From: Klebsormidium nitens
Lineage: Eukaryota; Plantae; Klebsormidiophyceae
Length of the DNA stretch: 64,000 nt
Direction of reading: 5' to 3'
Assembly (NCBI GenBank): GCA_000708835.1
Contig: DF237163.1
Location: 12,673 to 76,672, forward strand
Below are positions 1 through 64,000 of the stretch, piece after piece. A model generated the notes under the pieces. It did no database searches. It had not been told where the DNA came from and saw nothing but the letters and a program-made list of their open reading frames with translations. The first letter of the stretch is position 1, and the number at the start of each line of letters is the position of its first letter. Position numbers and translations under genes: made by a program.

Positions 1-269
1 CTCTTAGTGACATACAGTCGTTGCGTTCTTTAGAGAATCCGTTTTGCTTGCATTGCTACGGTCGTACGAGGCTGCATGGCAGCGACGCCTAGCGGCACGA
101 CACACATGCGTTAACCGAGAGCTGTCAGGAACCTGTCATCTTGGGCACACGCTCCTTTTCAGATCAATTGAATGCAAAGAAAAAGGTCATGAAACGGTTG
201 GAAGAAAAACAACACCCGGAACGCGTGGCTCCTCTTGATATAGCTCAAATAAGTTTCATATTATGTCCC

Positions 270-400
270 CTCAAACCAGCTTCCATAACCCCGGCCCTAA
301 AGTACTAGAGTTTATAGAGAGGCCGGCGAAAAGCGAAACCGGCTTCCATAACCTCTAGGACAAATTTGGGTTCAACCCAAAACCGGCTTCCATGCCCCCC
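270..400. repeat. Three copies of a short motif (AACC[A/G]GCTTCCAT), resembling subterminal repeats of a DNA transposon end
   Basis: aaccagcttccat (~275), aaccggcttccat (~337) and aaccggcttccat (~381) are visible directly; the transposon interpretation is inference. Confidence 0.3.
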
Positions 401-479
401 TCAAAACTTCGGAAAAACGGAGTTCAGTGCACCGCTTTGAAGGTGTTTTGACACGATGCCCTAGCTAAGAAGTAGAGTC

Positions 480-1245
480 AGTATACAGTACAGTATACAG
501 TACAGCTGTAAGGTAGGGCCCGTTGTGACATTGCCAGCATACTAGTTGTGCATCGCGTTCTGATTCTGTGATTCTGTCCATCGTCCATCAGACGCCAGAC
601 TCCGCGGAAGGAGCTCCGAAGTACCAATTTTGGTGCGCTGCGAGACTCGGAGTCTGAAGCACAGCGCGTCGCTAACCGTTTGAGCCAGTGGTACGTACCG
701 TGCAAAGGAGGAAGGGCTCTGACTCGGTACATACCGGCAGTACAAATACCGAACCAGCCTCGAAGGCGCGAACAAGTGCCTGACCGGAAAACCCGGTAGG
801 AAACGTAGTGCTGCCACTTGGCGCTCCGGCGTCCCCTCCGAGTCGACTTCTGGACCCTGGTTGTAGTGTCGACATCACGGTTTGCTTTTCCCCGAGTCCC
901 TCAGGCTACGGTACTCATGTTCAATACAAACGGGACCCAACTTCCAAGTTCCAAATACCGGTCCGTACTGACAATGATAGGCGCCCGGGAGACAGGTGGG
1001 GTTGCTTTGGTGGCTAGGGTCGGTCAGGGTGCGGAGCGCATCATCTTTTGGGTTAGAGTTTTTAGTTTGAGTTCCCCGGTGACTCAGACATTGATTCAAG
1101 TGCCTGTAATACTCAGTACTACGGTACGTTCACGGTTCTGCAAGCGAACGTTGCGCCAGAGTTCCAATACGGTACATACCTATACCGTATGCGGTACACC
1201 GTACACCCTCCCTAGCTGGGCCCCCTCATTATACCGTACGGTAAA
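480..1245. mobile_element. Possible non-autonomous DNA transposon (MITE-like) with imperfect terminal inverted repeats
   Basis: Left end tacagtacagtata...gggccc resembles the reverse complement of the right end (taccgtacggtataatgagggggccc). Interior is rich in GTAC/TACGGTA motifs; no convincing ORF. Confidence 0.3.
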
Positions 1246-3356
1246 TTATTTGAAGGTCTGGAGACGCACATTGTAACAAACACGCAGCCTGTCGATCCAG
1301 TGTCACCATGTCAGGACTACCTACCGTAGACATTTCTAGCCAAGTAGCATTGGTAGGTTTTGTGGAGTTGAGAGGTATTGGGGAAGGAGCGGACGTGGTG
1401 TCTTGCCTGTGGCACCAAGTGTCGGGAATGCCGTGTGCAGTTCATCCCTGATATTACAGTGGGGACATTCTGCTTACAACGACAAACTTCAAGGGGAGCT
1501 GAAATTACTGAAGAAGATTGAGGTAAGCTCCAACGATGCATCGCATGGCTGGTCACATTGTGACCTCTGCTTCATCGGGGCGCCCCATTTTGAGTAAGAG
1601 AAGATTACATCATCAGGCTGGAGAAGCAAGATAGGCAATTAGCTTTGCTGGCGCTAGACAATTCAGTTAGTGGGAACAACGGCGAAAAGTGAACTCTAGG
1701 ACCAATGGTGTATTACAAGTTTCACAAGGATTGTTGAGTGGAGCCCGACACTAATTTTGTGATGCCAATTGGGCATGTTAATAAATGGAGTAGCTGAGCT
1801 CAAGAAATGTACCTACTATCTCTCCGCACGTGTAGTTTGCTTCTCCTAGGCCTCCAACAAGGAGTTCAGACACACAGAGCCAGCAAATCAACCGAAACTG
1901 GTTTGGATTGTGAAGAAGATACTGAGCAACCTTACAGATTCCACAAGGCTTGCTTTCTAAAGCAATTCTGGATCAGCCGCACTCGCATTACTGCTTCGAT
2001 GGGCCTGAAGCTTTCCTCCCAGCTCTCAGATCAGGCTTCAATCTTTCATTTTCTCAGCTTAGGTGACAAATATGGGGCTGGCACTTGTTGCAGTTTGCAA
2101 GGACAACTTATTTACGGTAGTATCTGAAATCCAATCTGCTGGAAGGTGCTTACCACAAGGACAAGTTGATTGGACAGCGCATTAAGTGGACGCCAATGCC
2201 AGTAATCTTGATTCTGTTTCCCGCTTGTGAAGTCTAGGGCGTTGTTACAGATACCATTTGTCTAAGGAAGCAGGGTCAAGCCCAATGACTTAAGGATAGC
2301 AAGCTTCTGCTTTGGTGGACCCTTGTTTACTGTGACCATACTGTCAACACATCATAAGGGCAGCGGTGCTCTATTCTCGCTGGTGTCCTTTGATTTTGAT
2401 TATCCTTGCACAAAAGAGGTGCTTTCGGAGACTATATCAATGCTTGCAGGGCTTCTTGGAAGTGTATAGCTCAACGACGTGCATCTACCACTTTTGATCT
2501 AACCTTAGTCGCTCTACACAGCAAAGAAGTTGCTTTTACCACTTCTGATCTATCGCTGGGCAATCTGCAGAGCTCTGCGGGCAAGATATAGAGGGATTTT
2601 CATTTGGCGGAGCACAACCGAGTGAGAGAGCATTGTCAATATTTCCACCAACCGAGCTCCATAAGCAAGGTAAAACTTCTGGCGCTACTCAATTCAACTC
2701 TACTTAGGTTATGCTGCCAATATTGGCCAGACTATTGTGTATGGGAGTCAAAACTTCTTGTACAACACAGAAAGTTCCTCAGGAAAGTTTGCCACGAAGA
2801 ACGCACAGGACTACCCGTTGTAGTGGAGATGCCCAATTTCTTGTAGGATTTTCCCGGTAGTGTTTTTGTCTAGAGTGGGTGTTTGTCAAAGAGTAGCTGG
2901 CTCTGGCACAAGCTCGCTGATATATTCTGAGGTCCTGTCCCTTTTGGCTCGAGTCGATATACTGCTCTGTAAAGCAGCTGACCAATCACCTCAGATGGTT
3001 GAATCATAACAAGCCGATACATCTTTTAACCACCAGACTTGGTCCGTCCTGCATTAGAGCCTTTTTCCTGCATCAGAAATAGTCTGGAACTCAACGGGGT
3101 GTACTACCTGGATAACAACGTCATGCCTTATAGTGCCTCAAAAAGATTGAGCGTAAAACGTTGGTGTCCCGATTGGTCTCTCCGCTTCTGTCCAGCCACT
3201 CACAGTGGAAAAGCCGTTCCAAAAGGGGTACAATCGTGTAGCCGCTGTCGACGTCCTGCGCTTTATGAAGTATGTTAAAAGCTCTGTCTCAGAGCCTTTG
3301 GCACCAAGTACTGCTTGTATGCCAAGTTCGTGTGTGTGCTGTGCAGATTTCGTTGT

Positions 3357-6300
3357 ATGGCCAATGCTATGGCCGTACAGCGCAATATGGTTGTCCTACT
3401 GGCTATCCTTCTGGGCTCCTTGTATGGCGCAAGTGCTTTTACGATGGACGAGCTTGCCAAGGAGGTCAAGGGGAGCCTCTACAACCAGACGCAAATCATC
3501 TCATCCAGTGGTTACCTACGTGGGGAGATACCTGCAGAAGTGGGACGCTTGACAAACCTCACCGAACTTAGTCTTGATTACCAAGGCCTCACAGGCCCCA
3601 TTCCCCCCGAGCTCGGAAACCTGGTAAACCTTGTTTCACTCAGCCTTAAGGTGAACAAGTTAACCGGACCCATTCCTTCCAACCTGGGCAGCTTGTCGCG
3701 GCTGGTCGAGCTTGACTTATCCGACAACCTTCTAGAGGGCCCCATTCCCCCCAGCCTCGGCAACCTCTCTCGCCTCAGAACCGTCGATTTACGCTTCAAC
3801 CAGTTCAATGCCCCTATTCCCCCCGAATTCGGACGCCTCTCGAGCTTAGAAAACCTTTGCATCAGTTCCACCCAGCTCATTGGCAACATCCCCGCTGAGC
3901 TCGGGGCCTTGTCGAACCTCACCACTCTTGCTCTGCACCGCAACCAGCTCGTCGGCCGTGTCCCTCCCAAACTCGGGAGACTGGCGAACCTTACTGAAAT
4001 GAGTCTCAGGCTCAACCAGCTCGTCGGCCCTATTCCACCGGAGCTGGGTCGCCTTTCCAAGCTCTCTACTTTGTCCCTCTCGTCTAACAACCTCTCCGGC
4101 TCCATCCCCCCCCAGGTCGGCGACCTGACAAACCTGCGAACCCTCAACTTTGAAAACAATAGTCTCTCCGGGGAGATTCCTCCAGAGTTGGGTCGCCTTT
4201 CCAAGCTCTATACTTTGTCCCTCTCGTCCAACAACCTCTCCGGCTTCATCCCCCCCCAGTTCGGCAATCTGACAAACCTGGGATACCTCAGCTTTGCAAA
4301 TAATAGTCTCTCCGGGGAGATTCCTCCAGAGATGGGGAACATGAGGAACCTTTATTTTCTCGACCTTGCAAACAACTTCCTTTCAGGAGCGATACCCACC
4401 TCTCTTGGCCAGTTGACCTCCCTTGGCGTCCTTAACCTTGTCAACAACAGCCTTTCTGGCCCTCTGCCTTCAGAGCTCGGGAACCTTCGCTTCCTCCAAA
4501 ACCTTCTCTTGGCCAATAACAGCCTTTCCGGCCCCATCCCCTCTGAGTACTCCAAGTTCCAAAATTTGAAGCAGCTTTTCCTCAGTCACAATAGCCTCTC
4601 TGGGCACTTGCCTATAGCGCTTGGGAGCTCCGCAAATCTCAGATATATAGGCCTGAGCTGGAACAACCTATCGGGCCCCATTCCTCCCGAGTATGGCGAT
4701 CTGTTCGAAACCCTGTATTACCTTGGTCTCAACAACAACAACCTGTCGGGCACGATCCCCGCCAATCTTGACTACCTGTTTAACTGCAAGGTTGACTTCT
4801 CCAATAATCCGGGGCTGAGTGGCCCAATCCGACCTCTGCTGCTCCAAGTCCGAGAGCAGAATGCCAGCAATATCATGGGCACCAACTTAACGGTGCCTGT
4901 GGCCTCTTGCATCTCTCTCTCTGACTTTGCGGCCCTGACACAGCTCACTGCCCTGTCGTTGTCAAAACGCAACATCTGTGGCACTATCCCCCCGGAGATG
5001 GGCAATCTAACCCGCCTGACGGAGCTTGACCTGTTCAACAACAACCTGACGGGACCCATTCCCCCTGAACTCGGCAAGCTGACTCTCTTAACTGAGATCA
5101 ACCTCGGCTTCAACAACTTGTCCGGTCCCATCCCCACCGAGTTTGGCAACCTCAAAAACCTGACCTACCTGTATCTCTATTTCAACAAACTCAATGGCAG
5201 TATCCCGCCGTCTCTTGGCGACCTGTCGGGGTTGCGTATCCTTGATTTCTACGGCAACAACCTTACCGGTCGCATCCCGCCCGAATTCGGCAGGCTATCC
5301 GAGCTAAGATTCCTTCGCTTGGGAAGTAACCGGCTGACCGGTGGCATCCCTCGCGAAATCGGCAACCTTAGCACCAGCCTGTCACTCTTGGATCTGGAGA
5401 ACAACCTCCTCTCGGGCCCAATTCCCCCGGAGATTAGCGGCTGCCGTTTCCTCGGATACTTTGACCTCGCCAACAATAGCTTCTTCGGCGCATTCCCCCC
5501 CGAGATCGCGGCAAAACCAGGCCTCGTACGCCTCAACCTCTCCTTCAACGCCTTTTCGGGTCCCATTCCCCCCGGGCTAGACAACCAGACCGGCCTAACC
5601 CTTGTGGATCTTCACAGCAACCAATTCACGGGTTCCATCTCCCCTGGCCTCGGCAACGTTCTCTCCCTCGAAACACTAGACCTTCACGACAACAACCTTT
5701 CAGGCCCCATCCCCCCATCCCTCGGCAAGCTAACGGGCTTGACCCTGCTCGATCTCTCCAACAACAGCTTCCTTGCTGGCGCGGTCCCCCCCGAACTAGG
5801 CCGCCTGACGTGGCTCACAGGTCTGGACGTTTCTCTCACCAACGTGTCCGGCCCCGTTCCGCCGGAACTCGGTAACTTGGCCGGAAACATGACGTCACTC
5901 GGGATCCCGGGGCCCTTGCCCCCGTGGCTGGTGTCCTTTAGTAACCTGACGTTCCTGAGGTCGGCGTCTCCTGCTGACGTGGCGGCAGGGGGTTGGCTGG
6001 ACGTGTCTGCCGCTCCAGCGAACTGCCAGTTCATCCGGTGGACGGGAGGCGCGGTGACTGACGTCACGTTCTGGGACGCGTGCACGGGCGGGAACGGGTG
6101 TGTGGTCGACCTTACGGACACCGGATCTAAATTGTCTCAGAGGGCAAAACGCGAGGTGAGCTGGCCGTAACAGCGTACGGACTGATACTTGACAAGTCGA
6201 ATACATAGCTGCAGAGACAAGGGTGTCGATCTCAAGACTTGGCGGGTTGGATTGACAAAAGCCTGCCAGCTTTTAGCAATGGCCGATGGGGGGTAACAAC

Positions 6301-8886
6301 TTGAAGGCTCGTGGAGCCCATACGCTTTGATTTTTGCTTGCACTCAGGTGGTCGGGAGTTCGTTTACAGATGTCAAGCTCATACAATCGACAAGCGTGCC
6401 ATTTCAAGATCGCCATACTGGGTTGAGTACTTTGTCCTGCTTCAGAAAATGAAGCGGTCTAGCCTTGCTTGCCTTTTGTCCTTTTGCATGCTTCTTCAAT
6501 TTGTATCGGTGCTTCCAGTCGGAGCCGACTTTGGATAACGATTCTGTCCATCTTCGATTGTCAACAGAAAGCGAAAAGAGCTTGTACAAAGAGCTCGTGC
6601 CCTGCAAGAGGTCAGTGTCAATTGCAGGGTAAAGGACTCATAATTTTGATTCCTCGTCCTTCCGTCAACCGAAAAAGGAGGATTGTTTGGTTCCGGCCTT
6701 CGTCTCTTGCTAACCCCTGTGTCTGGATTACTCTGACAGTGATGCATTCCCCGGGGAACGAAGCGCTTCGTGACAAAGATAAAGAATCCTGAATGAAACG
6801 CTTTGCGACAAAGATAGAGACTCCTGGACAGAGCTACGAAGTCGGTGAATAAAGTGATAAACTGACAAACGGACCCTATGTCCCCTTTCAGCTGCCTTGC
6901 GGATCAGTCACGCGACTGATCCATTTGTAGCCACTTAAACTCTTTCTCGATTGTGATTCAGAAACAACAGACTACTTGGTCAGGGGTTTGGGTTGGCTCG
7001 CAAGTTCGTCTACTGGCCAAGTTCAGTGCTTGGAGACCATTTCGTCATTCGAGATGGTCCAGATGCCGTCTGGCGGGGGAAGTTGGTCAATTCGATTTAC
7101 CTTTTTGCCACGGCTTTCTGATCTGAACGCGTCTCCCGTATGCAGATCTGCCTTGGCAAGATCTCCGTCTTCCTCGAGGGCGATGCGCCTTCGGTGGTGC
7201 GCGAAACCTTCAACAAAGAGGGCAACCAGACTGGCGTATACACTTCCTACTATCTGCGCAACAAGCGCGGCATATATTTCCTCAACGACACAGGCTTTAT
7301 TGACAGGATCGACCTCGGGCCCGGGGGCGCCGCCTATACCGGGGTGGGTTTCACCCGAGTTCAGGAGGGCAACCTTTGTGGAAACCCGGAGGCGCCCGAA
7401 GTGGTGGCCGTTGTGTACGGCGTCTTCGTCGGCCTCCTGCTGGGTTCCACGATAACCCTTGTGATAACCCTCCGTTGCCGGAAGGGGCGTGAAAAGAACG
7501 AGAAGGGCAACCGGTTTCTTTTCACGTTGGCATCCTATGCTTGGGGTATCGTTAGTGGGGTGATTCCGTGGGTGGACCTGTATACGGACATCACGGTGTT
7601 GGCTCAAGTGTGGGGGGCTTGGCCGATGTGGGTTATCCTGGTGTCGGTGTTGTCGCCTTACGCGGTGGCAGGGTACTACGGCGCGAGAGATGCGGTTAGG
7701 TGAGGTTGAGGACGGCAGCAGCTATGGAAAGCCGGTGCATGTCGGATTGTGAGGGATGTTACGGATTAAGCTTACGCTTGCTGATTGAAGAGCCTGCTTC
7801 TGCCTTTGTGCCCTTGTGACGTCCCGCTAGAGTTTTCACTTTGTTCAGCTCAGGTGTCTAGTGCTCAGCGGCCCGAGAGCGGCCTTCGTAATTCCTGTTG
7901 AGTCCCCCCATGCGACTGAATCAGTCTAAAGTCGAGGCCGAAAATCTCGCACGACGTCAAGATCTTGTCGCGGTCATGTGAGGCATCAGCCGGACATTTC
8001 ACGTGGGGGAAGGGATCCAAAATCTCTTTCTTCGTTTCCAGGAGAACCCGCTTTGAAAGGGCTTTGAAACCTTCAAATGAGACGACCGATCCTCGACCGA
8101 TTCTTGCTGTCGTCCAAAGCGCTTGGTCCCTCTCAGGATAGGACTCGAAACGGGATTGATGCTCGTCATCGTTTGACAAGCGCTGGTCCGTGACTTCTCA
8201 AACCCAGGTGGTCCCTCCGTTTGTCAAAGCGCAAACCCACTATGCCTCCAAATGCAACACATGAACATGTCTCCCTCACCCTTCCCAGGTTCCTCCCGTG
8301 GCGGCCGTTTCGTGGGTTCCGTCGCTTCTTCCCCCCGCCGGACGAAGCCAGCCTGACCCCCCTTCCTCGCGGGCCGGCCCGTTGGGACCAGCGCATCCTG
8401 GCACTTTGCGCGTGGCCTATCGCCACCGTTTGCGTTCCGGTCGGAGACGTCGTGGGGGCGCTCGGGAGAGTGGGTTTCTGCCCGGTGGTGGGCAATCGGG
8501 GCTACAGCCTGGAGTTTTACCTCCAGTCGCGGCTCATGCTGGAGCTGCTTCTCGAGTCTCTGCCCCAGGCGGTCTTCCAGACCACGCTGTATCTGCTAGG
8601 CAGCTCCCGCGCAACGCGGATCTACATCGACGAGCCGATCTTCGTGCGGTCTATCGGCATCTCGCTTGTTAGCATCCTCTTCCAGTACTGCTCGACGCTC
8701 TATGAATCAATGGCGGAACGGCAGCCGTTCTGGCGCTGCTTTTGGCGGCGGGTGCGGCTCGGCGCGGGGCCCTGTCTAATTGTTGCGCCGCCTAAAAGCA
8801 CGGGCGACGATTTTGAGAAGCTGGGACCGGAGGCGAACGATCTGTTGGGAAAGCCGGAAGTCGTTGCTGCAGGTCCGGGATGCTGA
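3357..8886 (+). CDS. LRR receptor-like membrane protein: signal peptide, ~32 plant-type LRRs with an island, Cys/beta-rich juxtamembrane region, TM helix, and XK(Xkr)-related multipass module; no kinase (~1316 aa, 3 exons)
   Basis: Exons 3357-6155 (GAG|gtgagc, phase 0), 7146-7699 (tgcag|ATC ... AG|gtgagg) and 8289-8886 (cttcccag|G) join in frame. LxxLxxLxLxxNxLsGxIP repeats; signal peptide MVVLLAILLGSLYGASA; TM VVAVVYGVFVGLLLGSTITLVITL; motifs WVDLYTDI and LELLLESLPQAVFQ. Confidence 0.85.
4041..4330 (+). repeat. Recent 144-bp (two-LRR) tandem duplication within the LRR exon
   Basis: gggtcgcctttccaagctct...aatagtctctccggggagattcctccagag occurs twice at 144-bp spacing with few substitutions. 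Confidence 0.85.
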
Positions 8887-9049
8887 ATCTGGAGCGGTTG
8901 CACACTGCCTCCGGTGACCCGTTCCGTAAGTACATTGAGCCTCCCGGGCAGACGCAACTACCTGTGGCTCGGGGTGTTAATACAGCGTTCGCTTTGTCGC
9001 CGCAGTCTTATAGTACTAGATGATAGCCTCCATGGACGGGTTGCCTTGG

Positions 9050-9800
9050 CACACAAATAGTGCATTTCTAGCTGTATTTCCTGTCGACTAAATATACATA
9101 TTGATTTGTGCGTAGTCTAGTACTAAGCAATTGAAAATGTTAGACAATGATCTTGGTCGACTATGATCTTGCATGTGAGCGGCCGGCATACAACCAATGT
9201 GGCATACGTACAGAGCACAAACTTCAACAATTCTCATGTTGCACGATGTACATCCGTAGCATGAGCGGCCCGTTTGACTTTGATATGCATGCCGCGGCAC
9301 AGGCGGCGCCGCGGCGGACGCTGCAGCCACGTGATTGTCGATCAAGTCCCCTCTATATTTGATTTGAGACGTACAATACGCTTGCATGTGTTTGAAGTCA
9401 TGCCGGCCGCCTGCTTAGCAAAGATTGGACAATAGAATATGCCTCGACATGTATACGGGAATGAATCAAACATGCACCTCAATGATGCAATTCATTGAAA
9501 TATGCATCTTCAGGTTTCACTGCTACAACTTGCATGAAGCTAGTCAATTGCCAGCTAGTCACGCTCCAACTCACAGTACGTATGTATATGGATATCCTCA
9601 GTCAGTCGCCGCCGCTTCATGTAGCACTCAGCAATTGTAAAGCTAATTAAGATTCAGACGCACTGCAATCGAAGCTGTACGTGTAGCGTTGCGGCCGGGC
9701 CATAGGCGTTTAACTCACTGCAATCTGCAGCATATGGGCCGCGCAACTCCAAGTGATCACACACGTACTATATAGCCGTCAGAGTCAACCAAAACTCTCA
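9050..9800. repeat. Palindrome-rich dispersed intergenic repeat, copy 1 (inverted relative to the ~30.1 kb and ~44.0 kb copies)
   Basis: gtgagcggccggcatacaaccaatgt (~9175) matches the reverse complement of ~44355-44390; tgtttgaagtcatgccggccgcc (~9390) matches the reverse complement of ~44005-44040. Confidence 0.45.
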
Positions 9801-10262
9801 ATCTATGACTCAGATCCTAGGCGACATGTTGGCAAATATGCACTGATGTCGACGAAATGTATGACGACCCACAGCTTCCGAACTCTAACCAGACTGCTGC
9901 TCTGACTGTCACCACTATTCAAAGATCCCACCTAGTGACACCCTGCCAACGATCAATCCCCGTTCAAGGAAAAGACACGTTGGAAGCAATCCTAACTCCA
10001 TTTTCGTGCAAAGAGCAACGGTGGGTCGGGAGGCCACCTTTGGGCAGGCTCAGATTCAACATAGACTCTGATTCCACGCTGGGCTTCAATTGCTCCTAGG
10101 AGCTTTGCCTCTGGGCATTATGGATATCAATAGAGGTCGGATGTAGAATGTTCAATGGAATGACAATCTTCGGCCCTCAATGTCAAAAATCAGCGTTCCT
10201 GCTATATGGCTTTTCTAAAATTCGAGTACTGCAAAAGCATCCTGTCTCAACACAGCCTCAAC

Positions 10263-13200
10263 TTACGATCCCTTCACCTCAGCCAACGCCTCCCTTGTAG
10301 CCATCCCGATGACTTCGTTGGTGGCATTGGGTAGATAGTAGTACTTGCCTGCACGATGGAATGTGTCGATGAGAACCTGTCTGGGAGCAGCTCTTTCAGG
10401 TCAAGCGTCAGGACCAAAGAATCTGGGTGAGGTGCCAGATGAGATCCCTCCGTCCCCAAACCTTCTCGCAAGCTATAGCCAATCTTGGAGTTGCTATAAT
10501 GGATTAGGAATTGGAGATCATTTCCTCAGAATCTTAAACGTCTCAACGAGGAAAGTACAGCTTTTGTATAAACTTTGAACCCTACCTTCAAACCCCTTCT
10601 CAAGACCCTGTGCCGCTAGCAGTAACAATTACTTCTGAATAGCCGAAGCGTATTAACGGCATGCCGCGGTGTGCATGTACAATGGGAGTGTTTTTCGACA
10701 GTCAATCGGAGCCCTCCAAGGCTGTGGACCCATACTCGACACCGCTATTGGAAAAAGCGAATTCCGCCAGATAACTAAGCAGAGTAGTGGGTCGAAGGCT
10801 TACCTTGAGCAACCCGGGCAATCTCTTTGGCAAACCCGGTCGACACAAACTTGTTCTCCGTGTCAATCACCAGCAGTGAATGGCCGGACAGGTACACCTT
10901 CGCGGCGATCCCCAGGATCTCCTCCTGCACATCACAATAGCATGATTTTCAACAACTGTCGCTCTCCTGCGCAACATTTTATACTGTTTATTTCTGCATT
11001 CCCCTGAGTCTGCATTTCCGTTTCTAGGGCGTTGCGAGCCAGTACGAACGGCCCTGCTGGACGGCCGAAGAAGTGTTTGCTTGAGGCTGAATTATAAGCG
11101 GCTAAAGTGCAAGTCCCTCTGCTGTTTTTGTTCGATGTCAATCACGCTGATTCTGTGTCCCGTTGCTATAAGACTCCTACAAGGGCCACGTGGTCACGGA
11201 TTAAGAGCCAAGTGAATCCGGCAGTATCGGGCGTTACTGGGAGACTTTTTTGGAGGCAAGCTTAAAGGGGTGCTCTCGAAACGACAAAATCGTTCCCCAT
11301 AGCAACAAGCAGATACTTGTTTCACTTGGCAATTTCCTGTGCCCAGGCCTTTACGGCATTTCAACGACATCTAACTTCGGTATGCATCCAAGCACAACGT
11401 CAGCACTGTATAGGGCGAAGTTCTCTTCTGCGCTTTCAAGCTGGTCTTCTGCCGGCCGACATCGACTCAACTTCCTCCTAGATTTCTTCATAGATGACCA
11501 GGCTTCCAGCTTACGTCAATGCGGGGATTTTCCTTCTACAGCTGTAAGAGCGATAAAACCAAATCATCTGAACTGAGTCTCACCTTCAGTTCTGCCTGGC
11601 TGGGCCGCGGAGCATCGGGCCCGATAAACCCTTCTTCGCCGAGCGACCGCTTGAGCGGGATGTTGGCCCGACCGTCCGTGAGAACAACAATCATGACACG
11701 TCCGACGTCCCCGCTGGACTGCGCGTTGATGCCCACACGGACCGCCTGGAGAGAAAGCGGAGTCACAGAACGGTGAGAGGGGCTAGTAGGTCCGATCAAA
11801 AGTCCAATACCCAAGTAACAACTTTCTCTGGTTAAGATGAGAAAAGAGCCCAGACTTGGCTTTTTGACAACAGCTGTCACACGCGCCAGGCGAAATGTGC
11901 TAGAACGTAGACTAATTCTAGCGGAGCCGACTTCGGCGACCAGCGCAATGAGACCCCCTTCTGACCGTCAACCGTCTTCCCTCTCGGAACACGGAAAACA
12001 AACACTAACCAACTAGGCAATCTGCTTTTTGCCACGTCGTTTTAAGTGGGACTTGTTCAAAAGAAGTGCAAGGCACAAAGTGGAAGGCAGGGTGAATGGG
12101 AAGGGGGGCGCACCGTGGTCAGGCCGTGGGCCAGGGGCGATCCCCCTCCGCAGGGCAGCCTGTCGAGACGCTTCCTGGCCATGGCGATGGATCGAGAGGG
12201 GGGCAGCAGAACTTCGGCGGCTTCCCCCCGGAAAGGAATGATGGCGACCTGTGGGAGAATTGTTGGCTTGCATTTACATTCACCCTAGTCAACGAGTTCC
12301 TGCCCATTCCCCAGTCCGTAGTGAAAGAGAAGGCGCAACCGCAACGGTGGGCCAAACGCTGCTGCTTTCATCTCGCGGCTTTTTGTTTCGTTCCGCTTCC
12401 GCTCCAGTGCACTGAGAGAAGCAATACCCATCGTTGCACCCCGATCCGGAGGTGCACACAGACCTCAGACACGCTACACTATATGGTACTCAAGTACTGC
12501 ATTCAGGAATTTGCAACAGAATAAGGAGGACGAACGCAGGGTTGAGAGCACTGGTTTGGAACGCTGCTCACCTGGTCTCGGCTCTGGTAGCTCTCGTTGA
12601 GCAGCTGCAGGGCGGCGCCCTTGGCGTTGTTCATGCGGTTCAGGGCCATACTGCCACTGGCGTCCACGACGAAGATGACCTGGCAGAAATGTAATTCGAC
12701 CGTTGGGACTAGGACGAAACAGTCCGGCCCTGAAACCCTGAAACCCTGAAGGCCTACAACCGACCGTTGGGATCTTTACACAAGCTGCTGCACGAAGCGC
12801 CGAGCCCCAAGCCAGTTCTCTGTTTCGCTGGCTCAATGTGCCCCCTCGTAACAGGTGATTGTAGTCCCTGTCTAGGAAAACCGGCGATTGCAAATCGGCC
12901 CTGGGCGCTACGGATTGCGTCCTGCAGCATCTCTGAATTCCTACCATTCACAACAGTTGACCGACATGCGCAGTCGAAGCTGTGGAAAACAGACACGTCA
13001 AAAGCTTCTCCAAAAGTCGGACATGCACACGCGGCTTTGCAATTCGGAAATTGCTCACGGGTTGTCAGAGTCCTAAATCGGCCGCTTCGTTTCAGCATAC
13101 ACCACTGGGCTTGTTGGACGGGCAGCCATGAGTAGGCTGAACTTTTGGTGCATTCATAACAGTACACACTGCGACGTCTTTTCACTACGAAGCGGGACGC

Positions 13201-16200
13201 CCAACCTCTAGAGTAGCCAACGCACACCCAGATTCTCTTTTCGAGCCTCCCTGCATCAGGACTCTCCCGAGGGGCTCAGCGCCCAAAGTCTCGACCACGT
13301 AGCCGACAGCGAAAATGCCCAACTCTCTGCATGAAAATCGCTAACCCTGAAACACTCCACCAGCAAGGAACCGTACGAGATCCAGGAGGTGCAAAAGGAT
13401 TTGCATCAGCACTCACCAGGGCGCCTGCCTTGCGCGCCATACGCTTGGTCCGCACGTCCGTGTCCTCAACGTACACTTTCTTGATGCGCGCCCGGCCGGA
13501 CTCCGCGCGCTCTCGCCGCGCCTTCTGGAATGGAGCCGCGGCGCGCAGGGTGGCGTCAACGGCCAACCGGATCACCCTGCCCTGTACTCACGAGAAGGGG
13601 ATGTCTGAGTTTCGGTGTGTAAAATACAGTCGCATGGCCGAAGAGCTCAATCGTTCTCGGTAACATTTCCAGGAGCCCCTTCTTAGCCAGATGTAAACGC
13701 ATGTCTAAAGAATCGCTTCTCTTTCGTCTGACATGTTCTCTTCCCTTGCGATGCATCTGTTTTCGACAAAACTGCAACTGCCAACATCTAACTACGATTC
13801 GTCACTGCACACCTGAGAAAGCACGAGCCGGTTGTGGCGCCTTTGATCTTGCAAGGGTCCCATACAGTCCCCAATCTATAATCATAGAAGCTTTGAAAAC
13901 TACCCGAAGTCACTAAAATGGAAAGAACACCGACCTTGGGCAGCATGGGCTTGATGTAGCGCCCGCGGTCCTGCGAGAAGATGAGGTTCTTCGAGCGCCC
14001 CGCCTTGCCCTTGCGCTTCTGCGCCTGCTGCGCAAACATGAGCAGCTCCGGGTCTTGCAGCCCGCCCTCCGCGTCAAACACAAACTCCTCGGGGACCTGG
14101 TCCGGCTGCTCGTCCGGCTCCTCCTTGTCGTCATCCTCCTCCTCTTCCTGAAAGGCAAGAGATCCATTGGATGAGTGCCACGTGGCAGGTGATCAAATCT
14201 GCTCGAACTTGACAAGTCTAAAAACGGCACGAACACGAACTCCTCGGGGACCTGGTCCGGCTGCTCGTCCGGCTCCTCCTTGTCGTCGTCCTCCTCCTCT
14301 TCCTGAAAGACAAGACAGCCATTGAATGAGCGCCATGTGGCAGGTGCGAAAACCTGTGCGAATTTTACATGACAAGAAACGACATGAACACGAACTCCTC
14401 GGGGACTTGGTCCGGCTGCTCGTCCGGCTCCTCCTTGTCGTCGTCCTCCTCTTCCTCCTGTTGAAAACGGAAAAAGTTTTGACACGGCCTTCTTGGGGAT
14501 TCGATCCGTTTACTCGTCCGCCATATCCGTTTTTGCAATTTGCTGCGGCAATGCAATCAACTCTGGCAAGCAAAGTCTCAAGAAAGAAGGCGTTTGCTCA
14601 CTCATTGTGCTCGATAGTGCTCGGACCCAAGCTTGCCATCATATAAACAACCATGGCTCTCAATTGCACAACTGTTTAGTAATAGACCCGAAAACAAACG
14701 AAGAAAAAGAGAATTGGTCTCAGACCTCTTCCTTTTCCTTTTCGTCTTCCTCCTCGTCTTGAGCCTGAGGCGGCTGCGGCGGGGGCGGGGGCGGGGGAGG
14801 CGGCTGCTGGTCAGGAGGCACGTCCATATAGATGGAGCGGGGCAGGATCACCAGCTTCACCTGTATAAGCAAGCGGAGCAGTTGACAAAATTAGTTTTGA
14901 ATATATGGTGAAACGGGATGATGAGACAAAAAACCAAAAAGCAGGAAAACTTAGTTAGCTGGTCATGAGGGCACGTCCATGTAGATGGAGCGGGGCAGGG
15001 TCACCAGCTTCACCTGCATAAGCAAACAGGGACTTTGATAGCTCTTTCTCGATACAGCGGTTCCCAAGCAGCCTGCCAGTCTGCCTGTAAAAAAGTTCGT
15101 CAATCTCTTACTGAGTGAACTTCATCTGATTTGGTTTATACTATAACTGGCATGTTGCTCCAGTGAAGTTGTGTATGTGTATGGGCTTGAGGTGAGGAGA
15201 CAAGAAAGGGAACACAAGAGAACGTTTGAAAAGAGTAGCTCGGTGACTGGCTCACTGTTCTCCCCAGCTTAACCCATTTGGCAAGCTCAACGCTGGTCAA
15301 TATGTAGTATTTCTCTTATGGTCGAACAGGGAAGAATCGCCCCAGATTGAGCCTTATAATCCAAGCACTCATACAATGCAATCCACATGAGATAGCTTCC
15401 CCCTGGTCTTCCAAGCCAAGTAGAACTATGCAATGTGATACCACAACTGTCAAAGAATTTGCAGCTTTTCGAGAGGGGCTCGGGCAGTTTTACCAATCAA
15501 TGCATCCAACGACTATGTTCAACAATAGCAGGGCTGTTGCAACCAGCGACTCTTGAGAAGACACTTACCGCATCAGTCAGATCACCCTCACTGACGTAGT
15601 CCCTCTGCTCGAATGCTGCCAGGGCCTTGGCAACCTTCATGGCGTAGATCTCCGCTCGGTGCCCCTGCAAGTGACCAGGCACCGGTTTTACTTATGCAGT
15701 CTGGTTTGCAAATGAGCCCGCTGATTGACGTTCCAGCTTCTTTTGAAGCAGTGCCAAACCAATTCTTCCCAGCCCCAACAATCTGAAGCGTCCTCAGCCT
15801 TAAAGAAACAGTATACGCAACACTCCCATTTGAAACAGTACAGCCCCAGTCCCTCAATTCCTTGTTGCTAATCTGCTTTCAACAGGTACTCCTGCATCTC
15901 TTCAGGATCTAGCCCCAAGTGCAGAATCCTTCGAGAGTACGATGGTAAAAATGTTGAGAAGGTAGCGTCCTCCAAACCTGCCTAGCGGCAGGATGACGAG
16001 CGTGTATCATTCTTTGAAAACCAGCTTACCTGCACTTGTCCGCGAATCGCCTCCGTCACGAGATAGTTGATCTGCTTAGACGTGATCTTCACGTCCCTCA
16101 GATACTCCCTAGCAAGAATCACCTGCATGAGCAACAATCGTTGGTTTGACATCCAGCGGAAGCAACAGGCAAGAATCAGCCCTCCAAATAGTCCCCGACT

Positions 16201-19200
16201 ATATTCAATGTGTACGTAAGGACACTTTCAGCCCCTTGGCACCCCTTCGATGAGCTACTCAGGACACTAGCTCCTTCGCATCTACTGACAGCGGCCTTTG
16301 AGATCAAGCCTCCAACATGTGTTTAGCAGCTCTACTTACACTCCCATCCCCTCTATATCCAACCGTATGGACAGGCCAGACTTGGTCTGTAACAGCCAAG
16401 TCCTGATGTCATTCCCCACCTTTTCATTGAGTCTCATGATCTATAAACCAATTCAGAAACATGTGCTCCCACTCACGTTTGTCTTCATCTGCTCCGTCGC
16501 CTCCCTAGCTTTCTCCTCGACGCCCGCTGCATTGTCTTGGTAACTCTCTGCCAGCCCCACGGCTTCTATTCTGTCCTCGAACGGCAGGTCAAAATCGGCA
16601 CTGCAAAGAAGCACACCATACAACGAAAGTGAATAGAAGGTTGGAAATGTGAGGATGAAGACAGGCAACGATGCACACATTGGGAGGGCTCTAAAAGCCA
16701 CTGCTTTCAGAGGTCGGACACTGATCTCAGCACACCTTGCCCCTACTTTCTGTCAGACGCGCACACAACGAAGCCCTTATGGTCCTATTGTTAAGGTGCG
16801 GAAGAAGACGTGTACGTCGTGGCTGAAATGCAATTGTAAGATTCCTTTTCCAATCATAAGCAATCCTCTTTTGGTCCTTGCAGCAAATTTGACGTCTAGT
16901 TGTTGGGAGCCAGAAACAATCTGCTCATTATCACCGAGCTATGACGCCATGCTTACTTCAGGTTGATTGCAATCCGGTCAAACAGATGCTTGCGGAAGTC
17001 CCCCTCCTCCGGATTATACGTCGCAATCAGGAGCGGTTTGCACGGGTGCTTGAAACTGATCCCCTCTCGCTCCACTCGTACCCAGCCCTCTGTCAGCACA
17101 TTCAGCAGCAAATTGCTGATCCCCTCATCGAGCAGGTTGATTTCGTCCACGTAAAGAACCCCCCGGTGCGCTTCCGCTAGCAGCCCTGGCTGGTAGATAG
17201 TCTGTCCGGACTGGATGGATAGCTCCACATCGACGGAACCAATCAGTCGGTCTTCAGTGATTCCAAGGGGAATCTGCATGGGACAAAGGACGAGTCATGT
17301 TGGGATGTATGGGACAATTCATCTTTGGCTTCTTCAAGGAGGGAGGGGCTCGAAAAATCATAAAACCAACACGGTAAAGTTCCCTGGCACGAAGGAAGCT
17401 GTGCCAGGCTGGGGGGAAAGCCATATCCTGGCTTGTTTTTGAAAAAGTCACTGGCACCTGACGTGCAATCCCGACTAACGCTTAAATCGATGAGTTCCAT
17501 TTTTTACAAACGCTTGCCTGTGGACCTACGGAGAATGGCCAACAGCGGTAAATTATTGCATGAAACCCCAAACCCTAGATTCTGAAACCCTGAGTCATGC
17601 ATTTACCTGAACGAAAGGAGCCTTCTTGATCAGCGTCTTCACGTTCCCCTCGTCATCATATTTAAGGTTATCGCTCAGTTTGTCCTCCCACCTGCACCAG
17701 TTACAATGCTGTCAGGAAGCTCTCCTTCTCCTTCTTTACTTTTGAGGGGTAGCTTCTGAAAATGTAACACCAAGGAACACTGCGAGATCAACGACTAGAG
17801 AAATGTCTTCCTGCTTGAGGGAAAGAAGCAAAAAGAATTGGTGGTGGTTTTTGTCCATTCAAGGAAGCAACGCTCTCCTCCCCAGCATACCTGCCAATTC
17901 TGATGCTTTCAGCATTTCATCACCTGCCACTCAAATGCCACTCAATTGAAAAGGCTTCTGGGTGGTTCGCCCTAGAAATCCATACACCCAAACAGAAGGT
18001 GTGTTTCTTCATCTGGGGGTCTGCAAAAGAAGCCAAATTTCCCATTTTCCTGGGCTCCGAGCTGGTGAAAACTGTTCCAATTGCAGAAGCAACCCTTATA
18101 ATGTTCATTCACTAACAAACTGTGAAAAGACCAGGTTTCAGAAAGTCAGATAGTGCAAGCAACACACATTTGCACACCTGCATTGCCTCAAGCTGATGCA
18201 GTTTTGTGCTGCATAGAAAACCGCGAAAATATCTCACTCCCTAGGCTTGTTCGGGTCTGCATTGCACATGCTCCCGTCAATGCATTCGATCGGTGGCAAA
18301 ATCTCGTGCAACCCGCGCGCCATCACCGTTTTGGCGGTGCCCTTCTTTCCGGAAATTGCAATCCCCCCGAGGTCATTGTCAATGGCTCCGAGAAGAAGGG
18401 CGGTTTTTATTGACTCCTGCAAATCACAGCGATCCATCTCGTCAAGAAATGGTACATGAGGCCACTTTCAAAAGAGCTACAAGTAGCTTATAATGTTGGC
18501 CGGAAACGGCTCCGTTGTGAGAGGACCGAAACTTTAAGAGTGACTTTCATCTCCAGCATTGGCAGACCGAGTTCAAAAATAGAAAGGTACATCTTCACAG
18601 CATCTCAAAAAAGATTCAATGTCCCTGCCTTGATCATCCTGAAGAGCTCTAGTAAATAAGGGGCGACCTTCAGCGGATGAAAAGTGGAATGTTGCACGGA
18701 TGTTTCTCAAGAATGCAAAATAGGGTTTGAGAAACAGACACTAACTGCACCCGTCTCAACACAAAAACCAGTCCAGGACATCTGCGCCAGTCCGACCACA
18801 CTCCTCAAATCATTACCAGCGCCAACTTTACCAGGCAATGCAGAAGGAGAGCGCATTTGCAAGCACACGTACAATGCTCAACACATAACTTTGAGCTGAA
18901 AGATGCTGCATTCTTCTACCATAGAAACAGCTTTCTCTGGATTGAGGTTGCCTTGCGCCATGCCACGTCAGGTGGCCAAGAAGGCACAAGCTTTCTTCTT
19001 GGCGAGCGAAACATTATTGTCCAGCGTAAGTGGAAATGCAATCTGCACTGTATTAGAACCTGACAAGCGACTCACTTGTCCAACTACTGCTGCTAGTGGG
19101 AAGTATGTCCTTCCGGAAAAGTAGGACGCCCCATCCTGACCAGCCGGAGGGGGCTCCCCGTTGGCAGCATCCTCAGCTTCCGAAGCACGCAACCTGTCCT

Positions 19201-19528
19201 CAGGCTCTCCTGTCTCTGCCGACGGTGGCTCCGCTACCGAGACCGCTCTACAGCTTTGCCGTCTTTGTCTACCTCGCCCCAGCTGCAATGCACCAACTCC
19301 GCTGGACAACCCTTCAATACACCGGGTGCCCTCTAAACCCAGTGCCAAAAAGCTTTCTCCGCAGCCCTTGCTTGCGGGAAGCTTCCTACCATGGAACGAG
19401 CTGCAAAGAGGGGGCGCCCTCAAGAAGGTCCTACTACTGCTCAGCTCTGTTTGGCCCCGTGAAAGTGTCTCTGCACCGAGCTGCACCCCCTGGCTAAGGC
19501 CTCGGCAAGCACTACGGGTTGCAGCCAT
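10263..19528 (-). CDS. CHLD: Magnesium chelatase subunit D, chloroplast precursor (15 exons)
   Basis: Exons: 19528-19076, 18416-18238, 17691-17607, 17273-16957, 16600-16477, 16122-16030, 15664-15569, 14860-14726, 14147-13935, 13581-13417, 12679-12572, 12248-12114, 11745-11584, 10924-10804, 10348-10263. Transit peptide then [10 protein letters not shown]; AAA+ motifs GKKGTAKT and [10 protein letters not shown]; Pro/acidic linker; vWA MIDAS DASGSM and VLTDGRAN; ends KYYYLPNA...EVKGS*. Confidence 0.97.
12697..12772. repeat. Telomere-like (CCCTGAAA)x~3 tract flanked by 12-bp direct repeats (CGACCGTTGGGA), in a CHLD intron
   Basis: Direct repeats at 12697-12708 and 12761-12772; CCCTGAAACCCTGAAACCCTGAA at 12728-12750. 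Confidence 0.7.
14232..14460 (-). repeat. Two truncated tandem copies of the acceptor plus 5' part of CHLD exon 9 ([24 protein letters not shown]), ~155-bp period
   Basis: cag|GAAGAGGAGGAGGA...GAGGAGTTCGTGTT starts at 14457, 14302 and 14147; only the last copy continues into [12 protein letters not shown]. Confidence 0.9.
14963..15016 (-). pseudogene. Decoy duplicate of the start of CHLD exon 8 ([16 protein letters not shown]) with its own acceptor and a premature stop
   Basis: tatgcag|GTGAAGCTGGTGACCCTGCCCCGCTCCATCTACATGGACGTGCCCTCATGA versus the true exon tatacag|GTGAAGCTGGTGATCCTGCCCCGCTCCATCTATATGGACGTGCCTCCT. Confidence 0.85.
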
Positions 19529-20417
19529 CTTCCCTACTGTTTCAGTACACTCACATTAAGGACACGCAAAAGGTTCCAAGGATAAATGTCTCTTGCTTTT
19601 TCTAGTCACTAGTGTTGATTGAGCAAGCTGCATTCCCCTCAGCTGCGCCCGCTTCCTACCAGCGTTTATTCATGGGACGTGATACTAAGTGGTATCTCTG
19701 CATTCTGAATCCGGACCCTCCTTCTCTGGTCGTCTGCAACTTCGTCGCCCTCCAATGCCTAGACACTCGCTGCTGATGTCAAGCAAAGCGCCTGCCTCAC
19801 CATGTCCTTCTCTGGGTTCGGAGTTCCCTTGTGCTGTTCAAATTCTCTTTGCTGCCCCGGGCTTTTTCCTTGTGGATAGAGCAAAGCTGCAAATCCGCTG
19901 TGACAACCTCTGCCGAATCGAGTGCACTTTTCGCATCTTGGATTTCCAATGCTGCATTCCTATTGGCTACAACCGCTCAGCTGCCCACAGTGAGATTCCA
20001 AAACCGGGTGCTGCCCGGGGCGTCCATCTAAGTGCTTCTCGGGCAGTATTGAAAACCCCCGGGTGCCAATGCCCGGGGGCTACCAAAACGGAAGCCGTCC
20101 GTTGCCCTCCCAGTCTGGAAATCCACGGCTCTCAAGGTGGTCGGGTGCAGTAAGTCGAATCCACGGATGAGTTTGCAAAGAGGGCTCAGTTCGATGGATC
20201 GACGGTTACAAATGGTCTGAATTTGAGCTGCTTCGTGGGCAAGCATCTCGAAAGCCACGTAGAAAGTTCTCAAGGGGAAAAGTGCAAGGTTTTCAGCCTT
20301 TCCAGGAGGGCGTTGTCAAAATCTTAGTGACACAAGCGTGATCGCACTTTGTATGTAGCTCAGCGCTGTGGTCTACCTCTGTTGGGAAATCGCAGCATTG
20401 CATTTGCCTTCCCTTCC
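19529..20417. promoter_or_regulatory. Shared divergent (bidirectional) upstream region of CHLD and glutathione reductase
   Basis: Head-to-head ATGs at 19528 (-) and 20418 (+), ~890 bp apart. Several CCCGGG motifs, including a CCCCCGGG-N8-CCCGGGGG inverted repeat near 20056-20079. Confidence 0.55.
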
Positions 20418-29536
<9,119 letters not shown>

Positions 29537-30059
29537 AAAGGCGAGCAAGATTGAGGCTGGAGTCTTTGGGGATGGCAGATTGCATTTCTTAAAAGGGATG
29601 TAGCACTTGCTTAGGATCTTACAGAGCAGATTTCAGTTTCTCCAATTCAAGAATTGATTCAATGAAAGGACGGACACCTGTAGACCTTGTACAGCTAAAT
29701 TGCTGGCCGCACCTGGACCGCATGACCATATGCTAAGAACGGGCGGCTCAATCTGTACGTACTAGTTCTGGAAAGCCGGTTGTTTCAATCCGATGCCGGC
29801 ATTAGTTTGTCTTTGAATCACGCGTTACGCGGTGAACTCAATTACATTGTGGCACTCATCCAGATTTACTATCTTACAAAATGCTGCCTAAAATTACCGT
29901 ACACGGACACAGCTTCAACCAAATGAATTTCTGAAGTTCTGGTCTTAATCCGAGTCCAGCTCCGGCATGCAATCATTGCAATGGCACTGAACACCACAGA
30001 CGGTAGAAATTCGTAGAATGTATGCCCCGTAACTCGGTTGGATTCTATACCTTTCTTAC

Positions 30060-30720
30060 AGATCACTCATGGCGGCCAGCTCGACATGCGCCTGTCATGC
30101 TTAGTACGTCTTTCGATTTGCCGCGCTCTTGAGTTCTTTGGTTGGGCATGGGCGCCAGCATCATAGCTGCGGCCGCCACGTACAGGCCCGCGTTACGATC
30201 GATCTATATCCACTCTATATCCCTGCGCAAATTATAGTATCTGATTGGATCACTGCTTCGATTTTAAGAGTAGCATACACATGCGCTGACATGCAACTGC
30301 TGATACGGCGGTGAGAATGATTGTCCGACGATCGACTGGACGCGTGCCGTCGCATCCTGCTGCACTTTGTCTGAACTGCGGCGTGTGGACCGCTAGTTGT
30401 TGCCGGCCAGTTGGCGACCACAGTGCGATAAAAGTTGGAAAGCCATGGTGCACTCAGCACTGGCTTCTGGCAAGGCTTTGTACCGTACATTCGCAGTTTT
30501 TGTCCATGCAAGTAATCAGACAATGGTCCTGTCAATCGGCCTGGGCATTTGCCGCGATCGCGACTGCACACACTGCACGGAGCACTTGACTAGATATATG
30601 GGCCCGCGACCGGGATCCACGCAACATAAGCGCGTCGAATCCATGAAAAGCACCACGCACAGCTGCGGGATCACTCAACATGCAACTATATAGGAATATA
30701 GCCATCATCTTACGTACCCA
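30060..30720. repeat. Palindrome-rich dispersed intergenic repeat, copy 2
   Basis: catggcggccagctcgacatgc...gtacgtcttt resembles ~44005 (ggcggccagtcaacttgagcatg) and the reverse complement of ~9365-9410. Confidence 0.35.
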
Positions 30721-30903
30721 ATGTCTACGTACCCAACCGTACTGAATGTATACTGCAGCACATGTTTGAATCAAGAACAGCCGAGCTTCTCGAGCTTCGA
30801 GAAACCGAGCAGCAAAGTTAACTTGAGACTCGCATGCTCTTCTGTCTTTCGACACTTGTAGAAGGAAGCCAGACAGATAACGACAGCTGGTACGGTCCTC
30901 CTT

Positions 30904-33900
30904 TCAAGCGACTGTTAAATCGTCATTGTAGTACAAATGAATGACTGCCGAGAAGGTGTCCGCAGGCACGCCAAGCTCGTTGAACACGGCCGACTCGTCC
31001 GCTATTCCGTTTTCCGCCAGCGTCTTCTCCATGTCCAGCGGAACGAACAAACGGTCCGGATTGTCCGGTGTATCCCTCATCGCCTTCCACGTGTAGCTGC
31101 GGGCGTGCGCGTTCCGCTCAAGGTATCGTTCTCGAATCTCGACGATGGTCTCTTCGACCGGAACCTGAAAAGAAAGATGATTCAGTGTTTGCGGGCTGTT
31201 GATTGTAATAACTCGCTTCGGAGACGCTGTGAGTACCTCAACGCGTTGCCATGACAAAATGAAAGCAGACCTGCCGGAGCAAAAGCTTCTGATAAAATCA
31301 ATCGATCGATTTCAGTCGGTCGGAGATTCCAGACACAACGGATTAAGCCAGGTTAATGTTGGAGTGACTCTGGGTTCGGCTGACTGCCCCTTATATGATA
31401 CTCTACTCTTGCTCTTCAATGTTCAACGGAGAGCATTTGCGACTACCTTGAGTTGTTCCCTGTCGAAAGTGCCGTCCAGCTGTGCGTCTCACTCCAGATT
31501 GAAAACTAGAAAATGAACTGCCGCCTTTGAAGCGACTCGTTCATCTACTCGCATCCCTTGCTTGGAACGGTGTGCGAGCGAGCTGGACACGCACGCAATC
31601 TCTTGTTTGCACCTTTCCTTCCAGCACCCAGCGAGTAAGCCAAACGAGAACGGATCGACTACGAGCAACCAGCATAGAAGCAACTAGGTGTGTGCATGCG
31701 CTTACCTTCGGCGTTGCCGCGACAATGGACTACCTCCAAATAGGACGTGAGGCTCTGCAGTTGTCCCTCAAACAGCGTACTATCACGCGCGCTCAATCCC
31801 AACATTGTCCGCAAGGTGGAGGCAGATAAACGGAAACGGAACCGAACCGGAAACTAGAAGCGGAAGGCCGTTACCTCCATCAGGTCCTCTTGTTCCGTCA
31901 TCACGTTCTTGATGCGGACCGTTTGCAACTTTGACGACAGCCGTCCGATCCGGTACCGACGGTCCTTCCACCAGGGTACCGAAAAGTCGCCGTTCCAGGC
32001 GGAGGAGGGCCCTGCCGGGGGCACGTGAATAAAGCGACCCTGCCACACAGAATTTGTCACCGTTTTGGCACTTAACCATGGATGGGTTATGAGCTGGTTA
32101 TCCACCGAAAAGTCGCCGTTCCAAGCGGAAGAGGGTCCTGCTGGGGGCACGTGGATGAAGCGGCCCTGCCAGGGCCCTGCCACAAAGATGTCGTCACCGT
32201 TTGGCCCTTACCAATGGATGGTTATGTGCTGGTTATGGGCTGGTCAAAGGGTGGTTTTGTGGCCATATATGGGCGGTAAACAGCCCCGGAACAAGGTAAA
32301 AGCCGGGTTATTTGTCCAGTAACTTGAGTCTTAGTCCGGTAACCCGCCTGGTTAGGAGCCAGAACTTCCCGCGATGTGCAGATCAGGTACGGAAAGAGCT
32401 CAAAAGGTGGAACAAAGAGTGAGGGACGATTGGCACCCTTGCGTGAAAGATACAGCTGTAGATCAGAGCGACGGAGGCTGCAATCCTGACATGCAAATGC
32501 ATTGGGAATGGGTACGGGCTGGTGAATCCTCCTCTTGTTGCGTATGCATCGGTCCCCGTCTGTAAAGCAAGAAGCGCACAACGCTCGGATGTGACATTCA
32601 TCGCAGCATGATATTGCTATTCGAGGAGCTTACAAACAGCCCATGTAATATTTTTGTCTTATCCTGAGCCTGCTCGTAAGGCGCTGCTTACCTGTGGCAT
32701 ATAGTACATCTCCAGATTGGATTCCGGATCCACGTGCGTCTTGACGTCTCTTGTCTCTGCATCGAACCAGTGGCTGACGTCTGTCCCTGCTGCAACTAGA
32801 AGGGGGGCAGCTAGACTACCCCAGTCTTGCTCGTGAAGCAGCCGTGTGACGTCATAGACTTGGCCCAGAAGGGAAAGCCAGCAACTGTCTGCTGTTGTAT
32901 GCAAAGCCACCTGATAGGAGATGCAAATAGATGTTCGTGACTAATTCATCATGAAACTGACTCGAGAGAACTTGCAAAATTATCGTTTCAGAGACTGTGA
33001 CGTCCTGAGTGTGCTGGGGGGTGACAGCCATCAGCTCTCAGCTCTTGAAGGATACCCCTTACTTAAGACAAGGCAAAGGATAGGGCCACAAGCCTCCATC
33101 AACAAGTTACCAGCAAGAAAAAGTTGTGGGCCGGAGGTAATGATGGAGACCATGTGGCCAGGTAAATCGTCAATTCCGAAAGCAGAGGTGTCAGGCTATC
33201 TGCAGACAGGGAATTAAAAAGATTAACCTTGCCTAGGGATGATGGCCAGCGGGCATCTTTGTTGCCTTCCAAGCAAAGCGCAGCAATTGTAGCTAGCGAT
33301 TGTTCAGGACATTACCCCTTGTGTGCTGCTTCTGGGTAAGAGCCAAGAACGCGCTCTTATTCGAGCGACTTATTACAGAGAAAGTGGTAAAAAAAACAGT
33401 GATGCTCTCTAGACCGCTCCATTATTGCGTCAAGTTTTATCGCTATCAAAGATAAACGTGGTATTGACTTTACAAATTTGCCGCCATACTCTTCCATGTG
33501 CGATCTCAAAAAGCAGGGCATGCTGATTGGATATGCAAGTGATGCAATCAAAGACTCCAACCTTGCAACGGATTTTGCTGAAGCATGTTACCGCTCACAC
33601 AAGTTGACCTACCAAGAACTCATTACCATTTTTGGTTACTCATCCGACAGCTAAAGCAAGGGCCTGTAGCAACCTAAAACCACGAAGGAGAAAATGGCGT
33701 GGCAGCAGATACTGGCTCTGCCAGCTCATTGCAGCTCATTTCTCTTTTCCCTTGCACTCAATTTTTTTAAATGCTGATCCTCTGCTCACCTCTTCAGCTG
33801 TGTAGAAGAGCTTGATCGGTGGCTTTATCGCCTCCCCTGTGCTTGTCGTTTTTCCGTTTACCGGCTGCCACACCCACTTCTCATCTTCCACTGTGCTTGA

Positions 33901-33951
33901 GGCCGTCTCATTTGACGACATTCTTGATGCCTGCGTATCATTGGGTGCCAT
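30904..33951 (-). CDS. CYB5D1: Cytochrome b5 domain-containing protein 1 (axonemal radial-spoke-associated heme protein), 4 coding exons
   Basis: Exons 33951-33790, 32910-32692, 32039-31875 (alternative acceptor at 32165) and 31164-30904. Motifs FYTAEEVALH..CWLSLLGQVYDVTRLL, AAGTDVSHWFD, GRFIHVPP...PWWKD..YRIGRLS, ETIVEIRERYL..NAHARSYTWK, LDMEKTLAENGI, IHLYYNDDLTVA*. Probable 5'UTR intron ~34318-33952. Confidence 0.9.
31975..32168 (-). repeat. 126-bp in-frame tandem duplication spanning the CYB5D1 exon 3 acceptor
   Basis: ggcag|GG(C/T)CGCTT(C/T)AT(C/T)CACGTGCCCCC... begins at 32165 and at 32039; the peptide GRFIHVPPAGPSSAWNGDFSV appears twice in one open frame. Confidence 0.9.
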
Positions 33952-34908
33952 CTGCGGGTGGTATCCTTTTGACAACTTCTCAGCAGCACTAGGAGCGATG
34001 CTTACATTTATTACATTGCCAGCCAGGAAGCTAGTACTAGTAGACACTTCTACACTTCACCGCAAAGCACTGCGAGATTGTGAATCCCAAGCTAAATCAA
34101 GAGTCCAGAGAATCCACTGCTCGTCTTGTGCCCACACTCCAGAGTGACTTTAGATTGCAGTGCAGTCATTATCCATCACTTTCCTTCTTAGATTTTCAAT
34201 CGCCCGCTCAGTCCGAGAAGGCTGTCTATCATGTAGCTATGGTAGCAAAGAATGACCATCACATTCAGTGAGTTCCGATGTGGAGTGAATGCGACTGTGA
34301 AATTAGATTCTACATACCTACTGTAGTACTGTGTGCCTACGCAGCTGAGCCTTAGCGTCCAGTTCTGCGGTTCAAATCACAAACTCAGACTCAGCTCTGA
34401 CTGCGCCTTGTCGCATCCAAAGTGAAAGGCGTCGATGGCTTATTCGATCCGAGCCACATGACACGCGACGGTTCTTTTCCCGACATCGTAGCAGCAGCCG
34501 TCGATTAGCTTGATCGGACGGTTCTGCTGCCTGCTTTTCCGCACTGGGCCTCTTCCACTGCATTCCGACATCACTTTCATTGATTGTGAATTCTGGATTC
34601 CAAGCTGCTCATGTCGTGGATATTTCCTTGCCTTTCGAGAGCTCTTTTCGTTTCAAGGACGTAATGTAGCATCTGCAGCGAAGGGAAGCGCTGGCTCAAA
34701 GGATCCGACAGTCAGCTCACCCGAGCGCGAGCTCTTTCAAAGAGTTTTGTGAGGTTGCACTCCTTGCTGCTTGCATTGTGGTTGCAGATTTGGCCCCACC
34801 TATTGAGCATTTTGCCTTGAGAGACTTTCTGACAATTGAGGGTGGAAAATTTGCTTCCAAGATGTTCCCCTTTCTTGGACTCATGTATAATCTGCTCTCA
34901 GAAAACTA

Positions 34909-37900
34909 ATGAAGAGCGAGGTTCACAGCCGGAGGAGGAGGAGAATTTCCGGCAGCTTCAGGCGTAGCTTGCTGGGGGCACTATGTCTAGGACTCATCGC
35001 ACTGGCCTGCATTTGCTTTACTCTGTTCTTGTTAGCAGCTCCGGATGCAAACAGCAACGAAGCACTTGGAGTAATACAACATCCAGAAGGGTGGAGTGGA
35101 CGGAGAGGCCTTCAAGACATGAGGGCGGAAAGCAGCTCTTCAGCTGAGAGAGGCGCTGACGTGGCCACTGACTTGGAGAGCAAAAGTGCAAGCCTGAGTC
35201 GAACTAAAGTGGGAGAGAAAGGAATGCGGGGGCCTGGTCGAATAAGAAGGGAAGCTGAGAGGCACTTCGGTCTTAAGGGAGTGCAAAGCGGACCTAGGAG
35301 TAGGGGTCGAGTTCTAACCTCAAGTGGCTCAAGCAGGGGCAATGTAGGTGGATTTAGAAGAGGACTGATTGGAGCTCAAATTCAGGGAACTATCCCGCAC
35401 AGACCACATGCACTAGGAGGAGGGGACAAAGATGAATTGAGAAAGGAGGTAAACCCAGCAAGTGGTTCGGTACAGGACGGAACCGAGCAGAATATGTCGC
35501 TGACTCCATCAGGTCCCAGCGTGAGTTTCACATTGCACTTTGCACCATGCTCCAAAAAGAGACAGACTTCTAGTTTCAGCTTGCAGCCTCAGCACCGCCT
35601 GTTGGACTGATTGCCCTCATCCAAGAGGGCAGAAGTACTAATGATGAGACAGTCATTTCCACTCTGCAGGCTACACACCAGTAAATTAACCCACACTTCA
35701 AAAATCAAGGGCATTGAGTCTCTCTTACTTCATATAGCTCAGGAAAGGAAGCTGCCATACATGGCTTTCCTTTGTGTCCATACATTGAAAGGATTGTACG
35801 CTTCTCCTCTCTCCTCAAGACACAGTCTGAGACCTGTACTCTTTGACTTACAGTTACCACCAGATCTATGGAGCACATTCGCTCAATTGGCCAGGCAGCG
35901 TCTCATTCTTGCTGAGCCCCGCCTGCATGAACGCCGGCACATTTCGTGCGGAGGCAGCGGGACTGTGGGCTTCCGAAGTTGGCAAGAGCTTGCACGGAGC
36001 ATACAAGGTGGGATAGACAGACACTGACGTGCCACTTTCGCAGCAAAAAGGTATAAGATATCATGACAGGAGGAAAAAGCACGCTATTTAGACCATGTGG
36101 TGCTCTTGACGGAGACTGTCTTGTACTAAAGGTAAACAATTGTAGAGCGACCTGCGAAAAAGTGATTAGACTCGGAACTTTGAAAAGGCCCCCTGGCCGA
36201 GTTGGGAGGACGATGTCAAACCGTTTGCAGGTGCATCGGAGGCTTGTAAAGAGAAGCGCGTGATTTGTGGCCTCCCTTCTCTATCAAAGAGTAACGCAAT
36301 AGAACTGAGTTCTGAGTGCTTGCAAGGTTCATTCTCCTGGTTAAGAATGCCCCGAACCACTGAATGCTGCAATCAAGAAGGATTGCAGTATTGATTCGCC
36401 GGAACAGAGGGGCTCCACCCTGCTTCTTTCTTGATTGAGTGCCGCTCCATTTCTCCACTCTAGTTCCACAACCACCACGGCTGCTGGTAGAATCTGTCGA
36501 CCGAAATGAAAATCCACAATTCCCCACCACAGAGTTCGACGTTCGATGGCCGTCGGAGGAGCCCGACTTGCGGGCCCTAGTTGCTCGGGCTCAGAACACC
36601 GTGCCAGAACTAGAGCGGCGGCCGAGCTGTGCCGTGGTAGGGAACAGCGGACGGTTGTTGCAGCACGAGCACGGGGCGGAGATCGATAAACGGGACCTCG
36701 TCATCCGATTTAACTGGGGCAAAGTGAGTTTTCCGGGTTCGCTTGTGTTGTTGATTGGAAGGAGCGATTGGTTGGATGATGAGACCGGATGTCAAGCACG
36801 CATTGGAGTCGGCTTTTGATCCTTAGCGGTTAGTGGTTTCAGAGTTTAGTCAACGTACTTGGGTTATGCGGACTTTTGGACTGTGCCCGCGCGCTGTTAA
36901 TTCTGCGCTTTGCATGAGCCCTTTAGTGGATCTGTGGTCTGTGATACCTTGAGAAGGGTGCATAATCTGGACCCGTACATTCAAAAGATTCATGACACGA
37001 CTAAAGGCAAACCGTTGCAGCGTCATCCAGACGAGCTGAAGTCGACACGTCATCTTAGGAGAGTAAAAATCCAAGACTCTGTTCAATACAGGCTTCTCTA
37101 ACGTCAAACCCCTCTTCTCAGGGTGATGCAATCTCAGCACGAAAGAACGTGCGAGAGATCTGTGGACTCAGTTTCGTCCAAATCTGACTGAACATGAGAA
37201 GGCACAGTGAAGACGACCTGACTTCAAAGCTTTGTCGTTCTGCAGACTGACGGGTACGAGAAACACGTGGGGACCAAGTCACACGTCCGCATATACAACG
37301 GACCGTACGTCTCGCAAAAACAGGTGCGTTTCATTGCTCCTTTGATCACTTTAGCTAAGTCTAGTCGTCATCCCTGAAACACTGAATGGGCCGAGCTTGA
37401 AACGCCAGCCATCTCATGGAGCGGGGAAGGAGTACGCCTACTCCAAGTTGTCCTCAAACTTGTTCAAACCGGATATCGCTCGAGGTCAATTTCTGATGAC
37501 GCTTTTAGCAGAGTAGAGCCATTCCCCTCTCGCCAGCCCGCGCTCGACCCTCACCTTTTCCTGGAATGTTACCGCCCCGTACAGCCCAGTCGTTTAAGCT
37601 GAATACTGTTGTTAATGATCTTCGCAGGAGATTCGGCATACGCTCGATCTTGCTTCGCCAGGATCTCAAAAAGTAGGAAGAAAACAAAAACCGTAACCTT
37701 TGCAGCCAGGAGAGATCACTCTCGCCGAGATCCGGGATCCGGCGCTTCGAGAGTGGGTGCGGAAGAGAAATCGGGAGGAAGCGGAGCACGCTTTCGCCTT
37801 CGATCCCGAGTTTTTGTGCCACGTGTGGGACTGGTAAGCAGCACGAGAAGCGCTCTGGTCATCAAGCTAGCATTTGGAAGGGTTCGGTTCCAAATTCACA

Positions 37901-39408
37901 ACAGGGGGAGAGTATATAATCGTTTAGAAGCGCTTGTAGCCGTACATGAGTTGGACCCACCTCTCACTCTGTTCCATATCTCTGTGACTAATCAAAAGGT
38001 AAATTTGTCGTCGTCAATTCCTCTTCATCCTTCAGGGTCAAGAAGAGCTCTAGACCAAAACTATCAGCTCCAAAAAGGCACCGGCGACAATTGTCTTGCT
38101 TTTTATCGCGGAGTCCTTTCTCAACTCAGCGCCACGCAGCTCGAGGACTTTCCAGGCTGCGTTAGTATTTGTGTATTGAAAACGGGTGTCTAAGAAGCAG
38201 TCCCCTCGAGCGACCAAACAGAAGAGTGCTCCTCTCTGACGGTCGCTCAGAAAGGCAGGTGCTCTGTAAATTTTGACGACACTCGGCCCACTCAGAACAG
38301 TGTGATACCGAAGATCCAGGTTGGGCAATGCCCTCTTTCAGCAGCGCACAGGTTCTGGAACAAGCCTAACTTCAACTCTCTGGCCGGCGTCGGCTCTGAT
38401 GTAAAGTGCACGAGAAAGGTGGCCGTCTTCCAAAAGGGTATCAACTAGCGTGCACACATGCTGTGCATAGCTGACGAAGTCCACAACAGTATTCAGCAGT
38501 TCGGATGCTATTACAAAGTCTGCCGCTAAATCCATTGGCTGGACCAAATGGTGTGACGACGTCTTTTGTGCAGGGTCGGTCGCTCGGGGGAGAAACCTTC
38601 GACGGGACTGGTGGGGGTCGTTCTCGCGCTCAACATCTGCGCATCAGTCGACGTCTTCGGATTTCATGTAAGCAGAAAGCTGCAAGCACTGCATTCTGGG
38701 CTTCAGCGACCCTGTGCGTCTGACTAAGTGGCTTATAAGTCGAATATTCGTACATGTTGCCGATGACGAACGACTCGGAGACATCTATTTGATAATCATG
38801 AGAAAACAGGAGTGAGGGCCAGACAGCTGGCGTTGATGACCAAGGTTGCACCGAAACAAATCTCGTTTGTTTCGAGGAGGCGCAGCCTTTTAAGACCAGC
38901 CATCGTATGGTCAGATGCTTTCAGTGAGGTTCGGACTCAGGTTCGGAACCGAAATCGGGCGGAAGCAGCGCTAGATTTACGGAAGCGACACCGTCTCGGT
39001 GGCCATATTAGTTGCTACTCTGCTTGCTGTAATTGCGAACTTTGCTGAGCGGCCTGATGGAAACTTTCACGAGTCTCTTTCCTTGAATACATTGCTAAAG
39101 CACTACGTTTGGCTCACAAGCGGAGTCTGAGAGCGACGTCCGTGTCAGGGACGCCGAAAGGTCAGATCCTGGCTCGCAAGCGTGGCATCCGGGAATTCGA
39201 TTGTCGTGATTCCTCTGGCATTCACATACCGCCAGAGATAATCGTTGCTCCCTCCTTACAGTACGAGGACTACTTCGACCCAAATATCCAGCCGCACTAC
39301 TACGACTGGGAACGACCGAAAGTGGGAAGAGAAAAGGCGCACCCGTTCGAGCGAGAGTACCAGCTTTATCAGCAATTGGAGTCGGCACGCATGCTTCAGA
39401 TGCATTGA
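34909..39408 (+). CDS. Sialyltransferase-like glycosyltransferase family 29 (GT29), type II membrane protein (7 exons)
   Basis: Exons 34909-35520, 35854-36007, 36491-36723, 37246-37323, 37706-37833, 38574-38667, 39262-39408. N-terminal TM LLGALCLGLIALACICFTLFLL; sialylmotif L CAVVGNSG..HGAEIDKRDLVIRFN..YEKHVGTK; motif S PSTGLVGVVLALNICASVDVFGF; motif III HYYD; motif VS HPFERE. Confidence 0.92.
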
Positions 39409-39849
39409 GACTGAGTAGTTATCTCAGGTGGCCAACAGTAATGTCGTTGTAACATAGCTAGATGCATATTTTGGATTAACGAACGTCAAAAAGATCTGGA
39501 GTCGTTTGTTGCGTTCGACACATGCTCGTTTTGGAGCTGGCAGCTCGTGCCACCAGTTCCAATTTCACCGGCAGCGCTCGCCCTTATATGCTGGGCGTTA
39601 TACTCCACGCGGCTCAGCTCGGGTCGTCATGCCTTGAGCTCGAGTTGACAGCACCGTCGCATGCTTTTTTGGTCGGAACGCTTACTGTGACCGTATCTTA
39701 GTGCGTTGGCTCACGACGTCCTTCGCAAGTTTCAGCATCAAAAGTTAGCTGCTTGGGGGCCCGTCCGGTGTGGAGCAGGTTGGGAATTCTAGTGTTACTA
39801 TTTTACTTACAGTAGTGGGATCCCTGAATCAGTCCATCATGGCGGAATG

Positions 39850-40060
39850 GCGGCCGCCGCGGGTGGCCGGGCTGATCATTTGGGATCATCGGATTTGGGC
39901 TCAGCGCTTGCCTTCCGCGGCCGCGCGCGTCCGCCGGCCCGCTGCCGGGTTTCATATATGCTTGTTGGGTTTAGCGAGGGTTTAGCTAGGGTTCTATCTG
40001 CAGCCGCGGCGCGGGCGGACAGGCCTGCCATGCCCTGGGCCTGGACCTTATAAAAGTTTG
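39850..40060 (+). promoter_or_regulatory. Likely LPP promoter: CpG-rich island, telobox-like GGGTTTAG/TAGGGTT motifs, TGGGC[C/T] site-II-like motifs and TATA box
   Basis: GC-rich 39850-40030; gggtttagcgagggtttagctagggtt at ~39967-39993; TATAAAAG at 40049-40056; gene ATG at 40274. Confidence 0.5.
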
Positions 40061-40273
40061 TTATGTTGAGCTGCTCAATCATCAATGTCCATGAGCAGCT
40101 AGCAATAGGACTTAGGCGCAGGCAAAAGTGGGAAACACTCTGAGAATGGGAAGGCATTTGCAGGAGCAATTTCTCTCGCGGCGCCTGTGAAAAGCGGGCT
40201 GGCAGGCGTTACGGGCTTGCCTTTCGTCGGGCCTAGCCTCCGGCTGCGCCCATCGCCGCAGGGCCCCGAAAGA

Positions 40274-43200
40274 ATGGACGAGCCCCCTGCATTTCGCGGG
40301 GAACCAGCTCATGGCGCCAGCGAGTCCTCGAGTTGGGGGCAGATCCTCAAGAAGCACATGTACGACTGGCTTGCACTGATCCTGCTTGCGGTTGGACTGG
40401 TGTTTTTGGACACCTTTGGACGGCCTTTCCACAGATATGTCCTCCCAGAAGAACTGCGGCAGCTGCGATACCCCCTGCTAGCGAATTCTGTTCCAGCGTG
40501 GGCAATCCCTGCCTATACCCTCCTGCTTCCGCTTGTTGTGTTCGGGGCGTTCTTCGCAGTGAAGAAGGACAAGCGTGATTTCCACAATGCGTTTATGGGG
40601 CTGATGGCGTGTCTGATACTGACGTCGGTAGCGACTGATTCGGTAAAACTAGCGGCGGGGAGGCTGCGGCCCGACTTCTCCTCGCGCTGTTTTCCCAATG
40701 GACAGGAGGTGAGCGCTCAATATGCACCGTTGCTGGGAGCTGTTGGGATGTACAAGGCAAATGAGATATGGAAGAAGTGGTGGGTTAAAAGGTGATCGGG
40801 CATGATTATGGTGCTTTGTATCAAAGAGCTCTGGTGATTTGAAAGTTCTTCTTGAAAATAAGCGCACAGATTTGCAGTTGGGTCAAGCTGGCAAGCTTAG
40901 ACTGTCATAGGGTGCAGATGTCTAGAGTGAAGTCCGTTCATCAGTGGTTGAAGAGCCGGTAGGAACCGAAAAGTGCGCCCGTTCAGGAAAGCTTTTTGAC
41001 CTAACAAGCTTTTCTGCGGAATATCAGACAGATGGCCTGATCGGGCAAAGGGCCCGAAGTGGGGATAGTCAAGTCCTTAGAAAGCTTTCTCTTTGCTTTG
41101 CCCGACCGTTCGGCAGACTTTCTATGAAGTGGTGATTGTTGCTTTTGTCGGGTCTAAGCTGGGCTTAGTTTGTAGTAATGCTCTACTGATAGTGGCACCA
41201 CCAGGAAAAAATGGGCAGTTCCTCTAACCTCTGCTATGACCACTGTTCTGTCACTGTTCTAAGCACTGCTCTACCCACCAGACCTCAGCAGACCACTGCG
41301 CTCACCACCTTGAACATCATCAACAGCGCGGAAACCTGGCAACAAAACTGCAGCTCCAGCTCATGCTCATCTTTTGCATGCAGTCCTTCTCAGTTCCGGG
41401 CGAACCGGCGTGCACGGGGCTTGCAAGCGATGTGATCGAAGGGCGCAAGAGCTTTCCTAGCGGACATTCTTCATGTAAGCCTGTCAGCTGCAACTGCTGT
41501 CGCTTTTCTCCTCAGTGGACTCAGTATCTCAGTCCATACACTGATGATGGACCCCCACTTTGACGCACCAGAACTATTGTATTGTTTTCTAATGTTTCCT
41601 GGTACTTCTGGCGCCTGCACTTATGAATGCATCTTGCGCCCTTGCTGCTTCTCTTCTTAGCCATTTAGAACTCCGTTATGTCAATGCGCCTAATTTGTTG
41701 ACCTCTTCATCCGGTAAATCACAGCATTTCCATAATGATACGGTTACTAATGTGAGGATTTTAGTAGACTTTAACTGTAAGCCTGCGCTCATCAAAGAAA
41801 GGGCGCTGCGTTGTCGGACATGTGTTAACGTCTTGACACCCGTACAAGAGAAGCATAGCTACAGATCAATTGCACGGACAATAATCTCAATATTCTCCAG
41901 ATTCGATATCCCTTTCTTTGTTGGCCTGCCGCTTGGTTTTCTCGACAACATCCTCTCCCGACGAATGTTCTTATAAGCACTCTTCCAACTGGTCTAAAAT
42001 CCAATATTCTGAAAGCAAGCATTCAAACGTCTCTACAGTGTCGTTTGCCGGCCTGGGCTACCTGGCACTTTACCTTGGGGGCAAAAGCGGGACCTTCCGG
42101 GGACGGTTCCAGCTTCCCACCTATGTGCCGTTCTTCCTTCCCCTGATCGGGGCTACTGTGGTTGCGGTCAGCCGAGTGAGGGACTACTGGCACCATTGGC
42201 AGGACGTTACTGTGGGGTCGCTTCTAGGTGAGCCTGTTTGAAGTGACGTCGATGTGCGGTCGTCATCAGAATGGAGTTACTTGCGCCAGATGTGCGCAGC
42301 TGATTGGACTTCACGGTTTTCTAAATGGTCAAATCTCATTCGGTCTATCTGCAAAGAAGCAGGAGCTCATGGGAGCTCCTTTGAAGCTGTTGAGTGTGAG
42401 GATATTGACAACACAGGCAGGACGTCATTGTAGATTCGCGTCTAGGTGAACCTCGTGGAAATAACGCCAGCAAATATTGGTTTACTAGGCGACTTCTCAT
42501 TCTCACGCGCAAGTTTCCTTTCGTGGGGATGACGTGTTGGTCAGCTGAGAAATAAGAGGGCGTTGCTGCATTCAATGGCAAGCGAAGTTCGTTCTCTCGT
42601 TGGGTTCCCTGAAAGGTCTGAGTAGCGGTTTCTGTGTCCGCCTCTCCGTCTGGAGCACGGATATTCAGAAGAAGACAGGAAGCAGGAGTGAGTGCCTATC
42701 CAGATGGAGTCGTCTGTTCGGACAAGGACGGATCTTTAACGTCGTTAGGAAGTCCTTGACCTAACGCCTTCTTCCAACGTCAAGTTGATTCCGCACTTCG
42801 CATTCTTTACCTCAAAGCCCAGATCGGAGCAGAGCAACCTGCCGAAGAAAGGCATTGTAAAATGACTTGGTTCCGAGGCTAAAGCTTAATTTGTCTAATG
42901 CAGGGTTTGGGCTCGCATGTTTCTGCTACCTGCAACTGTACCCGCCTCTGACTAGCGCTGCAGGTAAAACCCTCCGACTTCAGTACTCTTTTCTTTCTCG
43001 AAGGAGCGTTCAAAGGCAATGTCGAGCGACTGCTTGGATACGGGCGCTCCACTTGTAAAGCCGTTAAAACCTAGATATTATCCAAGGGATGCTTGGGAGC
43101 CGTCCCAAGAAGGATTTGCTTGTGCTACCAAATGAAAAGCCCGGAAAGAGGGAATGCAAGAGGCTCCCTGCTCTCCAACGTTTATGATTAAGAATTGATG

Positions 43201-43448
43201 TACCGGCGTTCGCCGGGCAGCAGTCTCAAAGTGGCATGCAGTTGGAAATCTAGTTACAGGTCATGATTTTCTAAGGCGTCAAGAGTAGCTTGATGCGATC
43301 AAAGGTAGATGGTTGTCTGACTGACTCTGACTGCGTTCTTTGTCCAAATGCAGCCGCTCGTCCGTTCGTAGGGCAGTCCCTCTCGAGATCCGATCACCAT
43401 ATGATCAGGCCAAGCGGGGATATTGAGATAGGAGATTCGGCAGGGTAA
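40274..43448 (+). CDS. LPP: Lipid phosphate phosphatase (PAP2 family), 5 exons
   Basis: Exons 40274-40708, 41384-41474, 42039-42227, 42904-42963, 43354-43448. Catalytic motifs C1 KLAAGRLRP, C2 SFPSGH and C3 SRVRDYWHHWQD; multiple TM helices; N-terminal HMYDWLALILL as in plant LPPs. Confidence 0.95.
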
Positions 43449-43879
43449 AGGTTTAGACAGTGTCTCTTGTTTCACAAGCTTGGCCGGGCCTCCCTAAGGG
43501 GTGATCGGACTTTGGTCCATAGAAGTTGAGATCAGAGTCGCACCTGAACCCCTCCGCGCTTGCCAGCAATGTTCATATGTTTACCAGTTGGAAGCATGTG
43601 TCATGTATCGTCAGCGTCCAAAGGGGGGCTTTCCTCCCCACGCAACTGATCATTTTCTAACTTATTGAAAGCGTCTGAGCTACCGAATTTGGCTGCGCTG
43701 TACCGTGAGGTTGGATCAGGCAATGAAGAAAATTTGGCTGCACGCAACAAGAGCTGGCGCCCCCGTTGGGGTCCTAGTTGGCAACTTAGCCGGGGCCGCA
43801 GCTTGCCACCAGCGCATGCGGGGACACTCAGGTGCGAGGTCGCTGCGCAGCAGACCAGGGACACTGTGTTGCAATCGAA

Positions 43880-44420
43880 TGTGACGCTGCCTATACAGTG
43901 TGCATGCGGTTAATACTTAGTATACGCGCAATGACACAATGATGCACTCCGGCGTACAGACCGTCCACGCCATGGCTCATCTGCAAACTTGGAGCATGAG
44001 ACGCGCGGCGGCCAGTCAACTTGAGCATGTACTTCAAGCAGCCTCTATGAAATGTATCATGCAAATTGACATGCAAGTTGAAGCGTCCGACGAGTGCCCC
44101 AGCATCACGTCATGCGAGCAATTATCATCGGCGCCCCCCGCTAGCAGCGCTCGGCCGCGTTTGAGCTCAAAGATGACGTAAGTTGCATGATCTGGACGGT
44201 GGGCATCCGATCTCGGTTCGAGCGTGTGTGTGCATTGCCATGAATTTAGCTTTATCGATCTGGGAAGCTCACTTATTAGCACGTCATGTCGAAGTATACG
44301 TGCATGATATCATCATGCAGGGCTCCCAGGCACCATCAACAGCGCTAATTCATACATTGGCTGTATATAAATAACGGCCGGACTCACAAGCAGGCAACAT
44401 GCATGCTATTGCAACTCTTC
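43880..44420. repeat. Palindrome-rich dispersed intergenic repeat, copy 3
   Basis: Local matches to the reverse complement of 9160-9420 and to 30065-30120; rich in GCATG/CATGC and GGCCG palindromes. Confidence 0.45.
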
Positions 44421-44699
44421 TTGAAAAGAAGGACGAAGACGTTGATTCAACTCCCCGCGGCTCATGAAGCCCATACTGATCCACACATGGCATAGCTTTG
44501 AAAGCCAAAAAAAAAATGGGCTCTTCCTTGCTGCTGGCACGCTTGGCAGATTGTAGAAGCAGACATGGCACGTAGATGGCGGAACAGCTCTGCGTAGATT
44601 TTACGAATTAAGGCATTCTACGTAAAGCTGGACTATTTCGACGCTAGCCTACTTCGAGTATATTGCTAGGCTTCAGGTAGTATCAAATTCTGAAGTGAT

Positions 44700-46900
44700 T
44701 GCGTCTCGGTATTCCCAGCTTGACACAAAAGGTCGCGTTTTCTACATACAAAGCGGATTGCATTGAGGTCCGTGCTGCTTGGATTAGCGAGTGCAAGGCT
44801 GCTTTCGAAAGCCTCATTTCAGCTCGGACGCGAGTCGTGCTTCCTGAAAGGTCAACTTACGCCTCCCGCCAAAATGGAAGTCGCTTCGTATCAGTGGCGG
44901 GAGTCGCAGTACGCGGGAGTCGCACCGTACGCTTATCCAAGGCTTCACCTATTTACAGGCCTTTTCCTGGCAGCGACGTAAGTGACTGCCAAAACATTTT
45001 GTCCCTGCCCACTATGTACAGAAGACTGCACGTGTACATTGCAACACGTAGACTCAGCAGGCAAACGCGCAATATGATGGTACGCCAGAGGAATACGATC
45101 GAGCAACAATGGGAATGATGGCACGAGGCTCAGGCTGGGAGAGAGAATATGACGACTATAGCACGCAAAGTGTTAGACCAAGCTCCTCCTGGCCTCAGCT
45201 ACGCACACCAACGTGATCACAACGGACGGCCTCCAACGCAAGGAATCCGGCTGGAGACGATCAGCAATACTTGTTTCGGCCCAGCCCGCCGTTGTGATTC
45301 GAGGCGATAGCAAGAAATTGCAGGATTTGTCCAGTTTCACAGCGGCATACAAGTGGACTTAATGTCGAAACGGATACCCTGAAATCAATATGGAAGATTC
45401 AAGCAGGCTAGCGCTTCTCCACCAATTGCGCAGGACAGTCTGCGCTTTTCTCCAAGCAGCGTTCAAGAATGACAGGCACGAGGGCTCAGAGTACGTTCAT
45501 CATTTGTTGATAGCACTAATAGTGCCGGACAATCCTTCCTTGCCTCAGCTACTGAACCGGATAGCCGTCGACTGGAAGGATTACGAACAGAGACGAGCTA
45601 GGCAACTTGAGTACTGTCTATTTTCCGTCCACGTCCACTTCTGCTATAGCAAACACTGGTGCATTCGATCGCTTTTCCACTTGCGAATCACAAGGTGCTG
45701 TCAAGCCACACCTCTGTTGTCTGAAATACGAGCGGATCCGGAAAGAAAGAGGCGCCTGCTACCGGCGCAAGCAGTCGTCACTTATGCAAATATGATCACG
45801 AGCTACAAAAGCCATCTCGTTATTGGAATGCCGCTGCATTGCAGCGTCGCCCAGCCAAAGCAACAGCTTGTTCAAAGCTCATTTCCCGTATAGTGCTCGA
45901 AACAGTAAGCAACTGGCCATCTTCGGCGCCCGATATGAATCTGACCGGCGCAAAAGAAACCACGAGACATCTGATGAAATATGGTCGACGAAAGAAAGTC
46001 GTCAAGAGGCAACAGCTATGGTGGCACAAAGTATGACCAGGTGCTCGCTTGCTTCTACAAATCGAGTGGGAAAGTTTGTGGCTTCTGACCGTTTAGAAAG
46101 GTCAAGCGCATTGGCAGCTGCAGTTTAGGCTACCATGCACTTCTCGTCCTTGCCATTCAAAGCTGGCCTTCACCTTGGTTAAAAATAGTTGGTGCGACAA
46201 TAACCCAGAACTTCTGTAAGTATGCCAGCACCTCGGTGGCCGGAGCGACACTCGAGCAGGTGCCGAGTTACGGATTGCATGACTGCATGGACGTCTCTGT
46301 CCCTTCATTGCGACGTGCACGTAAGTTGAATTGTGGCAAACCCGCAAGTAGGAAAGGGGGTCGCAATTAAGAGCCGCTTTTTTGAGTGGAATTCAACGCG
46401 GGCTCCGAGCGTTTTAGTGAGACAAAGCCGTTGGCGGATTCAGTGTTAGCCAGCTTCAGTAATCCTGGCCATCATTCGCGTTAGAAACACAAGGAGAAAA
46501 GTCCGCACTGAAAGTCAGAGCTGAAAGTTGTGAAAATTGAGACTTACTGATCGAATCAGTCAACCCAGTCGGAGCAAAATTGGTGACTTCGGACAAGGGC
46601 GAGGCCGCCAGAAGCGAGCAGGAGCGCGCGACAAGTGCGCGCAGTCGGATTGCGCGCAGTGTGGCCGGGCGGCGGTGTTCGAGCGATTGTGCGGCTTCTC
46701 GTGCGCGCGTTCGTCTTGCTAGTGGCGCGCTCGAGCGCGCGCCGTCCGACCCTGTTGCACACTCACAGGAAGCCCTTCGAGAGCCGGCGCGGTTTACATC
46801 AGAAAGGCAGCTGCGTGTTGTGAGCCAACAAAGCCAGAATTTGGAAAGCTCGTCGAGCGCCATCGCTCTAAACCCGGCGACTCTGCTTCAATGCGAACTG
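44700..46900. repeat. Degenerate array unit, homologous over most of its length to 49600-52060
   Basis: Shared blocks in the same order: gcttggat(t/c)agcgagtgcaaggctgct, gaaaggtcaacttacgcctc, acagtctgcgctttt, ttccttgcctcagctact, gtggcttctgaccgtt, ttgtgagccaacaaagcca. Confidence 0.85.
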
Positions 46901-49599
46901 GTGATCTTGTCATAAATTAAGGATCGACGCAGCGTAACGGGCTAGTGATAGACGGCAGCAAGTAGAAGATTACAACCATATTCAGAGGGATCTATCATAG
47001 GTGTCATATCTACAAGTATCAAATTCGTGCCGCGGAACTGGTACCTTCGGACCACTGCCTTGGAAGGACTGGTCTCTAAGTCTTCTGCGTCTCACAACCG
47101 CGCTTGTATCCTGAAAGCGCTAAGCGACAGGGCTCGAAGTAAATGCTACAAATGAACCAGCAACCTTGGCACTGAGAGTGCCAGAAGTCTTTTCCTTGCC
47201 TCAGCCACGTGTCGTGATTGCTAGTCGACGGCTACTACTAACGTCAAACGGAGACGAAAACTTGGTCTGGTTTGAACTCTATTTTGGGCGAATGTCCCAC
47301 CAATCTCACTCACTTCCAATATAAGATGTTTGCATTCACGGACAAGCAGTGCAGGTGGCCGAATTCCGGACACTCGCGTGACCATGTGGTTCTGCCGAGC
47401 ATTGATTGCCGCTGTACAAAAGTATATGTCGCTTAGCAAAGATGGATTATCTGCTACGTGTCCAAGCCGCCAGATAGGGACTCGCCTCAGATTTGGAAGG
47501 ACGGCCACAACAAACCAAGGCTCAGGAACGCACGCGCACGAGATCTATGAAGCGCAACAGGGCGCTAGAACAGATTCTAACCACGACAGCAGAAACGTGT
47601 GTCCTTCTTTCGTGCTGATGCGGATGGTTGAGGTGACTGCACGCTGACCTGCCCACACTGGTTCCCGTTGCTTGTTGCATATTTTTGAGTCTGCAATCTC
47701 ATGCGAGTTAGTCGAACTTGAAGTCCCTTTCAAACCAAGGATTCCTGTATGTGGGCGACTCTTTGAGGTTGACAAACCGGGCGGCCGACGAGCAGCCGGG
47801 AGTATTAAACTATTAACTAGAAGGGATTGACTCTTCCGATCTGGAGATGTGAAGATTAAGCGACGTAGGTTTGGTTACGCAGCACGGCCCACGACATACT
47901 GGCGTAACCAGGTAAGTACTCGATTAGCAGCTCTGTTGATTGTCGCCAACAAGAATACAAGCACGACCGAAGCATGAACGAAGCGGAGTTCAATCTCTGA
48001 AGGCCGAGACGTTGCCGCTAGTCCGCTCGATCTGCGAGTCGAAGCACAAGCGGAAAGAAGGAGGCGCCCGCATTGGCGTGCATCAGGCGCCGCTTTGTGC
48101 TTCATCAAGAGCTAAAATGGCCGTCTGATCACCTTTTCCACATACCGCTGCTTCTCAATGTGCCTGAGCAACAGAAAGTTTTGATGGCTAAGCCCTTTCA
48201 AGCCGCCGGAGTTCAGGAGTGCAAGCTGTGGAATGAAAGCAACCGGCAACATTTGCGGCGTATGATCGATGGCAGAGCCGGTCGAGAGGATCGACGGCAG
48301 AGCCTTCAAGCGGTCAGTGCCAGTAGCTATCTTTGCGACAAAAGCGAACGTGCACTCGTTTTCTTTTGCTTTCAACCGGAATTTACAGTGTTTGTGGCCT
48401 CTGACAACACCGACGGTCATGGCATGGCAGCTCGGACGCACCTCGACTCCGAGTCTACCAAGAGGTTGTCGCCCTTGCCACCGTGGAGCTAGCTTTGAAA
48501 ATGATGGGAAAGAATCATATCGTATTGTACCTATGAATGTGCATCTTCGTGACCCGCAGATTGGCTCTCGACAAGAAGAAGACTTGCAGATAAAGAAGCT
48601 CACAAGATGGACCTCTCTTCAGCTGCGATTAACATGGCCGATGCTGAACTTAGTCGAATAGGGGCAAGACGTGGCCAGGGAAGGATCTCGCAGCAAGGAA
48701 GCGGGGCTTTTATCTCAAAATACAGCCCCCTCGTGTATACTCACACACAAGCACTTCAGCCTGGTGACCATCGGCAAACCTGGCCCGGGTGCCCGGGCCG
48801 GCCTGACCGCCGCTGCGACGCGCGAACGCGCGCCCTCACGACGCGCGCCCGCGGGCCAAGCCCTCAGGCCGACACAACGGTGCCAGACCGCGACGACGGC
48901 CCAGTTGCGGGCCAGCCGCGCCTTGCGTGAAACAGCAGCGGGCAGCACGTGCCTCGAGAGCTCGCTACTAGGCGCTTTGCCAGCGGCACGAACTTGTACT
49001 TAGGGAGTCAGAGGCGGTCACTACGGCGTCACTACTTGCACCCGTTTTTCTCAGTCGAGTTAGATATTGATTGGAGATATTCGATGAATTCCACGAAACG
49101 GCTCACGATCAAGTCAGCTTCTTCGTGAGACCAATCATGGCGATGCTTGCGAACGCCAATGATAAGTTAGTCTGTCCTTGCCGCGTGCTAAATGGCGGAT
49201 CAGAAACAGCCGGACGGCACCGAGCTACGCGCGGGTCGGACAAAACGGGTTCTCCTGTGTGTAAGAGGTTTCCCGGATTGCAAAGGAGAAGTAGTTGTGA
49301 TTGGACGCTACCCAAAAGCATTTCACGTTATCGCAGGACCTGGTCATCCACAAAACTCTGTGCTGACGGCATCGTCACCGCAAGATGCTGCTAACGGGCC
49401 TCCGAATCAAAAAAGCAGGCGAGTGACGATATTCGCCAGACGAAGCCGTCCTGGCCCTATCAGGCGCACGAGACCTTACAGGTGTCAAGCCGCTAAACGG
49501 GAATATTCAGAACAATCATAAAGGAAAAAGTTCGTGAAGCCTCTTCACTTGAGCTTTTAGCTACCTGCACGGGCGCCGGATGAATGAACGCGCACCGCA

Positions 49600-52060
49600 T
49601 GACCAAGTCAAAACGATCGACTTTGAGCTGTCTAGTCTCCTTCCCGGACCTTTTTGTTTGTATCCGATTCTGCGCAAAGGTTTCCGCGACGCATATCTGA
49701 GAGCGAGCGCCTTCGGACGTTTTGGACAAAGAAAGACAAGATCAAGCAGATTGGGCGGACGTACGTGCGCTTGGATCAGCGAGTGCAAGGCTGCTTGCGC
49801 AAATATTTCATCCTCGTTTCAGGCTTGGGAGAAAGGCGTGCTTCTTGAAAGGTCAACTTACGCCTCACGCCGCAACAATAGTCGCCTCTTAATCATGGCT
49901 GGAGTTGCACGCTTACCCGAGGCTTCACCTAGCCACGTGTAATTTTCTTGGCAGCAAACATGACTGCCAACAGAATTTTATCCTTGCCCAGAACGCACGA
50001 AAACCTGCACGTGTACGTCGCTACACATAGAATCAGCAGCCAATGCACAATATGGGAACGCTAGAGAACTCGGATCGAGCAACACACAATAAAAAGCATG
50101 GCACGGTGCTCAAGATGTAAATGCATTGGCTACTTGGCGCGCAGAATGCCATAAGGTTCCTCCTTGCCTCAGAACACAAACACCAAGGTGGTCTGCTCGA
50201 CGGCTACCGGCCCAAGGATCTCCAAAGGAAGACAATCAAGAAAAACTATTTTCGGCCTTCAACTTTGTTTCTTGGGCAGAGCCGCCCGATTGATGATTAA
50301 CGTTATGACGCTGCATCTGCTTCTTTTCTGCTTAGTCCTCAATCTGTCGAGAGCACTTAAGCAAGTCTCGGTAAGACGCAAAACCATGCATGAAATACTT
50401 ATGCACAAGAGGAAATAGACGTGGCAGCCGCACACCAACGTGATTGCACTCGACCGCTACGTCCGACGCGAGGAATCCGATTGCAGATAATCAGGAGTGA
50501 TTTTTCCAGCCCGACCCGCCGCTGTGATGCGAGGCAATATCTAAACTTGGGTGGAACTGCAGGCCCAGGTTCACAGGGCCTAGAAGTGGAATTTTTGGCT
50601 GAAAAAGGTCACGTGCCCTTGGCATCTTCAAAGGAAGGTTGCAGGCTTCTCCGTCTGCTGTGCAAAACAGTCTGCGCTTTTTTCCAAGCAGTGTTGGAGG
50701 ATGATGGCACGAGGGCTCAAAGGTAACTTCTCTAATTCAACGATAGCACTGAAAGTGCCAGACACTTCTTCCTTGCCTCAGCTACTCACTTGAGCAGCCG
50801 TCTAATGAACGGTTTAAAACAGAGACGAGCAACAGAGTACTATACATTGGCCTTTCACGTCCGCTTCTGCCATAGACGGTATTGCTGCATAGAATCGCTG
50901 TTCCACTTTTGACATACACGGCGCTGGCAATCCCCGCCTCTGCTGTCTAAGCGGAAAGAACACGGCGCCTGCAACCGGCGCACGCAGTCGCTGTTCAAAA
51001 TATCGTTTACGAGCTACGAAAGCCCTGTCGGGTTGAGAAATACTGCTTCTTTACAAATTCCCTCACTCAAAGCAGCAATTTTGCGAAGTTCATTTCTGCA
51101 GCTTTGTTCAACTGTGCAAGCTCTTAGTTCGCCGAGCAAGTAACCAAGTTCGACGCCCAGTGAAAAGCTAGGCTAGCGACGCGGAAGAAACAACGAGACA
51201 GACATCCAATCAAACGGTCAACGCGACAGAAGTTCGTAAAGAGGCAATGGGTAACGTGGCACGATATTCGATTAGGTACTCGCCCGCCTCTACTAATCGA
51301 GTTGAAAAGGCTCGTGGCTTCTGACCGTTGAGGAGGAATGCAACAGTGGCAGCTGTGATCTTGGCTACCAAAAACGTCTCGTCCCTGCCATGTGCAGCTA
51401 GCTTTAACCTTGGTGAAAGATAGTTGAGCGACATATACTAAAGAGTGTGCAACTTGGTGGCCGGTGCGGCTCTGTAGCGGGTGGCGAGGCCGCAGATCCA
51501 CAACATGGACTGTTTGAAGTTGCGCGTGAAGCGGATTTGAAAGCATTGCGAACAGAAAAGAAGATTGCTAAATGGGGACCGTACATTTTGATTAGAGGCT
51601 CCGAGCGCCCAATGAGATAAGGAGGTTGTTGGCGGGTATAGCAAGAGCGCCCAGCTTCAGTCGTCCTCGCCATCGTTACGGTGAGATATAAGAGACAGGA
51701 ACTTCGTATGCTCTAAAGGCAGATTGTCAATCTCAAACGAGACTTACCATCTAGGTTAGAGCTATCGGAATTAAAGGGTCGTGAGTCCAAACAAGGGCCA
51801 GGCCGCAAGCAGCGGGCACGAAGCGCGCATCCAGTGCGCGCAGTGAAGCACGCAGCGCTTCCGCGCGCGCGCGCTTGTGCGGGTGTTCCTGCGCGCGCCC
51901 GGCTCGCTGGTGCGCTCGTGCGCGCGTCCGAACCTGGTGCGCAGGTCAAACATCAGAGAATGCAGCTGCGTCTTCTTGTGAGCCAACAAAGCCAAAATCC
52001 GGAAAGCTCGTCGCGCGCCGCCGTTCTAAACCCCATAACCACTCGCTTCCATGCGAAGTG
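49600..52060. repeat. Degenerate array unit, homologous to 44700-46900, with an internal duplication (~50100-50260 versus ~50420-50520)
   Basis: Same conserved blocks as the 44.7-46.9 kb unit; cacaccaa(g/c)gtg... occurs twice. Confidence 0.85.
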
Positions 52061-55000
52061 ATCTTTGCCAACGCATGCATGAAACTAGTAAAACATGATG
52101 AAGGCCGGAAGACGCCTCGAAGCGACTTGATAGTTTAAAAGGGCGTCCAGCCGGTGTTTCAGCAGCAAACCCGTGGACTCATGATCAGCAACGCTTCTTT
52201 GTTGATATTGATCAGTCACAGAAGCATTGAAAACAATCGTAGAAATCTACAGTGTTAATTTTTCTCAAATTATCGGCGAGAGCGGGGCAAGCCAGCTTAC
52301 CACAAGTCAAAGCGGACGAGACAAACGATTAATAGAACCGCTTCCTTACGGTCCTCGCCTCCTTACTCTAAAGGAGGCAAGGACTTTCGTGGTTGCAGTC
52401 TGCGACAGTTTCGATGATTTTGCCTTAGGTTAAAAATCCGGGACGATTGACCTTCATGAAAGTTAGACCGGAAGGAGGGGAGCAGCGGAACCAGGTTAGT
52501 CAACGGCAAGATGAAAGGCTTTTTATGAGCACACCCTGTCAGCAGCGGCCAGCCGAGAGGCGGCGCGCGACCGCGAGCAGTCAAGCAGGGAGGTGCTCGC
52601 GCTCTCAGGCACGCAATCCGGTTTTAGCGTGCACGCGCAAAAAACCGTACAAGTGAACGCAGCCCGCTCGACATCTGAAGTTCAGATGCGCCGTCTTGTT
52701 TTGAGCCGCTGGTCGCGTTTTGAGGCATCTCGTCAAGCGCTAAGACAATAAAGAGCGTACGCTTTTCTCTGAAAATGATAAAGGACAGTCAAAACTGCAG
52801 CACGGATTGAACAGAGTTTGACGGCCTCGGTGCGACGGCCTCGGTTCGACGGCCTAACAAAACGGCCTACATATGATGAGGCTAATCCGCTGCTGCAATG
52901 ACGGAGACCCGCTGCCATGCCTACAATCGGCTGTCGGACTGAGGGCACCCGCGAGACGCTTTAAATCCGAAAGAAGCAGACCATTAGTATTATCAGGCCT
53001 CACAACCCTATCAATTAAGATCCGTATTTGTGGCTAGCTTTACGCAACAGCTTTCTCTTTTGCGTCGATTCAAAGCGGACTTGGGAAGGGGTGCTGATAA
53101 TCCGCATCGAAATAGTTTCAAAGAGACAGGAAAGAACGACCTAAAGGATCGGGGTTATTGTTAAGAGGTATTGACACAGTAAGTAAACCCTAGGACGTTG
53201 TCGATCTTGGTGGCTATTTCCGAGCGAGGTCTCTGTTTGCAGCCCTTTTGGTTGCCAGAGAGGGTCATCCTTGCCAGATAGTAGGAAACTGGTTCCTCTA
53301 TGGTTTCCAATTATACAGGAACAAGTCGAATGTGGGCGGCGTTCTTCGACACGAGCACATATATAACCCCAGCTGGCCGTACTGTAAAGCTTAGGACTTT
53401 CAAGCTACACAATCTGCAATATTATCGTATCCAAGCAACATGGCACGATGGCTCAAGATGGGTGCAACCAAGACACATTAGCACTGATCTAGTGCCAGAC
53501 GCTTCCTCCTCGCCTCATCCACATCATCCTGATCGCACTCGATTAGTAATACAGGCAAATTTTTGATATTTATGAGGATCAAGACGCATTGGGCAGAGCT
53601 GCCGGGGTGTTAAACGTAAGAACCTTCTACTTCCATTTTTGTTTCCTTCCCATCGCTGGGGAAAAATAGATGATCTATTGATAATTATTCAACAAACAAA
53701 TAAGCAAGAAGGTGGCTAGACTTGGCCAGAGTCGCTGACTCTTGGGAGCAGACGTACTATACTTCAATGAGCAAGCGGGCCGGCCTCGAAATGGAAAAGG
53801 CCGCTGATTCCTTCACTTTCATAGAACGAGACCAGACGCAGCAGTCGTAACTCCACCATGCAGCATACTATGACCCCGCTTCTGGACTTCGAAGCCGGAA
53901 AAACGGAAGAAACACAAAATAGAAGGCTCAAAACCATCCTCGTGATATACCTTAATGGCAACAGAATCTTTTCTGGCTTAGCTTGGTCAAACCACTGGAT
54001 CTGAAGTCCTTGGCTGGCTCAATATGCCGCTCGAAGCGGCGGCTTCAAAAGTGACAGCTAAAGGTAAAAGGGCACGAGAAACGGTATGCAGTGCCCCGGC
54101 GCATTTGAACCCCTCTGGTCAATTGGGAGTCTGGGAACAAACGAGTTTGACGACTAGAGCAGAATTGAAGTGATTCGCTTGATCAGAACCAACGTCGGCC
54201 GCTAAGTATACATGTGTCGCGATAGCTTTAAGTACTACGTTGAGGAATGCCGCCAGCGGTACTCTCCTCGCCGGTTGCGGTGGGCTGCTTAATCATCAGG
54301 CGGTTGGCAAATCTCTGTCAAAAACAAGGGTTACTGGGTGCCCGTAGCATCTGGAACGGCCCTAGTGAAGGTAAGTTGGAAATAAAGTCGATGGAGAAGC
54401 ACAGTATAGGAACACGTCTCAGAAATTGCGTAATTTAACTCACCCACACCCAAAGAAGGAGCGGTGTGCAGAGTAGACTCTTCGTAGCCCCGGCATACAT
54501 AGCGATTACCAAACGAGAACCGTTGGCATGCAAGCTTTGCCAAGCGGCCTCGTCGTTGCCAAGGTTTCTGATTCAAGCTTGTCTTGAATGGTACTTGAGA
54601 TGTTGCCACGTCGGCTACTTGAGACAGTGGCCAGTCTCAGGAAAAACGACTTCGACAGTGGCTTTGTAGTTCGAGGGCTTGGGTCGACCCGGGCATGGCG
54701 GAGAACATTTGCCAAGCTGTTTCATCCTCACCACAAACACGTAAGGAGAATCCGGCAGGGCTGATCACAAGTCTCATTCGCCCACAAGCATCTCGGTACC
54801 TTGCAAATCTTAGGCCGGACTCTCCAGTCTCTTTCGTTCAACACAGTAATGAACGCAGTAAATGCATACTCAACTTGAAACCAACGCCATGCCGCGCGAC
54901 AAGGAAAGCGAGATCGTGAATACTTACGCTGACATTGAAGTGTAATTCTTGGATTCGGCAGAATGCTTATGCCGCTTCGACAGCGGCAAAATTCTTACTA

Positions 55001-58000
55001 GGACTAGCCGCCCTCGTGGTTGTAGGAGGAACCTGGGGTTGCAACTTGGGGAAAATTTGTGCAAGTACTTTGTGACGACATCCAGACGCGCTCATTTCTA
55101 GCAGATTCTGATTGCGCGCGATCACCTACATGAGTCCCGCAGATGGCCGTTGCAGACAGCTGGGCGCGCCATGTGCATCATTGCTTCAACTCCCGAGTAT
55201 CGCAACGCCATTGATTAGAATAGTCGAATCAGTAGTGATACGAGCAATAAGCGGAAGCTGCATGAAAGGCCGTGAGCCTCAAGACGCATCACATCGCGCC
55301 GCTGCCGGCGCTGGAATCATGCCTTAAGCGAATTGCTCGAAGAGTGAGGAGGAAAAGCAAAATGAGCGAAACACTTTCAGCGTGCTGCAAGGGCCTCCGT
55401 CGGGTCGTGATAAACCGAACGGTAAGTGTATGGCTAGTGTACTTCCCAATACTAAAAAGCTTCTATCGTCTCAGCCCTGCGCGTGCTGAGCGTGCACGTG
55501 ACTCCTTGAAAGTTTCGTCTACATACCTTGCAATTGGGCCTCTATCAGAAACGAAGGTGAGTCGTAATCTCTGACCGCGTTGGCGCACCGCGGCCGGCGA
55601 CCAAGGGCTTTGCACGCGGCTGCTCGATTCGACTCGATAGACAGTCCAGTAGCCACACTGTTGCCCACGTACTGCACGTACTTGCTCTGCCTTCGCGTTC
55701 AACTGAGAGGCAGCCTTACAGTTGTCGAAGTCAACAATACGCAGTTGCGGTCGTCTTCTCCCAATCACCCGACACGTTGAGAAATGAGGGAAAAACTTTC
55801 TAATATAAGGTGAGGAAGCACATACTGAGACGAAGCAGAGAAAGACGAAGGCCAGCTAGGCCGTCATGCAGCGGCGGGCGGCCAAGGAGCCGCAATCAGT
55901 GCGCGCAATAGAGCCGGCGCAGCGCTCGCGCGCCTGCCAATTGCGTATATTTGTGGTCGCTCGTCCACGGTTCCCATCTTGTTGCGCGCGCACGAAAAAG
56001 CCTCGCAGTAAAGCGGCGCGCTCGCCGCCGCAAATGTAGCTGCGACCTGAGGCTGTTGTGATCCAATAGAACGACCATTGCAAGAAGACTCGTGCGAGCA
56101 CTCCTGTTTTGAAGGAGCACTGTGTGCTTTCTTTCGAGGTCACTAGCAAAAGGCTAGCGCTAGCGTATATTACCGGGTGGCGTAGTGTAACAAGAGAGCG
56201 AATAAAGGCAGCACGTGAAAAGAACGGCCTGGCATGTAGCACCGACGGAGCGTTTACAGGTGTCAGCCACACAAGTATTTTGAAGTCATTACCTTCGAAA
56301 AGGTCTTGAAGGGTATGCTTACGCCCTTTCCTTTGTGACAAGGCTGCGGTAATATCCGAGCAGAATAAAAAGTGCTGGCACGAGGGCTTATCATGAAGCA
56401 CAAGGAATCACAACATCGACCCTTGCCATAATGTAAGGAGGGAAAAAAGGTGGCAGAAAAGAGTCCTCGTGGCTCCGGCAAAGCCGTACAGCAAATGTTC
56501 GTTGGCAGAAACGCTTTGCCAGCTACGTTGCCTCGTCCTCGCCAAAAGTTCGAGCCCGATAACAATCTAGAGACACTTTACCGTCGAATGGTTGTAACGG
56601 CCATTTAATCCTCAAGATCATTTTCCTAGAGTGAGTTCCGCACTACCTTCTTAGCCACGTGTCCAGTCTGACTGCTTCTGGTTGCTCGTGCAGATCCTCC
56701 AGAGAGACAGCATTTCATGGGGCCTCAATAGGCCCGTGCTTTTTTTTTTATGGTCCCTTGATGGTTTGGCAGACGGACCACGGCTTGTCCACCTCGTTCT
56801 ATAGAAAGGCTTCAGCAGCAGTTCAACCTTCGATCAAACATAAGGGAGGTAGAAAGGTCTCTTATCTTTGTCACAGGAAGGGAGATAAAATTGTCATACC
56901 CGGCGATTATTAAGTGTGCCTCTGGTGATCATCATGATCACGTTCGGCTCTGGTTCGATGCAAGATTAGTCAGAGGCGATCTGGCCAAACACACTGCTTG
57001 AAGCGCCAAATTTTCCTTCCCACGAATTCCTTGAACTAAACCAACGCCGATCCAAAAGCACGCCAACGACTGGCGGCCTTCAAACGGCGCTGAGCCATAA
57101 TCGCGTGCAAGATAAAGACGAGCTAGCCCGGCCACAGCCGAAGAGGAAGCTGCCCGCCCCTTCTTGATGCTCCTGTTTAGGCGGGCGCACGCGGCGCCCG
57201 CTCGACGTCGTGCAATACCGCGCGCGCACCCGGCCAAAAGGCGTACGTCACAGCGCGTCCGCGGGAAGAAAGGAGTCGCGGCCCGCCGTACGCGTGCGGC
57301 CACGTCAGGGACGTTGATGGCCGCTAGCTCTGGCGCAGCAGCAGAGATTTTGTGAAGATTGATTACAATCAACACAGCAGAGTCTTCCTGGCCATGGGCG
57401 AAAAGGCATCTGTTGCAATATATTCATAGAAGGTGGCACGTGGCTTAATGATGCAAATCAGTGAACAGTTCAAGTTGGCGATGATTTTGAACGCCACTGG
57501 CGATTATGTCTCATCCTTGCCCGGCGATTGTGTCCCATCCTTGCCAGAAGGCGCACAGAGAGGGCGGACAACTTCAGTTGCTGTTGAATCGAATCCTAAC
57601 CAGACAACCGAAGCCGTAATTGAAAGTATAGTGCTGCCCCAAATCAGGTGGCGTCTTCTATTAAAATTGGATCCGTCACATCACCCTGCCTTGACAACTA
57701 AGGGTGCGCGCACGTCATCAAAAATTTGAGGAGGCCGAGACATGTACAAAAGACGTTTTCTCTGGGTTGATAGGCAGCTCGGACGGGGATGGTTCCAACA
57801 TTGTTGTCTACATTGAGAAACTCTGGAGTCCAGTGATTGCTGAAGGCCAACGTTCTATTTGCATCCTTGCTGCTTCTCTGTTCAAGTAAGGGTCGTCAAA
57901 GAAAAACGCGGAGGGAACATTGGTACATCTTCAGCGCGGCACCTGGCCTCGCCGTCGTGCCTGCCTAAGTTCTTCAATTCACTGGTCAGGAATAGGTGCA

Positions 58001-58465
58001 CGGGATACGGCCATAATATATTAGGCAGTACGTGGCGCAGTACGCGGCCGTAGCGGGAATACTCATTCGAGCAGCACGATAGAATCTAAAAAGGAAAGAT
58101 CGAATCAGCTCACGGAAGATCGACATAGCTGACGGATCACGACGCACGGTAGAGCATTCAATCATGTCGAAACTTCAAAGCGCCGCCCACATTCCAGTCA
58201 TCCTTGATCTCGCTAAATCTAGTGGGCGTTTGAAAACTCGTAGGCAGCAACTCTGAATTATCACGGGAGCAGGGGCCGCCATGAATCTCCTTATGCAGCT
58301 TGACCAGGCCGCGGCCAAGGTGAACGAATATCATAATGTCGACAGCCGCCAGTGCAATAAGTAGGGCACCCCTCTGATTACAAAGCCCATGATCTGTTGT
58401 CAATCATACCGCTTGTCTTCCTCGCGGCCGCCGCATATTCAAGAGGGATGAGGGATGACTAAAAC

Positions 58466-58822
58466 GTGTGTGACCAGTCCGTAACAAAGTTCAGACTTCA
58501 AACGAGTGGCTCTCAAATGAAAAGTCGCAACGCTTCACTCGCCTTTCGCTTCCGACTGTCAAAGATGTGGATAGGAAGCCAGCAACAACACGGGGAAGTA
58601 TATTTGGTCACCCAACTTGAGTGGCATAAAAAGCAACTTCTCGAAGTTCTCGCATCATATGAAGTATCGTGGCCCGCCGGCAGGCTCCTGGAGAAGCTCA
58701 CAGGAGAGGAATCCGATTTGAGGTTGGTCAAGTGCATTTCTACCAGGGAACGTGGGTATTTCGTCTCGTTCAATCTGCCCTTTGATCAATCAATGAAAGT
58801 GATTAAGGATTGTCCGTGCTAA
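58466..58822 (+). CDS. Possible intact exon/ORF of the array family (unknown protein)
   Basis: Open for 118 codons with protein-like composition (QLEWHKKQLLEVLASYEVSWPAGRLL); weak similarity to fragments at ~46020, ~54585 and ORF 48073-48492. Confidence 0.25.
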   Translation: MCDQSVTKFRLQTSGSQMKSRNASLAFRFRLSKMWIGSQQQHGEVYLVTQLEWHKKQLLEVLASYEVSWPAGRLLEKLTGEESDLRLVKCISTRERGYFVSFNLPFDQSMKVIKDCPC

Positions 58823-58829
58823 ATTGTCC

Positions 58830-61800
58830 GAGCGCGTGCTGTTTGCGCGCGGACGTCGCGGCGCTCAGGCTGCGGCGCGCCAGCAATCAGAAGCCGGGAC
58901 GCTTGGCTGCAGGTTGGGTGCCAAATTTGCCAATAACAAACATCGCAGGCGGAATGTTTTGTTAGTATCGGAGTTTCTACCGTTTGACCACCGGCGGTTC
59001 TCAGAAGCATGTGATAGGTGCTCGTGGCTCAGATGGCGTTCAAAACGTCGTTCGATGCTTGCCAATCGATCCTTCTGACGCCGCTCGAAATTTTGCCCCT
59101 CCCCGCCGCGGCCGCACTTCCGCTTTTGAACTCAACGATGGTTCGGTATGAGATTGGCATCTAAAAAGTATCGATCGCTTTACCTTGCGATGGAAGAGAA
59201 CGTCCAAGCAACCGGAGCCCTGGCGTTTACATATCTGCGTTATACGAAACACCAAGTTTGAGGCACCGCCTTTTGACTTACTGATCATTCAAGAATGTGC
59301 GCTTCATTTCACCCTCTTTTTCCCGGAAGCCGACACGTCATCACGCTCGGCCGTCCGTGAAGGCTGACAATGGAAAGCTTTGCCCTGATCGCTACATGCG
59401 CAGCTCAAGACGGATGATCGCTTTGTGGCCGCATCATATTGTGGGCCACCCCAGATTATTTTCCGCCTTTCTAGCTTCAACCAGACCTCGTCCAATACGA
59501 TAGGGTGCGTGTTACGCCGTGTCACAAACAAATACCATGTAGTACAACAGGGGGACCACATCAAGGCGACACTCGATTCGATACTGCGGGCCCCTCAGAA
59601 CGCTGCTTTGCACCGCGTCAATGTGGTTCAAAAAGCTCGACAGGCGCACTAGTACTACGAGTGGGAGATTGGCGGCTGACTGGAAGAAATGATGGGCTGG
59701 GGAAATTCCTGTTTCAAATCGTTGAACCATCTCGCTTCAAGCAACGTACCGCGTCAGAATAAAAACTGGCAGCTTTGCTTGCCCTCTTGATATTTGACGG
59801 GTCGGCACTAACTTGAATAACATGATGTCCAAAATAAGTTCGCGAGTGCCGAGTGGGCACAGCCCTGTTACATAGCCATTTAAAATTCTTCGGCTCTGCT
59901 GGTCGTGAACACTTCTCAGCTCCGAGATTCAGCTTTGGCTGCCTGATCGCCAAGATTGTCACGGGTCGTCCTTGCCAAATCGGCTTAGACTGAACTTCGT
60001 CGGAACTGTTCGAAGCATGTAATAACACAAACAACTTCGACGGCGGCCAATGAAATTGTTTGGCGGTCGCAGATGGGTTCAGCTTGCTCGCAAACACACG
60101 AGATTCTCTGCCAGTAAAATTCCTCGTTGTACTCAAAACCACCTGCAAACAGCTGAAAACAAACCTGACCCGAAGCTGACGTCAGATCTCAACCGCAATT
60201 GAAGCGGGAGCGAGAAGGAAAACGAGAGCGTCAAAAACATTCAACTGCTTTCAACGAGGTGATCAAGGAGCTACGGCAATCAACGAGAAAAGTTGGATGC
60301 CTGATCGCCAAGCATAATGGCCGCTTCTTCCTTACCGCTTTCTTACTTGAAGAATGAACTTAACCAAAGTTTTGATTGACGACTCGGGAGTCTGGGAAAA
60401 TGCCGTGATTGATGCCCAAAATGGGCGGTTGAACAGGATCTGAAATAGATGTGAATGGACTATTGCAACCCAGGCACCGAGTCGAAATCTAAAAGATGGC
60501 TCCGTAAAAGCTCATCTCCGCTGGTGCGTAGAAGTGTGCCCAGACCGTTCCTAATTGCCAACGAAGTCTTGAAATATAGGAAGGGATGGAGGCCAATTTC
60601 GCTCTGAAACGACTATTTCAGAAGGGCGTCCAGCCCGGCTGGTTCAGCGCCGGCAGACCTCTACTTTCTGAAACGCTTCTGAATTGTGGGTATGGTCATA
60701 CTACCTGTGTTTAATTACTCCAAGGCAAAATGGTTTGCAAATGAGGGAACTTTATAGATTGACACACGTCAAACGGACCAAACCAAACAGTCAATAGCTC
60801 TTTGAAATCAAAAGGGGCGATGACGCTTCGCGCTTTATTGCACGTGACAGCTTCAAGTTGCGACAGCTTACACTGGGTTCGCAGCGCGAGACCTTGGACC
60901 ACATGCAGCAGAGCAGCAGAACCATGGTAATCAAAGGCGAGCACCGTGGTCACAACGTGGGTCCACGTCACTTCTTCACCTCTTCACGAGTAAACTATGT
61001 CTGGGGCTCACGTTACGTCCTGGTTTGCGAAGATTCTTACAGTCACCGGCAGTCGCCTGGAAACAAAATTCAAAATTTTCCAAACATGTTCACGGCCACC
61101 ATGAAGACGGAGATCTGCGGTCGGCGACCCTGTCCCCGGACCAGGGTGATCGCCGAGCCCGTGGGCCAGTTGCACACGCCGCCGGCCGCGACGCGCGCGC
61201 AGCCGCGGGCGGCGGCGCGCGCAGCCACAAGACGGGACGCTGAGCTGTGTGACGGCTTGACTGATCGCAAACACCGCAGGCGGTGATGATCGATGTCAAT
61301 ATCAGATTTTTTTGTCGCTCAATTGTAAAAAACTTTCATAAGCATGCAATTGGTGCTCGTGCATAGCTTAGATGGCGTTGGGACAGGCTTTTGATTGTTG
61401 GCGATCCTTCTGACGCCGCTCGCACATTCTGTCTCCCCAGCCGGCACTTCAACTTTTGAACCAAATGGTTGAATAAGAGGGCATGAGAGAAGTTTCGCTT
61501 CCAAGATTTGCTAAAGCGGAGATTGTACAAGCAACCGAAGCCACAACATACGTATACGCGTTGCATTAGAAAACCGACCACAAGGGATGCAACGCGGCCT
61601 GTCATTTGATAGCAGCGAGTTATTCAGCATGCATATGAATGTCGCGCCCGATGCCACGTGTTCTTCAACACCTCTTCATGGCCGCGGGCGTCCGGAAGGC
61701 TGACATAGAAAAGCTTTGGGCCCTGATCAGTATCTGCGCAGCTCAAGAAGGAAGATCGCTTGGTGGCCACATCGCACTGTGGCCCATCCTAAGATCACAC

Positions 61801-63300
61801 TTTCGGCCATCCTAGCTTCGAATCGATTCCTGAGTGATTTGAAAGGGTGGTGTATTACACTCATGTCACCGTGTTGACATTAGAGAGCCTCGTACATATA
61901 TAGTACAGGGAAGGTCCAGACCTCGGAGACAAAGGATTCAGTGGAAGATGCTTTGCATGGAAAGTTTGCAGCGCGTCACGACGGTGCAAGGAAAAGCTGG
62001 AGTCGATTCTTGGCGGAGTTGGACGCCGTCCGGCCGCTGGCGGCTAACTGGAAACGGTCTGATGGGCTCGGCCAATCTGAGTGCAAGCTTTCAAACTCTC
62101 TCCGTTACCAACATAAAGGCGTTAAATTTCTGAGTTTCGAGCTACAGCAAGCTGCGCCCCACCCTCGAGAGTACTTGACGGGCCGGCACCAACTTGATTA
62201 ACACGATTGTCTTCAAACCAAGTGTGCCACGTCCAGCCGCCCTTTTGAAAAGAGTGCATCAAACCCATTAATTCCAATGGCGCAGTTGACTGAACAGGTT
62301 ACTTCGTTGAGCGCAAATCCACGCGCAGAGCTTTAATTTGAGCTTGCAGACAGCTTGACCTTGATGGTGTCTCAGACTCAAAGAACAGCAGAGTACCGCC
62401 GGCCCAGTCACGGTGGTGCTTAGCTCGACTAATCAGGAAGCACGTCAGCCTTCTCCAGCATTTTCAAGAATTGTGCCCATTCCGATGGACATTCCGGTGT
62501 GAATCGGTAAGAGTGCTGGTAAGGTTTGATACACTAGTAGATGGCACCAACAAGGGCAGCCCCGCTCAAAAGATGCTGGTAAAGGCGACGGATCAACGAA
62601 ATGCAACACAAAGATCAGGATCTGAATTCGGCTCTGCGCTTTGCGACTGCAACAATTCAACATTGGCTGCCTGATCGCCAAGCTTGCGTAGACGTCCTTG
62701 CCGGCTCGATCCAACTACAGACAGATCTACAATCATATGGTGACAAGCAAAGCTCAAGGCCATTCCAACGGCAAAGTACTCGGTACGTCTAGCGATTTCA
62801 GATGGGCTCTTGCTGACAAAACGAAGGGTCTACTTTAACACTGAGAAAGCTCGCTCGATCCGAAAAGTACATGCAAACAGCTGGGAACATATATGAACAG
62901 AACCTGAGATTAAATGGTGACCCGCTCGTTTGAAGCGGGCAAAAGAATAGGATGGGGAGCGTCAAAACTTTCAGATAATTTTCTAAGGGTGATCAAGGAG
63001 TTACCGTACGGCATTCATCACCCCAAACGTATGACCTCAACGCCAAGCCTGGTGGCATCGTCCTTGCCGCCTCCTTTAATCATCGAAAAGCAACCACCTT
63101 CCAAAATTTCAGCTGAAGCCCGGGGGCCAGGTAAACACAGAGCTGTCAAAGGAAGCTGTTGGATTCATCCCGGCCCCAAACCGATCTCCACTCAGGCCGG
63201 GTGCTTTAATTTCCTGGGCGCATTATTTTCGTCTCGAAACCACGGACCAGTGGCAGGAGCGACAAACATGAAAAGCCTGCGAGCGCCCGGCTTTTCCGCA
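58830..63300. repeat. Two adjacent diverged units (~58.85-61.2 kb and ~61.2-63.3 kb) of the array, with a further unit starting at ~63.5 kb
   Basis: gatccttctgacgccgctcg at ~59068 and ~61404; gaaggctgaca...gccctgatc...tgcgcagctcaaga at ~59360 and ~61697 (again ~63578); tgcctgatcgccaag at ~59940, ~60298 and ~62669. Confidence 0.8.
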
Positions 63301-64000
63301 AGCGGGCGCCCAGAGCAGGAAAAGACGTCCGAAGGAAAGAAACGAGTTGATCACTGCATATTAATAGATGTTGACTCACGTTCTGCCTGTCCAGTCAGAA
63401 CGGGGGATGACGTAGAACACCTGTATTCGTGTGTCCGTGTCTTTTGCTTCGGAATGAAGAGCTCGTGCATGAACTGAGCACATGAGAAACAATACACAAA
63501 TGTTTACGGCAAGGCTAGTTCGGCCTCCGGCCTCCGGCCTACTGGTTCTGGAACCGGCGTATAGTTGATATGGCGGGAAGGCTGACATAAAATCCAGCAT
63601 TGGGCCGTAGAGATGTCAGTTTTGCGCAGAATGCAAAACGTTTTTAAATGCAGTACACGGCTCTACCACTTTTGCTTGGGTGATCGCTCGCTGGCAGAAA
63701 TCCGCACTGCCAATCGCACCCGTCATCCTTTCCAGGACTTCGATTTGAGAGCACCTGCTGGAGAAGCGCGAGAAAGGTTTCCGTTGCCCCAAAACGTCGG
63801 TGAAATGGAAAAGAAGACTCTTCTGATTAGTCCAACTGGGAGCACGCCCCCAAGTCAAATGATGATGAAGCCGCGTGAGCAGCGGGCGTGCTTGTGCGCC
63901 TAACTTGCGCATTGGTTTTTTCGCTCTTTCTCTTGATGAAGTGTACAGTTGGTTGATAGATCAAACGTCCGTTACTTGTCGGACTGCCGTTCGGCAGTCG

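Follow-up and report, generated by a model that had tools for sequence, protein, structure and literature searches.

Here we describe a three-exon gene of the alga Klebsormidium nitens that encodes a type-I-like surface protein 1316 aa long, in which a long ectodomain of leucine-rich repeats (LRRs) is joined in one chain to a membrane module that is probably, as judged from modelled homologues, remotely homologous to the N-terminal repeat (ND) of the XK-related proteins. On balance we favour, with some reserve, the explanation that it is an LRR receptor whose output through this module would be a change in the membrane. The gene lies in a window of 64,000 nucleotides (contig DF237163.1, positions 12,673 to 76,672 of the forward strand); the positions below are those of the window.

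Gene structure and transcripts

The locus is one intact, transcribed three-exon gene on the + strand, and the spliced coding sequence has its sole stop at the end. An upstream in-frame stop occurs at 3276-3278, and the ATG at 3357 is the first in-frame ATG downstream of it. The encoded parts follow in the order signal peptide, about 30 plant-type LRRs, Cys-containing juxtamembrane domain, TM0, basic loop, four-TM module and short tail.

3357..6155, +, exon 1: signal peptide and LRR ectodomain, phase 0 end (ORF, Pfam, RNA contigs)
3357-3437, +, signal peptide, aa 1-27
6156..7145, +, intron 1: 990 nt, GT..AG; joint 6153->7144 (cut +2) in X1 and X9 RNA contigs
6308..6421, +, minor alternative exon within intron 1, joined to 7146 (X2 record 6)
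7146..7699, +, exon 2: juxtamembrane domain, TM0, basic loop, TM1 and TM2, phase 2 end (RNA contigs)
7146-7400, +, conserved, Cys-containing extracellular juxtamembrane domain (family alignment A2)
7401-7472, +, TM0
7473-7514, +, basic cytosolic loop RCRKGREKNEKGNR (translation)
7515-7613, +, TM1, XK-like, containing DLYTD (motif 7575-7589)
7623-7688, +, TM2
7700..8288, +, intron 2: 589 nt, GT..AG; joint 7697->8287 (cut +2) in 4/4 runs
8289..8886, +, exon 3: cytosolic loop, IH1, hairpin, TM3, TM4 and tail, stop 8884-8886 (translation)
8395-8463, +, re-entrant helix IH1 (AF2 secondary structure of homologues)
8464-8532, +, predicted beta-hairpin, conserved (AF2 secondary structure of homologues)
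8533-8601, +, TM3, containing ELLLESLPQ (motif 8542-8568)
8638-8703, +, TM4, after a short outer loop between TM3 and TM4
8887..9114 (end approximate), +, 3' UTR; RNA contig ends at 8974 (X1), 9085 (X2) and 9114 (X9)

A preliminary description, made from the DNA letters, had proposed that the exons splice in frame in phases 0 and 2, and this is what we find: intron 1 has its donor at 6155/GTGAGC and its acceptor at ..TGCAG/7146 (phase 0), intron 2 at 7699/GTGAGG and ..CCCAG/8289 (phase 2), and the peptides quoted there were all located in their frames by translation. Transcript evidence was taken from Logan RNA contigs of two related organisms. X1 record 2 (1867 nt, 0 mismatches) spans 5529-6153 / 7144-7697 / 8287-8974, while X9 record 20 (3373 nt), whose source is a relative differing from the window in ~3-7% of letters, spans 4216-6153 / 7144-7697 / 8287-9114; exon 1 is also supported by X1 record 1. 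Because single RNA contigs span exons 1-3, exon 1 with its LRRs and exons 2 and 3 with the membrane part belong to one mRNA, and the two junctions singled out earlier for an RNA check (6155/7146 and 7699/8289) are both joined in X1 and X9 contigs.

That 3357-6170 and 7146-8886 might be separate genes, or a dead pseudogene whose fusion is a reading-frame artefact, is scarcely credible. In its favour, exons 2 and 3 carry frameshifts in L001, an orthologue from a metagenome, and one run carries the alternative exon at 6308-6421 within intron 1 (X2 record 6, joint 6420->7145, cut +1, depth 4.9), which has an open frame continuous with exon 2 and lacks an ATG. Against it stand RNA contigs across all three exons from two organisms, canonical splice sites, a frame that is open for 1316 codons after splicing, splice sites that are conserved in L001 itself, and Klebsormidium nitens proteins annotated with the same architecture. 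For the window copy the separate-genes reading is already refuted by the spanning contigs, which join 3357-6155 to 7146-8886. Homologues also align collinearly across the exon 2/3 junction. By tblastn, neither the module nor the LRR gene recurs elsewhere in the window, whose ten largest other ORFs matched no Pfam family.

Ectodomain and membrane module

Pfam recognized 25 LRR_1 stretches in the exon 1 product (E 7e-83). Periodicity places the 24-aa plant-type repeats in two blocks, at ~aa 68-480 and 533-830, with a spacer of ~50 aa, and gives a repeat count of ~29-31; the signal peptide and plant-type LRRs of the preliminary description therefore stand, but its count of ~32 is to be lowered to roughly 29-31. 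The protein contains 33 NxS/T sequons. Pfam detected no kinase domain, either in the pieces from the window or in the 22 family members scanned. The earlier proposal that the extra helix TM0 leaves the LRRs outside while TM1 is still entered from the cytosol fits both the hydropathy and the positive-inside pattern.

The module itself consists of four TM helices and one re-entrant helix. Exon 3 begins with an Arg/Pro-rich cytosolic loop, and a cytosolic tail of ~60 aa follows TM4 before the stop at 8884-8886. The window copy keeps the DxxxD motif in TM1 (DLYTD, D1077 and D1081) and ExxxExxPQ in TM3 (ELLLESLPQ, E1203, E1207, P1210 and Q1211); these residues were equated with XKR residues by motif and helix order. 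Across the family, P1210 is conserved in 31/32, Q1211 in 29/32, E1203 in 21/32, D1077 in 15/20 and D1081 in 16/20 members, and the E1207 position is divided 14:14 between Glu and Arg. Conservation in the family is among the highest in and around the hairpin (a Gly, R1198 in 31/33 and Y1194 in 27/33); the predicted beta-hairpin lies directly before TM3 in both AF2 models, with pLDDT ~78-85.

Relationship to XK-related proteins

The XK fold comprises two repeats (ND and CD), each of four TM helices and a partly inserted re-entrant helix, and its family hallmarks are acidic residues on TM1 and TM3 and a PQL kink (PMC8298096). The preliminary description had suggested a profile search against PF09815. 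The window's exon 2 and exon 3 products have no PF09815 match even at E 10, but three relatives do match below threshold: P0036 (E 2.3e-4, profile 3-174), P0030 (E 2.6e-3, profile 4-190) and P0034 (E 7e-3, profile 33-162). In all three PF09815 is the top or only Pfam match and always lies in the first half of the 337-position profile; the best scores among members (20.7, 17.2 and 15.8 bits) fall short of the Pfam gathering score (24.8 bits). In hmmsearch against PDB sequences, profiles A2 and A3 gave 0 hits at E 10, and against a 5.8-billion database they recovered family members only, none annotated PF09815; phmmer searches of PDB sequences with each exon product and with the P0036 module returned only noise (PsaE, Integrator 6, lectins). 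Pfam matches of exon 2 to heliorhodopsin, FAM176 and TctA (E 0.02-0.5) were set aside as TM-composition noise.

Structures were modelled for two homologues, P0020 (44%) and P0036 (~29% identical to the window module), which stood in for the window protein; the window's two pieces were used as alignment rows. With VIA-align, model 1 matched XKR9 (7p16_A, Z 10.3), XKR4 (9boj_B, Z 9.5) and XKR8 (8xej_X, Z 8.3) at ranks 1, 2 and 4 among 48,161 PDB chains, and the independent model 2 placed XKR9 (Z 11.5), XKR4 (9.4) and XKR8 (8.8) at ranks 1-3 of the same number, the best unrelated chain coming next at Z 7.4. These values fall where the tool warns of chance matches between helical bundles. Both models show the ND order TM1-TM2, IH1, TM3-TM4, and in both the match spans XKR9 residues 3/4-190, that is the ND, with 150-170 residues aligned. 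Foldseek against AFDB clusters returned two Klebsormidium members at the top and then mostly XK-related proteins (probability 0.85-1.0), and against Swiss-Prot XKR7 (0.92) and XKR6 (0.87), but its E-values to XKRs of 0.008-0.9 are not significant (TM 0.3-0.45). Against the PDB it gave only bestrophin noise for model 1 (TM 0.11), and for model 2 XKR8 in second and third place at E 0.87. An ESM-Atlas shape search yielded unrelated rows with TM <0.3. By embedding, PF09815 is carried by 83 of the 100 nearest named ESM-Atlas clusters.

The module could instead be an unrelated four-helix membrane bundle whose DxxxD, ExxxExxPQ and XKR fold likeness arose by convergence or chance. Such a reading gains from the lack of an above-threshold sequence match and from Z values of 8-11 within the helical-fold caution zone, Piezo repeats, pannexins and soluble four-helix bundles reaching Z 6-8. 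We nevertheless consider it quite improbable: all three XKR cluster representatives lead the PDB ranking in two independent models, PF09815 is the sole family recovered by three members, collinearly and in the same profile half, 83% of the embedding neighbours are XK-related, and the motifs sit where TM1 and TM3 carry the family hallmarks. No family other than XK is indicated by the searches with structures, profiles and embeddings, and the assignment to another family that the preliminary description had named as a refutation did not materialize. What had been called an XK-like membrane module is supported as a probable N-terminal repeat (TM1-TM2-IH1-TM3-TM4), but it is not a whole two-repeat XK domain; the second (CD) repeat is absent, and the transcript ends ~60 codons past TM4.

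A multigene family

The gene belongs to a multigene family that retains the LRR-TM0-module architecture. A phmmer search of 1.84 billion representatives with the exon 3 product gave 42 hits, with the module C-terminal in the long ones, and LRR Pfam domains were present in 13 of the 22 longer members. The 383-aa product of exons 2 and 3 is collinear with P0020, P0005, P0023 and P0021 at 38-44% identity, and in alignment A2 conservation extends over the juxtamembrane domain, TM0 and the module. The closest named relatives are Klebsormidium proteins (38-54% identical), and the members with a species name all belong to Klebsormidium nitens, K. subtile or Botryococcus braunii. When residues 835-933, the juxtamembrane end of exon 1, were used in a word-index search, there was no match; as even the window's own protein went unmatched, the gene is absent from that protein collection. 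Members are labelled as hypothetical or "FLS2-like", and two from Klebsormidium (GAQ78274.1 and GAQ78170.1) are wrongly named FLS2. The preliminary description knew of no described LRR-XK receptor in the green lineage; we too found no paper describing the family or a receptor design of LRR plus half-XK, but the proteins already stand in databases under uninformative or wrong names. The novelty is recognition of the design, as sequences from Klebsormidium and Botryococcus were already public.

Comparison with known systems

The XK-related proteins (XK/XKR1, Xkr4, Xkr8, Xkr9 and C. elegans CED-8) share with the algal module the N-terminal-repeat fold and cytosolic entry of TM1, and with the window protein the TM1 DxxxD and the TM3 ExxxExxPQ with its Pro-Gln kink; they are the module's best structural and embedding neighbours. 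The algal module differs in having one repeat and ~220 aa rather than ~340 aa, a further TM helix and a 1000-aa LRR ectodomain ahead of it, and neither caspase site nor C-terminal plug helix; moreover, the family occurs in green algae, not animals, and its sequence match lies below the Pfam threshold. Of the same size as the module are short proteins (~195-265 aa) that ESM Atlas and AFDB clusters list as 'XK-related domain' in protists, fungi and invertebrates. They are apparently stand-alone single-repeat modules that form the nearest embedding clusters (score 0.88-0.90) and include the Foldseek matches A0A015M975, A0A397ITA1 and A0A5K4FEL0, yet these lack the ectodomain and the extra TM helix.

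With plant LRR receptor-like kinases and proteins (e.g. FLS2) the algal protein shares the signal peptide, the long array of 24-residue LRRs with many sequons, and a single TM after the ectodomain followed by a basic stop-transfer stretch. It differs from the kinases in lacking a kinase domain, from the short-tailed receptor-like proteins in carrying four further TM helices and a re-entrant helix, and from both in its family-specific Cys-containing juxtamembrane domain. Another parallel is found in animals: in the Kell-XK and basigin/neuroplastin-Xkr8 complexes an XK-family protein is physically coupled to a glycoprotein that crosses the membrane once and bears a large ectodomain, much as in the algal chain. 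The XKR8-basigin complex is named in the PDB titles of our structure matches. The animal pairs are two polypeptides, disulfide-linked or non-covalent, with Ig or peptidase ectodomains, whereas the algal version is one chain, fused in cis, with an LRR ectodomain.

Possible function

In the explanation we favour, the LRR ectodomain would recognize a ligand or surface outside the cell, and the response would be a membrane change, not phosphorylation. As one ND repeat makes up half the XK fold, we propose that two receptors may pair to restore a unit of eight helices like that of XK; ligand binding may control whether they pair. In such a unit the buried acidic cluster might make the bilayer thinner and scramble phospholipids; instead of this, or in addition, the unit could offer its cytosolic beta-hairpin to a partner, for example a VPS13-type bridge-like lipid-transfer protein. 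A scramblase or 'ligand-gated' function is one that we purely infer. The functional relevance of D26 and D30, the Xkr8 residues cited in the preliminary description, and of E141 of Xkr8 is confirmed by a reconstituted assay in which scrambling by the corresponding Xkr4 mutants D125N, D129N and E313Q differs significantly from wild type (PMC12334663). In the same study neither Xkr8 nor Xkr9 scrambled lipids in vitro after purification, and Xkr4 was active as a monomer (PMC12334663), so that dimer-gated scrambling is without direct precedent. The replacement of Glu by Arg at the E1207 position in half of the family also counts against the favoured explanation.

Alternatively, the module may be a true ND homologue that does not scramble, serving both as a multi-pass anchor and as a platform on which a VPS13-like lipid-transfer protein, a co-receptor or a cation docks, in a protein that signals via partners in the manner of receptor-like proteins. 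We regard this as a possibility, if a rather doubtful one. The functions of XK family members differ or are unknown (PMC8298096), Xkr8/9 are inactive once purified, and XK recruits VPS13A through a beta-hairpin in its second cytosolic loop (PMC9436381); the hairpin region and flanks are highly conserved in the algal family, and the Arg found at the E1207 position in half of the members also accords with a docking role. On the other hand, the window copy retains all three acidic residues mutated in the Xkr4 scrambling tests, a docking platform has no known partner, and the hairpin is an AF2 prediction only. In its strongest form our favoured receptor explanation would make these proteins ligand-controlled lipid scramblases, in which LRR binding pairs half-XK modules into an active unit, so that lipid asymmetry is lost locally or a bridge-like lipid-transfer protein is fed. 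They would then be a kinase-independent class of green-algal receptors and living representatives of the single-repeat ancestor of the animal XK/Xkr fold. This extended version we hold to be unlikely, and offer as speculation.

Implications

To our knowledge, the LRR receptors of the plant lineage signal via a kinase or kinase partners. If LRRs are here wired directly to an XK-type lipid-handling module, the output logic would be unlike that of kinase-based LRR receptors, in a family that sits in streptophyte algae, near the origin of land plants. There is also a database problem, in that Klebsormidium members are called 'FLS2' or 'hypothetical' and the module goes undetected by Pfam. For scramblase biology, the family would provide, from nature, an XK module of one repeat in which the acidic cluster of debated role is retained and to which an obvious regulatory handle is attached.

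Gene structure and transcripts

The gene is read along the forward strand as three exons:
3357-6155, + strand: exon 1, leucine-rich repeat (LRR) ectodomain
7146-7699, + strand: exon 2, membrane part
8289-8886, + strand: exon 3, membrane part, ending in the stop codon at 8884-8886

Exon 1 lies in an open frame of 951 codons (3315-6170) that contains the ATG at 3357, with an in-frame stop upstream at 3276-3278. The preliminary description proposed in-frame splicing in phases 0 and 2, and both junctions read so in the sequence: GAG/GTGAGC ... TGCAG/ATC at 6155/7146 (phase 0) and TTAG/GTGAGG ... CCCAG/G at 7699/8289 (phase 2). We settled the gene model on public RNA assemblies, in which two Logan contigs, named by run label and record, span all exons, with GT..AG called at both introns.

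RNA contigs spanning the exons
Contig; segments in the window; length and match
X1 record 2; 5529-6153, 7144-7697, 8287-8974; 1867 nt, no mismatch
X9 record 20; 4216-6153, 7144-7697, 8287-9114; 3373 nt, a close relative, with ~3-7% of letters different by exon

Both proposed joins are thus found in transcripts, and 3357-6170 and 7146-8886 are not separate genes, since single contigs join the LRR and membrane exons. Transcripts end ~90-230 nt past the stop and therefore hold no further coding exons; the spliced coding sequence has 1316 codons with a single terminal stop. The window copy is an intact, expressed gene.

Other transcript features of this region were also observed. A contig of run X2 has 6308-6420 spliced to 7145/7146 (GT..AG) in place of the exon 1 donor, and further X2 contigs cover 6445-6695, within intron 1; the segment 6308-6421 lacks an ATG and contains no stop in the frame of exon 2. 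It may represent a cassette exon, an alternative first exon or leftover pre-mRNA. X1 record 1 (3569 nt; depth 31 vs 8.9 for the 3' contig) extends 1632 nt upstream past position 3200 (window 1568-3356 region), and its leader would place out-of-frame ATGs at 3265 and 3272; either the 5' UTR is very long and carries upstream ORFs, or the contig merges this transcript with that of a neighbour. In the transcript of the X9 relative, one base of the LRR exon is missing, at 5162, which may reflect a frameshift or an error of assembly. Compared with the window, this transcript has 41 differences over the 554 positions of exon 2 and 57 over ~1940 in the LRR part; divergence is therefore greater in the membrane exon.

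Ectodomain and membrane topology

The protein begins with a plausible signal peptide (MANAMAVQRNMVVLLAILLGSLYGASA), as had been claimed, and the Pfam matches of exon 1 are to LRR families only (LRR_1, E 6.9e-83, 25 stretches). By their 24-residue periodicity the repeats form two blocks (aa ~68-480 and ~533-830) and number roughly 29-31, rather than the ~32 first counted. There are also 33 N-glycosylation sequons. The charge distribution fits a predicted topology with the N-terminus outside and the C-terminus inside.

Predicted order of the membrane part
Juxtamembrane domain, from aa 934, ~85 aa; outside; two conserved Cys (ICLGK..., NLCGNPEA)
TM0, the extra helix before the module, aa 1019-1042; membrane-crossing
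Basic loop RCRKGREKNEKGNR, aa 1043-1056; cytosol
TM1, DLYTD motif at aa 1077-1081; membrane-crossing
Short WGAWP turn between TM1 and TM2; outside
TM2; membrane-crossing
Arg/Pro-rich loop after TM2; cytosol
Hydrophobic helix ILALCAWPIATVCVPVGDVVGAL at the IH1 position, aa 1154-1176; re-entrant
Predicted beta-hairpin, aa ~1177-1199; cytosol
TM3 LMLELLLESLPQAVFQTTLYLLG, aa 1199-1221; membrane-crossing
12-residue loop between TM3 and TM4; outside
TM4, aa 1235-1256; membrane-crossing
Tail after TM4, basic then acidic; cytosol

A family of LRR-module proteins

The fusion of LRRs to the module is conserved across a family. A phmmer search of 1.84 billion cluster representatives with the exon 3 product matched 42 proteins, 33 of them at E <= 1e-10. 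In long members (530-1130 aa) this match is C-terminal, and among the 22 longer members Pfam finds LRR domains in 13 and a kinase domain in none. The exon 2+3 product is collinear over the splice junction with four members (P0020, P0005, P0023, P0021; 38-44% identity), and the juxtamembrane domain, TM0, basic linker and module are all conserved in the family alignment A2. Many short entries probably represent one exon annotated as a whole gene; P0001 is exon 3 of a metagenome locus (L001:2664-8270; JGI metagenome 3300060285, Ga0590115_0007050) that holds a three-exon orthologue with 80-85% protein identity and the same splice sites. There, exon 2 carries a +1 indel that a length change in exon 3 compensates, leaving ~190 codons out of frame; the locus is either a pseudogene or wrongly assembled.

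Organism-named members come from three algae only, Klebsormidium nitens, K. subtile and Botryococcus braunii (two proteins), the rest being JGI-metagenome or Logan proteins; no land-plant name occurred among members whose organism was looked up (part of the matches). In K. nitens they comprise GAQ78274.1 and GAQ78170.1, which carry the label 'LRR receptor-like serine/threonine-protein kinase FLS2', as well as GAQ78110.1, GAQ93027.1, GAQ84842.1, GAQ81339.1, GAQ80901.1, GAQ92577.1, GAQ92877.1 and KFL_000030580, with A0A1Y1HPT3 and A0A1Y1IIR6 in UniProt. The FLS2 label has been transferred from the LRR part alone: GAQ78274.1, GAQ78170.1 and A0A1Y1HPT3 are kinase-less LRR-half-XK proteins publicly named as the FLS2 kinase. 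GAQ92577.1 carries Sel1 repeats C-terminal to its XK-like module (Pfam E 5e-18), and thus a cytosolic domain for protein interaction is attached in at least one member. Neither the LRR nor the XK-like module recurs in the window, and at 9000-64000 its ten largest other ORFs have no Pfam family and GC falls to ~46-50% outside the exons.

Probable relationship to the XK superfamily

The module had been described as XK-like. Pfam gave no match between the window exon pieces and PF09815 (XK-related), single sequences and family profiles found no XKR among PDB sequences, and family-profile searches of a large protein database returned no PF09815-annotated protein. For three relatives PF09815 was the top or sole Pfam match, sub-threshold and always in the profile's first half.

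Relatives matching PF09815 (profile length 337)
P0036; E 2.3e-4, 20.7 bits; positions 3-174
P0030 (K. nitens GAQ93027.1); E 2.6e-3, 17.2 bits; positions 4-190
P0034; E 7.2e-3, 15.8 bits; positions 33-162

Structure points the same way. AlphaFold models of two homologues, P0020:399-780 (model 1; pLDDT 77.7, pTM 0.74) and P0036:263-502 (model 2; pLDDT 81.0, pTM 0.75), were scanned against 48,161 PDB representatives with an aligner other than Foldseek, and XKR9, XKR4 and XKR8 ranked within the first four. The matched part of XKR9 is its N-terminal repeat (residues 3/4-190), and with model 2 the first unrelated chain below these three scored Z 7.4.

Structural matches of the homologue models
PDB chain; model 1; model 2
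rXKR9 7p16_A; Z 10.3, rank 1; Z 11.5, rank 1
hXkr4 9boj_B; Z 9.5, rank 2; Z 9.4, rank 2
hXKR8 8xej_X; Z 8.3, rank 4; Z 8.8, rank 3

Foldseek E-values were weak, and its high-probability matches mostly XK-related: XKR7 (probability 0.92) and XKR6 (0.87) in Swiss-Prot, XKR8 at ranks 2-3 in the PDB, and in AFDB clusters two Klebsormidium family members followed by mostly XK-related proteins, some of 200-265 aa. In the ESM-Atlas embedding, PF09815 occurred in 83 of the 100 nearest named clusters, the closest being ~200-aa proteins; window exon 3 itself gave a weaker lead in the same direction.

The XKR fold is built from a pair of related repeats, each with four TM helices and a partly inserted helix; its hydrophilic TM3 has a kink at PQL, and conservation of acidic residues on TM1 and TM3 is 'a characteristic feature' (PMC8298096). 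D125, D129 and E313 of hXkr4 (D26, D30 and E141 of hXkr8) form a negative intramembrane surface, and their hXkr4 mutants have been assayed in reconstituted scrambling (PMC12334663). The window protein has D1077-x3-D1081 in TM1 and E1203-x3-E1207-x2-P1210-Q1211 in TM3; across the family the TM3 P and Q are near-invariant and the TM1 aspartates occur in 75-80% of members. In A2 the E1207 column, equivalent to Xkr8 E141 and Xkr4 E313, holds 14 Glu and 14 Arg, the window copy being of the Glu type, and this charge reversal suggests two functional subtypes.

With Pfam on relatives, structure, Foldseek and embedding in agreement, the module is very probably a true homologue of the XK N-terminal repeat. 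The description as XK-like holds for that repeat, but the module lies outside PF09815 by Pfam's criterion and the second repeat is absent.

Possible function

The architecture suggests a surface receptor whose output domain would lie inside the membrane, a one-chain layout that mirrors the basigin-Xkr8 pair, two proteins in animals, and the animal Kell-XK pair too. The simplest model is that two chains pair into an XK-like eight-helix unit, because one repeat makes up half of the XK fold and XK-like proteins with a single repeat are present outside the family (ESM-Atlas, AFDB clusters). The ectodomains would control or report this pairing, and the acidic cluster of the paired unit might thin the membrane and scramble lipids, as proposed for Xkr4. 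Xkr8/9 show no activity when purified, and Xkr4 functions as a monomer (PMC12334663); dimer gating is therefore a proposal without direct precedent. Alternatively, the module may recruit a bridge-like lipid-transfer protein, a possibility suggested because the conserved predicted hairpin before TM3 sits where, in XK/XKR2, a loop-2 hairpin serves as the binding site for the PH domain of VPS13A (PMC9436381).

In the full-text literature we found no paper on XK-related proteins in Klebsormidium, or on Xkr8/XK-related proteins with LRRs in algae, and PF09815 in one ocean-metaproteome preprint only. The family's sequences are already public, unrecognised as LRR-half-XK proteins. The finding joins two known kinds, LRR receptors and the XK superfamily, and its interest would rest chiefly on lipid scrambling turning out to be the true output.
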